Shown piece after piece: positions 1 through 64,000 of a stretch of DNA of 64,000 nucleotides. Each line of letters opens with the position of its first letter. Position 1 is the first letter of the stretch. A program made the position numbers and the translations under genes. A model generated the notes under the pieces. That model was not told the DNA's origin and did no database searches. It saw nothing but the letters and a program-made list of their open reading frames with translations. Location: contig CAXXDQ010000004.1 of assembly GCA_963664325.2 (NCBI GenBank), positions 863,693 through 927,692 on the forward strand. The letters run 5' to 3'. The DNA comes from Desulfomonilia bacterium. Its GTDB lineage: Bacteria > Desulfobacterota > Desulfomonilia > UBA1062.

Positions 1-738
1 ATGGAACCCCCTGACTGGATATTTTCAATGAAAGACCTTGAAAAAGTGCTTACGAATCGAACAAAAGGCATCATAATTAACACGCCGGCAAACCCTTCCG
101 GCAAGGTTTTCAGCTTTTCGGAGCTTGAGATGCTCTCTGAATTTGCCATAAGGCACGACCTATTCGTTTTCACCGACGAGATTTACGAGCACTTCCTTTA
201 TGACGGCGTCAGGCATGTTCCGCCGGCAAAACTTCCAGGAATGTATGAACGCACGATATCGATCTCAGGGGCCTCGAAGATGTTCAGCGTTACAGGCTGG
301 CGTCTCGGATGGTGCATATGCGATGCAAAGTGGTCACAGGCCATAGGTTTTTTCAATGATCTTGTTTATGTCTGCGCGCCTGCTCCTCTGCAGGCTGGAG
401 TTGCCGCCGGCATTATAAAGCTCGGCAATGACTATTATGATGGACTCTCAACTGATTTTGAAGGGAAGCGTGCCATGATATGCGAAGCTCTTGCAGCTGC
501 AGGGCTTAAACCTCATATCCCGCAGGGTTCCTATTATGTGCTGGCAGATATAAGCGGTGTCCCGGGCAAATCAAGCAAGGAAAAAGCCCTTTATATCCTT
601 CATAAGACCGGCGTTGCAAGCGTACCCGGCAACGCCTTTTATCATGATAACGGCGGAGAATGCCTGGCCAGGTTTTGCTTTGCTAAAGAAGATGCCGTCC
701 TCGAAGAGGCCTGCAAAAGGCTTAAAAAGCTTGAATAA
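1..738 (+). CDS. PLP-dependent aminotransferase class I/II (5' truncated by window edge)
   Basis: Motifs IINTPANPSG, DEIYE, SKMFSVTGWRLG (PLP lysine) and ARFCFAK. Confidence 0.9.
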   Translation: MEPPDWIFSMKDLEKVLTNRTKGIIINTPANPSGKVFSFSELEMLSEFAIRHDLFVFTDEIYEHFLYDGVRHVPPAKLPGMYERTISISGASKMFSVTGWRLGWCICDAKWSQAIGFFNDLVYVCAPAPLQAGVAAGIIKLGNDYYDGLSTDFEGKRAMICEALAAAGLKPHIPQGSYYVLADISGVPGKSSKEKALYILHKTGVASVPGNAFYHDNGGECLARFCFAKEDAVLEEACKRLKKLE

Positions 739-953
739 CCGTTAGATGCAAGGAATTGAGATAAAGGAAAATATGATATATTAAATATGCTATAAGAAGC
801 ATAATAAATGTTCACAAGATATCCTGTTTTGTTATATGATTTTAAAAGTGCGGTATCTGTTCACATCCGGAAGCTCTTTCCTGGAAGAGATGACCGAATG
901 GCTGTTTGAGCTTTAAGAAATTGAATTACAACATTACAGGAAGAGGAGGAAGA

Positions 954-2381
954 ATGAAGGATTATAAATATATTTATATTAATGGAAGATGGGTGGCACC
1001 CGTAGGTAATGAAACCGTTGATGTAATAAATCCTTGCAACGAAGAAGTGATAGCAAAATGCTCCATGGGTAATGCCGAGGATGTTGACATGGCGGTTAAA
1101 TGCGCCAGAAACGCCTTTCCTTCATGGTCAAAGACGCCGGTATCAGAGCGCATCTCGATTATTTCAAAGCTTGCCCAGGCCATGACGTCCAGGCAGAACG
1201 AGATAGGCGATATCATTGCACTGGAAATGGGTATGCCCTCAGCCTGGTCAAGAATGATACAGGCCGGTCTTCCAATTGCGACACTGAACAGCTTCGTTCC
1301 CATTCTGGAAAACTATGAATTCGAATATCCCATGGCAGGAACCCAGATCGTGAAAGAAGCCATCGGGGTCTGCGGTTTCATTACACCGTGGAATTATCCC
1401 ATGCATCAGATAATCGGCAAGGTAGCTCCTGCTCTGGCGGCCGGGTGTACGATGGTCCTGAAGCCCAGCCAGCTGGCCCCGCTTGACTCCTATATACTGG
1501 CCGAAATTATAGATGGGATCGGACTTCCTCCAGGGGTCTTCAACCTCGTTCTCGGTGCAGGCTCCAGGGTGGGGCATGCCCTGGCGTCACATAAAGACAT
1601 AGATATGGTCTCGCTAACCGGGTCCACCAGGTCCGGAACCATGGTCGCCCAGGCCGCTGCCGAAACCATCAAACGGGTTACCCTGGAACTCGGGGGAAAA
1701 TCCCCTAACGTCATTCTGGATGATGCCGATATTACTACGGCTGTACTGAAAGGGGTGTATGGCTGCTTTTTGAATTCGGGTCAGACATGCATCGCCCTCT
1801 CAAGGATGATAGTCCCGGCGAACAAACAGAATGAGATTGTCGAGCTTGCAAAGGCGACTGTGGAATCGCTGAAGATGGGTGACGCGTTTGAAGACGGAGT
1901 TTATCTCGGGCCCATGGTGGATGATCACCAGCGGCAGTCGGTGCGTGATTACATCCGTTCTGGCATAAGCGAAGGGGCAACGCTTGTAACCGGTGGTCCT
2001 GAACGGCCGGAGAACCTTGAAAAAGGGTATTTCGTCAAGCCTACCCTTTTTGCGGATGTCCAACCCGACATGACCATTGCCAGGGATGAGATATTCGGTC
2101 CCGTGTTATGCATAATACCATACCGGAGCGAGGAAGAGGCTGTTGAGATAGCCAACAACACCGTCTATGGTCTGTCGGGCTCTGTTTGGTCAGGGGATAT
2201 GGAGAGGGCGCGCAGAGTGTCAAAACAGATCCGTTCCGGACAGGTATTTATAAACGGCGCCGACTTTGATATCAATGCACCTGCCGGAGGATACAAACAG
2301 TCCGGCATCGGCCGGGAAAGGAGCAAATACGGGCTCGAGGAATACCTGGAAATCAAGGCTCTGATAGGCCACAACAGGTAA
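954..2381 (+). CDS. NAD-dependent aldehyde dehydrogenase
   Basis: ITPWNYP, TGSTRSG, LELGGKSP, catalytic Cys in NSGQTCIA, EIFGPV; ATG at 954 follows GAGGAGG RBS (ORF track start 906 is upstream). Confidence 0.93.
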   Translation: MKDYKYIYINGRWVAPVGNETVDVINPCNEEVIAKCSMGNAEDVDMAVKCARNAFPSWSKTPVSERISIISKLAQAMTSRQNEIGDIIALEMGMPSAWSRMIQAGLPIATLNSFVPILENYEFEYPMAGTQIVKEAIGVCGFITPWNYPMHQIIGKVAPALAAGCTMVLKPSQLAPLDSYILAEIIDGIGLPPGVFNLVLGAGSRVGHALASHKDIDMVSLTGSTRSGTMVAQAAAETIKRVTLELGGKSPNVILDDADITTAVLKGVYGCFLNSGQTCIALSRMIVPANKQNEIVELAKATVESLKMGDAFEDGVYLGPMVDDHQRQSVRDYIRSGISEGATLVTGGPERPENLEKGYFVKPTLFADVQPDMTIARDEIFGPVLCIIPYRSEEEAVEIANNTVYGLSGSVWSGDMERARRVSKQIRSGQVFINGADFDINAPAGGYKQSGIGRERSKYGLEEYLEIKALIGHNR

Positions 2382-2421
2382 TGTTGTTTTCATGATTAAG
2401 TATATAAATATATCGGCGTAT

Positions 2422-4068
2422 TTATGACACGGACAGGATAAAGCATTTGGAACCGCCGCCACCCGAATCGCCCGCTTCTTGGCCAGGAGCAGCAGTGGCG
2501 GTCAATGTCATATCGTCCCCCAGTGATGCGCCTTCGGAATTAACGGCCACAATGCGGTAATGGTACAATGTCCCTGCGCTCAGACCTGAAATATTGACGC
2601 TGACAGGCTCGTTGATGTCTGAAGTTCCGGCTGAGGTGCTTTGTGTGGCGGTGCCGTAGGCAAGGCTGGTGCCGTATTCGAAATAGTATGCAGTCTCCAG
2701 TTCATTGGGATTCACTGTTCCATTGAGGGTCGCGCTGCTTTCCCCAAGAGCTGTTGCCATGGCGGTCGATACTACAGGCCGGGCGGAAATGGTTGTGAAA
2801 ACCGATGCCGCACTGTAGACAGTCCCAAACGAGCTCTGCGCCGCAAGTCTGTACCAGTATTGGGTTCCCGGGGTCAATCCGGTCAACTCGGCACTGACCT
2901 CAAGGCTTTCTGTTCCGTAGCCTGCCGATGCCGCTGCGGTTGTATTGCCGTAATTCTGGTCAGTTCCGTATTCGAAATAATAGCTCGTTGCCTTGCCCCC
3001 AGGGTAGACTGTTCCCTTCAGTGTCGCCCTTCTGGCAATAACGGGTGAGGCCGATTCTGCTGATGCGCGCGTCCAGTTGCCCGGTACAAGATATGCGACG
3101 GCACAGGAAACTGCCGCCGAGTCATATCTGATCCTCATGTAGCCGTTTTCTCCCCAGTTCTGTCCCCAGCTGTTGCGCAATATCCAGTAGCCTTCTCCGT
3201 TGTTATCATCCCAGCCCACAAGGGCAACGGCATGATCTGTCTGGGTGTAATAGCAGGGCACACCTGAACAGATGTCATTGGTGTCCTCATATATGCCGCT
3301 TTCATAAGCCATAAAGGCAGAGGTTATTTCGACCGCGGCATCTACCGGACCGTATGTAATGATGGCTGTTTTTATGGCGTCTGTGTCGCTGCAGGAAATC
3401 CTGTGCCATGAATCGAAGCTGACCAGCTGGTTTTCTGTGGCGGTGTATGCTTCAGGCTCGTTTACGGTATATGGAAATTCAGAGTCCCTGATTATGCCAA
3501 TATCTACCAGGGCCTGGAGCTCATAATAGCCATAGTCGGCACCATCGCAGCCGTAGAAATGGGAACCGTATTCGCTCATGCCGCCGAGGCTCCAGATTAT
3601 ATAGGATTCGGAGAAATCAGCGCAATCGCCGTCAATGTTATTGGTAGAAACGTTATAGACCCCCTCTGCGGCTGCAGCTGCCGCAAACCCATAACATGAA
3701 CCGCAGTCCCCCTGGTCCCTGACCGGCCCTATATACGACTTTCCGTTTTCATTCCTTAAGTCAAAGCTTGATGGAAGCGCCCGGCCGAGGTTTTCCGCAA
3801 GGGGGCCAATATCTTCAGCCTCAGGATTATGGACTATTATCGGGGGCAGCCTTCTTTTAAAGAGTTTCTTTTTATCTTCCGTAGGCAGATTGAATATGCT
3901 GTTCGGCTTGACAGAGAAATTGTATCCGTTATGAATAATCTTCTGCTGTATGGTTTCTATGCTGTCGGAATCTTCGAACAGCAGCTTATCAGATGCAAAA
4001 AGAGGCAGTACGGGAAAAAAGAGCATCACAGAAGCTATAATCATGAATAAACTTGAGCGCGTTATCAT
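2422..4068 (-). CDS. Secreted papain-family (C1A) cysteine protease with two FN3-like repeats and a C-terminal Gly-rich CFI tag
   Basis: Signal peptide; QGDCGSCY, HAVALVGW and RNSWGQNWGENGY motifs; repeated ATLxGTVxP..YYFEYGT units; ends GGGGSKCFILSVS. Confidence 0.88.
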   Translation of the reverse strand: MITRSSLFMIIASVMLFFPVLPLFASDKLLFEDSDSIETIQQKIIHNGYNFSVKPNSIFNLPTEDKKKLFKRRLPPIIVHNPEAEDIGPLAENLGRALPSSFDLRNENGKSYIGPVRDQGDCGSCYGFAAAAAAEGVYNVSTNNIDGDCADFSESYIIWSLGGMSEYGSHFYGCDGADYGYYELQALVDIGIIRDSEFPYTVNEPEAYTATENQLVSFDSWHRISCSDTDAIKTAIITYGPVDAAVEITSAFMAYESGIYEDTNDICSGVPCYYTQTDHAVALVGWDDNNGEGYWILRNSWGQNWGENGYMRIRYDSAAVSCAVAYLVPGNWTRASAESASPVIARRATLKGTVYPGGKATSYYFEYGTDQNYGNTTAAASAGYGTESLEVSAELTGLTPGTQYWYRLAAQSSFGTVYSAASVFTTISARPVVSTAMATALGESSATLNGTVNPNELETAYYFEYGTSLAYGTATQSTSAGTSDINEPVSVNISGLSAGTLYHYRIVAVNSEGASLGDDMTLTATAAPGQEAGDSGGGGSKCFILSVS

Positions 4069-4125
4069 TTCTCCAGGATATTCCTCTAAAAATATAAACG
4101 GCAAAAATTAAGATTACTTTAGAAT

Positions 4126-4156
4126 AAAAAAATCCCCTCCCCGTTAGGGGAGAGGT
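4126..4156 (-). terminator. Probable intrinsic terminator of the cpxP-like gene
   Basis: Minus strand cctctcccc-taac-ggggagggg followed by a T run. Confidence 0.55.
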
Positions 4157-4213
4157 TTGAATTGGGGGTTTAATAAAAGGAGGTTTCTATGAGTTTTGGG
4201 TTTGGTTTATCAC

Positions 4214-4732
4214 TTATTTAGTCGGAGCCTGTTTAGTATTTGTATCGTCTGAATAAGGACATCTGCTCTTACTATGGCATCCTTTCCAGCCTGTCTTGCA
4301 GGGACGGTCCTTTTCCCATGCCTTGATCTTCTCCAGAAGCATCTTCTGCTGCTTTGCGTCCAGCGTATTGTAGAACTGCGTGAAATAATCCACCATCTTG
4401 ACGCCCGGATTGGGCTCTGCAGCTATCTTTGTCTTGATATCCGCGGCCAGTGCGTTAATGTCCGGATTCCCCTTTGCTATCGCCTTGTCAATCTCTGAAT
4501 GGAACGACTGCATTCTTTCACGATGGGCTTTCATATCACTTGCGATGTTTTTCTTTATGGATTCAAGCTGTGCTTTTTGCGATTGCGTAAGATTAAGGTC
4601 TTTTACTTGTTTGTCTATCATTTTCCCCGGGTCGCCGAAACAGCCCGGGCCGAACCCTTCCCTGCATCCGGCAAACGCTAGCAGTGAGAAAACAACCATC
4701 AAGCCTGACGTTATGTACAATATCCTTTTCAT
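4214..4732 (-). CDS. Spy/CpxP-family periplasmic lipoprotein
   Basis: Lipobox LAFAG-C; LNLTQSQK and LDAKQQ (LTxxQ) motifs; divergent from an OmpR-family regulator. Confidence 0.8.
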   Translation of the reverse strand: MKRILYITSGLMVVFSLLAFAGCREGFGPGCFGDPGKMIDKQVKDLNLTQSQKAQLESIKKNIASDMKAHRERMQSFHSEIDKAIAKGNPDINALAADIKTKIAAEPNPGVKMVDYFTQFYNTLDAKQQKMLLEKIKAWEKDRPCKTGWKGCHSKSRCPYSDDTNTKQAPTK

Positions 4733-4803
4733 TTTTTTCTCCTTGTTCATTTTTGTTATGGGCGTTATTTATCCCCAAAATGTAAAAGGCGTATGTCGGA
4801 ATT

Positions 4804-4818
4804 GTAAAAAATTGTAAA
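4804..4818. promoter_or_regulatory. CpxR-type direct-repeat box GTAAA-N5-GTAAA
   Basis: GTAAA aaatt GTAAA between the cpxP-like gene and the response regulator; an extra GTAAA at 4782. Confidence 0.65.
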
Positions 4819-4877
4819 CTTATGAAAAAGACGGTAAATTGCCTTGAGAATAAAATAAAAGCGTAGCAAAAAGTTAA

Positions 4878-5576
4878 ATGAAAATGGAAAAGAAAGTCCT
4901 TATTATTGATGATGACGTAAAACTCAGAGACCTTCTTAAAGAATATCTCGAGGGATTCGGGTATCAGGTGAGCTGGCTGCCTGACGGTTCCAGGACACTG
5001 GAAATAATAAAGGATTCACCACCTGACATAGTTATCCTTGATGTCATGATGCCTGGCGAAGACGGGATAGAGGTACTCAGGAAAATTCGAACAAAATACC
5101 AGACTCCGGTGATAATGCTGACGGCTCGCGGGGAAGACTCGGACAGGATAATAGGTCTTGAGCTCGGAGCGGATGACTATCTGCCCAAACCCTTTAACCC
5201 TCGTGAACTGCTGGCCAGGATGAAAGCCGTTTTGAGAAGAGCGGACAGCAGCCCGGCATCTGAAGCCGATGATATGATATCTTCTGGCGGCCTTACTCTT
5301 AACAGGCTCAGACAGCGGATTTTGTACCAGGATAAGGAAGCTGATCTTTCAACAACCGAATTCAAGCTTATCGAGGCGTTCATGGAAAGGCCGGGCTCGG
5401 TTCTTTCAAGGGACGAATTGATGAATCTGGCCCGCGGACGTGATTTCATGGCCTTTGACAGGAGCATCGACGTTCACGTGAGCAGGCTGAGGGCAAAGCT
5501 GGAAGAACTGACTGGGAGCCGTGACTGGATCAAGACACACTGGGGGTCAGGCTACCTCTTTACGAAGGTGTTATGA
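4878..5576 (+). CDS. OmpR/CpxR-family response regulator
   Basis: Receiver domain (IIDDD, LDVMMP, KPF) and winged helix (DRSIDVHVSRLRAKL, TxWGSGY). Confidence 0.95.
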   Translation: MKMEKKVLIIDDDVKLRDLLKEYLEGFGYQVSWLPDGSRTLEIIKDSPPDIVILDVMMPGEDGIEVLRKIRTKYQTPVIMLTARGEDSDRIIGLELGADDYLPKPFNPRELLARMKAVLRRADSSPASEADDMISSGGLTLNRLRQRILYQDKEADLSTTEFKLIEAFMERPGSVLSRDELMNLARGRDFMAFDRSIDVHVSRLRAKLEELTGSRDWIKTHWGSGYLFTKVL

Positions 5577-6944
5577 GGACTCCCAAACTCTATATAAAAT
5601 TCTTTCTTACTTTTCTCGCGATCTTTGTTGTAACCGAACTGATGATATTCTCGTTTTTCCATTATGTGGTCGGAAAAAAAATGGCTGCCCATATGGCCGA
5701 TGTAAACCGCTATGCCGTAACAAGCCTTATTGAAGACAGGCTTTTTAAAACCCCTGGTTTAAACCCCAAGGAAAACCCCCATCTGAGGAAACTGCTTGTG
5801 GAACTGGGAAGGGTATATCATGCAAACGTATGGATAACCCAAAATAAAATGATAATATGCAGCTCTGAAATTATACCGTGCATGACTCCCGGAGAATGTC
5901 CCAGGGGAACGACATACGGTTATGAAAAGGACATCCGTGAATATGGGGGAAGATTCTTCTCCGTAGCTATCAGACTCCCGGATGGAAGGACAGGCATTCT
6001 GAACATGTCGCTGAGACCTCCGCCCAGACAGCCTCATGACCTGGTCTTCGCCATGGGACTTGGTGGCATAGGCGTCATAATTGCGTTGATGCTTTTCCCG
6101 CTTTACAGATTTATTTCCAGGCCGTTGGGCGAATTGAGGGATACGGCCATGGTGATAGCATCAGGCGACCTTTCTGCAAGGGCTCCCGTCAGAAGTTCCG
6201 ATGAAATAGGGGAACTGGCAAACGCGTTTAATAAAATGGCCGACAATGTAGAACGCATGGTGAAATCCACACGTGAACTTACCGCAAATATTTCGCATGA
6301 ACTGCGCTCGCCCCTTGCACGGATCCTGGTGGCGGAAGAGCTTCTCGAAGAAAAGCTCGGGCAGTCCGAGAACGCGAGACACTATCTTGAAAGCATAAGG
6401 AGAAGAAACCGCGGAAATAGACAGGATGATAGGTGACATCCTCAGGTTGAGCAAACTCGATATGAATGTCGCAAATGCCCAGAAGTCAGAATTCAATATT
6501 GCGGGAATGCTTAAAGAACTTGTCATGAGATTGGAACGCATCAGCCGAACATTCAGGCATAAAAATTGATCTCAATATTCCAGGTTCTCCGGTTGCGGGT
6601 TAATGCAATAAAGGACGACATAAACCGGGCGCTGGACAATCTGATTGCAAATTCAATTAAGTTCTCAGACGGGAAAGGCCCGGGTAACAATCAGACTGGA
6701 AGTTAATGCAGGCAGAGTCCTGATAGGTATCAGGAATACATGCCCCCCGCTTTCGAAAGAGGAGCCTTGACAAAATATTCCAGCCTTTCTACAGGGTTCC
6801 CGGCAGCACGCCGCAGGGAACGGGGCTGGGCCTCACCATAGCCCCGGAAGATTTCGGAAAACAACGGCGGCAGCCTCAGTGCATCATCATGGGGAATCCG
6901 GCATAGAAATGCTGTTTTCTGTACCTTATGGCGGCAGCGCTTAG
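5573..6944 (+). CDS. HAMP-domain sensor histidine kinase (CpxA-like), several frameshifts after about 6400
   Basis: Two TM segments, HAMP (DEIGELANAFN), H-box SHELRSPLARI; N-box (ALDNLIANSIKFS) and G-box (GTGLGLTIA) readable downstream in shifted frames. Confidence 0.8.
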
Positions 6945-7014
6945 GCTGGTTCTGATCTTTTAAAATTACTATCCGCTGTTCACCGGTGCAATTTTTTTTT
7001 TATATAATTCTCGA

Positions 7015-7871
7015 ATGGAGATTTCCAAGAAATCGATTATATACGTACCCGACGGTATAGAACCGGGTGTTGCACTCGCCCGGACAACACACATGGCAAT
7101 AGGTCCGCCCATCAGGACGATGCCGAGATAATAGCGCATGACATCATCTCCCAGTGTTTTGACAATCCCTTCAAGTGGTTTACCTGTATCGTTGTGGCAG
7201 ACGGTGCAGGAAGTGCGAGAAAGGGAAAATATTCAGAAATTTCAAAAGCGGAACTTGTAAAGATAAGAAATGCAGAACAGAAGGAAGCCGCCCGGACAGG
7301 AGATTACGGGGGCGCTTATACTGCTGGGGGCATCCAAGCGGTATTGTCAAAAATCCCAATCAGATCGTCGTAACGGATGAATTGAGGGGTATTTTGAAAT
7401 GGGCAAAACCGGATTACATTTACACTCACAATCCGTTTGACGTTCATGATACGCATGTTGCCGTTCTGCTCAGGACACTGGATGCCCTCAGACGCCTTTC
7501 CGGTGAATATATGCCCGAAAAGGTCTACGGATGCGAAGTGTGGAGAAGCCTCGACTGGCTGCTGCCTGAAGACCGAATACCGATTGATGTTTTCGCTTCG
7601 GCCTGAACTGGCTAAAAATCTGCTTGGGCTCTTTGAATCGCAGATCGGTTCCGGTAAGCGGTACGACCTTGCAGTACTGGGCAGGAGGCTTGCGAATGCC
7701 ACCTTTGACAGTGCGGTAAACCCCGATGCTTCAGATGCTCTCAGCTATGCAATTGACCTGAAACCTTTGATAGACAGTCCGGGTCTTGATATGAGTGTAT
7801 TCGTAAGGGAATTCCTCGACAGGTTCAAAGACGATGTAATAAGCCGAATAGAAAGGCTTGGGGGAATCTGA
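7015..7871 (+). CDS. PIG-L/LmbE-family N-acetylsugar deacetylase, frameshifted
   Basis: HQDDAE motif near 7110, DGAGS, YTHNPFDVHDTH, EVWRSLDW, YDLAVLGRRLANATF spread over several frames. Confidence 0.75.
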
Positions 7872-8872
7872 TGAAAAAGAAGGCTGCCTGTTTTAACGTG
7901 ATTAAGGAGATGTTTGAGGCAGCCGATGCGATCCGAAATTTTAACCCCGGGGTTGTTAAAGATTTTACCTGTGAAGCGAAGGGATACAATATGCTGTTTT
8001 TTACCGGAGAAGGAAGCAGCAGGATGTTTCCCGCAGCCCATGCCGTGTGGCTTTCCATGAGGCATGGAGGACCTGCCCCTGGCCTTTTCAGCTGGCTCGG
8101 ACAGAGGCCCTTGCTTATGACCTTAAAAACTGTGCGGTATTTGCGGCGACAAATTCAGGCATGACAAAAGAGACCATAAGGCTTTTAACCAGACTCGGTT
8201 CAGAAGGCCATCAGGCCCTTTATGCAGTCACGAATTCCCCTGGAACACCTGTAACAGAAGCCGCAAGCAGGACATACATCCTTTCATGCGGTATGGAAAT
8301 GGCGATACCGGCAACAAAAAGCCTGATCGAACAGGCGCTCTTTTACCACGCGCTCATTTTTGATATGGCCGGCACCCCGCTGGATGGCCTCATGGAGACG
8401 GGGAACGTCTTTGAAGAGGCGTTGTCGCAGGATATACCAGCTGTGCTTGTTGAAAAGACGGCCGGGGCGCCTTTTATATATTTTGCAGGATGGAACAATG
8501 GGGTGGCCGAAGAATTGTCGCTGAAGGCGGGGGAACTTTTACGGAAGAAAACGAGGTTCCTTGAAGGCACGATACTGCTTCACGGAATAGGAAGAGGTGA
8601 TGGATAAGGGCGAGATGGTGGTGCTGATTGATCCGTTTGAAGAGGATGAAGCCCTGATAAAAAAAAGGCTTGAAGAGAATATTGGTGTTCATGTCATTGC
8701 AGTTTCTGAAAGACAAACCCTGTTTCCGACCATTCTTATTCCGCAGGCCCCAGGTTTTGAATGTTATATCCAGATGGCCGCGGCCTGGAACATGCTGGTA
8801 AAGGCGGGCCTGCTGCTGGGGCTGGACATTGATCATCCTGCAAGGGTGAAGAAGGTCGGCAATGCAGTATGA
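7871..8872 (+). CDS. SIS-domain sugar-phosphate isomerase/deaminase (GlmS/NagB-II-like), frameshifted
   Basis: GEGSSRMFPA, NSGMTKET, PATKS, EELSLKAGE, LLHG and DHPARVKKVGN across three ORF fragments. Confidence 0.75.
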
Positions 8873-8994
8873 TTCTCTTCTGAATTCAAAACATGCCAGT
8901 GCATTCTCTGCCGGAACACCACTCGATATGCCCGAAAGTATGCCTCTTGCGCTTCCTGTCGGCTTTCCTGGCATCATTACGAATGCAAACCGGA
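8873..8994. repeat. Degenerate copy of a dispersed palindromic intergenic element
   Basis: Colinear similarity to 37954-38074 (cggaa..ctcga.at.c...aaagtatgcct....cgcttcct...ggcatcat...gaat...aaa..gga). Confidence 0.65.
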
Positions 8995-9019
8995 ATAAAT
9001 ATCATTAGATAAGGAGATA

Positions 9020-9819
9020 ATGATGAAAAAATTAATCTCTGCCGTTGCTCTTTTTACAGGACTGGCCGGGCTGGCAGCTCTTTCTGGGTGTTCAGATGTC
9101 CCTACAGGCAGCCTTCTTGAAGGAGTAAAACCCGGTCCCGATGGAAAGATTAATGTTGTGACTGTTTTCAGCCATCCTGATGATGAAACATTCTATACCG
9201 GCGGCACGCTCCCTGAAGATGAAAAAGGATCCGAGGGTCAGGCTCCACATAGTCTGCTTGACCAACGGCAACATGGACGAGGCAAAGGAAAATCTCGGGA
9301 TTACGAGGATCAGCTTGGTAAATTCAGAAAGAAGAGCTGAAACTTGCAGGTCTGGTGCTTGGAGCCGACAGTGTCGTCTGTCTCGACTATGACGACCAGG
9401 GACTTGAACCTGCCGACAAAGAAATAATGCTTAAACGCGTGCTTGATGAAATTAGTAAGAGCAATGCGGCAATAGTAATCACTAACGACCCGTTCGGGCT
9501 TTCGGGACACCCGGATCACATCGCCTGCAACAGTGTTGCCAAAAAGGCGTTTGATAAATCCTCGGCGCAAAGGCTTTACTATATAACCATGACGCCCTGG
9601 CGCTATAAATACAACATGATTTTCGCCCTGTCGGATTCAAAAGCGGAAAAGTCAAAACCGAGTATGCGCGTAGACATATCAAAGGAAAAGAAACTCAAGA
9701 AACTGGCCCTTTACAGCCATGTGACACAGGCCAATTTCTCGTTCTGGAACTCGATCGCCATGACAGAGGACCTCTGGTACAACTACGAGTATTTTACACT
9801 TGCGGGACAGAAACAATAA
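9020..9819 (+). CDS. PIG-L-family deacetylase lipoprotein, frameshifted
   Basis: Lipobox LSG-C, SHPDDE, LTNG, GHPDH and SHVTQ motifs across three ORFs. Confidence 0.78.
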
Positions 9820-10732
9820 TTGAAAAGACCGGCATACATTCATTTACATGAGAATGGCATCCTGGCTGATCGAATTGAAAGGGCCATCGACTCATTAAAA
9901 GAATGCAGACTATGCCCCAGAGGCTGCTGCGCTGACAGGCTTAAAGGACCAAACGGTTTCTGCCGTACAGGGAGATATGCTAAAGTGGCCAGCTACGGCC
10001 CGCATTTCGGGGAGGAAGCTCCGCTTATCGGTTCTCACGGCTCAGGGACAATATTTTTTTCATCCTGCAACCTGCTCTGTTCCTTCTGCCAGAACCATGG
10101 CATCAGCTTCGGCAATATCGGAAATGAAGTAAGACCTGATGAACTCGCCTCAATAATGCTTGAGCTTCAGTGCGCCGGTTGCCACAATATAAATTTCGTC
10201 ACGCCCTCACATGTAGTTCCTCAAATCCTAGAGGCAATACCTGCCGCCATTGAAAAAAGGTCTTAACATTCCCCTGGTTTTCAATACAGGCGGTTATGAT
10301 TCAGTAAAAACTCTTAAGCTTTTGGACGGCATTTTTGACATATATATGCCTGACTTCAAGTTCTGGGACAATGAACATGCCAGGCGTTTCTGCAATGTTG
10401 ATGATTACAGAGAGGCGGCCTGTGAGGCGATAACTGAAATGCACACCCAGGTTGGAGATCTGGTGATTGAAAGCGGAATCGCCGTTAAAGGTGTTTTATT
10501 AAGGCACCTTGTAATGCCTGAAGGCGTTGCTGGTACAGGGGATGTGATGAATTTTATCGCCGGGAAGATTTCAATAAACACATATGTTAATATTATGAAC
10601 CAGTACCGGCCGCACTTCAATGCAAACAGGGCTAACCTTATAGGCAGGTCCATAACTGAGGCTGAATTTTCTCAGGCGCTCTTATTTGCTGTCAGATCCG
10701 GACTGACAAGGATATGTGGTGTAACAATATGA
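9820..10732 (+). CDS. PflX-like radical SAM protein (frameshift in A run at about 10255)
   Basis: CRLCPRGC, HFGEEAPL, CNLLCSFCQN (CxxxCxxC), HNINFVTPSH, DIYMPDFKF, RHLVMP. Confidence 0.85.
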
Positions 10733-10894
10733 AATTAAAGATGCGAGCCTCTGACGATCTGATTTCAGCCGGGAGTGTATTTGCAGGGTTGGAAACAACA
10801 ATCGGTCCTATTTACCTGACTTATGGACAGGCTGACAACGGGCAGAGCTCATTATATTTCTATCTGGGGCATATGTATTAATCGGAGGTAAAAC

Positions 10895-11656
10895 ATGCGA
10901 ATAATCTCATGGAATGTTAACGGGATAAGGTCCGCAGCAAAAAAAGGGCTCATTGAGTGGGTCAACGTGGAACAGCCTGACATTTTATGCCTTCAGGAAA
11001 CAAAAGCAAATCCGGATCAGCTTGAAAAAACCATTCGGGAAATTCCGGGATACTCGAGCTATTTTTCATCAGCCGAGAAGAAAGGCTACAGCGGGGTTGC
11101 GCTGTATACGAAGAAGCAACCTTTGACAATCCTCTATGGAATGGGCATTCCGAGGTTTGATTCCGAAGGCCGGATGATTATCGCAGAATATGACGAATTC
11201 TTTATTTTCAATGTCTATTTCCCGAACGGCAAGCAATCGCAGGAGAGGCTTGCCTATAAAATGGAATATTATGATTCTTTTCTTGAAACTGCAAAAGGCT
11301 ACCTGGCAAAAGGGAAAGGTATTATTGTCTGCGGGGACGTGAATACGGCACATACCGCCATTGACCTGGCAAGGCCGAAAGAAAACGAGAAGGTATCGGG
11401 ATTTCTGCCGGAAGAAAGGGCATGGATAGACAAATTCATAAAAACGGGGTTTGTCGATACTTTAAGGATGTTCGTTCCTGAAGGCGGCCATTACACATGG
11501 TGGGATATAAAAACTGGCGCCAGGGCCAGAAATGTTGGCTGGAGGATCGATTATTTCTTTTCCGATGAAGCCTTTTCAAAGAAGATAGAAAATTCATTTA
11601 TTCTGCAGGATGTTATGGGTTCGGATCATTGCCCCATAGGAATAGAAATAAATTAA
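10895..11656 (+). CDS. xth: Exodeoxyribonuclease III (AP endonuclease)
   Basis: [32 protein letters not shown]. Confidence 0.96.
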
Positions 11657-11795
11657 GACTCAGAAGACTATTTCAGGATTTTTGATTTTGATAATTGAAA
11701 CAACATGGCAGTTGAGTTAGTATCCTGATACATCATGATTGAACCTTTGAATTAAACATGAAGCCTAAAACCATTTACAAAAGAGGGGGTTATAC

Positions 11796-13010
11796 ATGAA
11801 AAAGATATCGATTATTCCGGCCTCATTACTGATGGTGCTTATTCTGGCAGCATCTTCTCTGGCAGTGGAATTCAGAGTAGGCAGCACGGATTTGAATATC
11901 GGCGGGAGCGCCCGACTTGATGCAGGCTGGGAGTATAACGATGAAGGTGACGTTGCACCCGGCCAATCAGGCTCAAACTCGAGCATGTTTGTCACAATAC
12001 CTTCAGATACAAATATTAATTTAAGGGCAAAAAATGGGAACCTGCTCGGATATGCGGAATTAGGCCTTTCCAATCCGCATCAGAACATCAATAACTCTAC
12101 AAGCATCACAAATCTCCAGGACAAGGGCGCAGTAAGAATCAGGTATATTTATGGTCAGTATGCCTTTAACAGCAACAGCGAGCTGTTAATAGGACAGACG
12201 GATTGCATGTTCAGCCAGCTGACACCAAAGCAGTATCTGTATGACGATAACGGATTGCAGGGGTTCGGTGTAGTGCTGTCCGACAGGTATCCCCAAATAC
12301 GCTATACCTACAAGCAGAGCAGGTTCACGGCCCAGATAGCCCTCCAGCAGCCTGTGACCGATAATCCTGAAGATTTCAAGCTGTTTTATGACTATGAGGC
12401 AAACGTGATACTTCCGGCCGTTGTCGGAAGCCTTACATATATGATCAACAACGACATCTCGGTTATCCCGAACTTTTATTTTCAGTATTACAAGTTAAAG
12501 ACCGATGAGCAAGCTGCACCGGATGATATCGATGTCACAACATTCGGCCTTTGCGTCAATGCGCAGGCTAAGGTCAACATGGTTAACCTGACAGGCGGAA
12601 TATGGTGGGGAGTCAACCTGGGAATATTCGGAAATGACAAACGGTTTAATCTCTCAGGCAGTTCAACAATATTTGGAGCGCCTGTGGGCAACGAATATGC
12701 CGAGTCAGGAAACTCAACAAATATCAAAAACAATCAGAGCTACGGCGGCTGGATTCAGGCGGCGGCCAATGCAGGGCCGGGCCTTCTCAGGGCAGGCATA
12801 GGAGGCCAGAGGGCCCAGACAGGGGTTACTGATCATGGCTATACGGAAAACATTTATACCTGGGCTATGTTTGCCAACTATACTTATACGTTGGTTAAAA
12901 ATTTCACGATAGCCCCGGAAATAGTATTTATGAACAACGGTTATGATGTTGACCGCAGCAACCTTGGAAACACAACCCTTGTAGGGGCGCATTTCCAGTA
13001 CGATTTTTAA
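11796..13010 (+). CDS. Outer-membrane porin (DcaP-like beta-barrel)
   Basis: Signal peptide, amphipathic beta-strands, RYPQIRY motif, C-terminal QYDF. Confidence 0.75.
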   Translation: MKKISIIPASLLMVLILAASSLAVEFRVGSTDLNIGGSARLDAGWEYNDEGDVAPGQSGSNSSMFVTIPSDTNINLRAKNGNLLGYAELGLSNPHQNINNSTSITNLQDKGAVRIRYIYGQYAFNSNSELLIGQTDCMFSQLTPKQYLYDDNGLQGFGVVLSDRYPQIRYTYKQSRFTAQIALQQPVTDNPEDFKLFYDYEANVILPAVVGSLTYMINNDISVIPNFYFQYYKLKTDEQAAPDDIDVTTFGLCVNAQAKVNMVNLTGGIWWGVNLGIFGNDKRFNLSGSSTIFGAPVGNEYAESGNSTNIKNNQSYGGWIQAAANAGPGLLRAGIGGQRAQTGVTDHGYTENIYTWAMFANYTYTLVKNFTIAPEIVFMNNGYDVDRSNLGNTTLVGAHFQYDF

Positions 13011-13037
13011 TTGGAAATACCTGATTTGTTTATGCTT

Positions 13038-13071
13038 AAACCCGGTGAATGGAACACTTCACCGGGTTTTT
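13038..13071 (+). terminator. Intrinsic terminator
   Basis: aaacccggtgaa...ttcaccgggttttt. Confidence 0.8.
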
Positions 13072-13130
13072 ATATTCCAATATTGCCAAGTTAATCCTTT
13101 GTATATATATCCCTGCTGACAGGAGGGTAT

Positions 13131-14540
13131 ATGTCTGACGAAAACAGCAGCACAACTATGGCGGATCTCTTGAAGGAATATGATAAGAAAGAGAAGAAAA
13201 GACTCCATGTAGGTGACAAGGCAAGGGTGGAAATTATTTCTATCAGCAAGGATACGGTATTTGTAGATACCGGCATGAAGATAGACGGTACGGTTGAGAT
13301 TGCCGAGCTTTTGGATGAAAACGGCAGCCTGCCTTACAGCATTGGCGATGTTCTGGAGCTCTATGTGATGTCAGTTCGCTCAAGGGGTATTGTCCTGTCA
13401 CGCGCCTTGTCAGGTATAGGCGGACTGAATATGCTTGAGGAAGCCCACGAAAAAAGCATCCCGGTTGAGGGCAAGGTGAAGTCGGTCGTTAAGGGCGGTC
13501 TTGAGGTTGAGGTGATGAAGAGGCGCACATTCTGCCCTGCAAGCCAGGTCGATATCAAATATGCAGGCAACCTGGAAGATTTTGTCGGCAAGACTTTCAA
13601 CTTTCTGATCACTGAATTCGCCGAGGAAGGCAAAAATATAATCCTGTCGAGGAGGATTCTGCTTGAGCAGGAGCAGGAAAAGACCAAGACAGCCTTCAGG
13701 CAGGAGCTTGCCGAAGGCTCAACGATAACCGGTCGTGTGGTAAGGCTGATGCCTTTCGGGGCTTTTGTTGAACTGACACCGGGAATTGAAGGCCTTATTC
13801 CCATCTCCGAACTTGGATGGGCGCGAGTGGAAAAGGTCGAGGATCTGCTTCACGAAGGCGATATGGTTACGGCGAAAATAACTGCCCTTACGCCAGAGAA
13901 GATCACCCTTTCACTCAAACAGGTGTCCGCCGATCCGTGGGACAGCGTATCGGAACGCTATTCAACAGGCCAAAAGCTCAGAGGCAAGGTTACGCGCCTG
14001 GCCAAATTCGGCGCTTTTGTGGAACTGGAGCCCGGGATTGAGGGACTGGTTCATATCAGTGAGATGAGCTATCTTAAGCGGATAAACAATCCCTCCGAAA
14101 TTGCCAATCCCGGAGATATTGTTGATGTAATGATAAAAGAAGTTGACGGAGAAAACCGCAAGATATCATTAAGCATAAAAGACGCCGAGGGCGATCCATG
14201 GATAGGTATTGACGATAAATATCCTCTTGGCAAGCCTGTTACGGGTATGGTCGAGAAAAAGGAACGGTTCGGATGGTTCATTCAACTTGAGCCGGGGATT
14301 ACAGGCCTTATGCCCAAGTCTAGGATAGATAAGGTGCCTGATCCGTCTGCAATCGAAAAGCTTTCTGCAGGGGACAGGATTGTTGTCAAGGCCGAAGAGA
14401 TAAATTCGACTGAGCGAAAAATAACCCTTGCCCCCGCGGGAGAGGCCGATGACGACTGGAGACAGTATGCAACCGAAACGAAGGTCATGAGCCCTCTTGC
14501 TGCAAAACTGCAGGCGGCCATGGACAAAAAGAAAAAATAG
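13131..14540 (+). CDS. rpsA: 30S ribosomal protein S1 or S1 paralogue
   Basis: Tandem S1 domains (FGAFVEL.PGIEGL repeats), 469 aa. Confidence 0.8.
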   Translation: MSDENSSTTMADLLKEYDKKEKKRLHVGDKARVEIISISKDTVFVDTGMKIDGTVEIAELLDENGSLPYSIGDVLELYVMSVRSRGIVLSRALSGIGGLNMLEEAHEKSIPVEGKVKSVVKGGLEVEVMKRRTFCPASQVDIKYAGNLEDFVGKTFNFLITEFAEEGKNIILSRRILLEQEQEKTKTAFRQELAEGSTITGRVVRLMPFGAFVELTPGIEGLIPISELGWARVEKVEDLLHEGDMVTAKITALTPEKITLSLKQVSADPWDSVSERYSTGQKLRGKVTRLAKFGAFVELEPGIEGLVHISEMSYLKRINNPSEIANPGDIVDVMIKEVDGENRKISLSIKDAEGDPWIGIDDKYPLGKPVTGMVEKKERFGWFIQLEPGITGLMPKSRIDKVPDPSAIEKLSAGDRIVVKAEEINSTERKITLAPAGEADDDWRQYATETKVMSPLAAKLQAAMDKKKK

Positions 14541-14554
14541 CCCTGGAGGATCTT

Positions 14555-14935
14555 ATGGAAAAAAAGACCTATATGGTTGAAGGACTGCCTCATGTCGGAC
14601 CGTATTCAAATGTTGCTGAGGCAGGCGGCTTTCTGTTCGTATCAGGAACTCTTCCGGTTGACACAACAAATAATATATCCATCAAGGACAGTGTTTCACA
14701 AGCCACAGAACTTATTCTGAAAAATATTAAAAAGGCGCTTGATGAGTGCGGAAGCTCGATTGACAGAGTTGTTAAAACGACGGTCTTTTTAAAGGACATG
14801 GCGGATTTTAATGAAATGAATGAAGCATATAAGAACTTCTTCCCGGTTGCGCCACCTTCAAGAAGCTGTGTTGCAGTAAAGTCCATACCAGGTGATTACC
14901 CTGTTGAGATTGAAGCGATAGCTCTTAAGAAATAA
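14555..14935 (+). CDS. ridA: RidA/YjgF enamine-imine deaminase
   Basis: GPYS, VKTTVFLKDMADF..MNE.Y, PPSRSCV, VEIEAIA. Confidence 0.92.
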   Translation: MEKKTYMVEGLPHVGPYSNVAEAGGFLFVSGTLPVDTTNNISIKDSVSQATELILKNIKKALDECGSSIDRVVKTTVFLKDMADFNEMNEAYKNFFPVAPPSRSCVAVKSIPGDYPVEIEAIALKK

Positions 14936-14958
14936 AATTTTGTTTTTTTAAATGTATA

Positions 14959-14988
14959 AAAAAAGGCGGGCAATTGCCCGCCTTTTTT
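14959..14988. terminator. Bidirectional intrinsic terminator
   Basis: aaaaaaggcgggcaattgcccgcctttttt between convergent genes. Confidence 0.88.
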
Positions 14989-15006
14989 GTTCTTCAGTAG
15001 TACTGA

Positions 15007-17424
15007 TTACCTGACATCCTTCGGAATTCTCATTCCATAGAAGGACCTGTAAACAAAGAATACTGCTACGGCGAGGAATGCAATGCCTATGTACTGTGCC
15101 GTACCCTGTAGCGTTGGAACAATAGCGATTTCCATTGCAAGCAGTCCGAACAGTGTTGTGAACTTGATGATCGGGTTAAGAGCGACTGAGGAGGTATCTT
15201 TGAACGGGTCGCCTACCGTGTCGCCGACAACCGCTGCCTTGTGGAGTTCAGTGCCTTTTTCCTTAAGGTCGACTTCAACGACCTTCTTGGCATTGTCCCA
15301 GCATCCGCCGGCATTGGCCATAAAGATTGCCTGGAACAGACCGAATATGGCGATCGATATCAGATAGCTTACAAACAGACTGACGGTGTTGTTGTCGTTT
15401 GCCGTTGGTGCTGAAAGGAATGCAAATGCAAGCGCAAAGCAGAAGATCGCTATAAAGATATTGATCATACCTTTTTGGGCATACTGTGTGCAGATCTTGA
15501 CGACTTCCTTGGAGTTTTCTGTGGAAGCGCTCAGGGATGCATTCTCGTCAAGATTGATGTTGTCTTTGATGTATATAACGGCGCGGTATGCACCTGTTGT
15601 AACAGCCTGGGTGGAAGCGCCGGTGAACCAGTAAATTACGCACCCGCCGCAGAGCAGTCCGATAAGGGTATAGGGATTAAGCAGGTTGAGAATCATCTCG
15701 GGCTCAACTCCGAGGGCCTTCTTAAGAAGAAGGATAAGAGAGAAAATCATTGTCGTGGCTCCGACTACCGCCGTACCGATAAGAACGGGTTTTGCCGTTG
15801 CCTTGAATGTATTTCCCGCACTGTCGTTTGCCTCGAGGTGATGTTTTGCGGTATCCATTGCTGGTTTGAAGCCGAAATCCTTCTCGATATCCTTTTCAAT
15901 ATTCGGGATGGATTCGATCAAAGAAAGCTCATAGACTGACTGCGCATTGTCGGTAACCGGTCCGTACGAGTCGACAGCTATTGTGACCGGGCCCATGCCG
16001 AGCATACCGAATGCGACAAGACCGAATGCAAAGACCGAAGGATAGCCCATGAAATCGGCCAGTCCGGCGGTGCTTGTAATGTATGCTATGAACATCAGAA
16101 CGGTAATAGCTGCGCCCAGCCAGAATGCAGCGAAATTACCGGCGACAAAACCGGAAAGGATGTCAAGAGCCGCTCCGCCTTCACGGGCTGCCGTAACTAC
16201 TTCGTCACAATGCCTTGACTTGGAGCTTGTGAATGCCTTGACAAGTTCCGGAATGATGGCAGCGGCTAAAGTTCCGCAGCTGATGATGATGGAAAGCTTC
16301 CACCACAATCCGTTTGCATAACCGCCGAGCTGCCATTTGCTGACTGCGAATGTTACCAAAATAGAAATTATTGATGTAATCCATACAAGTACCGTAAGAG
16401 GCTTTTCGAAATCGGCCTCTTCCTTGTTGTCTTTCATGATTGCATTGGTAGGGATCTTGTTGATCAGGAAGGATCCGATGGAGGTTATGATCATGAGAAC
16501 GCGCATAATGAATATCCAGATAAGCATTTCAGCCTGATAGTCGGGCAGAACCGACAGCAGGATGAAGCTGATAAGTGCAACGCCGGTAACGCCGTATGTT
16601 TCGAAACCGTCGGCGGTAGGCCCTACGCTGTCGCCAGCATTGTCGCCTGTACAGTCGGCAATAACACCGGGGTTTCTCGGGTCGTCTTCCTTGATTGTGA
16701 AGAATATCTTCATCAGGTCGGAGCCGATATCGGCAATTTTTGTGAATATACCGCCGCAGATCCTGAGAACGCTTGCGCCGAGTGATTCACCGATTGCAAA
16801 ACCGATAAATGCCGGGCCTGCAACGTCGCTCGGGAGGAAAAGAAGAATAAGGAGCATCATGATAAGCTCAACGCAGATAAGAAGAACGCCGATCGACATC
16901 CCTGCATTGAGAGGAATATTAAGAAGTTTGCTGGGCTTGCCTTCGAGAGAGGCAAAAGCCATACGGCTGTTGGCAAGCGTGTTCATCCTGATGCCGAACC
17001 ATGCGACACTGTAGGAGCCCAATATACCAAGAACAGAAGCAATGAGGACTATTGCGACATTACCGGCCGGCATATGTACGAGGAAACCGAAATAGAAAAG
17101 GATGCATACGCCAATGAAGACTTCAAGCAGTATTAGGAATTTTCCCTGCTGCAGCAGATAAGTCTTACATGTCTGGAAAATGATTTCCGAAACATCAAGC
17201 ATTGCCTTATGAGCAGGCATAGCCTTAACCTTGCTGTACATGATCAAGCCGAAAATCATACCCAGCACGCAAATGCCAAGACCTATGTAAAGCCATAATT
17301 TGCCTGCTTCCGGGAGTTCCGGAACGATCAGCTCGGCCTCGGACGCAAAAAGCTGCGAGGAAGCGAGCACGCCGATGAGCGTAAGCATGAATACGCTCAG
17401 AAAATGATTAAGCCTTTTACCCAT
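15007..17424 (-). CDS. hppA: Membrane-bound ion-translocating pyrophosphatase, divergent long type
   Basis: GGIFTKIADIGSD, EDDPRNPGVIADCTGDNAGD, DSYGPVTDNA, GNTFKATAK, GDTVGDPFKDTS; 805 aa, many TM helices. Confidence 0.93.
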   Translation of the reverse strand: MGKRLNHFLSVFMLTLIGVLASSQLFASEAELIVPELPEAGKLWLYIGLGICVLGMIFGLIMYSKVKAMPAHKAMLDVSEIIFQTCKTYLLQQGKFLILLEVFIGVCILFYFGFLVHMPAGNVAIVLIASVLGILGSYSVAWFGIRMNTLANSRMAFASLEGKPSKLLNIPLNAGMSIGVLLICVELIMMLLILLFLPSDVAGPAFIGFAIGESLGASVLRICGGIFTKIADIGSDLMKIFFTIKEDDPRNPGVIADCTGDNAGDSVGPTADGFETYGVTGVALISFILLSVLPDYQAEMLIWIFIMRVLMIITSIGSFLINKIPTNAIMKDNKEEADFEKPLTVLVWITSIISILVTFAVSKWQLGGYANGLWWKLSIIISCGTLAAAIIPELVKAFTSSKSRHCDEVVTAAREGGAALDILSGFVAGNFAAFWLGAAITVLMFIAYITSTAGLADFMGYPSVFAFGLVAFGMLGMGPVTIAVDSYGPVTDNAQSVYELSLIESIPNIEKDIEKDFGFKPAMDTAKHHLEANDSAGNTFKATAKPVLIGTAVVGATTMIFSLILLLKKALGVEPEMILNLLNPYTLIGLLCGGCVIYWFTGASTQAVTTGAYRAVIYIKDNINLDENASLSASTENSKEVVKICTQYAQKGMINIFIAIFCFALAFAFLSAPTANDNNTVSLFVSYLISIAIFGLFQAIFMANAGGCWDNAKKVVEVDLKEKGTELHKAAVVGDTVGDPFKDTSSVALNPIIKFTTLFGLLAMEIAIVPTLQGTAQYIGIAFLAVAVFFVYRSFYGMRIPKDVR

Positions 17425-17678
17425 GATAATATCTCCTTTAAATTAAGTTCATCTTTGTTTTTGAGAAGTTAAGAAATCTAGTTAAAACCGCTAAGTTGGT
17501 ATCACAGCACCTGACCAGTGTCAAGGAGTTAAATTCTTATGAAAACAATCAAAATATCCCACGGATGCTGATAGATCCAGAACAAATCGGACATAGAAAA
17601 TTCTGAATCACAATTCATTAGGAGTAGCTCATGTGAAATAATTTGACTTGAAATCTACCATTCATATATTTAGGGCCA

Positions 17679-18836
17679 ATGAAAAGAAGAATCCTGAAAA
17701 CCTCTTTAACGGTTCTGATTGGATTACTGTTATCGGGATTTTTATTTTCTAATGATGACAGCAGTTCGAGAAAAACTGTCGGTGTGATATTACCTCTGAG
17801 CGGCAAGTTCAGGCCCATTGGATTAAAAATGCTTAAGGGTGTTGAGCTGGCATCCAATGTATATACCAATGAAGGTACACAAAAAATAGAATTTATAATC
17901 CGTGATTATGGAAGTGACGATTCAAGGCTTGGCGATATAATTGAAGATATGGATCGAAACAATAACATGATCGCGGTTATGGGGCCTATGGGTACGCAGG
18001 CGTGCAGGACTGCCTTGAAAAAAGGGATACCGACATTTATCTATTCCAAGGAAAATCTGGCACCAAGGGAAAACTCGTGCTGCTATGGAAATTATCTCAC
18101 AATCGGGACTCAGGCCAGCACCCTTTTAAGGACGGCCAGAAATCAGGGGATAAAGCGCTTTGCCCTGCTTAGTCCCGCAGATGCATTCGGCAGAACTTTC
18201 AGGGATGTTTTCATAAAAACAGCGCCTCAGTATGATATAGAGATTATATTTTCACAGGAATACAAGGATGATACAAAGGATTTTTCAGGCGTTGTGAAGA
18301 TTTTCAAGGATACGATCAGGAAACAGAAAAGGCCTGCAAAGCAGAAGACCGTCAACAAACAAATCCCGCCTGTTGAAGCGGTTATGATACCTGACACGGC
18401 AATAAATGCATCTACGATCGCCGCTTATTTTCCTTATAACGGCATTAAAGATATTAAGCTTTTCGGGACCGACCTCTGGGACACACCGGATTTTATAAGA
18501 CTTGGCGGAAAGAATATTGAAGGGGCCTTTTTCGTCAGCGGATTCTACGCCGACAGTTCATCTTTAAGGGTTAGAGATTTTGTTTCTTCCTTCAGGACTA
18601 CATTTGATTCATTGCCGACGATATGGGAAGCAAGTGCCTATGATACGGCCTGCATAATCAGGCAAATGATAGGAAAAGGTTATGATTCGAGGAGCGAACT
18701 CAATGAGGCTGTCTCATCCTTAAAAGACTACCAGGGAGTAACAGGTATAATATCGTTTTATAATGACGGATCTACCCTTAAAGAGATAACCGTTCTCACG
18801 GTAAGGGACGGAAATATAACAGAGGTAATACAGTGA
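17679..18836 (+). CDS. Periplasmic-binding-fold protein, LpoA-like PBP activator family
   Basis: VGVILPLSG, AYDTA, YQGVTGIISF; N-terminal signal anchor; overlaps bamD. Confidence 0.7.
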   Translation: MKRRILKTSLTVLIGLLLSGFLFSNDDSSSRKTVGVILPLSGKFRPIGLKMLKGVELASNVYTNEGTQKIEFIIRDYGSDDSRLGDIIEDMDRNNNMIAVMGPMGTQACRTALKKGIPTFIYSKENLAPRENSCCYGNYLTIGTQASTLLRTARNQGIKRFALLSPADAFGRTFRDVFIKTAPQYDIEIIFSQEYKDDTKDFSGVVKIFKDTIRKQKRPAKQKTVNKQIPPVEAVMIPDTAINASTIAAYFPYNGIKDIKLFGTDLWDTPDFIRLGGKNIEGAFFVSGFYADSSSLRVRDFVSSFRTTFDSLPTIWEASAYDTACIIRQMIGKGYDSRSELNEAVSSLKDYQGVTGIISFYNDGSTLKEITVLTVRDGNITEVIQ

Positions 18837-19498
18837 ATAGAGCAATGCAGTACAATCTTGTTTGTTATTCGGGTATGATGTTACTTGTTTTTTTTATCGT
18901 CTCGGGATGTGCTCATACCCCTGACAAGGAACTCCCTGTCGATGTCCTGTATAAACAGGCTCAGGATTTTGCAAAGGGAGGCAGGGTTGAAAAGGCATCA
19001 GAGGCTTATATGAAAGTCAGGACATTCTATCCTGGAAACGACCTTGCGAAACAGTCTCTGCTGGAACTCTCCGACCTTTATTATAAAAATGAAGAGTATG
19101 TTTCCGCCTTGAACAGCTATCAGGAGTTCAGGATGCTTTATCCTACTGATGCGAAATCCGAATACTGCATGTTCAGGTCGGCAATGTGCCATTTCAGGCA
19201 GATATTGACCATAGACAGGGACCAGTCAGAGACAATCAAATCAATTAAATCTTTTGAAGATTTCCTTCGCATGTACCCCAACTCGACTTATGCGAGTGAG
19301 GCTAATGAAGACCTTAAGAAATCAAAAACAGTACTGGCAAAAAACGGGATATATATCGGGAAATTCTATATGAAGAAAAAGAAATGGCATGAAGCTGCTT
19401 GCAAGAGATTTAATGAGGTGAAGAAAGGCTTTCCTGGTCTAGGCCTGGATGAGGAGCTTGATAAACTTATTGAGCAGTCCTGCGGTGCTAAGAAGTAG
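18833..19498 (+). CDS. bamD: Outer membrane protein assembly factor BamD
   Basis: Lipobox VSG-C, TPR repeats, YQEFRMLYP, DRDQSET, YPNSTYA, YIGKFY. Confidence 0.88.
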   Translation: MNRAMQYNLVCYSGMMLLVFFIVSGCAHTPDKELPVDVLYKQAQDFAKGGRVEKASEAYMKVRTFYPGNDLAKQSLLELSDLYYKNEEYVSALNSYQEFRMLYPTDAKSEYCMFRSAMCHFRQILTIDRDQSETIKSIKSFEDFLRMYPNSTYASEANEDLKKSKTVLAKNGIYIGKFYMKKKKWHEAACKRFNEVKKGFPGLGLDEELDKLIEQSCGAKK

Positions 19499-21354
19499 GG
19501 CAGAGTTTCCTGTTGTCTCCCACTCTTAAGGTCAGCCTTATCCTGTCAAGGTATTCCATATAGGGTATTGCATATTTTCGGCTGACCCCGGTAATCATTT
19601 TCATATCTGTCGGATTCATGGTGCCTTTCTCTTTCAGGAATGCCCTTATCTTGTCTTTAAGGTGAGCCTCATTTTCATCAGTGAGGAAAATATCATCCTT
19701 GATCCTGAACAACCTGCCTTCCCTGACCATAAACGAAAGAATTCCAGTGAGCTTCTTCATATCAACCCCCAGCTTTTCCGAAATTTCCGCAGGGCCGGGA
19801 GGTTCAAGGCCGGCTTTGTTGAGAAGCATGTATATGCTCGTTGTGGTATCTTTATCATTTCCGAGGGACGCGTTGAAATCTTTCATCCTGATATTCGGTC
19901 CATCCTCGATAACAGCCTGGTTTTTTATCATATCGGTCAGGGCTTTATGGAATAGTTTGGAATTGGCTTTTGCCTTGATGGAGGATCTGAGATGTTCCTT
20001 TGATATTCCCGGTGATGATGGATTTGCTTCGTGATAACCTGCAACGGAACTGGAAATTATATTTTTCAGCACGGCCAGATGTCTGGAACTCACATATGTA
20101 TCATTCTGGGTATCAAATCTTACAATCTCATTTCTTGTCTGAAGTTCCTGCAGGAGCTTTTCAATTGCTTGAGAGTTGTCAGCCAGGTGTGCCTGAAGAG
20201 TATTTTTGGATATACCCGACAGGCCCGAATCCGAAACAAGACCAGGGATTACCCTTGATAGATTGCCGCTCATAAGCTCAACTGCAATTTCGGCTGAAAA
20301 TCTTCTTAACGGATACGGGTTTATGACCTTCCCTCCCCCTAATGTTGCACCCGGGGAAATGCTTCTGATAATAAATCTGTTGCCTACGGATGCAATAACT
20401 GGATCTTTCAGCCTGATGCGTGCAACTGTCTTATCTCCGGAACTGTACAGGTTCATATTGCCGTCGACCTCGGCAGTACCTGTATAGAACCTTATTCCTC
20501 CTTTACCGGGCTGTTTTATGAGCCTGAGCTCGGCATCGATAACTCGTGTTGGCTTGAAAATGCCTGCTGGAACAAGCCATTGTCCCCTGGCAATTTCCTC
20601 CCGGTCTATCCCCTGCAGGTTTATTGCCGTTCTCATGCCTGCGGCAGCAGTTTCCACACTCTCGGAATGTATCTGTATGCTCCTTATTTTTGCCTTGATG
20701 CCTGAAGGCAGTATCTCCACATCCTGACCTTCTGCAAAGGTGCCTTTGGCCAGTGTCCCGGTTACAACCGTTCCAAAACCTTTAATGGTGAACACCCTGT
20801 CAATCGGAAGAAATGCAATGCCTGAATTGTTTCTTTCCTTTGCCTCAAGCACTTCTTTTTCAAGTACTTGAAGCAGTCTGTCGAGTCCGAAACCGGTAAC
20901 GGAGCTTACAGGAATGACCGGCGTATCCTTTAGGAAAGTGCCTTCGAGGAATGATTTGACATCTGAAACGGCTAGATCAAGAAGGTCTTCGTCGACCATG
21001 TCGGTTTTAGTAAGTGCAACGACTCCCTTTTCAATCCCCAGGAGTTCGCATATCTGGACATGTTCGACAGTCTGGGGCATGACCCCTTCATCGGCTGCGA
21101 CAATCAATATTACAAGGTCAATACCGGAGGCACCAGAAAGCATATGGCGTATGAATTTGACATGCCCCGGGACATCGACAACGCCGACTCTTTCCCCTGA
21201 CGGCAGGGACCAGGGAGGCGAATCCCAGCTCAATTGTCAGCCCTCTTTCCTTCTCCTCCTTGAGCCTGTCGCAGTCAATTCCTGTCAGAGCTTTAATGAG
21301 TGACGTCTTTCCGTGGTCGACATGACCGGCAGTTCCGATTACTATTCGTTTCAT
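19488..21354 (-). CDS. selB: Selenocysteine-specific elongation factor (single frameshift at about 21210)
   Basis: [45 protein letters not shown]-terminal winged helix [13 protein letters not shown]. Confidence 0.93.
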
Positions 21355-21481
21355 TCTTTAACGGATATACCTTCTGAAAGCGGGTTCGTCAATTGAGCCT
21401 TTCTTGCCTCCGGTCTCAATAGATTCATTATTCAGAGGGAAAATGCCGTTAACAGAAACAGGAAAACCAGGAGGTTTTATT

Positions 21482-22093
21482 ATGTCCAGGATATCTGTTG
21501 CATTACTTTTGACATTGATCTTTTCAACCCTCGGATATGCCGCCGAGGCGGACACGTTCAGGAATCCATGCGCCGGCATCAGCATAACAAAACCGGCGGA
21601 ATGGTATTATATGAGCATCGATCAGAATTATGAAAATCTGAAGAATTCAAAGATGAAGGATGAAGATTTGAAAAAGATGTCTCTGAAATTGGCCGATGTG
21701 CCGATGATTGTCATCATGAAATATCCGGAACCTTATAAAAACCTGAATCCGACATTGAAAATCGATGTGAAACCGGCGGGAGACTACAAGGGAACAGATC
21801 CCAGAAAGATTCTATCGGCAATGACCGCTTCCATGGGAGAATTTTTTGATGGTTTTAAGATCATAAAAGGACCGGCTGAAACCAAACTTGATGGAATGGC
21901 CGGGGCCTATATCCGTTTCAATACAATCATGAAAATGGAGAGCGGACAGTCATACCCGTCATGTTCTGAAATATGGATAATCCCGCGCGGCGATCACATG
22001 TTCATGTTCAGTGCAAACACGAGGCAGGATGAGAAGAACTGCAAGAGAGATGAAATACGAAAGATCATAGATACAATAAAGATTGAAAAATAG
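21482..22093 (+). CDS. Exported hypothetical protein (possibly PsbP/DcrB-like fold)
   Basis: GGAGG RBS before ATG 21482; signal peptide ending GYA-A; GISITKPAEW and terminal IIDTIKI pattern. Confidence 0.6.
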   Translation: MSRISVALLLTLIFSTLGYAAEADTFRNPCAGISITKPAEWYYMSIDQNYENLKNSKMKDEDLKKMSLKLADVPMIVIMKYPEPYKNLNPTLKIDVKPAGDYKGTDPRKILSAMTASMGEFFDGFKIIKGPAETKLDGMAGAYIRFNTIMKMESGQSYPSCSEIWIIPRGDHMFMFSANTRQDEKNCKRDEIRKIIDTIKIEK

Positions 22094-22094
22094 A

Positions 22095-22124
22095 AAATGG
22101 ACGGGAAATTTTCCCGTCCATTTT
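22095..22124. terminator. Bidirectional intrinsic terminator
   Basis: Perfect palindrome aaaatggacgggaaattttcccgtccatttt. Confidence 0.88.
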
Positions 22125-22129
22125 AAGGG

Positions 22130-23214
22130 TTATGAATGACTTTTTTCAAATTTGACCATGAAATCTGCAAGTTTCTGTGCACCCTCCACCGGCAGGGCAT
22201 TATACATGGAGGCCCTTATCCCGCCGACCGAACGGTGTCCCTTGAGACCGATAAGCTTTAGCTTGCCTGCCTCGGCAAGAAATTCCGTTTCAAGGTCTTC
22301 AGTGGGAAGTCTGAATGGTATATTCATTTTCGATCTGGAATTCTTCTGGACAGTTCCCTTGTAGAATGAGCTGTTGTCGATTACGTCATAAACAATAGCC
22401 GCCTTTTTGTTGTCGATTTTTTCCATTTCTGTCAGTCCGCCCAGGCCTATGATCCAGTTCATGACTTCATGGATCACGAAAATGCCGATGCACGGCGGTG
22501 TATTGTAGAGAGAGTTGTTTTCAGCATGAATCTTGTAGTCCAGCATTGTGGGAATACTTTCCGGCGCCTTGCCGATAAGATCTTCCCTTATTATAACCAG
22601 GGTTACTCCGGCGGGGCCTGCATTTTTCTGGGCGCCTGCGTAAATGAGTCCGAAATCGGATACGTTGATCTTTCTGGACAGTATATCTGATGACATGTCG
22701 CAGACCTTGGGGACGCTTCCGGTATCAGGGAAACTCTGCCACTGGGAGCCGTAGATGGTATTATTTGATGTGAGATGGCAGTAGGCAGCATCCTTTGTAA
22801 GCTTGAGCTCTGACAGCTCTGGAATTCTGACATATTTTTCTTCTTTGTTGAAGCTGCTATATTGACCCTGCCGACTTTTTTTGCTTCCTTGATTGCCTTT
22901 GAAGACCAGCTACCGGTATCGATGTAGTCGGCAACCTGGCCTTCTCCCAACAAATTAAGGGGTACCATGGAAAATTGCAGGCTTGCTCCACCCTGTAAAA
23001 ACAAGACTTTGTAATTATCAGGTATGCCCAGGACTTTTTTAACAAGATCGATTGTTTCATTTAGAAGTGATTCGAATTGTTTTGAGCGGTGGCTTACCTC
23101 CATTATAGACATGCCTGTGCCTGCAAAATTGATAACAGCCTTGCTTGTAGTCTCCAAAACCGGTTCAGGAAGAACCGCCGGGCCCGCATTAAAAATATAA
23201 ACGTCTCTACTCAT
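22130..23214 (-). CDS. serC: Phosphoserine aminotransferase (frameshift at about 22840)
   Basis: FNAGPAVLP, MEVSHRS, LQGGASLQF, DMSSD, YAGAQKNAGPAG, GHRSVGGIRAS. Confidence 0.93.
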
Positions 23215-23405
23215 AATATTCACCTCCTGCATTATTGTTAAAGGTTTTATATACCCAAAGAAACGCTAAATATAAAGACGAAAAAGAATTAAATAGAATC
23301 AGTAAGATAAATGCCGTACTTGACGGATTTGCATTAAGCTGGCAACCTCTGTCCTAGAATATTTTTCAATCCTTGCATCTGTTTTAATATCCTGGAGGTA
23401 TAGAT

Positions 23406-24518
23406 ATGAACAGAAAAGCTGTGATAATAGTTATATCAGTCATAGCGGCAATTATTGTTATAGTGCTCATCGGATACCTGCTTAAGGAAAAACCTGCTGC
23501 CCAAAAGGGGCTTCTCCCGGTGGTTAAAGAAAAGGCTGTCAAGTTGACTGAACCCCAGGTTGCAATTTCCGAAGAAGACCAGAAGGCAATGGGAATAAAA
23601 AAAACCGAGATCAGCAGGGTCAGTTTCAGGAAGACGGTAAAGATTCAAGGGAAGATCGATTATGACAGTGCAAACATCTCCGAAGTGGAAACCAATATAA
23701 AGGGAGTTGTGGAATCAGTTGCCGCCGAAGAGGGCAAATATGTTAAAAAAGGTGATCTGCTGGTTGAAATAAACAGCCCCGAAATCCTGGCGGCGCAGCA
23801 GGATTTGATTGCTGCGACAAGGTCCGGCGCCACATCAGGGGGGGATGAATCCTCTGCAGCGGCAGCAGAGACTGCAAGGAAAAAGCTCAGGCAGATGGGT
23901 ATACGTGATGATATTATAAGCCAGATTGAAAAAACAGGGACATATTCAAAGACTGTTAAGATCATGAGTCCGGTTACCGGATATATAGTAAAGAATTTTG
24001 TCAGTAAGGGAAGCCCGATTGCCGACGGCAACAAGCTGATTCAAATCGTAGATTTAAATTCAGTAATATTTACCGGTGAAGTGAATGATCAGGATGCTCC
24101 TCTTGTCAAACAGGGAGAGGAAGCAGAGATACTCATTGATGCCTATCCCGATAAGATATTCAAGACAAAGACCGAGGGCGTTATTCCTTCAGGCGTTGTT
24201 GGTAATCCTTCGATAGTGAAGATGCGTATTGCCAATGCTGATAACGGCCTGAAACCTGGAATGCAGGGTGCTGTTGAGATCAAAATCGATCTGGGGGCCA
24301 GGCTTGCCGTTCCAATGGAGGCAATAATCGACAAGGACGGCCGCAAGATAGCCTATGTCGAAACGGGTGAGGGAAAATTTGCTGCAAGGACAATCAGGAC
24401 AGGTATCAATTTTGAATCTCAAGTAGAGGTTATTGAAGGATTGAAGGAAGGTGAACTGGTTGTCTCATCCGGCCTGACCAAAGTTGATTCAGAGGCTGAA
24501 CGCCAAAGACAGCGCTGA
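23406..24518 (+). CDS. CusB-like RND periplasmic adaptor (membrane fusion protein)
   Basis: N-terminal TM anchor, VKKGDLL.EINSPE, SPVTG, LKPGM, EVIEGLKEGELVV. Confidence 0.85.
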   Translation: MNRKAVIIVISVIAAIIVIVLIGYLLKEKPAAQKGLLPVVKEKAVKLTEPQVAISEEDQKAMGIKKTEISRVSFRKTVKIQGKIDYDSANISEVETNIKGVVESVAAEEGKYVKKGDLLVEINSPEILAAQQDLIAATRSGATSGGDESSAAAAETARKKLRQMGIRDDIISQIEKTGTYSKTVKIMSPVTGYIVKNFVSKGSPIADGNKLIQIVDLNSVIFTGEVNDQDAPLVKQGEEAEILIDAYPDKIFKTKTEGVIPSGVVGNPSIVKMRIANADNGLKPGMQGAVEIKIDLGARLAVPMEAIIDKDGRKIAYVETGEGKFAARTIRTGINFESQVEVIEGLKEGELVVSSGLTKVDSEAERQRQR

Positions 24519-24533
24519 TTGCAGGAAAAATCA

Positions 24534-25145
24534 ATGCACAGGAAACAGCTTTATGCCAGGGCATACCTGCTGGCTGTTTTCACAATCGTGTATAATATTA
24601 TCGAAGGGATTTTTTCCGTTGGTTTCGGGCTTGCTGACGAGACTTTTTCTCTGTTCGGTTTCGGGCTGGATTCCTTTGTTGAGGTTATGTCCGGAGTGGG
24701 CGTCTGGCATATGATAAGGCGGATAATGGCGTCCGGAGATGAAAGCCCGGACACGTTTGAGCGCAGTTCTTTGAAAATTACAGGCGTGTCATTTTACATT
24801 CTCAGTGCAGGCCTTTGCTTTACCGGAATATACGGCTTTTTCGTGAGCCATAAACCTGAAACAACATTTTGGGGCATTGTCATTTCACTGGTTTCGATTT
24901 CAGCAATGTGGGTCCTTGCAAGCATGAAAATAGGAACCGGCAAGGCTCTGGGATCAGAAGCCATCCTTGCAGATGCGGAATGTACCAGGACATGCCTTAT
25001 CCTGTCGGTGGTGCTTCTTGGAGCGAGCCTTGGTTATGAACTGACAGGCATTGGAAGAATAGACAGCCTCGGGGCTGTTATTATTGCCGTTTTGGCATTC
25101 AGGGAAGGGAAAGAGGCTTTTGAAAAAGCAAGGGGACGCTCTTGA
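24534..25145 (+). CDS. TMEM163/CDF-like cation transporter (possible Sec read-through to 25181)
   Basis: YNIIEG, LFGFGLDSFVE, ILADAECT and EGKEAF motifs; about 6 TM helices. Confidence 0.8.
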   Translation: MHRKQLYARAYLLAVFTIVYNIIEGIFSVGFGLADETFSLFGFGLDSFVEVMSGVGVWHMIRRIMASGDESPDTFERSSLKITGVSFYILSAGLCFTGIYGFFVSHKPETTFWGIVISLVSISAMWVLASMKIGTGKALGSEAILADAECTRTCLILSVVLLGASLGYELTGIGRIDSLGAVIIAVLAFREGKEAFEKARGRS

Positions 25146-25181
25146 AACGATTCATGTCGCCGGTCCGGCAGCTCTCATTGA
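25143..25181 (+). other. Candidate Sec codon (UGA) plus bacterial SECIS-like hairpin
   Basis: TGA, 13 nt, then GCCG-GTC-CGGC stem-loop; read-through tail U-NDSCRRSGSSH; selB present in window. Confidence 0.45.
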
Positions 25182-25279
25182 CAATCAGCCATGAAAACGT
25201 CTTTTGGGAGCCTTCATGATTTTATTCTATATTTTGCCAATTGAATGCCTAGGATATATTCTCAATTCATCGTGGCCTT

Positions 25280-25322
25280 TTGACACGGGCCCTTCTATGG
25301 TATATTGAAAGTATAACTTAAC
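25280..25322 (+). promoter_or_regulatory. Sigma70-type promoter with overlapping putative operator for the MerR-family gene
   Basis: TTGACA-17 nt-TATTGA, then ttgaaagtataacttaac, similar to the fadH upstream palindrome. Confidence 0.5.
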
Positions 25323-25339
25323 ACTCTAAAGAGGGAATC

Positions 25340-26026
25340 TTGGGAACTAAAATCAGCGATATTTCAAAAAAGAGCGGAGTAGCCGCTTCGACAATACGCT
25401 ATTATGTGAGGGAAGGACTGTTGCCTGAACCTGAAAGAAAGAACAGGAATATGTCCTACTATGACGAAGCCTGCATAGAAAGAATAAAGACGGTCAGGCA
25501 TTTTCAGGAAAAGAAGTTTTATCCCCTTACCGTTATCAGAAATATCATGAGAAGAATGGACGATGGGATGAGCGCTGTTGAGGCCGAGGCCATTGAACAT
25601 GCCGTTTTCGGGGAAGGTGCAGATACCGTTGCAGGCAGGTCTGAATTTCTCAAGAAAACAGGTCTTACCGAGGAAGAGCTGAAAGCGGCAGAAAGCGCCG
25701 GCCTGCTTATGCCGTTTGTACAGGAAGGTAAGAAACGCTTGTACGATGCCGACGACATCAGATTCGGCGGCATAATAAAAAGGATGCGTGAATTTGGAAT
25801 AGATATGGACAGCCTGAGTTTCTATGTCGAAATTGGCAATGCTCTCATGGAACGGGAGATGGCCTTGAGGAAGGATGTCGTCAGGGGCAGATCAAAAGAG
25901 GAAAACATCCGTATAACTTCGGAAATCACCAGGGCTGCCGACACCATAAGGGGGTATGTCCTGAAAAGGCTCTTCCAGCGCACGGTTGAAGATAATATCA
26001 GGAAGAGCCTGTTAAAGAAAAAATAA
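25340..26026 (+). CDS. MerR-family transcriptional regulator with two HTH-like repeats
   Basis: KISDISKKSGVAASTIRYYVREGLLP; second MerR-like unit TGLTEEELKAAESAGLL...YDADD. Confidence 0.88.
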   Translation: MGTKISDISKKSGVAASTIRYYVREGLLPEPERKNRNMSYYDEACIERIKTVRHFQEKKFYPLTVIRNIMRRMDDGMSAVEAEAIEHAVFGEGADTVAGRSEFLKKTGLTEEELKAAESAGLLMPFVQEGKKRLYDADDIRFGGIIKRMREFGIDMDSLSFYVEIGNALMEREMALRKDVVRGRSKEENIRITSEITRAADTIRGYVLKRLFQRTVEDNIRKSLLKKK

Positions 26027-26027
26027 A

Positions 26028-28025
26028 TCAGCCCAAATTCCTGGCGGCAAAAAACCCTTCCCTGATTGCGTCTATGGCCTTTCGCGGTTTTTTTGCATCT
26101 CCCGCCGGAATTACATGTATTTTTTTATCGAGCTTTGAGGCGAGACTGTTTTCGCTCAGTGTTCCAGCTGCAATAACAACCGTATCGCAGTTGATAAACT
26201 CCTGTATGCCTCCCTTTTCGACAATTATGCCGTCAGGCAGTATCCTGGCCGCTTTGGTATCGGTCATGGTCTCGACGCCATAGCGTTTCAAGAGCTGGAG
26301 TTCCACCCATCTCGTTGATATGCCTATATCAGCTCCGAGTCTCGGGAGCATTTCAATAAGCCGGACTCTTTTTATCCCCGTTGTCGCAGCCTGGCGTAAA
26401 ACTTCGACATCTTCAGCGTTGTTCAGGAAAAGAAAAGCCAATGTGTCATTGTCTATGGTGCCCTTCTTGGCAAGGTATACGGCAGTTTCAATTCCCACGG
26501 CGCCGCCTCCGATAACAACTATGTCCTTTCCCGTATCTGTGTTGCCTGAGAGCACATCCCATGCCATTACCACGTTCCCGTTTTCCAAGCCAGGTATCGG
26601 CGGGATAAGAGGCTTGCCGCCGCAGGCTATGATCACCGTTTCCGGATTTTCCGCTGCAACGGTTTCGGGATCTATTTCAGTAGATGTCCTAATATCGCAT
26701 CCTGCATTTCTGGCCTGTCCCGCCATGACCTCTGCCAGCCTGATGAAGTCCCTTCTCTCCTCAAGCGCCCCTGCGATTTTCAGCTGACCGCCCAATTCCC
26801 CTGACTTTTCATAAAGGATAACTTTGTGTCCGCATAAAGCAGCCTCTTTTGCAGCAGCAAGTCCGGCCGGTCCACCCCCTGCAATGACGACCTTTTTGGG
26901 CGTTGCTGTTTTCATTGAAAGGGGCAGCTCTTTTTCCCTTCCCGCCCTGGGGTTGACCATGCATTCAATAGGCTTCAGTGAAAATACATGGTCCAGGCAT
27001 CCCTGATTGCACCCTATGCACGGGGTGATGTCGCCAAATCTTCCTTTAAATGCCTTTGCCGGCATGAAAGGGTCGGCTATCAGGCCCCTGGCAAAACCTA
27101 TGAGGTCTGCGGAACCTCTGGATAGGATCTCTTCTGCAAGGCCAACTCTCGTTATCCTGTTGCAGGCAATCACCGGTCTGGTTACCGCGCTTTTTATTCC
27201 CTGCGCCAGATAGGCATATGCTCCGGGGGGCACTTCCATTGGTATCTGCGGCACTCTTGTCTCATGCCATCCGCCGGTTACATTAAAGGCGTCCGCGCCC
27301 GCTTTCTCGAGTTCTGCGGCAAAGATCCTCGACTCTTTGTTCGTATGGCTGCCCGGGATAAAATCATTTCCGGCGATCCTGAATATCACAGGATATTCTT
27401 TCCCCACCGAATCTCGGACGGCCCTGGCAACCTCTAGACCGAAACGCATACGGCTGTTTATATCTCCTCCATACCCGTCCTTTCTGAAATTGGTAACAGG
27501 TGATAGAAACTGGGAGATTATATAGCCTGCGGAAGCTATTATTTCGACTGCATCAAATCCTGCAGCCTTTGTCCTGGCGGCGGCGGCAGCGTAGTTATCT
27601 ATTGTTCGCTTAATATCATTGATGCCCATCTCGCGCGGAACTTCCTTTGTCAGTCTTGATGCTACCGGAGAAGGCGCTATCGATTCCCTGCCTATAAGCG
27701 GTGAAAAGGCATACCTGCCTGCATGATAAAGCTGGGCCGCTATGCGGCAGCCGTTTATCCTGACGGCACCTGTTAGATTTTTGAGCCCCGGGATGAACTT
27801 GTCATGGCTCAGGCCAATAAGTTCACTGCCGCCGCTGTATTCGTCAATGCTGCAGCCGCCCACAATAATCAGCCCTGCGCCTCCTTCGGCACGCTCGGAA
27901 TAAAACGCCGTCAACCTGCCGGTGACATATCCGTCAGGTGTGTACATCAGGTGCATTGCAGGCATCACTATCCTGTTTTTCAGGTCCATGCCGCCGATTT
28001 TTATTGGCGAAAACAGTTTGGACAT
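26028..28025 (-). CDS. fadH: 2,4-dienoyl-CoA reductase / OYE-family NADH:flavin oxidoreductase
   Basis: LKNRIVMPAM, TGGWHETRVP, CIGCNQGCLDH 4Fe-4S motif, GGGPAG and GGGAVG. Confidence 0.85.
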   Translation of the reverse strand: MSKLFSPIKIGGMDLKNRIVMPAMHLMYTPDGYVTGRLTAFYSERAEGGAGLIIVGGCSIDEYSGGSELIGLSHDKFIPGLKNLTGAVRINGCRIAAQLYHAGRYAFSPLIGRESIAPSPVASRLTKEVPREMGINDIKRTIDNYAAAAARTKAAGFDAVEIIASAGYIISQFLSPVTNFRKDGYGGDINSRMRFGLEVARAVRDSVGKEYPVIFRIAGNDFIPGSHTNKESRIFAAELEKAGADAFNVTGGWHETRVPQIPMEVPPGAYAYLAQGIKSAVTRPVIACNRITRVGLAEEILSRGSADLIGFARGLIADPFMPAKAFKGRFGDITPCIGCNQGCLDHVFSLKPIECMVNPRAGREKELPLSMKTATPKKVVIAGGGPAGLAAAKEAALCGHKVILYEKSGELGGQLKIAGALEERRDFIRLAEVMAGQARNAGCDIRTSTEIDPETVAAENPETVIIACGGKPLIPPIPGLENGNVVMAWDVLSGNTDTGKDIVVIGGGAVGIETAVYLAKKGTIDNDTLAFLFLNNAEDVEVLRQAATTGIKRVRLIEMLPRLGADIGISTRWVELQLLKRYGVETMTDTKAARILPDGIIVEKGGIQEFINCDTVVIAAGTLSENSLASKLDKKIHVIPAGDAKKPRKAIDAIREGFFAARNLG

Positions 28026-28057
28026 ATCCACCTCCATATCCGGTTTTCTGATAATTA

Positions 28058-28109
28058 AAGTTTAAAGAATAACTTTAAACTTAATAGCAATAAGCTTGTT
28101 AAGTGTCAA
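28058..28109 (-). promoter_or_regulatory. fadH promoter (TTGACA-17-TATTAA) with downstream inverted-repeat operator
   Basis: -35 at 28109-28104, -10 at 28086-28081; palindrome aagtttaaag-N5-ctttaaactt at 28058-28082. Confidence 0.65.
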
Positions 28110-28251
28110 GTTGTTAATATTGAAATCCTGTTTGGACCGATTCGAAATCATTTACTCTTATCAGGGAAATTTATTACACCTCCTGATAGAAAGAATGTTC
28201 CATAATGTATAGGCAATATTATTAAGTTATGTTAAAATAGAAGGTTGAGAT

Positions 28252-28267
28252 TGGCATAAAAATTGAA
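28252..28267 (+). promoter_or_regulatory. Possible sigma54 promoter
   Basis: TGGCAT-AAAAA-TTGAA about 60 nt before the ATG; inverted repeat tatcagg..cctgata at 28159-28188 upstream; -12 box is non-consensus. Confidence 0.35.
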
Positions 28268-28328
28268 GATAATGTTTAAATGATTTCATACTTGGATTTC
28301 GAATATTAATAAAAAAGGGGATCTGCAT

Positions 28329-30659
28329 ATGAGGAAAAAACTTCTATCGGATGCTGTTCGAAGGAATTCGGCCGCTTATGCTTTTGTTTTGATAATATTG
28401 TCGATGGTTTTGGTTGCCGGTTGCAGCAGCGGTACGTCCAATGATGACGGCCCGATGCCCGGGGAAGCAAATAACGAAAGCGGCCTGGAATCCGGAACGG
28501 ATAAGAGCATATATGATTTCGCCAACAGCTGCTTTACGGTTTTATCTCAGAAGAGCGGCAGCTATATAAGCGTGACAGGATCTATGTATTCGTTTTCAAC
28601 GAGTGATGTGACCAAAGCAGAGCCCTTTTTCATGAAGCCGTCTGACCTGGGCGTATATATGTTTCAGGACAGCAGGGGCCGGTATCTCGATTCCTCCTTC
28701 GGTGATACAGTAATCAGCTATCCTGTGCCAAGGGTGAGTTCCGAATGGGAAATAGAAAGGATTGAAAGCGGTATTTTTGCAGTCAAGTCACACAGTGCGC
28801 AGAAATGGCTCAGTGCAGGAGAGGCTGGAAAACTCATGCTTTCAGAGGTGATGGATTCTTCCTGCCGTTTCCTGATCGAGCCGGGCAAGGGATGCAGCAC
28901 CTTCCCCGAATCGGAAGTGGATGCCGATGTTCAGATACCCGGCACCCCTGTCGGAGAAAAGATTGTGGGCTTTGCCGATCCCCATGTTCATATGACAGGT
29001 AACGAGGGTTTCGGCGGGAAGGTAGTCTGGGGGAAGATGTTCCACCCTCTCGGTATAACTAAGGCCCTGCCGGACTGTGCGGAACTGCACGGGAAAAACG
29101 GCAGCAAGGATATAATCGAATCTGTGGCAAACGGAACGACAGGGCATGACACAAGCGGGTGGCCGGATTTCAAATACTGGCCGGGCCCCGACTCACCGAC
29201 GCATCAGATGGTTTATTACAAATGGCTTGAACGGTCATGGACAGGGGGTTTGAGGCTGATGGTAAATCTCGCGGTCAACAATGAAGTGTTATGCAAGATT
29301 GCCGGTCAGATGCCGGGCTACACATGCGACGATATGAGCACGGTCGACAGGCAGCTTGTCCACATCAAGCAGATGGAGAGATATATAGATGCGCAGTGCG
29401 GCGGGCCGGGCAAGGGCTGGTTCAGGATAGTCTACTCACCCGAAGAGGCCAGGGAGGTGATCAGCAGAGGCAAGCTCGCTGTAATACTGGGTATAGAAGT
29501 CGCCACCATATTTGACATCCGCACCGACATTGATGAAATAAAATCGGAAACAACAAGGAAGGCTGAAATTCAGAAAGCTGAGGACATAATCACTTCTCAA
29601 CTCGACAAGTATTACAGCCTTGGAGTAAGGAGCATCTTCCCGATACATGGATTCAACAACGCTTTCGGCGGTACAGCGATGTTTGTCCCCGGGATATACA
29701 ACCTCGGGAACAGGATAAGAAACGGCGAGTATTTCAAGCCGTGCGAATGCCCTACTTCTGAGGAATATCCCGGCCTGCTTTCACCCACCGAGGTTTTCAC
29801 GTACAAGGAGCTGTCCATCACATATCCTGAAGGGTCCAACCCGTTCGTTGTGGCACTGTTCAACCTGCTGGGAATCGCACTCCCAGTTTACCCCGAATAT
29901 CCCGAGGGAAAGGCATACTGCAACTCAAGAGGGCTTACCGAACTTGGTGCGTTCTTCATAAAAGAGATGATTAAAAGGAAAATGATAATAGAGATCGATC
30001 ACATGAGCTTCAGGATGTTAAACGGCTATGTTGATGACAAAGTGCACGACGGGGTGCTCAAAATTGCGGAGGACAATGACTACCCGATCGTCTCCAGCCA
30101 TGCCGCTGTCGTAGAAGGCAAGGGTGACGAGGCCAGCAAGTCGATTGATGAGATCAGGCGTATACACAGGCTCGGTGGGATTGTGGCCCCGATACTGATA
30201 CAGGGTGATGAAAGAATTCAAAATCAATACATAGACGGCCCGTATTGCAAGATATCATCGAGGAACTGGGCTAATGTATATAAATATATATGCAATGTAA
30301 TCGAAGAAGACGGGGATTTTGCTGGTGTTCCCCTGAGCACGGATGTCAACGGATTCGCTACGGAGCCTTCACCCCGTTTTGGTGAAAAGGCATGCTCCGG
30401 CACCGGGGAGCAGATGAACGAGGCGCCGAAGGTCTCTTATCCTTTTGCGCCTTATGCCGGAACAGGAATTATCGATCATCTGAGAACCGGGAACAGAGTT
30501 TTCGACATAAACTATGACGGTCTGGCAAATTACGGCCTGATACCCGATTTCATACAGGAGGTCAGGAGTGTAGGCCTTACCGATGACGACCTTAAACCCC
30601 TTTTCAATTCCGCGGAGGCTTACATACGCATGTGGGAGAAGATCGAAAGCAGGCCGTAA
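28329..30659 (+). CDS. Lipoprotein with beta-trefoil-like N-domain and amidohydrolase (M19-like) domain, sphingolipid ceramide N-deacylase family
   Basis: Lipobox VAG-C; GFADPHVH, HDTSGWPDF, YYKWLERSWTGGLRLMVN, YIDAQCGGPGKGWFRIV, GKLAVILGIE, IDHMS, SSH, NSAEAYIRMW. Confidence 0.75.
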   Translation: MRKKLLSDAVRRNSAAYAFVLIILSMVLVAGCSSGTSNDDGPMPGEANNESGLESGTDKSIYDFANSCFTVLSQKSGSYISVTGSMYSFSTSDVTKAEPFFMKPSDLGVYMFQDSRGRYLDSSFGDTVISYPVPRVSSEWEIERIESGIFAVKSHSAQKWLSAGEAGKLMLSEVMDSSCRFLIEPGKGCSTFPESEVDADVQIPGTPVGEKIVGFADPHVHMTGNEGFGGKVVWGKMFHPLGITKALPDCAELHGKNGSKDIIESVANGTTGHDTSGWPDFKYWPGPDSPTHQMVYYKWLERSWTGGLRLMVNLAVNNEVLCKIAGQMPGYTCDDMSTVDRQLVHIKQMERYIDAQCGGPGKGWFRIVYSPEEAREVISRGKLAVILGIEVATIFDIRTDIDEIKSETTRKAEIQKAEDIITSQLDKYYSLGVRSIFPIHGFNNAFGGTAMFVPGIYNLGNRIRNGEYFKPCECPTSEEYPGLLSPTEVFTYKELSITYPEGSNPFVVALFNLLGIALPVYPEYPEGKAYCNSRGLTELGAFFIKEMIKRKMIIEIDHMSFRMLNGYVDDKVHDGVLKIAEDNDYPIVSSHAAVVEGKGDEASKSIDEIRRIHRLGGIVAPILIQGDERIQNQYIDGPYCKISSRNWANVYKYICNVIEEDGDFAGVPLSTDVNGFATEPSPRFGEKACSGTGEQMNEAPKVSYPFAPYAGTGIIDHLRTGNRVFDINYDGLANYGLIPDFIQEVRSVGLTDDDLKPLFNSAEAYIRMWEKIESRP

Positions 30660-30692
30660 CAGTATCAGGTCCTTGATAACAGGCAGGACTTT

Positions 30693-30726
30693 AAAACAGG
30701 CTGACCATAATGGTTGGCCTGTTTTT
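30693..30726 (+). terminator. Intrinsic terminator
   Basis: aaaacaggctgacca-taa-tggttggcctgttttt. Confidence 0.8.
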
Positions 30727-30843
30727 ATTTCCGGATATCCTGTCAGTTAATAAATATTTTCATATTCAATAGATGCTTGCTTCTTTTATAACATGGTAGT
30801 ATCAGGTTTACTTCATATCATTTGGAGGGGGTATTGAAGTATC

Positions 30844-31980
30844 ATGGGAAGAGACTCTATTGAGATCAGGGCAATAGCCTCTTCGAATACAAAACAGGCA
30901 GATGATTTTATCGCCCTGCCTTTTTCCATTTATAAAGACAACGACTGCTGGGTTCCCTGGTTCAACAATGATATGAAGCAATTCATAGACAGGAAACACC
31001 CGGTATTTGAGCATACTGATGGTGAATTTCTGGTTGCATACAAGAACGGTGCTCCTGCAGGCAGGATATTTGTTTTTGAAAACGGCGGATACAACAGTAC
31101 ACACAACAAAAACAGCGCATACTTTTTTTTCTGCGATTTCATCAATGACCAGGAAGTCGTTGACTCATTCATGGAAGAAGCCGTCAATTGGGCTAGGAAA
31201 AGAGGACTTGACAGCATAATAGGCCCGATAGGCTTTGGCGGTGTGTCTGGCTGCGGGTACCTTGTTCACGGATATGACAAACGTGCCGCCATGACCATGA
31301 TGATGTACAACCACGCTTATTATAATAAGCTGATCGAGGCTTTCGGCTTTTCAAAATATCTGGACAACTATTCCTATATCCTGCCTACATCAGCAGAACT
31401 GCCCCAGGCCATAAAAGACGCATCCGACAAGCTTTTGAGCAAGGGCGGGTTCAGCATCCTGCAGGCGAAAAGCAAAAAGGAGCTCGCCAGATGGGCGCCT
31501 TCGATAGTAGACGTATTCATCAAAACCCTGAGCGATCATGCAGGGAATTACAAACTTACGCCCAAAGAAATCGATTGCGTCGTCAAATCGCTCATGACAG
31601 TCGCACGGCCTGAACTCATAAAGGTCGTACTGCACAGCGAAAAAGTGGTGGGCTTCCTGCTGGGGTTCTATGATCTGTCAAAAGCCATTCAGAAGAGCAG
31701 GGGCCGTTTGAATCCGCTTTCAATAATCAGGCTTATCATGGAATATAATAAGACTGATGTGCTTTTGATAAACGGAATGGGCATATTGCCTGAATTTCAG
31801 GGTGTAGGAGCTAATATGCTTCTTTATTCGGAAATGGAAAAAACCATACGTGCACACCCGAAGTTCAAGCACCTTGAAATGGTCCAGATTCAGGAAGTGA
31901 CGGCAAAAATGCTGAGCAATGTAAATACGCTCAGAGGTGAAATAGCAAAGATTCACAGGATGTACGAATACAGACTCTAA
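30844..31980 (+). CDS. YghO/bacterial ceramide synthase-like GNAT-fold acyltransferase
   Basis: FIALPFSIYKDNDCWVP, HPVFEH, GRI, IIGP, GYLVHGYD, MMYNHAYY, MGILPEFQGVG, HRMYE. Confidence 0.7.
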   Translation: MGRDSIEIRAIASSNTKQADDFIALPFSIYKDNDCWVPWFNNDMKQFIDRKHPVFEHTDGEFLVAYKNGAPAGRIFVFENGGYNSTHNKNSAYFFFCDFINDQEVVDSFMEEAVNWARKRGLDSIIGPIGFGGVSGCGYLVHGYDKRAAMTMMMYNHAYYNKLIEAFGFSKYLDNYSYILPTSAELPQAIKDASDKLLSKGGFSILQAKSKKELARWAPSIVDVFIKTLSDHAGNYKLTPKEIDCVVKSLMTVARPELIKVVLHSEKVVGFLLGFYDLSKAIQKSRGRLNPLSIIRLIMEYNKTDVLLINGMGILPEFQGVGANMLLYSEMEKTIRAHPKFKHLEMVQIQEVTAKMLSNVNTLRGEIAKIHRMYEYRL

Positions 31981-32068
31981 GAAATATATAAATCTTCCGT
32001 AAACAAAAGATACACTGGAACTGCGTCTGCCCCTTGACTTCGATATTATGAACATATAGCCTGAAAAA

Positions 32069-32740
32069 ATGAGTGCAACAGCAGCTTTATTCGACATGGA
32101 CCATACGCTGATCTGGGTGAATTCTGGACACTCCTCCATCGTGCTTGCAAAAAGACTGGGTCTGGTAAACTCAAGCCAGCTTCTAAAAGGGATATATAAA
32201 ATACTGCTCTACAGGCTTGCCCTGCTTAATATAAACGAATGGTATGAAGCTAATATAAGCACGCTTAAAGGCCTCAGTATCGAAGATTTGGATTTTTTTG
32301 CCGGCCTCTGGTTCAACACGATGGTAAAAAAACACCTTTACAAGGAAGGGCTGGAACTGATCAACGAACACCGTGCAAAAGGGCACCGGCTGGCGATTGT
32401 ATCCAACGCCCCGGAATTTTTCGTTCATGCGCTTGCGAGTGCTCTCGATGTCCCTGAAATCATCAGCACGCGTGTCGAAACAAAAGAAGGCGTGCTGACC
32501 GGGAAGCTTATACTTCCGCTTTGCTACGGTGAAGGCAAGCTTGAATACACGTTGTCCTGGGCCCAAGAAAACTCGATAGACCTTGGCAGCAGTTATTTTT
32601 ATACGGACTCGAATTTCGATCTTGCCGTCATGCGTTCCATCGGCCATCCGGTTGCGGTCAACCCTGACTTCAGGCTGAAAAGGCAGGCAAAAATTAACGG
32701 CTGGCCGATATTGAATTTCAGAAAAATCTCAGCGTTTTGA
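32069..32740 (+). CDS. HAD-IB family phosphatase
   Basis: FDMDHTL, IVSNA, GEGK, YTDSNFD, VAVNPD. Confidence 0.9.
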   Translation: MSATAALFDMDHTLIWVNSGHSSIVLAKRLGLVNSSQLLKGIYKILLYRLALLNINEWYEANISTLKGLSIEDLDFFAGLWFNTMVKKHLYKEGLELINEHRAKGHRLAIVSNAPEFFVHALASALDVPEIISTRVETKEGVLTGKLILPLCYGEGKLEYTLSWAQENSIDLGSSYFYTDSNFDLAVMRSIGHPVAVNPDFRLKRQAKINGWPILNFRKISAF

Positions 32741-32759
32741 AATCCCATGGAGGTGAACC

Positions 32760-33863
32760 ATGATGGATTTTGGTTTTTCGCACTGTTACCATCTGCATCT
32801 TTCCCTTTTCCCCTGGGAAGATCTGGCTTTTACGGGAAGGCTTGACAAAGCCTTCAGCCTTATGAAAAAGGCGGGCGCCGTTTCATTCAGGCCGCATGTC
32901 CACTGGAACAGGGTGGAACCGCTTATAAAACCCCCATTTCCAAAGGTGGCTGACATCACCGGTGCCATGGTAGACAGGTATGCTGAAGGCGGTGACGGGA
33001 TTTTCTGGGAAGAGACGGACATCATGGTAAACAAAATGATTGAGCACGGGCTTGATCCTTTTCTCTGCCTCGGGGCCGGATATCTTCACCAGATGCCGCT
33101 TGTATCGGCCGGCCGGCATATCCTCAGGTTTGATCACCATTCAATTCCTGACGAAACATATCTGGGTCGCCTCAGCCTTCATGCCCGTGCTGTTGTGAGG
33201 AGGTACAAGGATAGATGCAGAAGGTGGCAGCTTGAAAATGAGCTCAACGAGGCGGCAGGCACATTTGTTCTGCTTAGATGGAGACTTGGAATCAGGTGGC
33301 TTCATCCCGGCTTCTTAAACAGGGTTATGGCGGTGCTTTATGATGCCGTAAAACAAGAGGACCCCCGTGCACTGACATCCCATAACATGAGCATGTCGTT
33401 TAAGATCATTCCGGGTCTGTATTCCTGGTACAAGGATATTCTCAACTGGAACAAATATATGGATATCATAGGATTCGACCCTTTCCCTAATTATCTCAGG
33501 GGAGAGCCGGTTATGATCGGGAAGGCTTTAAGGAAAATTGTAGGAAAGCTGAGGGCCCTGGGATTGAACAAACCTCTCTATGTACTTGAGGACGGCTATC
33601 CCGCCATGCCCGTCGCGCGCGGTTTTTCCGAGGAAAATCAGAAACTTTATTACGGGGAGCTCCTTGATACCGCTGAAAGGATAAGGCTAAACGGCGTATT
33701 TGCATACTGTTTCAGTTCACAGGAAGGCTCGCCGGGCAACGAGTGGCACAAGCGTATGAAGATACAGGATATTGAAGACTGGTGGGGATTATTCAGGGCT
33801 GACGGAACGCCCCGTCCTGCTTATGATTTCCTGGTTGAAAGGCACAGAGGCCATAATGCCTAG
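32760..33863 (+). CDS. Clan GH-A glycoside hydrolase
   Basis: HWNRVEP, WQLENELN (acid/base Glu), YVLEDGYP (nucleophile Glu), WGLFRADGTPRPAY. Confidence 0.75.
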   Translation: MMDFGFSHCYHLHLSLFPWEDLAFTGRLDKAFSLMKKAGAVSFRPHVHWNRVEPLIKPPFPKVADITGAMVDRYAEGGDGIFWEETDIMVNKMIEHGLDPFLCLGAGYLHQMPLVSAGRHILRFDHHSIPDETYLGRLSLHARAVVRRYKDRCRRWQLENELNEAAGTFVLLRWRLGIRWLHPGFLNRVMAVLYDAVKQEDPRALTSHNMSMSFKIIPGLYSWYKDILNWNKYMDIIGFDPFPNYLRGEPVMIGKALRKIVGKLRALGLNKPLYVLEDGYPAMPVARGFSEENQKLYYGELLDTAERIRLNGVFAYCFSSQEGSPGNEWHKRMKIQDIEDWWGLFRADGTPRPAYDFLVERHRGHNA

Positions 33864-33907
33864 GCAGTTATCCGGGCTCTTTACCGCCGCGTTTGAATAT
33901 CAGTAAC

Positions 33908-34468
33908 ATGCGTATTCTGATAAGGGGTGGCAGCATAGCGTCCGGGCACGCGGTATCGAAAGGATATGCCGGTATCCTGGCGGAAAGATTCGCGCCGTCA
34001 GGCATTGAAATCATGAACAGGTCCCGCTACCGCGAGACAAGCTTTGAGGGAGTCCGGACCTTTGATGAAGACATCGAACCATTCAGGCCTGACATTCTCC
34101 TGCTGAATTTCGGTATCGACGATGCATTTCATCCTGTCTACCGCTCGGAATTCCAGGAAAACCATGTCCAGATAATCAGACGCGCAAGAAAGCTCTTCAA
34201 TCCGCGCATCATGCTTGCGACATCGCATACCTTTGATGACCCTTATGACATGGATGCCGTGAACATATATTACCGTTCGCTTCAAACCGTTTCAAAAGAC
34301 CTTTCCTGCGAGCTTATCCCGGTGCACTTATTCTGGGCCGGTTATATCGCCGATAACGGCCTGAAAAGCTCAGAGCTTAGCCTTTCTGATACCCGGTATC
34401 CCAATCAAGCCGGCCATGAAATTTTTGCAGATATTATTTATTCTTATCTTCTGCTTAAACTCTCTTGA
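33908..34468 (+). CDS. SGNH/GDSL-fold protein
   Basis: RGGSIASG (block I), LNFGIDD (block III), DTRYPNQAGH (block V). Confidence 0.75.
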   Translation: MRILIRGGSIASGHAVSKGYAGILAERFAPSGIEIMNRSRYRETSFEGVRTFDEDIEPFRPDILLLNFGIDDAFHPVYRSEFQENHVQIIRRARKLFNPRIMLATSHTFDDPYDMDAVNIYYRSLQTVSKDLSCELIPVHLFWAGYIADNGLKSSELSLSDTRYPNQAGHEIFADIIYSYLLLKLS

Positions 34469-34561
34469 ATTCAATATTTATGATTTAGGCCAAGATTGAC
34501 ACCCGGCACCCTTAAATGCTAAACCCAGGGCAATGCATGAAATGATCCACAGGACTGAATC

Positions 34562-36493
34562 GTGAGCAGTAAGAAAGCTCAGGAAGACGGGCCTGAAAAC
34601 CAGCGCCAGGAACCCAGGAATATAAGACGCACCGGTCATTTGTTTACACTTGCCATCGGTGCGTTAGGCGTTGTTTTCGGCGATATAGGCACCAGCCCTC
34701 TTTACGCGCTCAAGGAATGCTTCAGGGGATTTCATCCCATAATAGTAAACCCTGTAAATATAATGGGTGTCGTGTCGCTTATATTCTGGTCGCTTACAAT
34801 GGTCGTCAGCGTAAAATACGTCAGCTTCATCCTCCATGCGGACAACCACGGTGAAGGCGGTATATTTGCACTGCTCGGCCTCACATCATCCACCAAGGAC
34901 AGCCGGTTTCCAAAATTCAAGGGAACCATTGTAATAGTCGCCATTGTCGGCGCCTCCCTGCTTTACGGAGACGGGATCATTACCCCCGCCATATCGGTCC
35001 TTTCGGCCATCGAAGGTCTTAGCGTGGCCACTAAGGCATCAGATCCCTTTGTCGTGCCGCTGACCTGCATAATACTGTTCGCACTGTTTATGGAGCAGCG
35101 CCGCGGGACAGCCAGGATAGGGAGCATATTCGGGCCTGTCATGGTTATCTGGTTTGCGGTCATAGCAATACTGGGCCTCATGAATATAATAAAGGCCCCT
35201 GTCATCCTTTCAGCCATTAATCCCATTCATGCCCTGCGGTTTTTTGCAGGCCACCATTTTCACGGAATCATTGTCATGGGCTCGGTGGTCCTGTGCATCA
35301 CGGGAGGCGAAGCGCTTTATGCCGACCTCGGCCATTTCGGAAGGCGGCCGATCCGTCTCTCGTGGTACATGATAGTCTATCCCGCCCTCATATTAAATTA
35401 CATGGGACAGGGGGCATTGCTTTATACGAATTCCACGGTAGCTGAAAATCCATTTTACGGGCTGGTTCCCAGGCCGCTTCTTTACCCCATGGTGTGCCTG
35501 GCGACAATAGCTACCATCATTGCCTCCCAGGCGCTTATTTCCGGGATATTTTCACTGACGCAGCAGGCTGTTCAGCTGGGCTTTTGCCCGCGCCTGAGGA
35601 TCACTCACACATCAAGCGAAAAAGAGGGCCAGATATACATAACCGGAATCAATTACGCCCTGATGATTGCGTGCATCGGCGTGGTGCTGATCTTCAAGCG
35701 GTCAGCCGGACTTGCCGGCGCATACGGCATTGCCGTTACGCTGACCATGGTCATAACCACTTTCATGTATTACATCGTGCTGACTAGGACCTACAAATGG
35801 TCTAAGATAAAAGCACTGCCCATAATTTCCATATTCTTTGTCATCGACATGGTATTTGTCATAGGTAATCTGTTTAAAATAAGGGACGGCGGCTGGTTTA
35901 CTCTGATGATCGCCGCAATAGTCATAATCCTGATGACGACCTGGAAGGACGGCCGGGAAAAGCTTTCCCAGAAGCTGCTGTCCATGAGGTTCCCCCTTGA
36001 CATGTTCCTGAAGGATATAGCATCGCACCCGATTGCCAGGGTCAGAGGAACGTCTGTTTTCATGACCGTTTCCCCGGTCGGGACGCCGCCTGCGCTCCTT
36101 CATCACGTCAAGCACAACCAGGTGCTCCATGACAGGGTAATCCTGCTGTCGATAAAAACCTCAGACATACCGGAAGTCGAAAGGAAAGACCGCATCGCAT
36201 TCACAAGCCTCGGGCAGGGATTTTACCAGGTAATAGCCAATTACGGTTTCATGGAGTATCCGAACATACCCGAAATAATGAAGCTTCTCGGCAAAAAGGG
36301 CATTGATACCGATCCGACGAAGACGACTTATTACCTTGGAAGGGAAACACTCCTTACAGGCGGCGATTCAAAGATGATGAAATGGAGGAAATCTCTTTTT
36401 GCATTCATGTCAAGGAATGCATCCAACCCGACCATATTCTTCGGTATCCCGCCAAACAGGGTTATTGAACTCGGAACACAGATTGAGATGTGA
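34562..36493 (+). CDS. kup: Potassium uptake protein Kup
   Basis: GVVFGDIGTSPLYAL, ADNHGEGG, GDGIITPAISVLSAIEG, GGEALYADLGHFG, GQIYI. Confidence 0.96.
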   Translation: MSSKKAQEDGPENQRQEPRNIRRTGHLFTLAIGALGVVFGDIGTSPLYALKECFRGFHPIIVNPVNIMGVVSLIFWSLTMVVSVKYVSFILHADNHGEGGIFALLGLTSSTKDSRFPKFKGTIVIVAIVGASLLYGDGIITPAISVLSAIEGLSVATKASDPFVVPLTCIILFALFMEQRRGTARIGSIFGPVMVIWFAVIAILGLMNIIKAPVILSAINPIHALRFFAGHHFHGIIVMGSVVLCITGGEALYADLGHFGRRPIRLSWYMIVYPALILNYMGQGALLYTNSTVAENPFYGLVPRPLLYPMVCLATIATIIASQALISGIFSLTQQAVQLGFCPRLRITHTSSEKEGQIYITGINYALMIACIGVVLIFKRSAGLAGAYGIAVTLTMVITTFMYYIVLTRTYKWSKIKALPIISIFFVIDMVFVIGNLFKIRDGGWFTLMIAAIVIILMTTWKDGREKLSQKLLSMRFPLDMFLKDIASHPIARVRGTSVFMTVSPVGTPPALLHHVKHNQVLHDRVILLSIKTSDIPEVERKDRIAFTSLGQGFYQVIANYGFMEYPNIPEIMKLLGKKGIDTDPTKTTYYLGRETLLTGGDSKMMKWRKSLFAFMSRNASNPTIFFGIPPNRVIELGTQIEM

Positions 36494-36500
36494 TCCGGTG

Positions 36501-36516
36501 CGTTATAACTTTGCAT
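36501..36516. repeat. 16-bp direct repeat copy 1 (CGTTATAACTTTGCAT)
   Basis: Exact match to 37936-37951; the pair flanks the hydrolase gene. Confidence 0.8.
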
Positions 36517-36653
36517 CTCTGCTTCATTATCTTGCCCCGTCACTGTGATGTCATTACTGTAAAATGTCCTCGCAAGACTCCGTATTATGATACGCGAAAT
36601 AATGATAAAATTATTAACATGATATTCGCAGGAACCTGCAAAGGAGGCAGAGA

Positions 36654-37943
36654 ATGAGATCGGGACGCATTACGGTTCAAATCGAAAGGGCGTGTTTGTG
36701 CCTGCTGATTGCGGCCGCGCTCATAATATGCCCAGGGTGCGGCTTTTCAAAATTGAAAAAAGACATCTCATTTGTGAAGGGCAATTTCTGCCTGATCAAG
36801 GGGGATGTTGAGCCCCATACCGATACAGTCAAACCCGTCCTGGTCGCCCTGTGGAGGGATAACGACCCTAAACGGACGGTCGTGCGCTACTGGCTGATGC
36901 AGGGCCGGGGAGGCTTCCAGTTTATAGTAAGTGCGCCGGGCGAGTACCGGATGATGGCCTTTGAGGACGAAAACGGCGATATGGAGCCGGACCCTCGGGA
37001 GACGTTCGGCGTATACCCGCAGAATGGCCCGCTGAAGGTAACGCCGGGTCAGACTGTTACTGGAGTCAGGATAATCATGGGCGGTACGGCAAGGGAAAAC
37101 ATGCCCGCCGTCACCGTTAAAACGCTGGGAATGGGTCTGGCTGATACTTTCCCCGGACTCAAGGTCAGCCTTGATGAGGTGACGACTCTGGATGATCCCC
37201 GCTTTTCCCGGGAGAATGCCGATATGGGCCAATGGGAGCCGAGCCGGTTCGTCCGCGAAGTGGGCGGGGGCGTCTTTTTCCTTGAGCCCTATGACCCGGA
37301 CCGCCTGCCGGTTTTATTTGTCCACGGGGCAAACGGGTCTCCGCGGGATTGGCGTTATATACTCGAACACATTGACAGGAAGCGCATTCAGCCGTGGGTG
37401 GCATACTATGCCAGCGGCATGCCCCTGGATATGGCGAGCAAATTTTTTTACCGTTCGCTGACGGAACTGCAGTTAAAATATGGATTCAAGCGGATCTGCA
37501 TTGTCGCCCACAGCATGGGCGGGCTACTGTCTAAAGGCTTCATCAATGAACTGGCAAACCGCAACAGCCCGGTTCTAGTGCCGGTCTATGCGACGATATC
37601 GACCCCCTGGGGCGGGCATGAGGTCGCGGAGATGGGCACAAAGGACGCCCCTGCCGTGGTGCCCTCCTGGTGGGATGTGATACCCGGGAGCCCTTACATT
37701 GAGAAGCTGTGGCAGACGCCGCTGTCCAGGAATACGCGCTATTACATGCTTTTTGGCTTCTCGGGAAAGGAGAGCCTGATGATGAACCGCAACAACGACG
37801 GAGTGGTCACCATAGCCAGCGAACTCGACCTGACGGCGCAGAAGGCCGCCTCTGGGATCCGGGGCTTTAATGAAGACCACAACTCTATCCTTAAATCCAA
37901 GGAAGTGGTGGACTACCTGAACTCCCTATACAGGTCGTTATAA
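36654..37943 (+). CDS. Alpha/beta-hydrolase lipoprotein (lipase/PGAP1-like)
   Basis: Lipobox-like PG-C, VLFVHG, AHSMGG nucleophile elbow, STPWGG, NDGVV, EDHNSIL. Confidence 0.85.
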   Translation: MRSGRITVQIERACLCLLIAAALIICPGCGFSKLKKDISFVKGNFCLIKGDVEPHTDTVKPVLVALWRDNDPKRTVVRYWLMQGRGGFQFIVSAPGEYRMMAFEDENGDMEPDPRETFGVYPQNGPLKVTPGQTVTGVRIIMGGTARENMPAVTVKTLGMGLADTFPGLKVSLDEVTTLDDPRFSRENADMGQWEPSRFVREVGGGVFFLEPYDPDRLPVLFVHGANGSPRDWRYILEHIDRKRIQPWVAYYASGMPLDMASKFFYRSLTELQLKYGFKRICIVAHSMGGLLSKGFINELANRNSPVLVPVYATISTPWGGHEVAEMGTKDAPAVVPSWWDVIPGSPYIEKLWQTPLSRNTRYYMLFGFSGKESLMMNRNNDGVVTIASELDLTAQKAASGIRGFNEDHNSILKSKEVVDYLNSLYRSL

Positions 37944-37951
37944 CTTTGCAT
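37936..37951. repeat. 16-bp direct repeat copy 2, overlapping the hydrolase stop codon
   Basis: Exact match to 36501-36516. Confidence 0.8.
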
Positions 37952-37953
37952 GT

Positions 37954-38074
37954 TCCAATTTCTATTCAAGCGCTGCCTTTGTCGGCTGCGTCGGAATGCT
38001 CCTCGACATACGTAAAAGTATGCCTGCGTCGCTTCCTCCTGGCCTCCTCGGCATCATCTTGAATATAAATTGGA
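37954..38074. repeat. About 120-bp palindromic REP/MITE-like element
   Basis: Terminal arms tccaatttctattcaag / cttgaatataaattgga; apical gacatac..gtatgcc; second copy at 8873-8994. Confidence 0.75.
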
Positions 38075-38095
38075 GATGTTAAAATCTCTTTGCCT

Positions 38096-38250
38096 CGTCA
38101 CTGCGAATCTATAAAGCTGTTAAGCTATTAAGCTTATGAGCTGTTAATCAAAATCTTTATCGCCTTTGATCCTTCTTAACAGCTTATCAGCTCATCAGCT
38201 TATAAGCTGTTTTGTACGCCTCGTTCCTCGGCTGCGTCACTCCTTGACCT
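38096..38250. repeat. Palindromic element containing an 8-nt-period AAGCTGTT-type repeat hairpin
   Basis: Left arm aagctgtt-aagctatt-aagcttat-gagctgttaa (38114-38147); right arm ttaacagctt-atcagctc-atcagctt-ataagctg (38176-38209). Confidence 0.7.
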
Positions 38251-38416
38251 GCTTTGTTCTAACGCCCTGTATCTTTCATTATCCTTTGAACGTTATAAAA
38301 TAATTTTCCGAACATTGGTGCACACTTATTTTATGATATATTTTGTCTTTCCAAATTATATTTATGAATGTAAAATTTATCAAAATTCAAGAAAAAGACT
38401 ACAGGGTATATTAATT

Positions 38417-38423
38417 GTTCGGT
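38417..38423 (+). mobile_element. Core (G/TT) site of first cassette, attI-like or secondary integration site
   Basis: GTTCGGT is the exact complement of R'' ACCGAAC of attC1; AT-rich upstream DNA without attC geometry. Confidence 0.65.
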
Positions 38424-38445
38424 GAAATAATATAGGAGGTAAATC

Positions 38446-38925
38446 ATGAATAAAATAAACCTAAAAAGTTCAAATGAAAATTTAGAGCATCGTATAGAGC
38501 TTCTTACTTTGCTTTTCAATAAAGCAGAGGAGAAAGTTAAGCATGCAGACACATTCAGGCAAAAAAACATGAACTATAGCCTTGTTACGTTTGGCGCACT
38601 TATCACTCTTGGCTTAAAATTCAATGACATAAATTATAGACTCATTATTTCAGGCACACTTTTTGTTCTTATGGTCATCTTTTGTTTATGGGATCGTCGT
38701 TGGCATAAAACAAAGCATGGATGGGATTATTCTGGCCAAGTCTATTATCAAAAAATGGAAGAACTTGTTAACGACCCTACTAAAGATATTTCTTTCAAAT
38801 CTTACTATGAAGAAGGTGAGAAGACAGCCGAACGATTTAAATTCCAGCCATCTGTGTTCTATTTCTTGATTGTTGCATCAGTAATATCGTTCTATTTATT
38901 TAATGCAAAGTGCATCTTACCGTAA
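38446..38925 (+). CDS. Integron cassette 1: small hypothetical membrane protein (3 predicted TM segments)
   Basis: AT-rich, GGAGG RBS, hydrophobic segments, ends directly at attC1. Confidence 0.75.
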   Translation: MNKINLKSSNENLEHRIELLTLLFNKAEEKVKHADTFRQKNMNYSLVTFGALITLGLKFNDINYRLIISGTLFVLMVIFCLWDRRWHKTKHGWDYSGQVYYQKMEELVNDPTKDISFKSYYEEGEKTAERFKFQPSVFYFLIVASVISFYLFNAKCILP

Positions 38926-38926
38926 G

Positions 38927-38983
38927 ACCGAACAAGTCACTTCAGTCGAACGGCTATGCCGGCAGCTGAGCAGTACGTTATCA
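38927..38983 (+). mobile_element. attC site 1 (57 bp)
   Basis: R'' ACCGAAC, 5 nt, L'' ACTTCAGT ... L' GCTGAGC, 5 nt, R' GTTATCA. Confidence 0.85.
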
Positions 38984-39002
38984 ATAGAACGAGAAAGGAT
39001 GA

Positions 39003-39758
39003 ATGTTGATCATTAAGTGTAAAATTTGCGGTGGCAGCGGATCAGTACAGCCCGCCGGTTCATTCGGAATTTTTGGAGACAACAGGAAACCTTGTCCTTC
39101 CTGCAAAGGTGCCGGTGAACTTGACCTGAATGTACCCCAGGAAAGGCTGACAACGTGTAAGTTCTGTGGTGGCCGTGGCATCATCAGGTCAATCGATCTT
39201 GCTATTTTCGCAGCGACGGGGACAGTCTGTCCAACCTGCAAAGGGCTCGGTGTGTTAGAGCGGCCTCAAATTGGTGCTGAAAAGATGACCGTCGCAAAGG
39301 CCGATCAAGAAGGACCGTCTCGTCCGCATGAGCCACAGTACGATATCGCCATTTCCTTTGCAGGAGAAGACAGATCAATTGTCCATCACTATGCCGAGGA
39401 TATTAAGACTAAAGGCCTGAACATTTTCTATGCAGACTTCGAGGAAGTCGACTTGTGGGGAACCAACCTCTACGATACCCTCGATACCGTATACCGTTTA
39501 AAGGCACGTTACTGCGTCATGTTCCTGTCGAAGCATTACGCAGCCAAGGTTTGGACCAATCATGAGCGGCAGTCGGCCCAGGCGAGAGCGCTCACCGAGA
39601 ACAAAGAGTACATCCTTCCGGTAAAGCTCGACAATACCGAGGTTCCGGGCGTTTTACCTACTATCGTTTACTTGGATTACGTGAAGATTGGACATGCAGG
39701 GCTTGTGAAGGCCACACTTGAGAAGCTTTCCAGACACAGAAGCAAAAAGGCTGAATAG
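39003..39758 (+). CDS. Integron cassette 2: DnaJ-type zinc finger fused to a TIR domain
   Basis: Four CxxCxGxG repeats; TIR motifs YDIAISFAGEDR, FLSKHYAAKVWTNHE, YILPVKLD. Confidence 0.85.
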   Translation: MLIIKCKICGGSGSVQPAGSFGIFGDNRKPCPSCKGAGELDLNVPQERLTTCKFCGGRGIIRSIDLAIFAATGTVCPTCKGLGVLERPQIGAEKMTVAKADQEGPSRPHEPQYDIAISFAGEDRSIVHHYAEDIKTKGLNIFYADFEEVDLWGTNLYDTLDTVYRLKARYCVMFLSKHYAAKVWTNHERQSAQARALTENKEYILPVKLDNTEVPGVLPTIVYLDYVKIGHAGLVKATLEKLSRHRSKKAE

Positions 39759-39809
39759 TCCGGCAATCCAGCCGACTCGTTACACTCGCGGCCGATTTTG
39801 TTGCTAGAG
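39753..39809 (+). mobile_element. attC site 2 (57 bp) with mutated core triplets
   Basis: GAATAGT, 5 nt, AATCCAGC ... GCCGATT, 5 nt, GCTAGAG; AAC/GTT replaced by AGT/GCT. Confidence 0.7.
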
Positions 39810-39823
39810 CCTAAAAATCACTG

Positions 39824-40693
39824 ATGAGCGACTATAAGGAAGTTAATAGAAACATCTCAAAGCTGGAATCTATGGTTCCAGGGCTTTTCGATTTCGGCAA
39901 GCCGGATTGGAAGGCTGTATGGAATCAAATACGAATCACCGGGCAGGGTTTCAAAGGATCAAGATTCCCTACAAAGGAAGAACACGAAAGTGCGTGGAAT
40001 AGGTTTCAAAATCTGGTTTCTGAAGTTAAAACCCAGCAAGCACAAAATCAGAAGAGTTGGGAAAAGAAGAAAGACGAGTCTGAACGCCTAAAGGATATGA
40101 TTGTATCTTGTGCTAGGTCTGCAAGGCCATACGACAGCGGGCTTGCTGACGTAATACTCACAATAGCAACAGGGGGTGCAATTTCACTGTTAAACGCAAT
40201 CATGGGCCCTTTCGACGAAGAGAAGCAAATGCTTGTGTCCTGCAGCGAACGTCTTCAAGAAGGATGGACGCTACTGCGGGACAACAAAGAAAAGATGCTC
40301 GGGAAAGACAAAGGGATTGCGTTTGAAGCGCTGAATGAAACCAAGGAAATTCTTGACATAAGATGGGATCGGTACAAGAGGGAGCGTCAACGGGCTTGGG
40401 ATGAATACCAGCGCGAACGTTCGGATAGGCGCCACAATTGGGAGCAAAAAATAGAATCCAATATCAGCGCCTTGGAAGACCGCCGAGAAAAGCTGAACGG
40501 GGTACTAGTTCATAAAGAGCGGCACCTTGACGAGCTTTACGACAAGCTCAGAGAAGCATGGTCGGATGATTTTAGATCGCGGGTTTCTGATTGGATATCA
40601 GAGGAAGAGTCAAGTATTAGCGATATCAAAGAAAAGCTGAGAAATATCGAAGATTGGATATATGAAAACAAGGACAAGCTTCGCTCAAGATAA
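39824..40693 (+). CDS. Integron cassette 3: helical coiled-coil protein (DUF349-like repeats possible)
   Basis: Charged helical composition, repeated W..F/R motifs (FPTKEEHESAWNRFQ), one hydrophobic stretch VILTIATGGAISLLNAIMG. Confidence 0.7.
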   Translation: MSDYKEVNRNISKLESMVPGLFDFGKPDWKAVWNQIRITGQGFKGSRFPTKEEHESAWNRFQNLVSEVKTQQAQNQKSWEKKKDESERLKDMIVSCARSARPYDSGLADVILTIATGGAISLLNAIMGPFDEEKQMLVSCSERLQEGWTLLRDNKEKMLGKDKGIAFEALNETKEILDIRWDRYKRERQRAWDEYQRERSDRRHNWEQKIESNISALEDRREKLNGVLVHKERHLDELYDKLREAWSDDFRSRVSDWISEEESSISDIKEKLRNIEDWIYENKDKLRSR

Positions 40694-40696
40694 TGA

Positions 40697-40753
40697 CTCT
40701 AACAACCGCATGAACAAGATGTCGAGCCACTCCCGGTTATGCAGGCGTTAAGT
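40697..40753 (+). mobile_element. attC site 3 (57 bp)
   Basis: R'' CTCTAAC, 5 nt, L'' CATGAACA ... L' GGTTATG, 5 nt, R' GTTAAGT. Confidence 0.85.
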
Positions 40754-40951
40754 GGTACCCAAATGGACAATGAAACATAAACAAGGTTGAAGTGCTCGAG
40801 ACTGGTGAATTGCAATTTTATGTATAGTTGGGAACGCCAATGATATTATGACTATTGAAAGTTAGACCAGCTTCAACAAGATCATGCCGCGAAAGCAAGG
40901 AGAAACACAGTATCAGATAAGAAGAGTCAAAGGCATTCAGTTTTACTTAAC
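40748..40951 (+). mobile_element. Probable fourth cassette remnant without a long ORF
   Basis: Begins at G/TTAAGT and ends at the exact complement ACTTAAC (40945-40951); rest of attC not recognisable. Confidence 0.45.
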
Positions 40952-40996
40952 AGCTCAGCAGCATATTCCTATGTCGAGCATGAGTGCAAAGCGGAA

Positions 40997-42265
40997 TCAG
41001 ATGTTGTAGACAACCTTTCCCGACGCAATCGTGGTTGTAACCTTGCCTTTAAATTTCCAGCCGATGAAAGGCGAGTTTTTGGATTTCGAGACGAGCATGT
41101 CCTCGGTCAGGGTCCATTCGGCCTTCGGGTCTACTATCGTTATGTCGGCGCGGGCGCCCTTTTCAATCCTGCCGCCGTCTATGCCCAGTATCCGTGCCGG
41201 ATTGATTGTCACCATCGCAAGGATGTCCATCAAAGGCATTTTGTAGTCATAATGTATCTTCAGGATCGCGGGCAGAAGGGTCTGCAAACCGATGACGCCG
41301 AAAGGTGCAAGGTCGAAATCGAGGTCTTTTTCATCCTTTGAATGCGGCGCATGGTCGGTTGCGATGCAGTCGACCGTGCCCTTGCGCAGGCTTTCGATGA
41401 GCGCCAGCCGGTCGCTTTCAGAGCGCAGCGGCGGATACATCTTGGCGTTTGTGTCGTATGTCCTGACCCTTTCTTCGGTAAGGAGCAGGTTGTGCGGTGT
41501 GACATCGCATGTGACGGGTACGCCGGATTTCTTTGCATCTCTGATCAGGGAGATGCTGCCGTGTGTGGATACGTGGGTGATGTGAATGGGGATAGCGAGT
41601 TCCGCGCTTATCGCGATGTCTCTTGCCACCATTACATCTTCAGCGATATTGGGTATTCCCGGAAGGCCCAGCCTCGATGACAGCGCACTCTCATTCATTA
41701 CGCCTTTTCCCGAAAGGGTCTTGTCCTGGCAGTGAGACATGAACGGAAGGCCGAATGTCGATGCATACTGCAGAGCCCGTCTCATCATGGCCGCTCTTTC
41801 AATAGGGTTGCCGTCATCGGATACGGCAATGATTCCGGCATTTTTCATGAGCCCCATCTCTGAAAGCTCTTTGCCTTCCATGTTCTTTGTGGCAGCCCCG
41901 GCGGGCAGAACCCTTACGAGCCCGGCATCTGCAACTTTCTTCATGATATAGCCTGTTACCGAGGGATTGTCGTTGACCGGCCTCGTATTGGCCATGCAGA
42001 CAACAGTAGTTATCCCACCTGCAGCGGCAGACAGGCTTCCCGAGTATATATCTTCCTTATATTCAAAGCCCGGTTCCCTGAGATGCACATGCATGTCTAT
42101 CAGGCCCGGGATTACCCATTTGCCACTTGCATCAATGCATGGAGTTTTTTTAGATGATTTTCCGCCCTGGTGTACGCCTCTTATAAGCCCATCTTCTATT
42201 TCTATATCGCCTGTTGAGTCTCTCTTTGTTGCAGGGTCGATTATCCTTCCGCCCTTAATCCACAT
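40997..42265 (-). CDS. pyrC: Dihydroorotase
   Basis: PGLIDMHVHLREPG, MANTRP, HITHVST, ATDHAPH, SKSKNSPF. Confidence 0.95.
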   Translation of the reverse strand: MWIKGGRIIDPATKRDSTGDIEIEDGLIRGVHQGGKSSKKTPCIDASGKWVIPGLIDMHVHLREPGFEYKEDIYSGSLSAAAGGITTVVCMANTRPVNDNPSVTGYIMKKVADAGLVRVLPAGAATKNMEGKELSEMGLMKNAGIIAVSDDGNPIERAAMMRRALQYASTFGLPFMSHCQDKTLSGKGVMNESALSSRLGLPGIPNIAEDVMVARDIAISAELAIPIHITHVSTHGSISLIRDAKKSGVPVTCDVTPHNLLLTEERVRTYDTNAKMYPPLRSESDRLALIESLRKGTVDCIATDHAPHSKDEKDLDFDLAPFGVIGLQTLLPAILKIHYDYKMPLMDILAMVTINPARILGIDGGRIEKGARADITIVDPKAEWTLTEDMLVSKSKNSPFIGWKFKGKVTTTIASGKVVYNI

Positions 42266-43184
42266 TGGAACCTCCAAGACAGAGATACATAAGCGCCATG
42301 CGTATTGCCACGCCGTTTTCGACCTGATCGAGGATTATGGCGCGCTCGCAGTCTGCAGCATCGGTATTTATCTCAACTCCGCGGTTCATAGGACCGGGAT
42401 GCATTATCACCGCATTCTTTTTCATCATAGCCACCCTTGACCTGCCCAGCCCGTAAAAGCTAGAATATTCGCGGTCGCCCGGGAACAGGTGTTCGGCAAT
42501 GCGTTCCTTCTGGATTCTGAGCATCATGATTACATCCGCTTTCGGTATGACGGGATCGAATTCCGTGGAGATCGCAGCACCCCAGGATTCGACACCTGGC
42601 GGCAGCAGCGTTTTAGGACCCACAAGCGTCACTTTGGCACCCATCTTCTTCAGTCCGTAGACATTGGAACGTGCGACACGCGAATGCATGATATCGCCTA
42701 CCATAACTACATTCAGGCCTTTGAGCGCGCCGAAATGCTCGCGCATGGAATACATGTCGAGAAGCGCCTGAGTCGGGTGCTCGTGATAACCGTCGCCGGC
42801 GTTTATGACAGAGCAGGGAAGTTCCTTTGCCAGGCGCGGGACCATGCCTGCATAAGGGTATCTCATGACAATGCAGTCCGGCATCATGGCCATGATGTTT
42901 TTTGCCGCATCCATCATGGTCTCGCCCTTTTGAAAGGCGCTCCCTGTCTGGGATATTGCCACGGTATCGGCGCTGAGCCGCTTGGCCGCAATTTCAAAGG
43001 AAAGCCTCGTGCGCGTGCTGGCCTCATAGAAGATAAGGACTATGGTTTTGCCTCTTAATGTAGGGACTTTTTTGATGTCGCGTCTGGAAATTTCCTTGAA
43101 ATTGGGTGTCAGGTCGAAAATAGTGGTGATTTCTTCTGCCTTGAGATCGGCTATTGCAACCAAATCCTTATGCGGCCAGTTCAT
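42255..43184 (-). CDS. pyrB: Aspartate carbamoyltransferase
   Basis: FYEASTRTRLSFE, HEHPTQAL, LRIQKER, MHPGPMNRGVEI. Confidence 0.97.
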   Translation of the reverse strand: MNWPHKDLVAIADLKAEEITTIFDLTPNFKEISRRDIKKVPTLRGKTIVLIFYEASTRTRLSFEIAAKRLSADTVAISQTGSAFQKGETMMDAAKNIMAMMPDCIVMRYPYAGMVPRLAKELPCSVINAGDGYHEHPTQALLDMYSMREHFGALKGLNVVMVGDIMHSRVARSNVYGLKKMGAKVTLVGPKTLLPPGVESWGAAISTEFDPVIPKADVIMMLRIQKERIAEHLFPGDREYSSFYGLGRSRVAMMKKNAVIMHPGPMNRGVEINTDAADCERAIILDQVENGVAIRMALMYLCLGGSNVD

Positions 43185-43720
43185 TTCTTCACCTCGGTTA
43201 TAATTACATTGCCCAGGTTTAAAGTATCCTCAGGCACATTTATTTTTATAACCTTTTTTGAAGGGAGTTCTATCGTCTTACCGATGAAATCCGCCTGTAT
43301 CGGAAGCTCCCGTCCCCCTCTGTCAAACAGCACCAGGAGATATATGCGCTGAGGCCTGCCGAGATCGACGAGATGATCTATTGCCGCCCTGACGGACCGG
43401 CCGGTATTAAGGACATCATCGACCAGGATAATTATTTTGTTCTCAATGTCGAACGGGATGCTGGTTTTTTTAACTTCAGGATAAAAAAGCCTTTTTGAAA
43501 GATCGTCACGGTACAGGGCAATATCCAGTTCTCCGAGCGGGATCTCTCTATGCAGCCTTTTTTTCATGAGCCTGACCAGATGCTCTGCGACGTGTTCCCC
43601 GCCGCTTCTTATGCCGATGAAAGCGATTTTATCCCAGGCCTTGAACCTTGTCTCGAGCTTGTCCGCCAGCTCTTGAAGTATCTCAGCGACTTCACCCGGC
43701 GTCAGAAGAATATCAGTCAC
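43181..43720 (-). CDS. pyrR: Bifunctional pyr regulator / uracil phosphoribosyltransferase
   Basis: LDIALYRDD, VDDVLNTGRSVRAA, DRGGRELPIQAD. Confidence 0.93.
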   Translation of the reverse strand: MTDILLTPGEVAEILQELADKLETRFKAWDKIAFIGIRSGGEHVAEHLVRLMKKRLHREIPLGELDIALYRDDLSKRLFYPEVKKTSIPFDIENKIIILVDDVLNTGRSVRAAIDHLVDLGRPQRIYLLVLFDRGGRELPIQADFIGKTIELPSKKVIKINVPEDTLNLGNVIITEVKK

Positions 43721-43744
43721 AGTATTCCCCCTGTATTTTAGCTG

Positions 43745-44416
43745 TTACTTGACAATATGTCCTATCCTTAACAGTCTTTTGAAAAAATGATCGCTGTCCC
43801 ATGAGAAATAAATTATCAGGGCCTTGCCCTTTACGTTTTCAATCGGCAACTGCCCCCAGAAGCGGCTGTCATAGCTCTGGTCACGGTTGTCGCCCATGAC
43901 AAAAATATAACCCGGCTTTATAATGGTTTCCGGCATGTTGTCCCTTATAACCGATATGCCCCTGTCGACTATGAGCGGGTCCGTATATTTCTCATGGCCC
44001 TGGACATATTCCTTTCCGTTAATAAAAACCTTTTTATTAACTATTGCAACAGTCTCTCCGGGCAGGCCGACAACACGTTTCACAAAATCCATTTCATGGT
44101 TCTGGGGAAACGTGAATATGATTATATCTCCGCGCTTCGGGACAATGTCCTTCCCGAATATTTTATATGTGGCAAAAGGTACCGTAACGCCGTAGTTGTA
44201 TTTGGTTGCAAGTATGTGATCGCCCTTTAAAAGCGTATCTTCCATCGATGAAGACGGGATCCGGTAGGCCTGTATTAGAAAAGCCCTGATGATCAGGGCA
44301 AGGATAAGCGCAAAAATAAGAGCTTCTCCCCATTCCCTGAGCTGCCCTTTATTCTCGGCTTTTTTCTTTACAGGTTCCTGGATGTCCGTACCTGGAATTG
44401 ATTGCTTATTATTCAA
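43745..44416 (-). CDS. lepB: Signal peptidase I (copy 2)
   Basis: IPSSSMEDTL, FVKRVVGLPG, MGDNRDQSYDSRFWG. Confidence 0.95.
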   Translation of the reverse strand: MNNKQSIPGTDIQEPVKKKAENKGQLREWGEALIFALILALIIRAFLIQAYRIPSSSMEDTLLKGDHILATKYNYGVTVPFATYKIFGKDIVPKRGDIIIFTFPQNHEMDFVKRVVGLPGETVAIVNKKVFINGKEYVQGHEKYTDPLIVDRGISVIRDNMPETIIKPGYIFVMGDNRDQSYDSRFWGQLPIENVKGKALIIYFSWDSDHFFKRLLRIGHIVK

Positions 44417-44437
44417 TATATCCCCCTGTGGTAAAAG

Positions 44438-45061
44438 TTATTTTATCAAGCTTCCGATGCGTGCAAATCTGGGCCTGCCGAGGATGTCGTCCCATGAAAA
44501 ATAGATTATCCTGGCCTTGCCCTTGATGTATTCAACAGGAAGCTGTCCCCAGAACCGGCTGTCATAGCTCTGGTCACGGTTGTCACCCATGGCGAAAACA
44601 TAACCCGGTTTAATTTTTATTAAACCCGAATTGTCACGGATGCTGCTGGGCCCCTGCGTCAGGTCAAGGTTGTCTGTGTGTTTTTCATGCCCGTTAATAT
44701 ATTCCCTGCCGTTGATGTAAACCTTTTTATGGATTACCTGAATGGTGTCACCGGGAAGCCCTATTACACGCTTGACGAAATCAAGTGACTTGTTCTTGGG
44801 GAATGTAAAGATGACTATATCGCCACGGCTGGGGACAATATTTTTACCCCATATTTTCGTGGTGGTGAACGGTATCGTCAGGCCGTAATTATATTTTGTG
44901 GCCATGATGTGGTCGCCCTTTAAGAGCGAGTCTTCCATTGAGGAAGAGGGTATGCGGTACGGGTGAAGGATAAACGCCCTGATGACAAACGCCAGGACCA
45001 GTGCGAAAACGAAAGCTTCTATCCATTCCCTGCCCTGGCTCTTCTTTTTCTCTATAAGCAA
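44438..45061 (-). CDS. lepB: Signal peptidase I (copy 1)
   Basis: IPSSSMEDSL, FVKRVIGLPG, MGDNRDQSYDSRFWG. Confidence 0.95.
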   Translation of the reverse strand: MLIEKKKSQGREWIEAFVFALVLAFVIRAFILHPYRIPSSSMEDSLLKGDHIMATKYNYGLTIPFTTTKIWGKNIVPSRGDIVIFTFPKNKSLDFVKRVIGLPGDTIQVIHKKVYINGREYINGHEKHTDNLDLTQGPSSIRDNSGLIKIKPGYVFAMGDNRDQSYDSRFWGQLPVEYIKGKARIIYFSWDDILGRPRFARIGSLIK

Positions 45062-46858
45062 CTACTCCTCCTTTATACTGAGGATTGCAAGGAATGCCTC
45101 CTGCGGTATGTCAACCCTGCCAAGGCGTTTCATGCGCTTTTTGCCTTCTTTCTGCTTTTCAAGCAGTTTCCTTTTTCTTGTTATATCACCGCCATAGCAT
45201 TTTGCAGTAACATTTTTTCTCATGGGTTTTACCGTTTCACGGGCGATCACCCTGCCGCCTATGGCGGCCTGCACGTCCACCTCGAACATCTGCCGGGGAA
45301 TGACGCGCTTGATCCTCAGCGCCAGGTCGCGGCCCCGCTCATAAGCCATATCCCTGTGGACAATCATGGAGAGAGCATCCACAGGGTCACCGTTAATAAG
45401 TATATTGAGCCTTACGAGGGGTGAGATCTTGTAGTCCAGCGGTTCATAATCCAGCGAGGCATAGCCGCGGCTTATGGTCTTCAGTTTGCCGAAGAAATCA
45501 AGGAGCACTTCATTCAGAGGCAGGTCAAAGGTCAGTATGACCCTGTTCCCTGCATAATAGTGAAGTTCTTTCTGTATGCCGCGCTTTTCAAGACAGAGTG
45601 CAAGAATCCCTCCGACATATTCTGCAGGCGTGTGAATCTGCGCCCTTATATACGGCTCTTCAATGTGGTCGATATTCTGTGCATCGGGAAGTGCTGATGG
45701 GTTATGAACTTCGAGTACCTCGCCCTTTGTTGTCTTTACCTTATATACAACCGTCGGGGCCGTGATGATAAGAGAGAGTTTGAACTCCCGTTCAAGCCTT
45801 TCCTGGATGATCTCCATATGAAGCAGTCCCAGGAACCCGCACCTGAAACCGAACCCGAGCGCAGGACTGCTCTCGGGCTCAAAGATAAGGGATGCATCGT
45901 TCAAGGAAAGCTTTTCTATCGCGTCCCTCAATTCTGAATATTCGACATTGTCCGCCGGGTATAATCCGGCGAACACCATCGGCTGGATTTCGCGGAAACC
46001 TGGTATCTGTTCCGTCGCCCCGTCCTTTGCCGTGGTTATCGTATCGCCTACATGGACATCTCTGATTTCCCTGATCGCGCCGGCAAGAAATCCAACATCT
46101 CCGGCGCTGAGTTCCTTGATGTCCATTGCATCGGGGGAAAAAACGCCCAGACGGGCAACCTCATAAACGGCGCCTGTCGCCATGAACTTTATCTTCATGC
46201 CGGGAGACACACGACCCTGCATGACCCTGAAAAGCGCTATCACGCCCTGGTAGGAGTCGTACCAGCAGTCGAATATCAGGGCTGACAGCGGGGCGTCGGG
46301 GTCTGCCTTGGGCGGCGGTATGCGCTTTACAATTGCCTCAAGGACTTCTCCGGTACCGATTCCGGTCTTTGCAGAAATAGACAGGGCCGCCTCCCTGGCC
46401 GGAACGCCGACAATTTCTTCTATCTCTTCTATTATTACATCCGGCCTTGCCGAGGCCAGATCGACCTTGTTAATTATGGGGATTATCTCAAGGCCCTGAT
46501 CGATCGCCAGGTATGCATTCGCAAGCGTCTGGGCCTCGACCCCCTGCGTGGCGTCAACAAGAAGCAGCGCACCTTCGCAGGCGGCCAGCGCGCGGGAGAC
46601 TTCATAGGAAAAATCAACATGCCCGGGCGTGTCTATGAGGTTGAGAATATAATTTTTCCCGTCTTCCGCCTTAAACGGCATCCTTACCGTCTGCGCCTTT
46701 ATAGTGATGCCCTTTTCCCGTTCGATGTCCATGCGGTCGAGGTACTGCTCTGCACCGCCTTTTTTGATTAGGCCGGTATTCTCCATCAGCCTGTCCGCAA
46801 GGGTGGACTTGCCGTGGTCGATATGCGCGATGATGGCAAAATTCCTGATATTTTCCAT
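45062..46858 (-). CDS. lepA: Elongation factor 4
   Basis: [59 protein letters not shown]. Confidence 0.98.
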
Positions 46859-47199
46859 AGTTTCTGAAGAAGCTTAATGCCTTTGGCGGGCTCATTTTGT
46901 CAATAGCGCACTTCGCTTTATAGGTTAAGCTGGTTCAGTGATCATATTTTTATCAGCTCTAATCTAAAAACCCGAATTTTGTGAACTCAAAAACAAGTAT
47001 ATGATGCTGAAGATTATTACCCGTGACAAACAGGTGCTTGATATATCAGGACTGTGTCAAGGGGACTAGCCTCATAGGTTCTTTCATTCCGGTTCAAATA
47101 AAGAAGAAACAATATTCTGACTGGGCGCATTTTTTGCGCATACAGTCCGGAATAAATTTTTAGTAAATTGACAATAGAATCTGTTGCACTCTTACAAAC

Positions 47200-47227
47200 A
47201 AAAACAGGCGCTGAATAAGCGCCTGTT
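47200..47227 (-). terminator. Intrinsic terminator after the FkbM gene
   Basis: Minus strand aacaggcgct-tattc-agcgcctgttttt. Confidence 0.7.
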
Positions 47228-47254
47228 CGGTCCGAACCGGATTTTTAAATGAGA

Positions 47255-48145
47255 TTAGCAGCTTGGATTGTCAGGAAGGATCCGAATAATCAATTTGTAA
47301 AGGGTGTTGCTGTATCTTTTACTGAAATCCAAAAGATTGGCGGATAAGCTTTTGTGTATTTTCACTTGGGGTAATTCAGGGACAAAGCCTGTTGCAGGCA
47401 ATGATGAAATTAACCGTGAGTTCATATATTTGACCTGGCCTACATTATAAGATGTGGCTTTTGACGAAACGACATGAAATCCTTTCAGTATGTTGTCGAT
47501 AGTCCGGCGGTCCTTTTCAGAATGATATTCGAGAAGGATGTAATCAATTGCATCCAGACGGTGTCTGATATTTTCCAGTATATCCACCTCACACCCCTCT
47601 GTATCTATCTTTAAAACATTTAATTCAGTTATGTTAAGTTTATCAAACTCCGAATTTGATTCTTTAAGCGGGATGTTAATTGTTTTTTTTATATCCGATA
47701 CATCAGTCGGGGTCGCTTTTATCGAGTTTTCTCCGGTATTTTCATTATTCAAATACATCTTGGCGATACCTTCGGAACTGAACAGGCCATATGGATAAAT
47801 ACTAATACCTTTTATGCTCCCCACATTTTTCTTGAGAAGGTTAAGAGTTCCGGGCGATGGTTCAAAACAATAGATAACATTCTCGGGATTAAGACATTTC
47901 ATGTATATGGCGAATAACCCGATGTTGGCCCCGACATCGATAATTGTTAAGGGTTTATTTTGAGTGTTTAACCGCATGATTGAATATATCTGTTCATGGA
48001 ATATTTCCTTTATCCGGAATACTTCATTAATAGGAATCAAGACTGGGAAAACTGCATCCTTTTTCACGATATTGAATTTGACAATCTTTGACGGAATATC
48101 TGCAAATGAGCTGTTTTCAGCGGCATGCTCTATACTGTCAGTCAT
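47255..48145 (-). CDS. FkbM-family SAM methyltransferase
   Basis: IIDVGANIG, FEPSP, LKIDTEGCE, LEYH. Confidence 0.88.
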   Translation of the reverse strand: MTDSIEHAAENSSFADIPSKIVKFNIVKKDAVFPVLIPINEVFRIKEIFHEQIYSIMRLNTQNKPLTIIDVGANIGLFAIYMKCLNPENVIYCFEPSPGTLNLLKKNVGSIKGISIYPYGLFSSEGIAKMYLNNENTGENSIKATPTDVSDIKKTINIPLKESNSEFDKLNITELNVLKIDTEGCEVDILENIRHRLDAIDYILLEYHSEKDRRTIDNILKGFHVVSSKATSYNVGQVKYMNSRLISSLPATGFVPELPQVKIHKSLSANLLDFSKRYSNTLYKLIIRILPDNPSC

Positions 48146-48225
48146 GATTTATTCCTCCATTGAAGAAAGGTTAGGGACACTGTTGCGTGAGGTATTAGAA
48201 CAGGTTCCATATTTTCATATATAGC

Positions 48226-49140
48226 TCATTTTAATATTTCTATTAATGCCCTGGAACGGGCGATAAAATATATAAAATAAAGAATGATCAGGTGTAAAAA
48301 ATATTTCATGTTGCGATACTGATATGCACGATACCCTGCTGTAATACATGGGACCCATCCGCAAAAAGCGAGCAAGCTGGAAATACTTCTTCCTCTTTTT
48401 AAAAAGAATGGGAACATTACAAAAAATGCTGATACACTCATAAAAAATGCAATAGTCATTAATAAAGGCTTATCCCAGAATGAATGTCTGAAAGTACCCA
48501 TCATCCCCAGTGCATGCCATTTCTGCTTTCTGTAAAAATCCCTTAATGTCTTTGGATTGCCCAGATGGATGCATTCAACCCCGGGATCTTCAATGATTGT
48601 ATATCCATTGCCGTTGAGCCGCCAGCCCAGTTCAGCATCTTCACCGGTGATGAGCTTTCCGTCGAATCCACCCACATGGGAAAACGCCTCCTTTTTTATG
48701 GCGAAATTTCCTGAATTTACATATTTGGCCGGGGAGGCTTCAGTTGTTTTCTGTGAGAACCATGCCTTCTCTATCCATACCGCATTTTCAGGGATTTCGT
48801 ATCTGGATCCTACAGCTGCAATCCCCTTATCTTCAAGATTTCTTATGACTTCTGCCCTCCAGCCGGATGAGATTATGCAATCAGCGTCGATAAACGCCAG
48901 AATGTCACCCTGAGAACGGTTTGCCCCATAATTTCTCAAATATCCGATAGTGCCGTCAGGACAATGCAATATGACAACATTCTCAATCCGGCTGGCAATA
49001 GATACCGAATCGTCTGTGGAACCATTATCAATGACTATGACTTCATCCCCCGGCTTCATCTCGGCGAGGATAGCCTCAAGACACCTCCTGATATATTTAC
49101 CGGCATTCTTCATCGGAATAATGAAACTGATTTTCTTCAT
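48226..49140 (-). CDS. GT2 glycosyltransferase
   Basis: SFIIP, IDNGSTD, RNYGA, FIDAD, GEDAEL. Confidence 0.92.
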   Translation of the reverse strand: MKKISFIIPMKNAGKYIRRCLEAILAEMKPGDEVIVIDNGSTDDSVSIASRIENVVILHCPDGTIGYLRNYGANRSQGDILAFIDADCIISSGWRAEVIRNLEDKGIAAVGSRYEIPENAVWIEKAWFSQKTTEASPAKYVNSGNFAIKKEAFSHVGGFDGKLITGEDAELGWRLNGNGYTIIEDPGVECIHLGNPKTLRDFYRKQKWHALGMMGTFRHSFWDKPLLMTIAFFMSVSAFFVMFPFFLKRGRSISSLLAFCGWVPCITAGYRAYQYRNMKYFLHLIILYFIYFIARSRALIEILK

Positions 49141-49220
49141 AATGGCTCCTTGTATATGATATTGAAGAAAAGCCTTAAGAAGTCATCAAATGGTTTTGAA
49201 CAAAAAGATTTTTGACAGGC

Positions 49221-49254
49221 AAAGAAGGCCTCCCGCTTTTCATGAGGGGAGGCC
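49221..49254 (-). terminator. Probable terminator after the beta-helix gene
   Basis: ggcctccc..gggaggcc stem followed by ttcttt on the minus strand. Confidence 0.55.
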
Positions 49255-49270
49255 CCTGAAGATAATGGGA

Positions 49271-50569
49271 TTACTTCAGCTGTACTGATACTCCTCCGGG
49301 TTTAGCTGGTGGTGTCGTATCACTTTCTGAAGTTTGTAATGCATTGATACCGACCTTGGTAACATCAGCTCCGATGTCTTTGCCGTCGCTTGCGGTATTT
49401 TTGCCAGGACTGCTGCTTGCGAGAGCGAATCCTGAAATAGTGGACGGAGAAGACCCGCCGGCAAAGACCGGAGATTTGTTAGCCAAGTCATTAGCCCCGA
49501 TAGCCGCCCCGCTTGTGTACATGTTGTAATTCCAGGTGTTTGATGTGCCGCATGTTGTGCGTGCTGTGCATATGTTATTGGTGACGGTGTTGTATGAGCT
49601 TCCCCCATTGCTTATGAAGGAAAGGCTGCTGGTAATAGTATTGTGGTCGATGGTGCAGTAATTGCCGTTAACAGACCCGCCTGTTTGCGCATCCTCACCT
49701 AAGTTTATATATGTGCTTAAAATGTTATTGCTGATTATCGTATAGTTTGTGTTTATATTAATCGATGCGTTTCCATTCCCCCCGCTTGGATGCATGCCAT
49801 GAATATAATTGTTCTTTACAGTATCTCCGTGATTGGAATAGTTTATAGACGAATGTTTCAGATATATCCCATGCCTGACCTGAGATATGTCATTGTTTTC
49901 CAGATGGAAAGCATCCGCACCGAAAACCATGATGCCCGAGTAGTTCTGGTTCAATCCTGAAGCGTTGGACGCTCCGGTAATTGTGCAATTTTTGATGGTT
50001 ATATTGGTTGCCCTGACACCGGCATATGATGAACCGACATAGAACGCGCAAGCATTATCGCCGGTTCTCCAGTTTGTAACGGTTACATTGTCAGCTTCAA
50101 ATCCGATAACAGCATAATCACTGTCATACCATCCTATCCCTATTCCTCTTGCAGCATAGCCGTTGCAGTTGAAAGTCAAGTTTTTAACTTGTTGGTAATT
50201 TTTTGCAAGCTGCAGCATTATATCAATCGATGCGGTAGCTCTTATAACTGCTGATTCTCCAGTATATGACTGAAACGTTATCCATGCCCCGCTCGTCCCG
50301 CTGTTGCCTGAATGGTTGGTATCAATCAGTGAGGTAATGTCATATGTGCCGGCACGGAAGTTCACAACGTCGCCAGCCTGCGCCATGTCCCAGGCGTGCT
50401 GGGGGGTCAGCCATGGATGAGAAATATCATTATTTGCATAGGAGACAGAATCGTTCCCTGTCGTGGCAACGAAAAGGTTCTTGGCCCATGAATTGCTTGA
50501 GAGTGTAACCGAAACAACAAAAAATACGATGGCAACCCTCATGGCCTTTAAAATTCTTTTCTGATTCAT
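49271..50569 (-). CDS. Secreted right-handed parallel beta-helix protein (PL9/pectate lyase-like)
   Basis: Signal peptide; FVATTGND..PWLT..A..AQAGDVV.FRAGTY; Asn/Thr-rich NN.I repeats; C-terminal DTTPPAKPGGV. Confidence 0.8.
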   Translation of the reverse strand: MNQKRILKAMRVAIVFFVVSVTLSSNSWAKNLFVATTGNDSVSYANNDISHPWLTPQHAWDMAQAGDVVNFRAGTYDITSLIDTNHSGNSGTSGAWITFQSYTGESAVIRATASIDIMLQLAKNYQQVKNLTFNCNGYAARGIGIGWYDSDYAVIGFEADNVTVTNWRTGDNACAFYVGSSYAGVRATNITIKNCTITGASNASGLNQNYSGIMVFGADAFHLENNDISQVRHGIYLKHSSINYSNHGDTVKNNYIHGMHPSGGNGNASININTNYTIISNNILSTYINLGEDAQTGGSVNGNYCTIDHNTITSSLSFISNGGSSYNTVTNNICTARTTCGTSNTWNYNMYTSGAAIGANDLANKSPVFAGGSSPSTISGFALASSSPGKNTASDGKDIGADVTKVGINALQTSESDTTPPAKPGGVSVQLK

Positions 50570-50611
50570 CTAGGACTCCTTTGTTGGTAATTTTATCATA
50601 CTTTCATCACA

Positions 50612-50627
50612 AGCAATTGCCATGCCA
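50612..50627 (-). promoter_or_regulatory. Sigma54 (-24/-12) promoter
   Basis: Minus strand TGGCATGGCAATTGCT matches TGGCAC-N5-TTGCW, about 40 nt upstream of the beta-helix ATG. Confidence 0.75.
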
Positions 50628-50674
50628 TCATTGATTATATTATAATACATTAAAATTACGTATGAACAGAAATT

Positions 50675-51721
50675 TCATCCTGGATTTCTCCCTGCCCGAT
50701 GTTCCCTTTTTGTAATCCGATATACAAACATGTGTCTGCTGCTTGTCATGTCATTGTGGATTAGAACCCTTCTCAGGGCGAGCAGGTTTTCAGATTCATC
50801 AAGCATGCCGCGTTTAGTTGTCACTGCCAATTTAAACCCAAGTTTATTAATGGCTTGCATCAATTCATAGTTGTAGTTTCCATTTGGATAACTGAACATG
50901 TTTACAGGTCTTCTAAGTTTATCCAAAAGCGTATTTCTTGAATCCAGGATCTCTTTCGTTGCTTCTTCGATATTTGTCTGCGTAAGTATTACATGATTAT
51001 GGGAATGGGCGCCAAAGGCAATCTTATCGGAGGACATTTCATTGATTTCTGACCATGTCATCCAGGGCCTTTGCTTATTAAGAACATACAATAAAGATCC
51101 CATGCGACTATCTATCACGGCCATCAACGAATTCCTTGCTTCTTCTGTAACAAATTTCAAATAATTGATCAGTTCATCCGCAAGAATAGTCCTGTTTCCT
51201 GAACAGGTTAGTTCTTTAATACGTCTGGTCGACATTATATGATCCTGTAAAAGAATCATGTTAACAACGGCATCGACCGCATCCCTGGTGGCAGAGTGAA
51301 TATAATATGATATCCTGTCTGGCCACGCCCATATGTTTGTTCCAATGAGATTGGTGGCCAGAAAAATGGTAGCAGGAATTGAATGCTTTCTCAGAATCGG
51401 ATATGCATATTGATAATTGTCATACCATCCGTCATCAAAGGTGACGATACAGGCGTTTTTAACCCCGGGATTGTTTAATAATTCTTCAAGTGCGATCACA
51501 TTATAATACTTTTTTATATACGCCATTTGTTTGTCAAATATTCCCGTGGTCACGTACATGCCGGGCTGAATGAATCGCTTCTCTTCACTATCGGCGGGTA
51601 TGACCCGATGATATGCCAGGATAACGCTTGGTAAGCCGAAGGTATATCTCCGCGCATGCAATATGCCGGAATAGTAAAGAATACCCGTAAAAGCGCTCCT
51701 TAGAAACATAGAGAATTTCAT
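50675..51721 (-). CDS. CE4 polysaccharide deacetylase
   Basis: LAYHRV, VTFDDGWYDN, GAHSHNH, FSYPNG. Confidence 0.92.
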   Translation of the reverse strand: MKFSMFLRSAFTGILYYSGILHARRYTFGLPSVILAYHRVIPADSEEKRFIQPGMYVTTGIFDKQMAYIKKYYNVIALEELLNNPGVKNACIVTFDDGWYDNYQYAYPILRKHSIPATIFLATNLIGTNIWAWPDRISYYIHSATRDAVDAVVNMILLQDHIMSTRRIKELTCSGNRTILADELINYLKFVTEEARNSLMAVIDSRMGSLLYVLNKQRPWMTWSEINEMSSDKIAFGAHSHNHVILTQTNIEEATKEILDSRNTLLDKLRRPVNMFSYPNGNYNYELMQAINKLGFKLAVTTKRGMLDESENLLALRRVLIHNDMTSSRHMFVYRITKREHRAGRNPG

Positions 51722-51823
51722 ATACGTTCAATCCTGCAAAGGGCGCGCAATAATGATATCAAATTAAATATCATAACGGTCGAATCTGTCACAGTTGATT
51801 CCATTTCAGAACGCTATGGAATG

Positions 51824-52912
51824 CTATTTAAAAAACCATGTTACGATCCGGATAATATTACCATGTTTATTGTCCCTTAGGGACTGTTCATATTTCGATA
51901 ACAGATAATAGGTAACGCCGATGTTCATCAGTATGCCCATGTAAATTATCAGTCTGTGTGATCCGTACAGTAGATTAATAAATGAAATGGTTTTGGCGAA
52001 ATATACATGCAGGACGAAAGTCATTAAACTGTTTCTTCCAAACAGGGCTGTCCAATTTATAATATATGTTCTTCTGATGCCAGACCAGAATTTTGCAACT
52101 GTCGCATAGATAAACAACCAGAGCACCAGACCCCAGACTAATCCATACATGTTCAGAGGAAATCTCTGTATTGCTATTGAATATCTTTGCATAAAGGTTG
52201 CTATCCATGGGCAGATCGAAGTACTGTGCCTGAAGAAAAGGGCTGCTGTCACCATAATGCATGACACGATAAACAAGGCTGTTTTATGTCTTGGCATGCT
52301 TGTCCCATTTCTGAGAGCGGCTTTGCCAAGACAGCATCCGGCAGCAAAATATATCTGCCATAATACCACAGGGAAAATTGTCCTATCGCCGTAGTTGAAG
52401 AGATAGGGATTCCTTTGAGCGGTCAGGAAAAAGACTGCACTGCCCAATAATAATGCCCAATCCAGATTCCTTGAAAGGAGATATAGAAACAGGGGCGTCA
52501 GTATAAAGAGGGGTATAAACGTGGGAAGAATATGTATCAATCCTATCTGGTTTGAAAATGTGAACGACTGAAGGAGAAAGACACGTATGCTCTGGCAGTC
52601 GGCGCTTCCGCTTCTCAGCAGGAATTCCGGCAGGCTTATTGTGACTATCATGATGTATTGAATCAGTAACAACTTAACCGTACGGAGATAAATTTTTTTA
52701 ACGGTCCCCATATGGTTGCCGGCAAATTGAGGCAGATAATGCATGCCGATAATGACGCCGGATAACAGCAGGAAACCCTCCATGGCGATATCATGGTATA
52801 AGATGACCTTTGATATTATTTCAGGGAAGTTGCCCGCATAGTGCACCAGAATCATGTCAAAAATTGCTATTCCGCGCAGGACATCGATGAATATGTCACG
52901 GTCTTTATTCAT
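51824..52912 (-). CDS. OpgC-domain membrane acyl (succinyl) transferase
   Basis: RDIFIDVLRG...ILVH, EGFLLLSG, IHILPTF, WQIYF, GRNSL..F..H. Confidence 0.75.
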   Translation of the reverse strand: MNKDRDIFIDVLRGIAIFDMILVHYAGNFPEIISKVILYHDIAMEGFLLLSGVIIGMHYLPQFAGNHMGTVKKIYLRTVKLLLIQYIMIVTISLPEFLLRSGSADCQSIRVFLLQSFTFSNQIGLIHILPTFIPLFILTPLFLYLLSRNLDWALLLGSAVFFLTAQRNPYLFNYGDRTIFPVVLWQIYFAAGCCLGKAALRNGTSMPRHKTALFIVSCIMVTAALFFRHSTSICPWIATFMQRYSIAIQRFPLNMYGLVWGLVLWLFIYATVAKFWSGIRRTYIINWTALFGRNSLMTFVLHVYFAKTISFINLLYGSHRLIIYMGILMNIGVTYYLLSKYEQSLRDNKHGNIIRIVTWFFK

Positions 52913-52938
52913 GAGGTTTGTTAGTTCGTTTATATGAC

Positions 52939-54267
52939 TCAGATAATCCGGGAAGCATCGTCCTGAACGCTGTCAGTTTCCGGTGCGTTCTTGTTGAAAA
53001 AATTTTCATGATAAATATTTATGAAAAGCGTTCTATTTAAAATCAGCAGTATCCAGAACCAGCTGTAGTAGATTATGTCATAAAAGAAGGCGTTCAACAG
53101 AAAAGCCACCATGGCGATTCTTATTCCCATCACCAGTTGCTTCATTTGTAGAAGCGGCTGGGTGTTGGTGTCACCGGAGTAACTTGTTGAATTGAATCTC
53201 ATGGATGCACGGTTGGTTTTGAAAAAATCATATAAGATCATGATGAATATGATAATTCCGAAAGTCCCGAGTTCGCTTAGGATTTGGAAGTAGGCGTTAT
53301 GAAGAGCCCTGCCCCAGATCGTGTCAGTCCTGTAGTTGCCGGGATCCTTTACAAGATGAAGATATTGGCTGGCGGCTATGCCAAAATTTGACGGCCCTAC
53401 CCCGAATGCGGGATTGTCCTTGTACTCTTCCCACGCGATCGACCATAGGACTTTCCTGTCTTTTCCCGTACCGGATGAAGTGCCTTCGGATGATGTTTGC
53501 ATTTCCTTCCAAAAGGCGTTGTCAGGAAATATTATGGAGGTAGCGATAAGAATAACAATGCATGCAATTCCGATGAAGACTAGTCCTTTTATGATATTAC
53601 CAGATTTGATTAACAGATAAATAAAGGTGGCTACCAATACTAAGAAAGCCCCCCTTGCAAAGGAGATAACTACGCCAGTAATACATATACAGAGTGCGAT
53701 CAGGGCAATTGCTTTGGTCAGGCTCTTTTCCTGAACCGAAAAATAGTAGTAGCAATATGCAACCCCGATTCCCATAAGAGGACCATACGCATCTTCTTCA
53801 TTAAGGATATAATCCCATTTGATTAATCCACCTCCAATTATGCCCCAGATGCCAAGATAAAGAAACTGAAGCATAAAAAGAAACAACAGTTTATCTGTCC
53901 TGTATTTATTGCTTACAAAGCTGAATGTGATAAGGGCCAATATATAGTATTCCAGAACAAGCCTGAGCGGAACTCTGGCGCGCCCTGTGTTTTCGGCGAA
54001 TAATGAACTTATCAGCAATGAAACAAGAAAAATCGCAAACCATTTGTAATTGTATTTATCCGAATTTGAAGCGAACCAGACAAAAAGAGCTAACACCAGC
54101 AGAACTGTCGGCAGGCTTCTCAAAAACAGAAGGGAAGGGATATAAAACGAAATCAGTCTTTCAGGAAGGAAAAGCATTAAAACCCAAATCCAGTAAAGGA
54201 TTGTGAATCCTCTATCGTTTTGAGGATTCTCTCTCACCTGAATGTCTGTAAGTACCAATGGCTCCAT
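52939..54267 (-). CDS. O-antigen ligase / Wzy-like polymerase
   Basis: Polytopic; SFARGAFL, R..LWS.A, P.FGVGPSNF, LHNAYFQILSELG. Confidence 0.85.
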   Translation of the reverse strand: MEPLVLTDIQVRENPQNDRGFTILYWIWVLMLFLPERLISFYIPSLLFLRSLPTVLLVLALFVWFASNSDKYNYKWFAIFLVSLLISSLFAENTGRARVPLRLVLEYYILALITFSFVSNKYRTDKLLFLFMLQFLYLGIWGIIGGGLIKWDYILNEEDAYGPLMGIGVAYCYYYFSVQEKSLTKAIALIALCICITGVVISFARGAFLVLVATFIYLLIKSGNIIKGLVFIGIACIVILIATSIIFPDNAFWKEMQTSSEGTSSGTGKDRKVLWSIAWEEYKDNPAFGVGPSNFGIAASQYLHLVKDPGNYRTDTIWGRALHNAYFQILSELGTFGIIIFIMILYDFFKTNRASMRFNSTSYSGDTNTQPLLQMKQLVMGIRIAMVAFLLNAFFYDIIYYSWFWILLILNRTLFINIYHENFFNKNAPETDSVQDDASRII

Positions 54268-54300
54268 TTAAATATGATTTTGATGCAGTTCTGTCAGCAA

Positions 54301-55431
54301 TTACAATAATTCCTTTTTGTACAGCTTCTCGTACTTGCTTGTCATCACCCTCGCGGCAAAGTTGTTTTGAAATGCATTATCTCCATTAAGTCTGTATTTT
54401 TCGAGAATATCCGTTGAAGATAACACCCTGATGATCTCATCGGATAATGCTTTCGGGTTTTGAGGTTTTACAAGAGAGCCGTTGACGCCGTTTTTAACAG
54501 CAGACGCGTTGCCTCCGACATCCGTAGCAACAATCGGGCAACGCGCAGCCATAGCCTCAAGCAATACCATCGGAAGACCTTCCCATAGCGATGGGAGTAC
54601 ATAGAGGTCGAACAATTGCAGAAGTTCGGGTATATCGAGACGGGGACCTGCAAAGATAACATTATCGCTTACGCCTAATAAGGAGGCCTCATTCTTCAGA
54701 TCGTTTTCCAGCGGACCTTCTCCGGCGACAATAAGCGTTATGTCGGGAAATCTTTTGATCAGCTCCGGCATGGCCTGCAGGAGATAAGTCAGACCTTTCT
54801 GGCATGTCAGGCGGACTCCGAGACCGATGATCGGCCCATTGCCATGGATGCCGAGTTCGGCTCTTTTTTTCTTCTTATCAATAGCAATGTCATACTTTGA
54901 TCCGTCGATGCCGTTATGGATGGTGATGACCTTACTTGGAGATATCTTTTCATACTTTATCAGATTCTGGGAAGTGTGCTCGGACACTCCGACTACTTTG
55001 TAAACAAAATGCGACATCAACCACTCGGCGAACATATACCTTTTCTTATCCGGAAAATCCCTTGCATGATCTGTGTGGATAATGGTTTTCACTCCTGCAA
55101 GCAGACCTCCGATGACTCCGTCAATAAATGGCTGCGTATTATGAGTATGGACTATTTCTATACACTGCTGCTTTAATACCTTCGCAACATTCAGAAATGA
55201 CAAATAATCTGTTCTATCGGTTTTCTGAGGGATGCAAGAGACGTTTATTCCCAATCTTTCGATTTCCGGTGTGAACGGACCGAGTTCCCTGAGGCACAGG
55301 ACAGATACATCAAAATATTCTCTATCTATGGTTCTGCAGATGTTTACAATGACCTGCTGCAATCCGCCTATTGCAAGATCATGAGTAATCAGCATTAGAC
55401 GTTTTCGGTTCATGATTTTATCCAGATCCAT
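54301..55431 (-). CDS. GT4 glycosyltransferase
   Basis: GGLQ, IHNGID, PSLWEGLPMVLLEAMA. Confidence 0.93.
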   Translation of the reverse strand: MDLDKIMNRKRLMLITHDLAIGGLQQVIVNICRTIDREYFDVSVLCLRELGPFTPEIERLGINVSCIPQKTDRTDYLSFLNVAKVLKQQCIEIVHTHNTQPFIDGVIGGLLAGVKTIIHTDHARDFPDKKRYMFAEWLMSHFVYKVVGVSEHTSQNLIKYEKISPSKVITIHNGIDGSKYDIAIDKKKKRAELGIHGNGPIIGLGVRLTCQKGLTYLLQAMPELIKRFPDITLIVAGEGPLENDLKNEASLLGVSDNVIFAGPRLDIPELLQLFDLYVLPSLWEGLPMVLLEAMAARCPIVATDVGGNASAVKNGVNGSLVKPQNPKALSDEIIRVLSSTDILEKYRLNGDNAFQNNFAARVMTSKYEKLYKKELL

Positions 55432-55455
55432 CTGCTGCTTATTATTGTTAATTTC

Positions 55456-56613
55456 TTACCGGATGGAATTATCAGGACTGGCTTTTGAATTTTCTTCATA
55501 CATGTTCTCGATATTTTTAACCATTATATATTGGCTGAATTTGTTTTCGACTGTCATTCGGCCGTTTGCAGACAGGTTTTTTCTTAAATTTTCATCATTG
55601 TATAACCGTTCGATTTCCCGGGAAATTTCGTCAGGTTTGCCTGTCGGCACCAGTATGCCGTTTTCTCCAGTAGTGATGATTTCTCTGATCGGTGGCAGAT
55701 TTGTTGAAATAACCGGGATCTCCATGCTCATGGCCTCTATAACAACATTTCCGAACCCTTCATAAACCGCTGATAAAACAAATATGTCAAAACAGGACAT
55801 TATGTCCGGCACATCCACTCTGGCTCCGAGGAACTTCACTTTATCCGATATATTAAGAGCGTTACTCAACCGCTTTAAATTAGCATACTCAGGCCCGTCT
55901 CCGACAATGACCAGGAAGGCATTAGGGATTTTTTCCTGCAAGATTTTAAAGGCGCGCAATAAGGTTTTAAAATCCTTTTGTTTGTGAAGCCTTCCTACAG
56001 ATCCTATAACAAACGCATTGTCAGATATACCCGCATCAATTTTTGGAGATCCGACTCTTTTTCTTGAAAACCGGTCAATATCAATCCCATTATAAATTTT
56101 TACATATCTGCTTTTGGGTAGTTTCGTGAAACTCATGTCATATTCAAGAACAGCATCAGATATGCACATGATCTTTCGGCTTTTTTTCCCCAGTAATTTA
56201 TCCCAGAGCTGCTGAAGAAGGCTTCTCCCTTCAATGTTGCATATTGTAGCTATTCTTGAGTTGTTGCCTGCCATGATTGCAGCGATTCTGCCTACCGTAT
56301 TTGCATAAGGCAATTGCGTATGAACAATATCATATTTTCCTTTTTTCAGAAGATGAGCCAGCTTTAAGACAGCAAAGTAATTTATGCTCAAAGGGAATGG
56401 TCTGGAATGATCGAATACCTTGACAACAATCACATTAAAACCAAGTTTTTCAAATTCCGGGATAAGGATATTATCTTCATCATACAAGCAAAAAAAATCC
56501 AGATGGAATCTTTGTTTGTCGATATATTTCGCAACAGTCAACTGGCGGGTCTCCATGCCTCCCAGACCCAGACCGGTTATAACAACGGCTACTCTGATTT
56601 TATGATCTGTCAT
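55456..56613 (-). CDS. GT4 glycosyltransferase
   Basis: GGME, VGRLHKQK, EGFGNVVIEAMS. Confidence 0.93.
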   Translation of the reverse strand: MTDHKIRVAVVITGLGLGGMETRQLTVAKYIDKQRFHLDFFCLYDEDNILIPEFEKLGFNVIVVKVFDHSRPFPLSINYFAVLKLAHLLKKGKYDIVHTQLPYANTVGRIAAIMAGNNSRIATICNIEGRSLLQQLWDKLLGKKSRKIMCISDAVLEYDMSFTKLPKSRYVKIYNGIDIDRFSRKRVGSPKIDAGISDNAFVIGSVGRLHKQKDFKTLLRAFKILQEKIPNAFLVIVGDGPEYANLKRLSNALNISDKVKFLGARVDVPDIMSCFDIFVLSAVYEGFGNVVIEAMSMEIPVISTNLPPIREIITTGENGILVPTGKPDEISREIERLYNDENLRKNLSANGRMTVENKFSQYIMVKNIENMYEENSKASPDNSIR

Positions 56614-56635
56614 TATTGATTCTCCGAAGAATAAG

Positions 56636-57184
56636 CTATGTTATTCCAAAATGACGTTTTACCAAGTTGTCTTTTTCTTCTATGGTTAACAGTTTGGTAT
56701 CAAGACGGTTTTTGTTTGAAAGCAGAAATTTTTGCATCATGCTGGTTTTCATGACAACTTTTGCCGGGTTTCCGAGCACAACGGAGTCGTCGGGAATCTT
56801 GCCCCTTACAACCGCTCCGGCCCCCAATATGCAGTTAGAGCCGATCTCGGTATTTGGCAGGATTATGCAGTTGATTCCAATGAAGGTGTTTGACCCGACT
56901 TTAATTTTGCCGAATACCCCGATGTCCGGATAACTGTCTCTTAAGAGCCAGACTGACCCGTCATGTGTTATGAACTGCGTGCCGGACGAAATTACTACGT
57001 GATCTCCGATTTCAATAAGATAGGGTTCGGTTGAAAATTCCATTGAAAAAATAAGACAGTCTTTTCCTATTTTAACGCCCCATGATCTCGCTTTTTCCAG
57101 ACGCCACTTAAAGACGTCCTTCTTGTAAAGAGTACGCCAGTAGATGCTTGCCTTTACCCTTTTTACAAAGCAATCGAATATCAT
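56636..57184 (-). CDS. Hexapeptide-repeat O-acyltransferase
   Basis: EPYLIEIGD, ITHDG, GAGAVV, GNPAK. Confidence 0.88.
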   Translation of the reverse strand: MIFDCFVKRVKASIYWRTLYKKDVFKWRLEKARSWGVKIGKDCLIFSMEFSTEPYLIEIGDHVVISSGTQFITHDGSVWLLRDSYPDIGVFGKIKVGSNTFIGINCIILPNTEIGSNCILGAGAVVRGKIPDDSVVLGNPAKVVMKTSMMQKFLLSNKNRLDTKLLTIEEKDNLVKRHFGIT

Positions 57185-57200
57185 AATTCTACCCCTGTAT

Positions 57201-58680
57201 TTATTTCTTGGAAAAGCCTCTTAAAAAATCAACCGGATGAACAATCGCATCTTTTAATATTTGTTTTTCTTTAATATTAAATATCGGAAGTATTAAAATG
57301 CTGATTATGAAGATAACAAAAAACGTTGAATCCAATGCAAGGGACAGTAAAAGACCGTAATGTTTAAAGGACATGGAAAATCCATATATAACCGCTCCTA
57401 CAGCGAGCATTGAAAGTGTTCTTGTCCACGGCAGACGCAAATGGAAATATTTTTGAGAAAAGTAATACACCAGTCCGAATCTTACAATAAAACCGATAAT
57501 AGTCGCCAATGCAGCACCGTATCCCTTTAACGGCGGGATCAGAATAAAGCTGAAAACTATTATCGAAGCCGCTGCGGCGATTATGCTCCAGGCCAGATAT
57601 TGTGTTTTTCCGCTATAATAAATGCCGAAATTGCAGAATGCAGTCCATATCTGAATAATATATGCCAGCATTATTAAAGGAACAATCTTGTAGGCGTCCC
57701 AGAAATTACTTTCAGACATTATCCTGAAGAAATCATAGGAGAACAGACAGATCAGAAGTCCGCAGCTTATGGTTACAATATTCATTAATAGAAAAACATT
57801 GCTGTTTATCTCCTGCACGTCGGGTCTTCTGGCAATTTCAAAACGCTTGGGGCCCCAGACATTAAAGATCGGCTGTGCTGCAAAAACCCAGAGCACAAAG
57901 CCGAGTTTGTATCCCAGAGAATAAATACCGACCTCGGCTAAGGTTGAATATGCCTTGAGGAAGTACCTGTCTGAAAAGGTCAGAATGAAATCCCCCAGGT
58001 TGGAAATAATCAAAGGGGCTCCGAAGACCATTATTGAAACCGCCAGTTTTTTTGGAAAACCTGAACCCTACGGTCTTGAAAGTGTATGTTATCAGCCAGA
58101 TGCCGATAATCAGCGATGAAACAAGAGTGCTGTACAATACGCCCTGAATGCTCATCTGCTTGATAACAACAAAATAAATATTAAGAGAAAGCTGAAGAGC
58201 CAGTTTAATGGTTGTTATCAGGACAAAGAAAACCGGCTTTTCCTGAGCCCTTATAAAAATAAGCGGTATTTCTATGAAGGCCTGGAAAAAAAAGCACATG
58301 AAAATTAGCCTGAAATAGAACAAGTCTTCATTGCTTCCCCCGAGGATCAATCTTGAGAGCTCTGGCGAGGACAGGTATCCTATGCTGCTTGTAATGAAAT
58401 ACAGCAATATGAGCAGAATCGAGACTGTCGATATAACGCTGTTGCGTCCCTTTTCATCCTCATATTTGTAGTAAAAGCGGTAAACGGCGGTGGATAAGCC
58501 GACGCCCGCTATTATTGAAATAACATCTATCGTCATAGTCAGCAATTCTACTGTCCCGTAGTCGGCAGGAGTGAGGCAGCGCGTATAAATGGGTATCATT
58601 ATGAAACTGACTGCGCGGTTCAGGATTACACCTATTGCATATATGGCTGCCTGTTTAGCGGTATTTGTAACTTCTGACAT
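57201..58680 (-). CDS. Wzx-type polysaccharide flippase (frameshift at about 58045)
   Basis: IPIYTRCLTPADYG in the N-half; DRYFL..EVGIYSLGYK and LIPPLKGYGAALAT in the C-half. Confidence 0.85.
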
Positions 58681-58742
58681 TTTAAGGTCTCTTTTTTTTG
58701 AATTGTTTAATAACCGGGTTTCTCCTTTTTTTAATTAACAAT

Positions 58743-59435
58743 TCATGAAATCTTCTTAATGAATTTTGCCGGGGAGCCTCCGACAAGGGTCATTGGAGCC
58801 ACATCCTTTGTAACGACAGATCCGGCGGCAACAACCGCTCCTCTGCCGAGGGTGACGTTTTTTAAAATAATAGAGTTCATTCCAATCCATACATCGTCTT
58901 CAATTATGATCGGTCCCGCGTCTCTTTTCATCATCTTTCGGTTCCTGAAGTCTATGCCGTGGCTGTTGTTGTCGAATATCTTGGTCTCTTCGGCGATGAG
59001 ACAATTGCTGCCGATGCTCACCATGCACTCGACGCTGATTACGGTTCGATAATTTATTGAAGTATTGCTGCCTATTTTCAATATAGGGTTCTCGTGAAGA
59101 TTGGGGGTTACGAACCATGCCCCTTTGTTGCCGATGAAGACATTATCGCCTATGATTATCTTTCCGTTTCCGACTATAAGAGGGATATCTCCATCGCATT
59201 TTATATTTCTGCCTACGGACGTACACCGGCTTCTCAAAAGCGGTTCATAATATATTTTATTTGTCAGCATCCGCCATAGTTCCAGCCTCAATGATCTTTC
59301 CGAATACATCATCCATGCGATCTTTCGGGGGACGGGCAATTCGAAATCTATTAAATACTTGTATAAATCGTGAATTAATGAATAAAACGGAGTTGATTTC
59401 ATCCTGATACCGTCAGTGATCTTCTCAAAGATCAT
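58743..59435 (-). CDS. Hexapeptide-repeat O-acyltransferase
   Basis: DNNSH, IEDDVWIG, AAGSVVTKDV, GGSPAK. Confidence 0.9.
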   Translation of the reverse strand: MIFEKITDGIRMKSTPFYSLIHDLYKYLIDFELPVPRKIAWMMYSERSLRLELWRMLTNKIYYEPLLRSRCTSVGRNIKCDGDIPLIVGNGKIIIGDNVFIGNKGAWFVTPNLHENPILKIGSNTSINYRTVISVECMVSIGSNCLIAEETKIFDNNSHGIDFRNRKMMKRDAGPIIIEDDVWIGMNSIILKNVTLGRGAVVAAGSVVTKDVAPMTLVGGSPAKFIKKIS

Positions 59436-59447
59436 TGTACCCTCCCG

Positions 59448-60641
59448 CTATCCTTTCTTGAAAATCGAATAGTAGATTTCCTCGGTATGCTCCACATTTC
59501 TTTCCAGGCTTAAAAATTTTTCAACCCTTTCGCGTGCCTTCTTCGACATTGATTCTCTCAATGGTTTGTCCGTCAAAACCAGCCTGATCTTTTCCGAGAG
59601 GTCCGAGGGGTCTTTTGCTGAAACGAGGAAGCCTGTTTTCCCGTCCTCGATGCTTTCTATCGCACCACCGAGATTTGTTGCTATGACCACCTTGCTGAGC
59701 GACATGCCTTCGAGAATGACATGAGGAAACGGATCGGGTTCTATCGATGCATTGATCTGAACGTCCAGCGCATTTACAATATCCGGCACGTCGGACCGGT
59801 AACCCGTGAAGATAACCTTGTCCTCCAGTCCGTATGCATCAATTTTTTTAAGAAGGCGTTCCTTAAATTTCGTGTCTTCGTCAGAGTTCTTCGCTACATC
59901 GCCAACAAGCAGGCATTTGAAGTTGGCAAGCTGTTTCTGCAATATGTTAAGGCTGTCTATCAACAGCTCCTGCCCCTTCCATTCCCTTATATTACCCACC
60001 AGTCCTATGATGAACTCGTCAGCTCCTATCTTGAACTCACCCGCGATATCATCTCTCGATTTTTTTCACTCTTTGCCTGTAAGCATCGGCATCGATTCCG
60101 TCATAAACTGTTTCCACCTGTGCCGGATCGAATCCCTGCTCGATGAGGTTGTATCTTATTACATCAGATACCGTGAGCACTTTTGCAAACCGTCTGGTCA
60201 ACAAATGAAAGAACTTCAGGTTCAATTTGTCGAACCTGAAATATGTACGGTCATGAGTAATGCAGGGTATTTTCGCCATGAGGGCTGCGGGCAGCCATGT
60301 ATCATAACCCACAGCAACGGAATTGTTCAAATGTATAAGGTCGATCTTGTTCTTTCTTAGAAACAGGCAGCATCTTGCAACTGTCCGTATGCTCAAAATC
60401 AGGTTCAGGATCTTCCGGATGACCTTTATATGAAATGCTATCGGCCTGAATTTATCCATAACAATGGTGCTGCCCTCTTTGCTGAACAAATCTACAAGCT
60501 GGTTCGATTCATGAAATACAGTTACAGGTTCGAATGCATCACGGTTTGAGACGCTGAATCAGGTACAGCAGACAGTAATGAGAACCGCCGATGGTACCGT
60601 CCATGTTCTGTTCGACAAACAGTATTTTTTTTCTGTGTCAT
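59448..60641 (-). CDS. GT4 glycosyltransferase, frameshifted
   Basis: IHLNNS, VYDGID, GNIREWKGQ, DPFPHVILEGMS across fragments. Confidence 0.8.
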
Positions 60642-60665
60642 AATGAATTTCCTTGGCTATTGTTT

Positions 60666-61786
60666 TTATGCAAGCATTTCCCGGTAGAGGGAATAATATG
60701 ATTCTACCATCCTCTGCACAGAAGAGAACATTTCATTTGCTCTCCGTTTGGCATTATTTCCCATTTCCCTGATAGCATCCGGAGATTTGATCAATATTTC
60801 GAGAGCCGACACAAATGATGCTGTATTCCTGTCCTCTATCAGAAAACCGGTTTTTACTGTTTTCGATTATTTCCACCAGGCCTCCTACTGATGGTGCGAT
60901 TACAGGTAGTGAATGGCTCATCGCCTCTAAGACAGTCATTGGAATACCTTCATGTATCGAGGTATTAATGTACATATCCAGTGATGCATAAAATTCCCCG
61001 ATATTTTCAGTGTTGCCTAATAATTTGAATTTATCACCAAGCGCATATTCATCTATCCTGGTCTTGATATGTTTCATCTCGGGGCCATCTCCGGCAAGGA
61101 TGAACCTGACATTCGGATTTCTTGCGCAGACCGATCGGGCTATTTCTGTCAGCATAACGTAATCTTTTGACAGGAACAAGGCCTTCCGGCAGATCCGACA
61201 ATCAAGAAGGTGTTATTTTTTTTTCTTTTCTTCCGGGTGCTGCCCAGATTCTATCCGTTATAAAATACGGGGTTACCTTATGTACGGGCATGCCAATATC
61301 TCTAATGAGATAATCACGAAGATCGTTTGAAACGGCTGCAACCTTTGAAAAACATTTTTTCATCAGCAACCTGTTTATTATTGACACTATCTTTGAGGGC
61401 AGGGTTGCTTTTTACCTCGGATTTGCCGTGCAAGGTCGTTACCAGCCTGGGAAAACAAACAAACGGTGCTGCCGTGACGGCTAGAATATTTTCCTTATAC
61501 CTGTGTGAATGTATTATCTGCGGTTTAACATTCAACGCAATCTTCACAAGTTTGCAGGCCAGAGCAAAAGAATCCGTGTATGCTTTCATCAATAACATAA
61601 GTTTTAATGCCTGCATCAATGCACTGCTGATGAAGCCTCCCGTAGTTGAAAAGAACCAGATGAACCTGAACTCGGGGATCATTTCTTAATCCTTTGGCCA
61701 AATGATAAAACTACAGCTTCGGCTCCGCCCCAGAGATCTCCCGAAGCTATCATAAGCAAGTTTATTTTGTTTGATTCATTTGGCAT
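60666..61786 (-). CDS. GT4 glycosyltransferase, multiple frameshifts
   Basis: ASGDLWGGAE near start, HSHRYKEN, TSIHEGIPMTVLEAMS. Confidence 0.75.
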
Positions 61787-61810
61787 ATGCTGGAGGTTTT
61801 CATTTGCCGG

Positions 61811-62457
61811 TTACATTGTCGGTATATATATATACGAGGGCAGTTCAGTCTGAAAGGCATTGAGAAAACTGATAAGTTTATTTATTGCGTCGGTTTCGTT
61901 GCTCCCGGATTCAATCGGCGTCATTAATCTTATGAATGCCGCACTGGTTCGCTTGAACTTCAATCTTCTGGCAAGAACAACCCACCTTATTGCATATTGG
62001 CTGGTTGTGATTTCTCCATCAACATCAAAATAATATAAAACCAGCTGTTTCATACCGTTAAAATCAACAATCAGTTCGATTATTAAATGTTCAGAGCCGT
62101 TGATATCCGCCTTGATGACTTTTTTATCGAGTATGTTCACACCCACCCCGCCAAGACATGCTTCCGGGGCATGGAAGGCTATATTGCGGTCATCAAACCA
62201 AACAATAGAGAGGTTGACCGGTTGCTGATATTTTTCAGAATGATAATTGCGAAAGAAAAAAATATTTTGTTTCAAGGCTTTGATATACATAACCGGCCAT
62301 GGGTACGTCTTCACCTTTCCAGTCGCCTATCACCATGGGAAAAATCGAAGAACCGTTTGTTCTCTAGAGGCAGTTCATAACTTATCTTGGCTATGAAACC
62401 AGCAGAAAGGACAGTCAGTCCTATGACGACAAGAAATCTAGCCAGGGTTTTCTTCAT
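61811..62457 (-). CDS. EpsI-family exosortase-associated protein (frameshift at about 62330)
   Basis: FHAPEACLGGVG, LVLYYF, AAFIRL; directly downstream of the exosortase. Confidence 0.8.
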
Positions 62458-62465
62458 TTTCAATC

Positions 62466-63323
62466 TTACTGGAAATAAAGCAGCAGAATTACAATGCCTA
62501 TGATAAAAACAAAAATGCCCGATCCGTCATGCAGGTAGCTTTCAGGTGAAGCGGCCTCCTGGCCGTACCTGGTGGCTATGAAAAGCAGAAGCGCAATCCT
62601 GAGACCGTTTAATGCAATGGATATCGCCGGTATTATCATCAGAAATATTACGGATTTCCACCATTGAGGCTTCAGAAAATAGATGAACAGCAGACCCAGT
62701 GCCAGAAATGATATGAGTGAACGCATTCCGTTGCAGGGTGTTCCGACGATAAATGTTGATGCTGCGAAAATGTATTACGAATCCATCACGGATATATGGA
62801 ATGCCGCCCAGGTCAATCAGTTTTCAGCGCCAGGCTGGTTGACAGGGACTTCATCGGAAGGGCAGCCAGGTTAATAATTCCATCGGGTATCGGACACAAA
62901 AATATCAGGAAAAAAAATCGGGGGAAAGCGATCTTTCCTGAAAATTTCCTGCCCATTTAAATAAAGGCTGACACCGGATATATACAATATCATGGAAAAA
63001 CTTGAGACAAAGTTGACAACGGCAATCTCTCCGAAGACATGAATGATAAGGGCTGCGATTATCAGCCACAGGCCTGCTGTTGATGATGATGGTTTGATGG
63101 CCTTCAGTTCATTTCTTTTCAGATAAATCAGATATGCTGAAACAAACGGGATCAGATAACCGTGTGAATAGTATGAATCCTGTCCCGAAAACTTGCCATT
63201 GAGCCAGAAGAACGTAGGCAGGTAACATAATATGAAAGAAATCCCCAGAATGACCCACAGGGTCAAAGCGCTCCCCCTGTGCAGGGAATAAGGGTTTTCC
63301 GCTACCTTTCCGACGGAGTCCAT
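62466..63323 (-). CDS. Exosortase (EpsH family), frameshifted
   Basis: YYSHGYLIP; catalytic triad motifs TPCNGMRSL (Cys), NGLRI (Arg), YLHDGSG (His). Confidence 0.85.
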
Positions 63324-64000
63324 GTTACGAACCGTTCTCCCTTAATATATTTTATCCAGGCAACCGCGATGGCCCTGTTTGCCGACACAAAGAAATACGG
63401 GACCTTGAATACGGAGGAAATTCCGGCAAGCGCCGGACCTGCTGCCGCCATAATATAGAAAAGGGCATGAAGAACAAGAATCATACCGTAGAACTTTCTT
63501 TTAAACGCCAGAATCAGATTGGCTGCAAAGGCCGCAAGCATAAACCACGGCACGAGCCAGCGCATGAGCTTATGCGAAAAAGAGCTGCCATGAAAAGAAG
63601 CCATATTTTAACCGGATTTATTAGCCCGATGCTTATGAAGAAAGCGGAAATGCCCCTTGTGATCGTGCGCACCTTGCGCTCGAATTCCTTTTTTTCATCC
63701 CTGATGTTCGTGTATATGCCCAGGGCTGTTCGGATCGCTTATTCCGCGGAAGCCTTTTTTAATGGAATTGAGAAGGGTGTTGAAGTCGCTTGGAATGTTT
63801 ACGGGCCAGTCTTCGCAGATGGTTTTTCTTGCAGCGAAAAAATGAGCCGCTTAAACCTACAACCGAGTTCACCCTTGTTTCAAGCGCCCTGAGCCGCATT
63901 TCATATTTCACATATGCGCCTTCACCGCTTATCCGGCCGTTACTGTCAATGAACCTGTCTTCGCTGCTTACGCTCCCGACGCTCGGGTCGGCAAAGTTGG
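63302..64000 (-). CDS. GT2 glycosyltransferase (partial, frameshifted)
   Basis: FADPSVGSVS, GEGAYVKYE, EFERKVRT, SHKLMRWLVP, FVTWTP. Confidence 0.8.

Follow-up and report, generated by a model that had tools for sequence, protein, structure and literature searches.

The closest precedent for selenocysteine (Sec) in the place of a metal-binding Cys of an efflux transporter is, in the literature available to us in part, the USC motif of the SO_0444 family. In this Cu/Zn efflux family CSC has become USC, e.g., in a protein of Desulfomonile tiedjei, and the accessible text of the same report asks of a new selenoprotein family at least 10 examples, TGA in 100% of them, and similarity that continues through the U (Haft & Gwadz, 10.1101/2022.07.06.499078). 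The available portion of a 2026 review (PMC13188914) names as Sec-containing transport proteins a putative mercuric transport protein, a cation-transporting ATPase, YeeE/YedE, SaoX/SaoB/SaoP/SaoC and SO_0444 (UxC), and suggests a metal-ligand role for some families with a C-terminal Sec; within that portion, the words 'cation' and 'efflux' occur in those entries alone, none of which is a CDF protein. MerT-like proteins are also among the transporter families described, in the texts available in part, as including selenoproteins. The accessible main texts of BSepDB (PMC13326102) and deep-Sep (PMC12013277) do not contain 'cation', 'efflux' or 'transporter', and no record of a CDF-type selenoprotein was found in the titles, abstract beginnings and main texts covered.

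The gene considered here lies in a window of 64,000 nucleotides (the whole stretch of DNA that was analysed) and is annotated as ending at an in-frame TGA (Table 1). Its ATG stands behind AGGAAA, and the frame is open already from a TTG at 24519. The annotated product ends in EKARGRS, with the Ser codon TCT at 25140-25142 directly before the TGA; the codons that follow are AAC GAT TCA TGT CGC CGG TCC GGC AGC TCT CAT, after which the second TGA is reached. Read through, the tail would be U-N-D-S-C-R-R-S-G-S-S-H and the proposed full-length protein 215 residues. An earlier note on this DNA had read the end of the frame in this way and had placed downstream of the UGA a GCCG-GTC-CGGC hairpin, with GGUC 17-20 nt past the last base of the UGA, and a selB gene 4 kb away; the letters and positions are as it claimed, and the distance to selB is about 3.8 kb.

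Table 1. Positions in the window of the candidate gene, its proposed recoding features and the neighbouring genes discussed in the text.
Feature	Position	Strand	Details
selB, Sec-specific elongation factor	19488..21354	-	TIGR00475: 275 bits over residues 45-579; 70.6 bits over residues 1-45 in another frame
HlyD/CusB-type periplasmic adaptor, immediately upstream	23406..24518	+	Pfam HlyD_D23, 154 bits; NCBIfam RND_mfp, 113.9 (cut-off 94.9)
CDF-like six-helix membrane transporter, codons 1-203	24534..25142	+	Annotated ORF; ATG at 24534
TGA, proposed selenocysteine codon, residue 204	25143..25145	+	Cys column in homologues; also in L031
Indel-free conserved block shared with L031, 57 nt	25143..25199	+	From the TGA to ATGAAAACG past the tail stop
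Tail N D S C R R S G S S H, 11 codons, with proposed true stop	25146..25181	+	Proposed true stop TGA at 25179-25181
SECIS-like hairpin, 7-position stem with one mismatch	25156..25172	+	Core GCCG-GUC-CGGC at 25159-25169; GGUC at 25162-25165
MerR-family regulator, downstream	25340..26026	+	Pfam MerR_1, 80.4 bits

Membership of the protein in the CDF group was examined with profiles and with structure. Pfam PF01545 (Cation_efflux) matched with 26.6 bits at a cut-off of 26.6, and the sole NCBIfam match, TIGR01297 (CDF superfamily), scored 29.5 bits, under its cut-off of 82.35. A profile of the family compared with the PDB matched only E. coli FieF/YiiP (E = 0.016). An AlphaFold2 model (44 sequences; pLDDT 82.6) has six long helices and a disordered tail at 204-215, and its best Foldseek match in the PDB is again YiiP (8f6k_B; TMq 0.69, E 2.4e-4), followed by ZnT1, ZnT7, ZnT4, ZnT3 and ZnT8. 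The usual cytoplasmic C-terminal domain of CDF proteins is absent, with 4 residues (or 16, in the 215-residue model) after the last helix, H176-199. As modelled, the transporter is thus a CDF-type six-helix membrane domain without the cytoplasmic C-terminal domain. The profile of the SO_0444 family (NF033936) gave no match at E <= 0.01 for a 208-aa form or at E <= 1e-5 for the 215-aa form.

Aligned to YiiP with HMMER, residues D46, E50, C150 and C154 fall on the positions of the transport site, within a D-x-x-x-E motif of TM2 and within TM5; in YiiP these are D45, D49, H153 and D157 (Asp/Asp/His/Asp), which we take to be its transport site. Both C150 and C154 are invariant in the homologue alignment. 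A D-E-C-C site of this kind suggests a thiophilic metal as the substrate.

The C-terminus was compared with those of its relatives at the protein level. A protein search returned 5713 relatives, the best 120 of which were listed, and 55 of these 120 were aligned with the read-through translation (56 rows). In the column of the UGA, 44 of the 55 homologues have Cys, the chain terminates just ahead of it in 11, and no residue other than Cys occurs. Among the best 120 of 5713, 10 relatives at 76-100% identity are each 203 aa long, and the remaining ones, at 59-69% identity, have 204-249 aa. The tails of the Cys-type homologues follow the consensus C-x-C-x(1-3)-C, often then H. In a quick maximum-likelihood tree from which the tails had been removed, the 11 shortened proteins fall on one side of a branch (SH-aLRT 96), with the placement of one of them, P0015, less sure because it sits on a long branch. 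Two of these 11 clade members, those of the window and of the metagenome contig L031, were examined as DNA; they belong to the same subclade, and both have TGA; the other nine clade protein clusters (P0003, P0005-P0011 and P0015) end at the same column.

A wider set of C-termini was read from DNA. Of 162 loci, 144 C-termini could be parsed, 10 were without a hit, one hit stopped short of the C-terminus, and seven fell outside the motif filter (five of these visibly Cys-tailed and two running off the contig). The tail contains Cys in 141 of the 144 parsed loci, the first one at tail residue 6-9, and the three exceptions are L031 (TGA), L152 (His-tailed) and L160 (no Cys). In the window as in L031, the UGA stands at tail residue 6, which is the modal position of the first Cys (42/80 among the metagenome matches listed). 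The metagenome scan covered at least 80 loci, and L031 is the one member of the TGA clade among the matches listed. Elsewhere the clade was not encountered: a clade-specific pattern (peptide AILADAECT) gave 74 loci in genome contigs, 66 of them with a homologue at 47-61% identity and none in the TGA clade, and 0 matches in viral contigs; plasmids had only homologues below 40% identity; and the genomes of 60 relatives had only homologues at <=70% identity, with none found in three genomes of the same genus. The C-termini parsed among those 60 genomes (L003, L004 and L006) are Cys-type.

The transporter encoded on L031, an independent contig, is 81% identical in amino acids to that of the window. 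Its C-terminus reads EKARGKT, TGA, S-N-S-C-C-R-S-D-S-L-H-S, followed by TAA, and aligns to the tail of the window without gaps. The TGA is thus at the same codon, the Cys-containing tail continues in frame without an indel, and the GCCGGUCCG apex is the same, with TGCCGGTCCG identical in the two sequences. Seven of the 12 tail residues are identical, and the tail has synonymous changes in a Ser codon (TCA/TCC) and a Cys codon (TGT/TGC). When L031, as U-S-N-S-C-C-R-S-D, is set by eye against a Cys-type tail, C-S-C-S-A-C-H-K-D, 5 of 9 positions match, in a tail that is short and with n = 2. These comparisons bear on what the earlier note had stated and proposed. Its statement that homologues often end in short Cys-rich tails proved right in 141/144 parsed loci; among the checks that it suggested, the search for Cys at the UGA position found it in all 44 aligned homologues extending to the column, and the search for a conserved UGA with its hairpin found UGA, in-frame Cys tail and apex kept in L031, the only close relative with DNA. 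Homologues ending here in TAA or TAG, with no aligned Cys and no hairpin, which the note had named as evidence against it, were not observed.

For the UGA to be read as Sec, the genome must encode the Sec machinery, and all of it is present: selA (507 bits), selD (379.7 bits), selB (275 bits) and tRNA-Sec (67.5 bits) each score above their family cut-offs, and selD itself has an in-frame TGA, i.e., is Sec-containing. The selB gene is found in two frames because a run of C near 21200 is one base too long, and in the adjacent serC, split near 22840, a run of A appears to be one base short. That two important genes lying within 2 kb are both broken at homopolymers suggests assembly errors, and the frame break in selB is probably one of these. 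At the candidate gene itself, Logan contigs from three sequencing runs on a single sample, which may be the source sample, have no differing letter from 24534 to 25400, the TGA included.

The candidate hairpin lies directly 3' of the UGA, with GGUC at +20 to +23 when the U of UGA is +1. Its stem has four perfect base pairs (6 of 7 positions paired) and a local energy of about -6 to -8 kcal/mol. In E. coli fdhF, G23 and U24 of the loop are required and about 11 nt separate the UGA from the minimal hairpin; bacterial SECIS models in the literature permit a loop 16-37 nt from the UGA. The apex of the candidate matches the loops of the genome's own two FdhA SECIS elements (GCCGGUCUGGC), and the hairpin bound by Moorella SelB likewise has GCCGGUCUGGC. 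Both FdhA Sec sites can be written UGA-N12-GUGGCC-GGUCU-GGCC(A/G)C, with GGUC at +22, and the candidate apex is GCC-GGUCC-GGC, with GG at +20, so that GCCGGUC[C/U]GG is common to all three. At four further sites of the genome, in selD, in two DUF1573-like genes and in one CoADR/Nox-like gene, GC-rich stems of 5-8 bp carry a GGU or GGC cap with GG at +22 or +24; the names FdhA, DUF1573-like and CoADR/Nox-like are our own reading of motifs and not the output of a tool. A scan for read-through TGA codons by open-frame length and by codon and hexamer scores was too noisy for a census, and served only to spot the FdhA, DUF1573-like and CoADR/Nox-like sites. Over six native sites, GG is at +22 in three and at +24 in three, with stems of 5-8 bp; the stem of the candidate is shorter than any of these, and the candidate is 2-4 nt nearer to its UGA. 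Genome-wide, CCGGTC[CT]GG occurs 115 times, 25 times with a TGA that places GG at +17 to +26, and an open frame of at least 150 codons precedes the TGA in only three of those 25, namely FdhA-1, FdhA-2 and this transporter.

The gene also has neighbours of its own. On L031 the adaptor lies directly upstream (72% identity) and the MerR gene 137 nt downstream (90% identity), and neither was found at the remaining 151 loci that had a transporter hit; across the 152 hit loci, flanks of at least 600 nt upstream were available in 128 and of at least 500 nt downstream in 129. Because both neighbours accompany the gene in the window and in L031 and are absent from the other loci, the TGA form travels in its own adaptor-transporter-MerR cassette. 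The MerR protein contains one Cys; its highest scores, below cut-off, are with FtsR-type models, and it is not obviously a metal sensor. A fusion of adaptor and transporter by read-through of the adaptor's TGA was considered as well; the two genes are in frame in the window and in different frames in L031, and the idea was rejected.

We weighed these data against the possibility that the TGA at 25143 is an ordinary stop. An ancestral change of TGY to TGA would then have left the 203-residue form as the sole product, the 57-nt block would be another cis element, e.g., a spacer hairpin ahead of the MerR gene with a role in mRNA stability or regulation, and its likeness to a SECIS element would be coincidental. 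Such a change from Cys to stop takes one mutation, whose inheritance would give all 11 clade proteins their common end; TGA is moreover a common ordinary stop in the transporter family, because 37 of the 141 Cys-tailed homologues end in it. Nor does the fold of the hairpin exceed chance: the minimum free energy of 25143-25200 is -9.4 kcal/mol (z = +0.63), with 144 of 200 shuffled sequences at least as stable. RNAalifold on the tails of the window and L031 (two sequences) gave only -1.5 kcal/mol, and Rfam, searched in E-value mode over 24900-25400, returned no SECIS match and one chance hit only. Among the long ORFs of this genome, a hairpin of at least 4 bp with a GGT loop at +19 to +27 follows 21 of 1175 that end in TGA, 27 of 1038 that end in TAA and 10 of 592 that end in TAG; with a GGTC loop, the counts are 4/1175, 3/1038 and 2/592. 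Like hairpins thus follow about 0.3% (GGTC) to about 2% (GGT only) of ordinary stops, which sets the false-positive rate, and the hairpin taken alone could be chance. The eight nucleotide differences within the tail fall 2:3:3 over the codon positions, i.e., without coding periodicity or third-position bias, and the three stem substitutions strengthen the pairing at two positions and disrupt it at one, a pattern that we do not read as compensatory. Finally, conservation between the window and L031 extends 18 nt beyond the tail stop of the window, and after the 57-nt block and an indel-rich spacer, a promoter-like stretch upstream of the MerR gene is strongly conserved too.

What exceeds chance is the combination: a TGA on an otherwise invariant Cys column, with TGA, tail and apex kept in a diverged homologue. 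A dead tail should drift as the fourfold-degenerate sites of the gene have done (40/89 identical, or 45%, near saturation) and should gain indels; instead, 28 of the 36 bases from the TGA onwards are identical (78%), without gaps and with the frame open in both sequences, and the Cys codon of the tail is kept through a synonymous change. A chance hairpin beside an inherited nonsense change would leave this unexplained, and would equally leave unexplained that the fully conserved core of the tail is the very apex that this SelB reads in FdhA, at a SECIS-like distance from the TGA. We regard an ordinary stop as unlikely on balance, though it deserves serious consideration. Far less credible is that the TGA is an artefact, with sequencing or assembly having altered a TGY Cys codon, or that it is a sense codon for Trp or Gly. 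Likely homopolymer indels do occur nearby, in selB and serC, but those errors are indels and not substitutions, the Logan contigs of the three runs agree at every position, and the same TGA is present in L031. As for a sense codon, TGA closes 1175 long coding ORFs of this genome and is thus a normal stop, and both versions were set aside as highly improbable.

We conclude that the tail is probably a genuine Sec tail, and that the gene, which encodes a CDF-type metal exporter, has as its product a 215-residue candidate selenoprotein not annotated as such. The central claim of the earlier note, a Sec-containing metal-binding tail that annotation had missed, is to the same degree supported by the Cys column, L031, the FdhA-like apex and the Sec machinery. 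The first Cys codon of the family's tail would have become UGA in this clade. SelB with Sec-tRNA(Sec) would bind the GCCGGUCCGGC hairpin, beginning some 11-14 nt past the UGA, Sec would be inserted at the UGA, and translation would proceed through 11 further codons and stop at the TGA at 25179. The tail, U-x-x-S-C...H, could then capture a thiophilic ion from the cytoplasm, with Cu(I), Cd, Zn and Hg as candidates, and hand it to the membrane site. Where a release factor outcompetes SelB, the 203-residue form without the tail would result. We infer Sec insertion, metal specificity and the handover from tail to transport site from sequence and model.

Somewhat less firmly, we favour the view that this is the first Sec-containing CDF-type transporter, in which the first Cys of the tail has become Sec, the SECIS element lies within the last 11 codons, and the presence of the tail is set by selenium and SelB. 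If so, selenium status would be coupled to thiophilic-metal export, and a Sec-containing exporter would occupy a dedicated adaptor-transporter-MerR cassette seen with the Sec form only. It would also represent a new selenoprotein family among transporters, few families of which are known to contain Sec, with CDF not among them in the literature available to us in part. Sec would serve here as a metal ligand in a capturing tail and not in redox catalysis, and Cys-type and Sec-type tails on similar exporters would offer a simple pair for comparison. All database copies of the clade would be 12 residues short, and truncation just before an invariant Cys column may be a flag for other missed C-terminal selenoproteins.

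In the same genome, the FdhA SECIS elements resemble the candidate in their GCCGGUC[U/C]GG apex, GC-rich stem and placement about 20 nt after the UGA; they differ in having stems of at least six perfect pairs, GG at +22 and U as the last loop base, whereas the candidate has four (6 of 7), +20 and C. YiiP/FieF, CzcD and the ZnT proteins (PF01545, TIGR01297) share with it the six-helix membrane domain and aligned site positions in TM2 and TM5. Unlike YiiP-type CDFs, the candidate is without a C-terminal domain and has the quartet D-E-C-C instead of D-D-H-D. Metal-binding terminal tails are found in many CDFs. The UXX-star, KCU-star and SaoC Cys-Sec-COOH families, as described in the accessible part of PMC13188914, likewise have Sec near the C-terminus and an annotation that stops at the UGA. 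Their SECIS elements must extend in part or in full past the true stop. In that description, the proteins are small and soluble or unrelated, with Sec 0-3 residues from the end; in the candidate, by contrast, the hairpin is within the coding sequence of the tail and 11 residues follow Sec. The nearest counterpart, SO_0444, is similarly an inner-membrane metal efflux protein in which, according to the available descriptions, the first Cys of a C-S-C-type motif is Sec in a subset of anaerobes, most members keep Cys, and the Sec form has been annotated as truncated. It is described as related to ArsP-type permeases, with its motif inside the body of the protein, whereas the candidate has the CDF-type fold of an unrelated family and would carry Sec in a cytoplasmic tail, 12 residues from its end.

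Both FdhA genes of the source genome with an in-frame TGA have nearly identical SECIS elements after that codon (GUGGCC-GGUCU-GGCC). Three other genes of this genome, listed below as candidates, likely encode additional selenoproteins. Two of them are paralogs with the motif ...KPC-U-GVK, which reads as DUF1573-like, while the third carries ...PST-U-PLPYYIG, a motif suggestive of a CoADR/NADH-oxidase-like protein.

Features in the window and in the source genome (G000; C3, C4 and C7 are its contigs)
Feature	Position	Strand	Remark
selB	19488-21354	-	read in two frames
serC (phosphoserine aminotransferase)	22130-23232	-	two frames
FdhA gene with in-frame TGA	G000 C3:1011852	+	motif NNVDHCARL-U-HS
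FdhA gene with in-frame TGA	G000 C7:186960	-	motif NNVDHCARL-U-HS; position is first TGA base, in plus-strand coordinates
Candidate selenoprotein gene	G000 C3:314893	-	strong hairpin, GGU/GGC loop
Candidate selenoprotein gene	G000 C4:688863	+	strong hairpin, GGU/GGC loop
Candidate selenoprotein gene	G000 C3:191018	-	strong hairpin, GGU/GGC loop
776-aa ORF	28329-30659	+	weak Peptidase_M19 match
378-aa ORF	30844-31980		

The selB gene of the window is the sole copy in the genome, with residues 1-45 encoded at 21118-21354 and residues 45-579 at 19488-21233. Its frames break near 21200, at a C run with apparently one extra C, indicating either (i) a homopolymer error of the assembly, or (ii) that selB is broken. 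Less than 2 kb away lies a second break of the homopolymer type, in serC, where an A is apparently missing from an A-rich run near 22840.

The transporter ORF is in frame with the TGA stop of the adaptor gene, and no stop codon intervenes (24516-24533). This shared frame looks coincidental, because the two genes occupy different frames in L031, an independent metagenome contig with a transporter homolog. When 25240-25340 was compared with L031 1440-1505, strong conservation was evident 5' of the MerR-family gene (TTGACAC.GGC..TTCTATGGTATATT.AAAGTA.AACTT); this stretch is probably the promoter and operator of that gene. Further downstream, the Peptidase_M19 match of the 776-aa ORF is confined to the C-terminal third, and the ORF has no NCBIfam match; the 378-aa ORF likewise received no family assignment.

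In three sequencing runs of one sample (X1-X3), the contig piece matching 25098-25129 belongs to a 34-kb contig that continues as ...FREGKEAFEKA-RKGNIGCDC..., a Cys-type homolog from another organism. Transporters of the proposed Sec type and of the Cys type therefore coexist within one community.

Follow-up and report, generated by a model that had tools for sequence, protein, structure and literature searches.

A DnaJ-type zinc finger joined to a TIR domain: a candidate stand-alone conflict protein in an accessory island of a Desulfomonilia bacterium

Introduction

Single-protein TIR systems have been described, and to our knowledge the ligands of their sensor domains are known for very few. 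According to the accessible text of its description, SpbK (ICEBs1, Bacillus subtilis) comprises 267 aa, with an N-terminal domain at residues 1-94, a linker at 95-115 and a TIR domain at 116-267, and its NADase is switched on by contact of the N-terminal domain with YonE, the portal protein of the phage (PMC11984713). In a survey of E. coli TIR proteins, cited here from a part of the article, 12 of the 32 tested candidates protected against phage and 20 did not, and four of the nine new protective systems were single proteins (PMC11350192). Furthermore, effectors fused to bDLD3, a Death-like domain, include TIR and PNPase, as stated in the accessible part of the article by Kaur et al. (2021, eLife, PMC8195603).

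Here, we describe a gene in 64,000 nucleotides of DNA from a Desulfomonilia bacterium, a stretch that as a whole is referred to as the window. The gene encodes a DnaJ-type zinc-finger module, a linker and a TIR domain, an arrangement termed zinc-finger-TIR in the following. With a probability of roughly 0.55, we read the protein as a stand-alone, horizontally mobile conflict protein of the anti-phage type, composed of an input module, a flexible linker and a TIR effector.

Results

The zinc-finger-TIR coding sequence occupies positions 39003..39758 of the forward strand and comprises 251 codons and a stop codon with an ATG start, as taken from the list of open reading frames and from the DNA read by eye. 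The Shine-Dalgarno-like sequence AAGGA 5′ of the start codon (38995..38999, forward strand) is the putative ribosome-binding site; it is separated by 3 nt from the ATG at 39003 and by 6 nt from a TTG at 39006 that directly follows the ATG. Among the matches listed, the closest homologs start with TTG and have the N-terminus MIIKCKIC. Because of this start, and because AAGGA is better spaced for position 39006, the true start of the gene may lie one codon later, at TTG 39006.

Residues 1-88 (39003..39266, forward strand) form a DnaJ-type cysteine-rich module, as indicated by Pfam PF00684 (DnaJ_CXXCXGXG; 39.1 bits versus a curated cut-off of 32.7, E 8.8e-10) and by the conserved cysteines and glycines. 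The first-pass annotation had reported four CxxCxGxG repeats, and all of them are found on the forward strand as placed there: CKICGGSG at residues 6-13 (39018-39041), CPSCKGAG at residues 31-38 (39093-39116), CKFCGGRG at residues 52-59 (39156-39179) and CPTCKGLG at residues 76-83 (39228-39251). The TIR domain covers residues 112-251 (39336..39755, forward strand) and was delimited by Pfam, profile alignment and Foldseek. TIR_2 (PF13676) scores 56.3 bits versus a cut-off of 28 (E 5.7e-15, residues 115-227), and PF01582 likewise exceeds its cut-off (25.3 versus 21.3 bits). As the Pfam scores of both the zinc finger and the TIR domain lie above the cut-offs, these calls are not due to chance.

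Motifs 1 and 2 as well as motifs 3 and 4 are separated by variable hairpin loops, which are distinguished by column entropy, motif spacing and the pLDDT of the predicted structure. In loop 1 (residues 14-30; 39042..39092, forward strand) the column entropy amounts to 2.35-2.75 bits versus 0.8-1.3 in the motif blocks, the spacing of the two motifs ranges from 19 to 26 residues across homologs, and pLDDT is 60-70. The corresponding values for loop 2 (residues 60-75; 39180..39227, forward strand) are 2.85-2.98 bits, 19 to 27 residues and 53-62. The linker (residues 89-111; 39267..39335, forward strand) is predicted to be disordered, with pLDDT below 50 at residues 93-103, and is variable (entropy ~2.9 bits) except for R107 and P108.

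When the zinc module alone was compared with solved structures, Foldseek returned no match at E <= 1e-3. The top VIA-align rows were DnaJA2, BSD2, Anti-TRAP and DnaJ (1exk), all of them weak (Z 3.6-4.9) and each covering half of the module. In DnaJ, one zinc site is built from motifs 1 and 4 and the other from motifs 2 and 3. With TIR and J-domain clusters excluded, the ESM Atlas leads for the module (scores 0.81-0.84) are small stand-alone DnaJ-central-domain proteins. One viral cluster is also among these leads.

The TIR domain contains the motif WTNHE at residues 184-188 (39552-39566, forward strand), in which E188 is encoded by GAG at 39564-39566. In the profile alignment, this motif stands opposite WTEYE of BtTir (7uxr) and WTNYE of AbTir (7uwg), which are also matched by the TIR half in sequence (E 1.2e-9 and 1.9e-9, respectively). 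The AlphaFold2 model of the protein has a pLDDT of 79.8, and Foldseek supports a flavodoxin-like TIR fold with a probability of 1.00 to PdTIR, BtTir, BtpA and AbTir (TM-scores, normalised to the target, 0.60-0.78); for the TIR half, the TM-scores to 3h16 and 7uxr were 0.71-0.76. Neither the sequence profile search nor the fold search yielded a solved chain that matches both halves of the protein. The position of E188 is what we take to be that of the catalytic glutamate of enzymatically active bacterial TIR domains, and the domain is thus a predicted NADase of the AbTir/BtTir type. A two-copy homodimer prediction on a 50-sequence alignment gave no answer (score 0.00) and speaks neither way.

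In all, 646 homologs were retrieved, and among the matches listed 115 of 120 share the zinc-finger-TIR architecture. In these 120 listed homologs, each of the eight cysteines is kept in 91-98% and E188 in 100%, which bears out the earlier call of a TIR domain with a glutamate in WTNHE. Moreover, C31, C34, C52, C55, C76, C79 and E188 are invariant in the 50-sequence alignment. The named homologs belong to Firmicutes, Smithella, Zixibacteria, Desulfomonilia and the archaeon Methanoperedens, and these named carriers are environmental metagenome-assembled genomes. The first-pass annotation had not recognised the architecture from any named defence system, and we likewise found none; it is nevertheless that of a large family which is already sequenced and annotated just as 'TIR domain-containing protein'. 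A published description of the architecture was not found in the literature, although the supplementary candidate tables of PADLOC, DefenseFinder and Kaur et al. (2021) lay outside the scope of this search and may list it. A search for shorter forms gave one 94-aa match on a 662-bp contig, which is probably cut off at the contig end rather than a stand-alone form. In IMG/VR, none of the six loci with the TIR subtype carries CxxCxGxG motifs.

Across homologs, the zinc scaffold and the TIR domain are conserved, while both hairpin loops differ in length as well as in sequence; correspondingly, dN is highest in the loops (0.31-0.72), followed by the TIR domain (0.08-0.16) and the scaffold (0.025-0.046). 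The comparison did not demonstrate positive selection on the loops: wherever computable, their dN/dS is below 1 (0.15-0.51), with dS saturated in most divergent pairs and only 0-3 substitutions per region in close pairs. The rapid evolution of the loops may reflect relaxed constraint and not an arms race. Concerted evolution of both loops applies to no more than a subset, similarity within a protein exceeding that between proteins in 62 of 108 cases; the two loops of the 251-aa protein itself are unlike each other (score -0.19).

The zinc-finger-TIR gene is accessory and occupies a variable slot that is bracketed by repeats and has conserved housekeeping genes on either side. It was found in none of the 40 nearest relatives, and the full-length form is present in two of the 122 genomes of the class; in same-genus genomes the flanks are kept and the slot holds other cargo. 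The island contains three open reading frames and is bracketed by an inverted repeat without assigned strand (pair I2: 25 nt, 80% complementary), with the left arm at 38129..38153 and the right arm, which also takes part in pair D1, at 40941..40965. The left arm belongs to a cluster of interspersed repeats (~37950-38290) with 44 matches in its own genome and many in three same-genus genomes. Synteny with the latter resumes at ~40824, and neither a tRNA nor an integrase was found at the island borders.

The open reading frame upstream (38446..38925, forward strand) encodes 159 aa with two hydrophobic segments and matches no Pfam or PHROG family; its GC content is about 31-37%, versus ~49% in the zinc-finger-TIR gene. 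The one downstream (39824..40693, forward strand) encodes 289 aa rich in charged residues, has no Pfam family above cut-off and was grouped with unnamed hypothetical-protein clusters of the ESM Atlas. No homolog of either was present at any of the other 85 loci searched. A scan for promoters and terminators gave results at the level of shuffled sequence, with 9 promoter-like sites versus 5.7 +/- 2.5 and 2 terminator-like sites versus 2.9 +/- 2.0.

Among 154 neighbours at 35 loci, no neighbour family occurs at more than five loci; the zinc-finger-TIR protein is a one-protein unit without a conserved partner gene. Some homolog loci adjoin defence or toxin-antitoxin genes, namely OLD-type AAA_15-TOPRIM, N6_N4 DNA methylases, ResIII, HTH-Panacea and Gp49. 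Such neighbours are few (MTase_II 4/119 and OLD-like TOPRIM 2/119 neighbours, raw counts without a background rate), and several homolog loci are plain housekeeping neighbourhoods. At locus L003, the gene lies between a GidA/MnmG-like reading frame, identified from its translation by eye, and a radical-SAM-like one, and at locus L004 it follows acetyl-CoA carboxylase genes.

The zinc finger and linker also occur in front of a different effector. Residues 2-112 recur in the protein P0270 with 58% identity (E 1e-43), where the zinc finger and linker are followed by a PNP_UDP_1 domain and then by bDLD3; the shared stretch ends at residue 112. The PNP domain of P0270 matches the PADLOC model 'Effector, PN-superfamily' (4.9e-26). 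In addition, the protein P0131 shows the reversed order, with the TIR domain preceding the zinc finger. The TIR subtype as such comprises 3048 clusters at 50% identity (E <= 1e-30) and has many partner domains, including the DnaJ zinc finger (8/138), TPR, HEAT, WD40 and NYN. Judged by sequence, the zinc finger and linker together behave as a portable input module before two different nucleotide-processing effectors, which fits a one-protein sensor-effector.

Discussion

The first-pass annotation had proposed a one-protein sensor-effector that may deplete NAD+ upon detection of phage proteins. The absence of a conserved partner, the accessory slot and the portable input module argue for the one-protein part of this proposal, while NADase activity and phage protection are anticipated from homology and analogy. 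We suggest that residues 1-88 are built from a pair of two-knuckle units in tandem, each of which presumably binds a single zinc ion and extends one beta-hairpin loop, and that the two variable loops are the likely contact surface for the trigger. By analogy with SpbK, the zinc module would bind an infection-derived, probably multimeric protein and thereby gather the TIR domains, and the assembled TIR domains would then cleave NAD+ and arrest the infected cell. All of the following are predictions: the binding of zinc by the module, NAD+ cleavage by the TIR domain, the kind of trigger, the formation of oligomers and protection against phage.

A wider proposal, which we advance tentatively and consider rather less probable than the reading of the single protein, is that the zinc finger and linker constitute an unrecognised portable pathogen-recognition cassette of prokaryotic immunity, in which a rigid zinc scaffold bears two diversifying hairpin loops and is placed before or behind various suicide effectors, such as the TIR domain here and PNPase with a Death-like domain in P0270. 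As the DnaJ portion from which such a cassette stems handles clients and DnaK, the cassette may detect phage proteins that exploit Hsp70 or newly made phage assemblies, and would in this way couple chaperone-type recognition to the loss of NAD+.

Two other explanations are unlikely and yet deserve consideration. The TIR domain could act in a Thoeris-like manner and, upon infection, make a cyclic ADP-ribose-type signal for an effector encoded elsewhere in the genome. The match of the PADLOC ThsB1 model to the TIR part would be in agreement with this idea, as would the closest solved relatives AbTir and BtTir, which make cADPR isomers. Moreover, a genome search for SIR2_2 revealed a protein with this domain on another contig of the same genome. 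However, the latter is a SIR2-TPR fusion in which Pfam finds no ThsA-type C-terminal domain, and, while Thoeris is encoded as an operon, no gene is conserved beside the zinc-finger-TIR gene at the 35 loci. In addition, the zinc module precedes a PNPase in P0270, which suggests that it controls the effector directly.

About equally improbable is a stress- or redox-switched NADase without a role in immunity, in which oxidation of the Cys4 sites or loss of zinc unfolds the module and frees the TIR domain, reminiscent of Hsp33 and RsrA, and which induces dormancy or puts a brake on metabolism, for the most part in anaerobes. Thiol-zinc centres, including those of DnaJ, are redox-active, and the protein has eight conserved zinc-type cysteines. 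The named carriers mostly belong to anaerobic lineages, namely Desulfomonilia, Smithella, Methanoperedens and Zixibacteria, and several loci have housekeeping neighbours. A switch of this type is difficult to reconcile with the extremely patchy distribution (2/122 in the class and 0/40 relatives) in a variable slot, has no need for hypervariable loops of varying length, and does not account for P0270, which joins the module to a Death-like adaptor domain known in conflict systems.

Joint action of the three same-strand reading frames of the island, that is, the 159-aa membrane protein, the zinc-finger-TIR protein and the 289-aa charged protein, is very improbable. The reading frames are separated by gaps of only 77 and 65 nt, no terminator-like site was called between them, and they share the repeat-bracketed island. 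Against this stand the GC gap between the upstream reading frame and the TIR gene, a transcription-signal scan no better than shuffled sequence, and the absence of both flanking reading frames from the other 85 loci and from any recurring neighbour cluster; a conserved three-gene operon was rejected, as neither has a homolog beside any other zinc-finger-TIR gene. Equally remote is a non-enzymatic scaffold or adaptor, or a secreted host-directed factor like BtpA/TcpB, whose TIR structures were recovered in both the fold and the sequence searches, because the WxxxE glutamate and its surrounding residues are invariant across the family, neither the sequence nor the Pfam scan reveals a signal peptide or secretion-associated domain, and the named carriers are environmental metagenome-assembled genomes.

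The conflict protein that we favour would represent a large family of about 250 aa distributed across bacteria and archaea. With a scaffold and a TIR domain that are both invariant, a pair of variable loops and a disordered linker, the protein lends itself to direct tests of trigger specificity. P0270 and the reversed-order form suggest that the zinc module serves generally as an input cassette; if so, prokaryotic immunity would gain a new recognition domain and, Anti-TRAP aside, the DnaJ cysteine-rich fold would have its first non-chaperone role in bacteria. Should the protein confer no phage protection, the family would still be a widespread, unannotated one that is predicted to cleave NAD+ in anaerobic sediment microbes.

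Comparison with Described Systems

With Thoeris ThsB, the protein shares a TIR domain with a catalytic-type glutamate. Of the 303 positions of the PADLOC ThsB1 model, only 165-260 are matched, by the TIR part (3.7e-8). Membership in Thoeris was rejected, as no ThsA-type gene is adjacent in the window or at 34 other loci; the neighbours in the window have no Pfam family above cut-off and gave only weak PADLOC rows (E >= 0.01). The best PADLOC match is PDC-S66 (3.1e-17). It covers positions 137-240 of 282, again the TIR part, and leaves the N-terminal 136 positions unmatched. PDC-S66 also finds matches in two control genomes, those of Bacteroides thetaiotaomicron and Sulfolobus acidocaldarius, and so acts like a general model of TIR domains; membership was rejected on both grounds. 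None of the PADLOC models covers the full length of the protein; they match the TIR part only.

The zinc module has the four CxxCxGxG motifs and a PF00684 match of the DnaJ/Hsp40 cysteine-rich domain, and its top fold matches, weak as they are, lie in DnaJ cysteine-rich domains and the stand-alone relatives BSD2 and Anti-TRAP. Each of its two halves aligns to the unit of motif 2, hairpin and motif 3 of the host DnaJ. Identity to the cysteine-rich domain of the latter is just 32-34%, and the module departs from it in its motif spacings and its variable loops. In the Pfam scan, the protein lacks a J domain, a G/F region and a DnaJ C-terminal domain. Its identity as a DnaJ/Hsp40 chaperone was therefore rejected for want of a J domain and DnaJ_C, and NCBIfam DnaJ_bact scores 27.5 versus a cut-off of 377; a real DnaJ is encoded elsewhere in the same genome. 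The idea put forward at first pass that the module senses unfolded proteins or serves as a chaperone decoy gains no specific support from this low identity and the missing J and C-terminal domains. Membership in the Anti-TRAP family (PF15777) was rejected as well (26.1 bits versus a cut-off of 32).

The term 'DnaJ' has 0 occurrences in the main text of Kaur et al. (2021, PMC8195603). P0270, which carries bDLD3 like the effectors treated there, is connected to our protein by the zinc finger and linker, whereas the 251-aa protein has no Death-like domain. AbTir, BtTir and PdTIR are the best matches in both sequence and fold, for the TIR half only.

SpbK was likened to the protein by its layout. 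The PADLOC match list for the zinc-finger-TIR protein contains no row named SpbK; SpbK is carried on an ICE, whereas no ICE or integrase is visible at our locus, and the accessible text on SpbK describes an 'N-terminal domain' with no mention of zinc or DnaJ, in contrast to the DnaJ-type double-zinc module predicted here. Nevertheless, both are single genes without a partner in accessory DNA, and, as far as the accessible description of SpbK goes, their layouts are near-identical, the zinc-finger-TIR protein comprising a module at residues 1-88, a linker at 89-111 and a TIR domain at 112-251.

The zinc-finger-TIR protein belongs to a conserved family

The open reading frame called at 39003..39758 on the + strand encodes 251 aa. 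The first-pass annotation had claimed a DnaJ-type Cys-rich domain with four CxxCxGxG repeats joined to a TIR domain, and the DNA shows all four repeats exactly as stated: CKICGGSG (motif 1, residues 6-13), CPSCKGAG (motif 2, residues 31-38), CKFCGGRG (motif 3, residues 52-59) and CPTCKGLG (motif 4, residues 76-83), followed on the same strand by WTNHE (residues 184-188). In line with this claim, Pfam places both domains above their cut-offs (DnaJ_CXXCXGXG, 39.1 versus 32.7 bits; TIR_2, residues 115-227, 56.3 versus 28 bits). The Pfam Anti-TRAP model scores under its cut-off on this protein, as do all the NCBIfam DnaJ and retron-TIR models. At 39003-39008, the ATG at 39003 is immediately followed by a TTG at 39006. 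Since the nearest homologs begin with TTG at MIIKCKIC, the annotated start is perhaps one codon too early, and the true start may be TTG 39006.

A search of 5.8 billion proteins, which kept lengths of 138-440 aa, yielded 646 matches at E <= 1e-3. The architecture search proposed in the first-pass annotation found the architecture common to 115 of the 120 homologs listed, which carry at least three CxxCxGxG motifs (exactly four in 101/120); the lengths of these 120 are mostly 236-259 aa. The protein is thus a member of a family and not a one-off. Few of the matches listed carry source names, namely 'TIR domain-containing protein' (Firmicutes MAG, Candidatus Methanoperedens, Smithella) and, in one case, 'DnaJ-class molecular chaperone'. 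Close copies occur in genome records titled Desulfomonilia, Oligoflexales, delta proteobacterium and Zixibacteria.

Conservation across the 120 listed homologs is 91-98% for every one of the eight Cys residues and likewise for the motif Gly residues, and an alignment of 50 homologs shows no variation at C31, C34, C52, C55, C76, C79, W184, H187, E188 and R189. The motif blocks have low column entropy (0.8-1.4 bits) and the TIR domain the lowest (0.2-1.2 bits over most blocks); it is high at residues 13-30 (2.35-2.75 bits), at residues 61-72 (2.85-2.98 bits) and in the linker (about 2.9 bits). The spacing varies between motifs 1 and 2 (19-26 residues) and between motifs 3 and 4 (19-27 residues), and 104 of 108 sequences have a spacing of 21 between motifs 2 and 3. 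Across the ten closest coding sequences, dN is highest in the loops (0.31-0.72), lower in the TIR domain (0.08-0.16) and lowest in the zinc scaffold (0.025-0.046), so the loops change fast. As dN/dS is 0.15-0.51 where computable and dS is saturated in most divergent pairs, positive selection on the loops, considered as an explanation, is unproven.

A putative catalytic TIR domain and a probable tandem zinc module

In an AlphaFold2 model built on the 50-sequence alignment (mean pLDDT 79.8), an N-terminal module rich in beta-hairpins is followed by a disordered stretch (residues 93-103) and a TIR domain of alpha/beta fold. The TIR half matches BtTir (7uxr, 1.2e-9) and AbTir (7uwg, 1.9e-9) in a profile search, with WTnhE aligned opposite WTEYE and WTNYE, respectively, and reaches a Foldseek probability of 1.00 for PdTIR, BtTir, BtpA and AbTir. 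E188, the Glu of WTNHE, corresponds to the Glu that serves AbTir-type enzymes as catalytic residue, and all 120 listed homologs keep it. The description of the TIR domain as catalytic-looking therefore holds at the level of sequence.

The zinc module modeled alone (pLDDT 76.1) gave no Foldseek match at E <= 1e-3. VIA-align returned 12 chains at Z >= 2, led by DnaJA2 (4.9), BSD2 (4.3), a chain of the Ycf2-FtsHi motor complex (4.1) and Anti-TRAP (4.0), and further including S. pneumoniae DnaJ (3.8) and E. coli DnaJ 1exk (3.6); every match spans just residues ~2-42 or ~43-93. In DnaJ, the zinc sites are formed by motifs 1+4 and 2+3; the module may bind zinc in this pairing or through motifs 1+2 and 3+4. 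For both halves of the module, the best alignment is with the motif 2-hairpin-motif 3 unit of the DnaJ chaperone encoded elsewhere in the genome, and some family members carry near-identical loops in both halves, e.g., KIGDIVSGYKP twice in P0107. Based on these alignments and loops, we interpret the module as two two-knuckle units in tandem. Loop pairs identical or nearly so within a protein occur in a short-loop subgroup (P0107, P0100, P0102, P0103 and the loci L028 and L029); these twin loops suggest that one half was recently duplicated or converted from within the gene, and recognition may perhaps have two-fold symmetry. The first-pass suggestion of a chaperone decoy gained no specific support, as the module shares just 32-34% identity with the cysteine-rich domain of the host DnaJ, mostly in motif residues.

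The zinc module and the TIR domain occur in other combinations

When 1.84 billion cluster representatives were searched with a profile, 11144 matched at E <= 1e-3, of which 3048 reached E <= 1e-30. Nearly all of the best 150 match the TIR half alone (residues ~105-247), which can lie at either terminus in proteins 164-1194 aa long; at least two CxxCxGxG motifs are present in nine of them (P0052 and 8/149 others). Pfam analysis of 138 of these 150 revealed TIR_2 in 137, DnaJ_CXXCXGXG in eight and scattered TPR, HEAT, WD40 and NYN domains, with no partner family above 8/138 among those listed. In P0131 (279 aa) the order is reversed, with TIR_2 at residues 7-129 preceding the DnaJ domain at 166-231. 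P0131 has six CxxCxGxG motifs instead of four, as do P0052 and P0123, in which the module is N-terminal. Moreover, a viral contig from IMG/VR (L101:5530-6717, +) encodes a 396-aa ORF with the same TIR subtype, WTNHERQAAQARAL being conserved; its TIR domain is preceded by four CxxC pairs without the GxG signature and hence by a different zinc-type N-terminus.

Among proteins longer than 440 aa, P0270 (479 aa) is the sole match to residues 1-95 of the zinc module. It is 58% identical to the zinc-finger-TIR protein over residues 2-112, i.e., module and linker (E 1e-43), and the likeness ends at the effector junction. The remainder consists of PNP_UDP_1 (residues 135-384), which matches PADLOC PDC-M60C (1.1e-41) and 'Effector, PN-superfamily' (4.9e-26), and Bacterial Death-like domain 3 (residues 407-477). 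One input cassette thus precedes two different nucleotide-processing effector domains, TIR and PNPase. Kaur et al. 2021 (PMC8195603) describe bDLD3 fusions with predicted effectors, TIR and PNPase among them; the main text of that paper does not contain the word 'DnaJ'.

The gene resides in a variable slot

The gene is present as a single copy in its own genome and in none of the 40 nearest relatives, three of which show weak TIR-only matches (28-30% identity). Eight of 122 genomes of the class match at E <= 1e-30, two of them full-length (the window's own genome and G106); in the other six the TIR part alone is matched, in ORFs of 305-362 aa. The flanks (kup, an alpha/beta hydrolase where present, and pyrC/pyrB) are kept in three same-genus genomes at 76-82% DNA identity, and ~37951-40824 is absent from all three.

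Between the alpha/beta hydrolase and pyrC, the slot is a hotspot of variable content. In two of the same-genus genomes it holds a 476-aa ORF (G001, L098) or a 188-aa ORF (G002, L099), neither with a Pfam, PADLOC or PHROG match. Repeat comparison identified inverted arms at 38129-38153 and 40941-40965 bracketing an island of three ORFs. Short interspersed repeats cluster at ~37950-38290, inverted pieces of which bracket this island; the whole cluster has 44 matches in the genome. A unit of ~100 nt (37964-38064) has more than 20 copies of 80-93% identity there and dozens in the three same-genus genomes. Immediately upstream, GC content drops to 31-37%, and no tRNA lies within the 64-kb window.

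Neighbors and alternative roles

We compared 35 full-length loci (4 genome, 30 metagenome and the window) and clustered the 154 neighbors within 4 kb. The most recurrent were N6_N4 DNA methylases (5/35), ABC-type ATPases (5/35) and HTH-Panacea proteins (4/35); an AAA_15 plus OLD-TOPRIM protein recurs in 2/35. The 119 neighbors of 30 loci include many housekeeping families as well as ResIII (2), Gp49 (2) and DUF772 transposase (2), all raw counts with no background control. In the window, two ORFs flank the gene, one of 159 aa that has two hydrophobic segments and a charged one of 289 aa, both lacking homologs in any other zinc-finger-TIR locus, Pfam matches over cut-off and PHROG families, with only weak PADLOC rows (E >= 0.01). 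The downstream 289-aa ORF (39824-40693, +) falls, at an ESM Atlas score of 0.94, in an unnamed hypothetical-protein cluster mostly found in Thermodesulfobacteriota; similar clusters (0.91) occur in Methanobacteriota.

The protein could be a redox-switched NADase without an immune function, a reading that fits the Cys4 sites, the presumably mostly anaerobic carriers and the housekeeping context of some loci. However, it leaves the patchy distribution, the variable loops and the Death-like partner in P0270 unexplained, and we consider it improbable. Thoeris-like signaling to an effector encoded away from the gene is likewise unlikely, as no neighbor is conserved beside the gene in the 35 loci and a genome-wide search for SIR2_2 effectors turned up a single protein, which is a fusion of SIR2 with TPR. 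No neighbor family occurs in more than five of the 35 loci, which upholds the one-protein part of the 'sensor-effector' proposed in the first-pass annotation.

The 645-aa SIR2_2 plus TPR protein (contig C2, L108:349-2286, -) has PADLOC matches to PDC-S65 and, in its SIR2 portion, to the ThsA and pAgo-associated models, and may be another single-gene NADase candidate of this genome. A second TIR protein in the genome, of 470 aa (contig C7, L109:1108-2520, -), combines DUF4062 (7-86) with TIR_2 (219-340). If DUF4062 is, as 2026 preprints present it, an anti-phage NADase domain resembling TIR, this would be a double-NADase architecture.

Comparison with known TIR systems

We found no published description of a DnaJ-type zinc finger with a TIR domain, though supplementary candidate catalogs may list the family; in the available parts of the literature, PDC-S66 turns up only in genome-survey papers. 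According to sections of PMC11350192, 12 of 32 E. coli TIR candidate systems protected against phage, all 12 requiring TIR active-site residues, and four of nine new ones are single proteins; 'DnaJ' and 'zinc' are each absent from its main text. SpbK, as described in parts of PMC11984713, is an NADase switched on by contact of its N-terminal domain with the portal protein of the phage, a contact that its authors suspect promotes TIR oligomerization. Its layout (N-terminal domain 1-94, linker 95-115, TIR 116-267) parallels that of the zinc-finger-TIR protein. Based on this layout and the E. coli precedents, we infer each step of a mechanism in which the variable loops of the zinc module would bind a trigger, binding would cluster the TIR domains, and the clustered domains would cleave NAD+. 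Taken together, we rate the zinc-finger-TIR protein as a candidate single-protein sensor-TIR system, and thus of a known sort, in which the portable zinc-scaffold input module is new.
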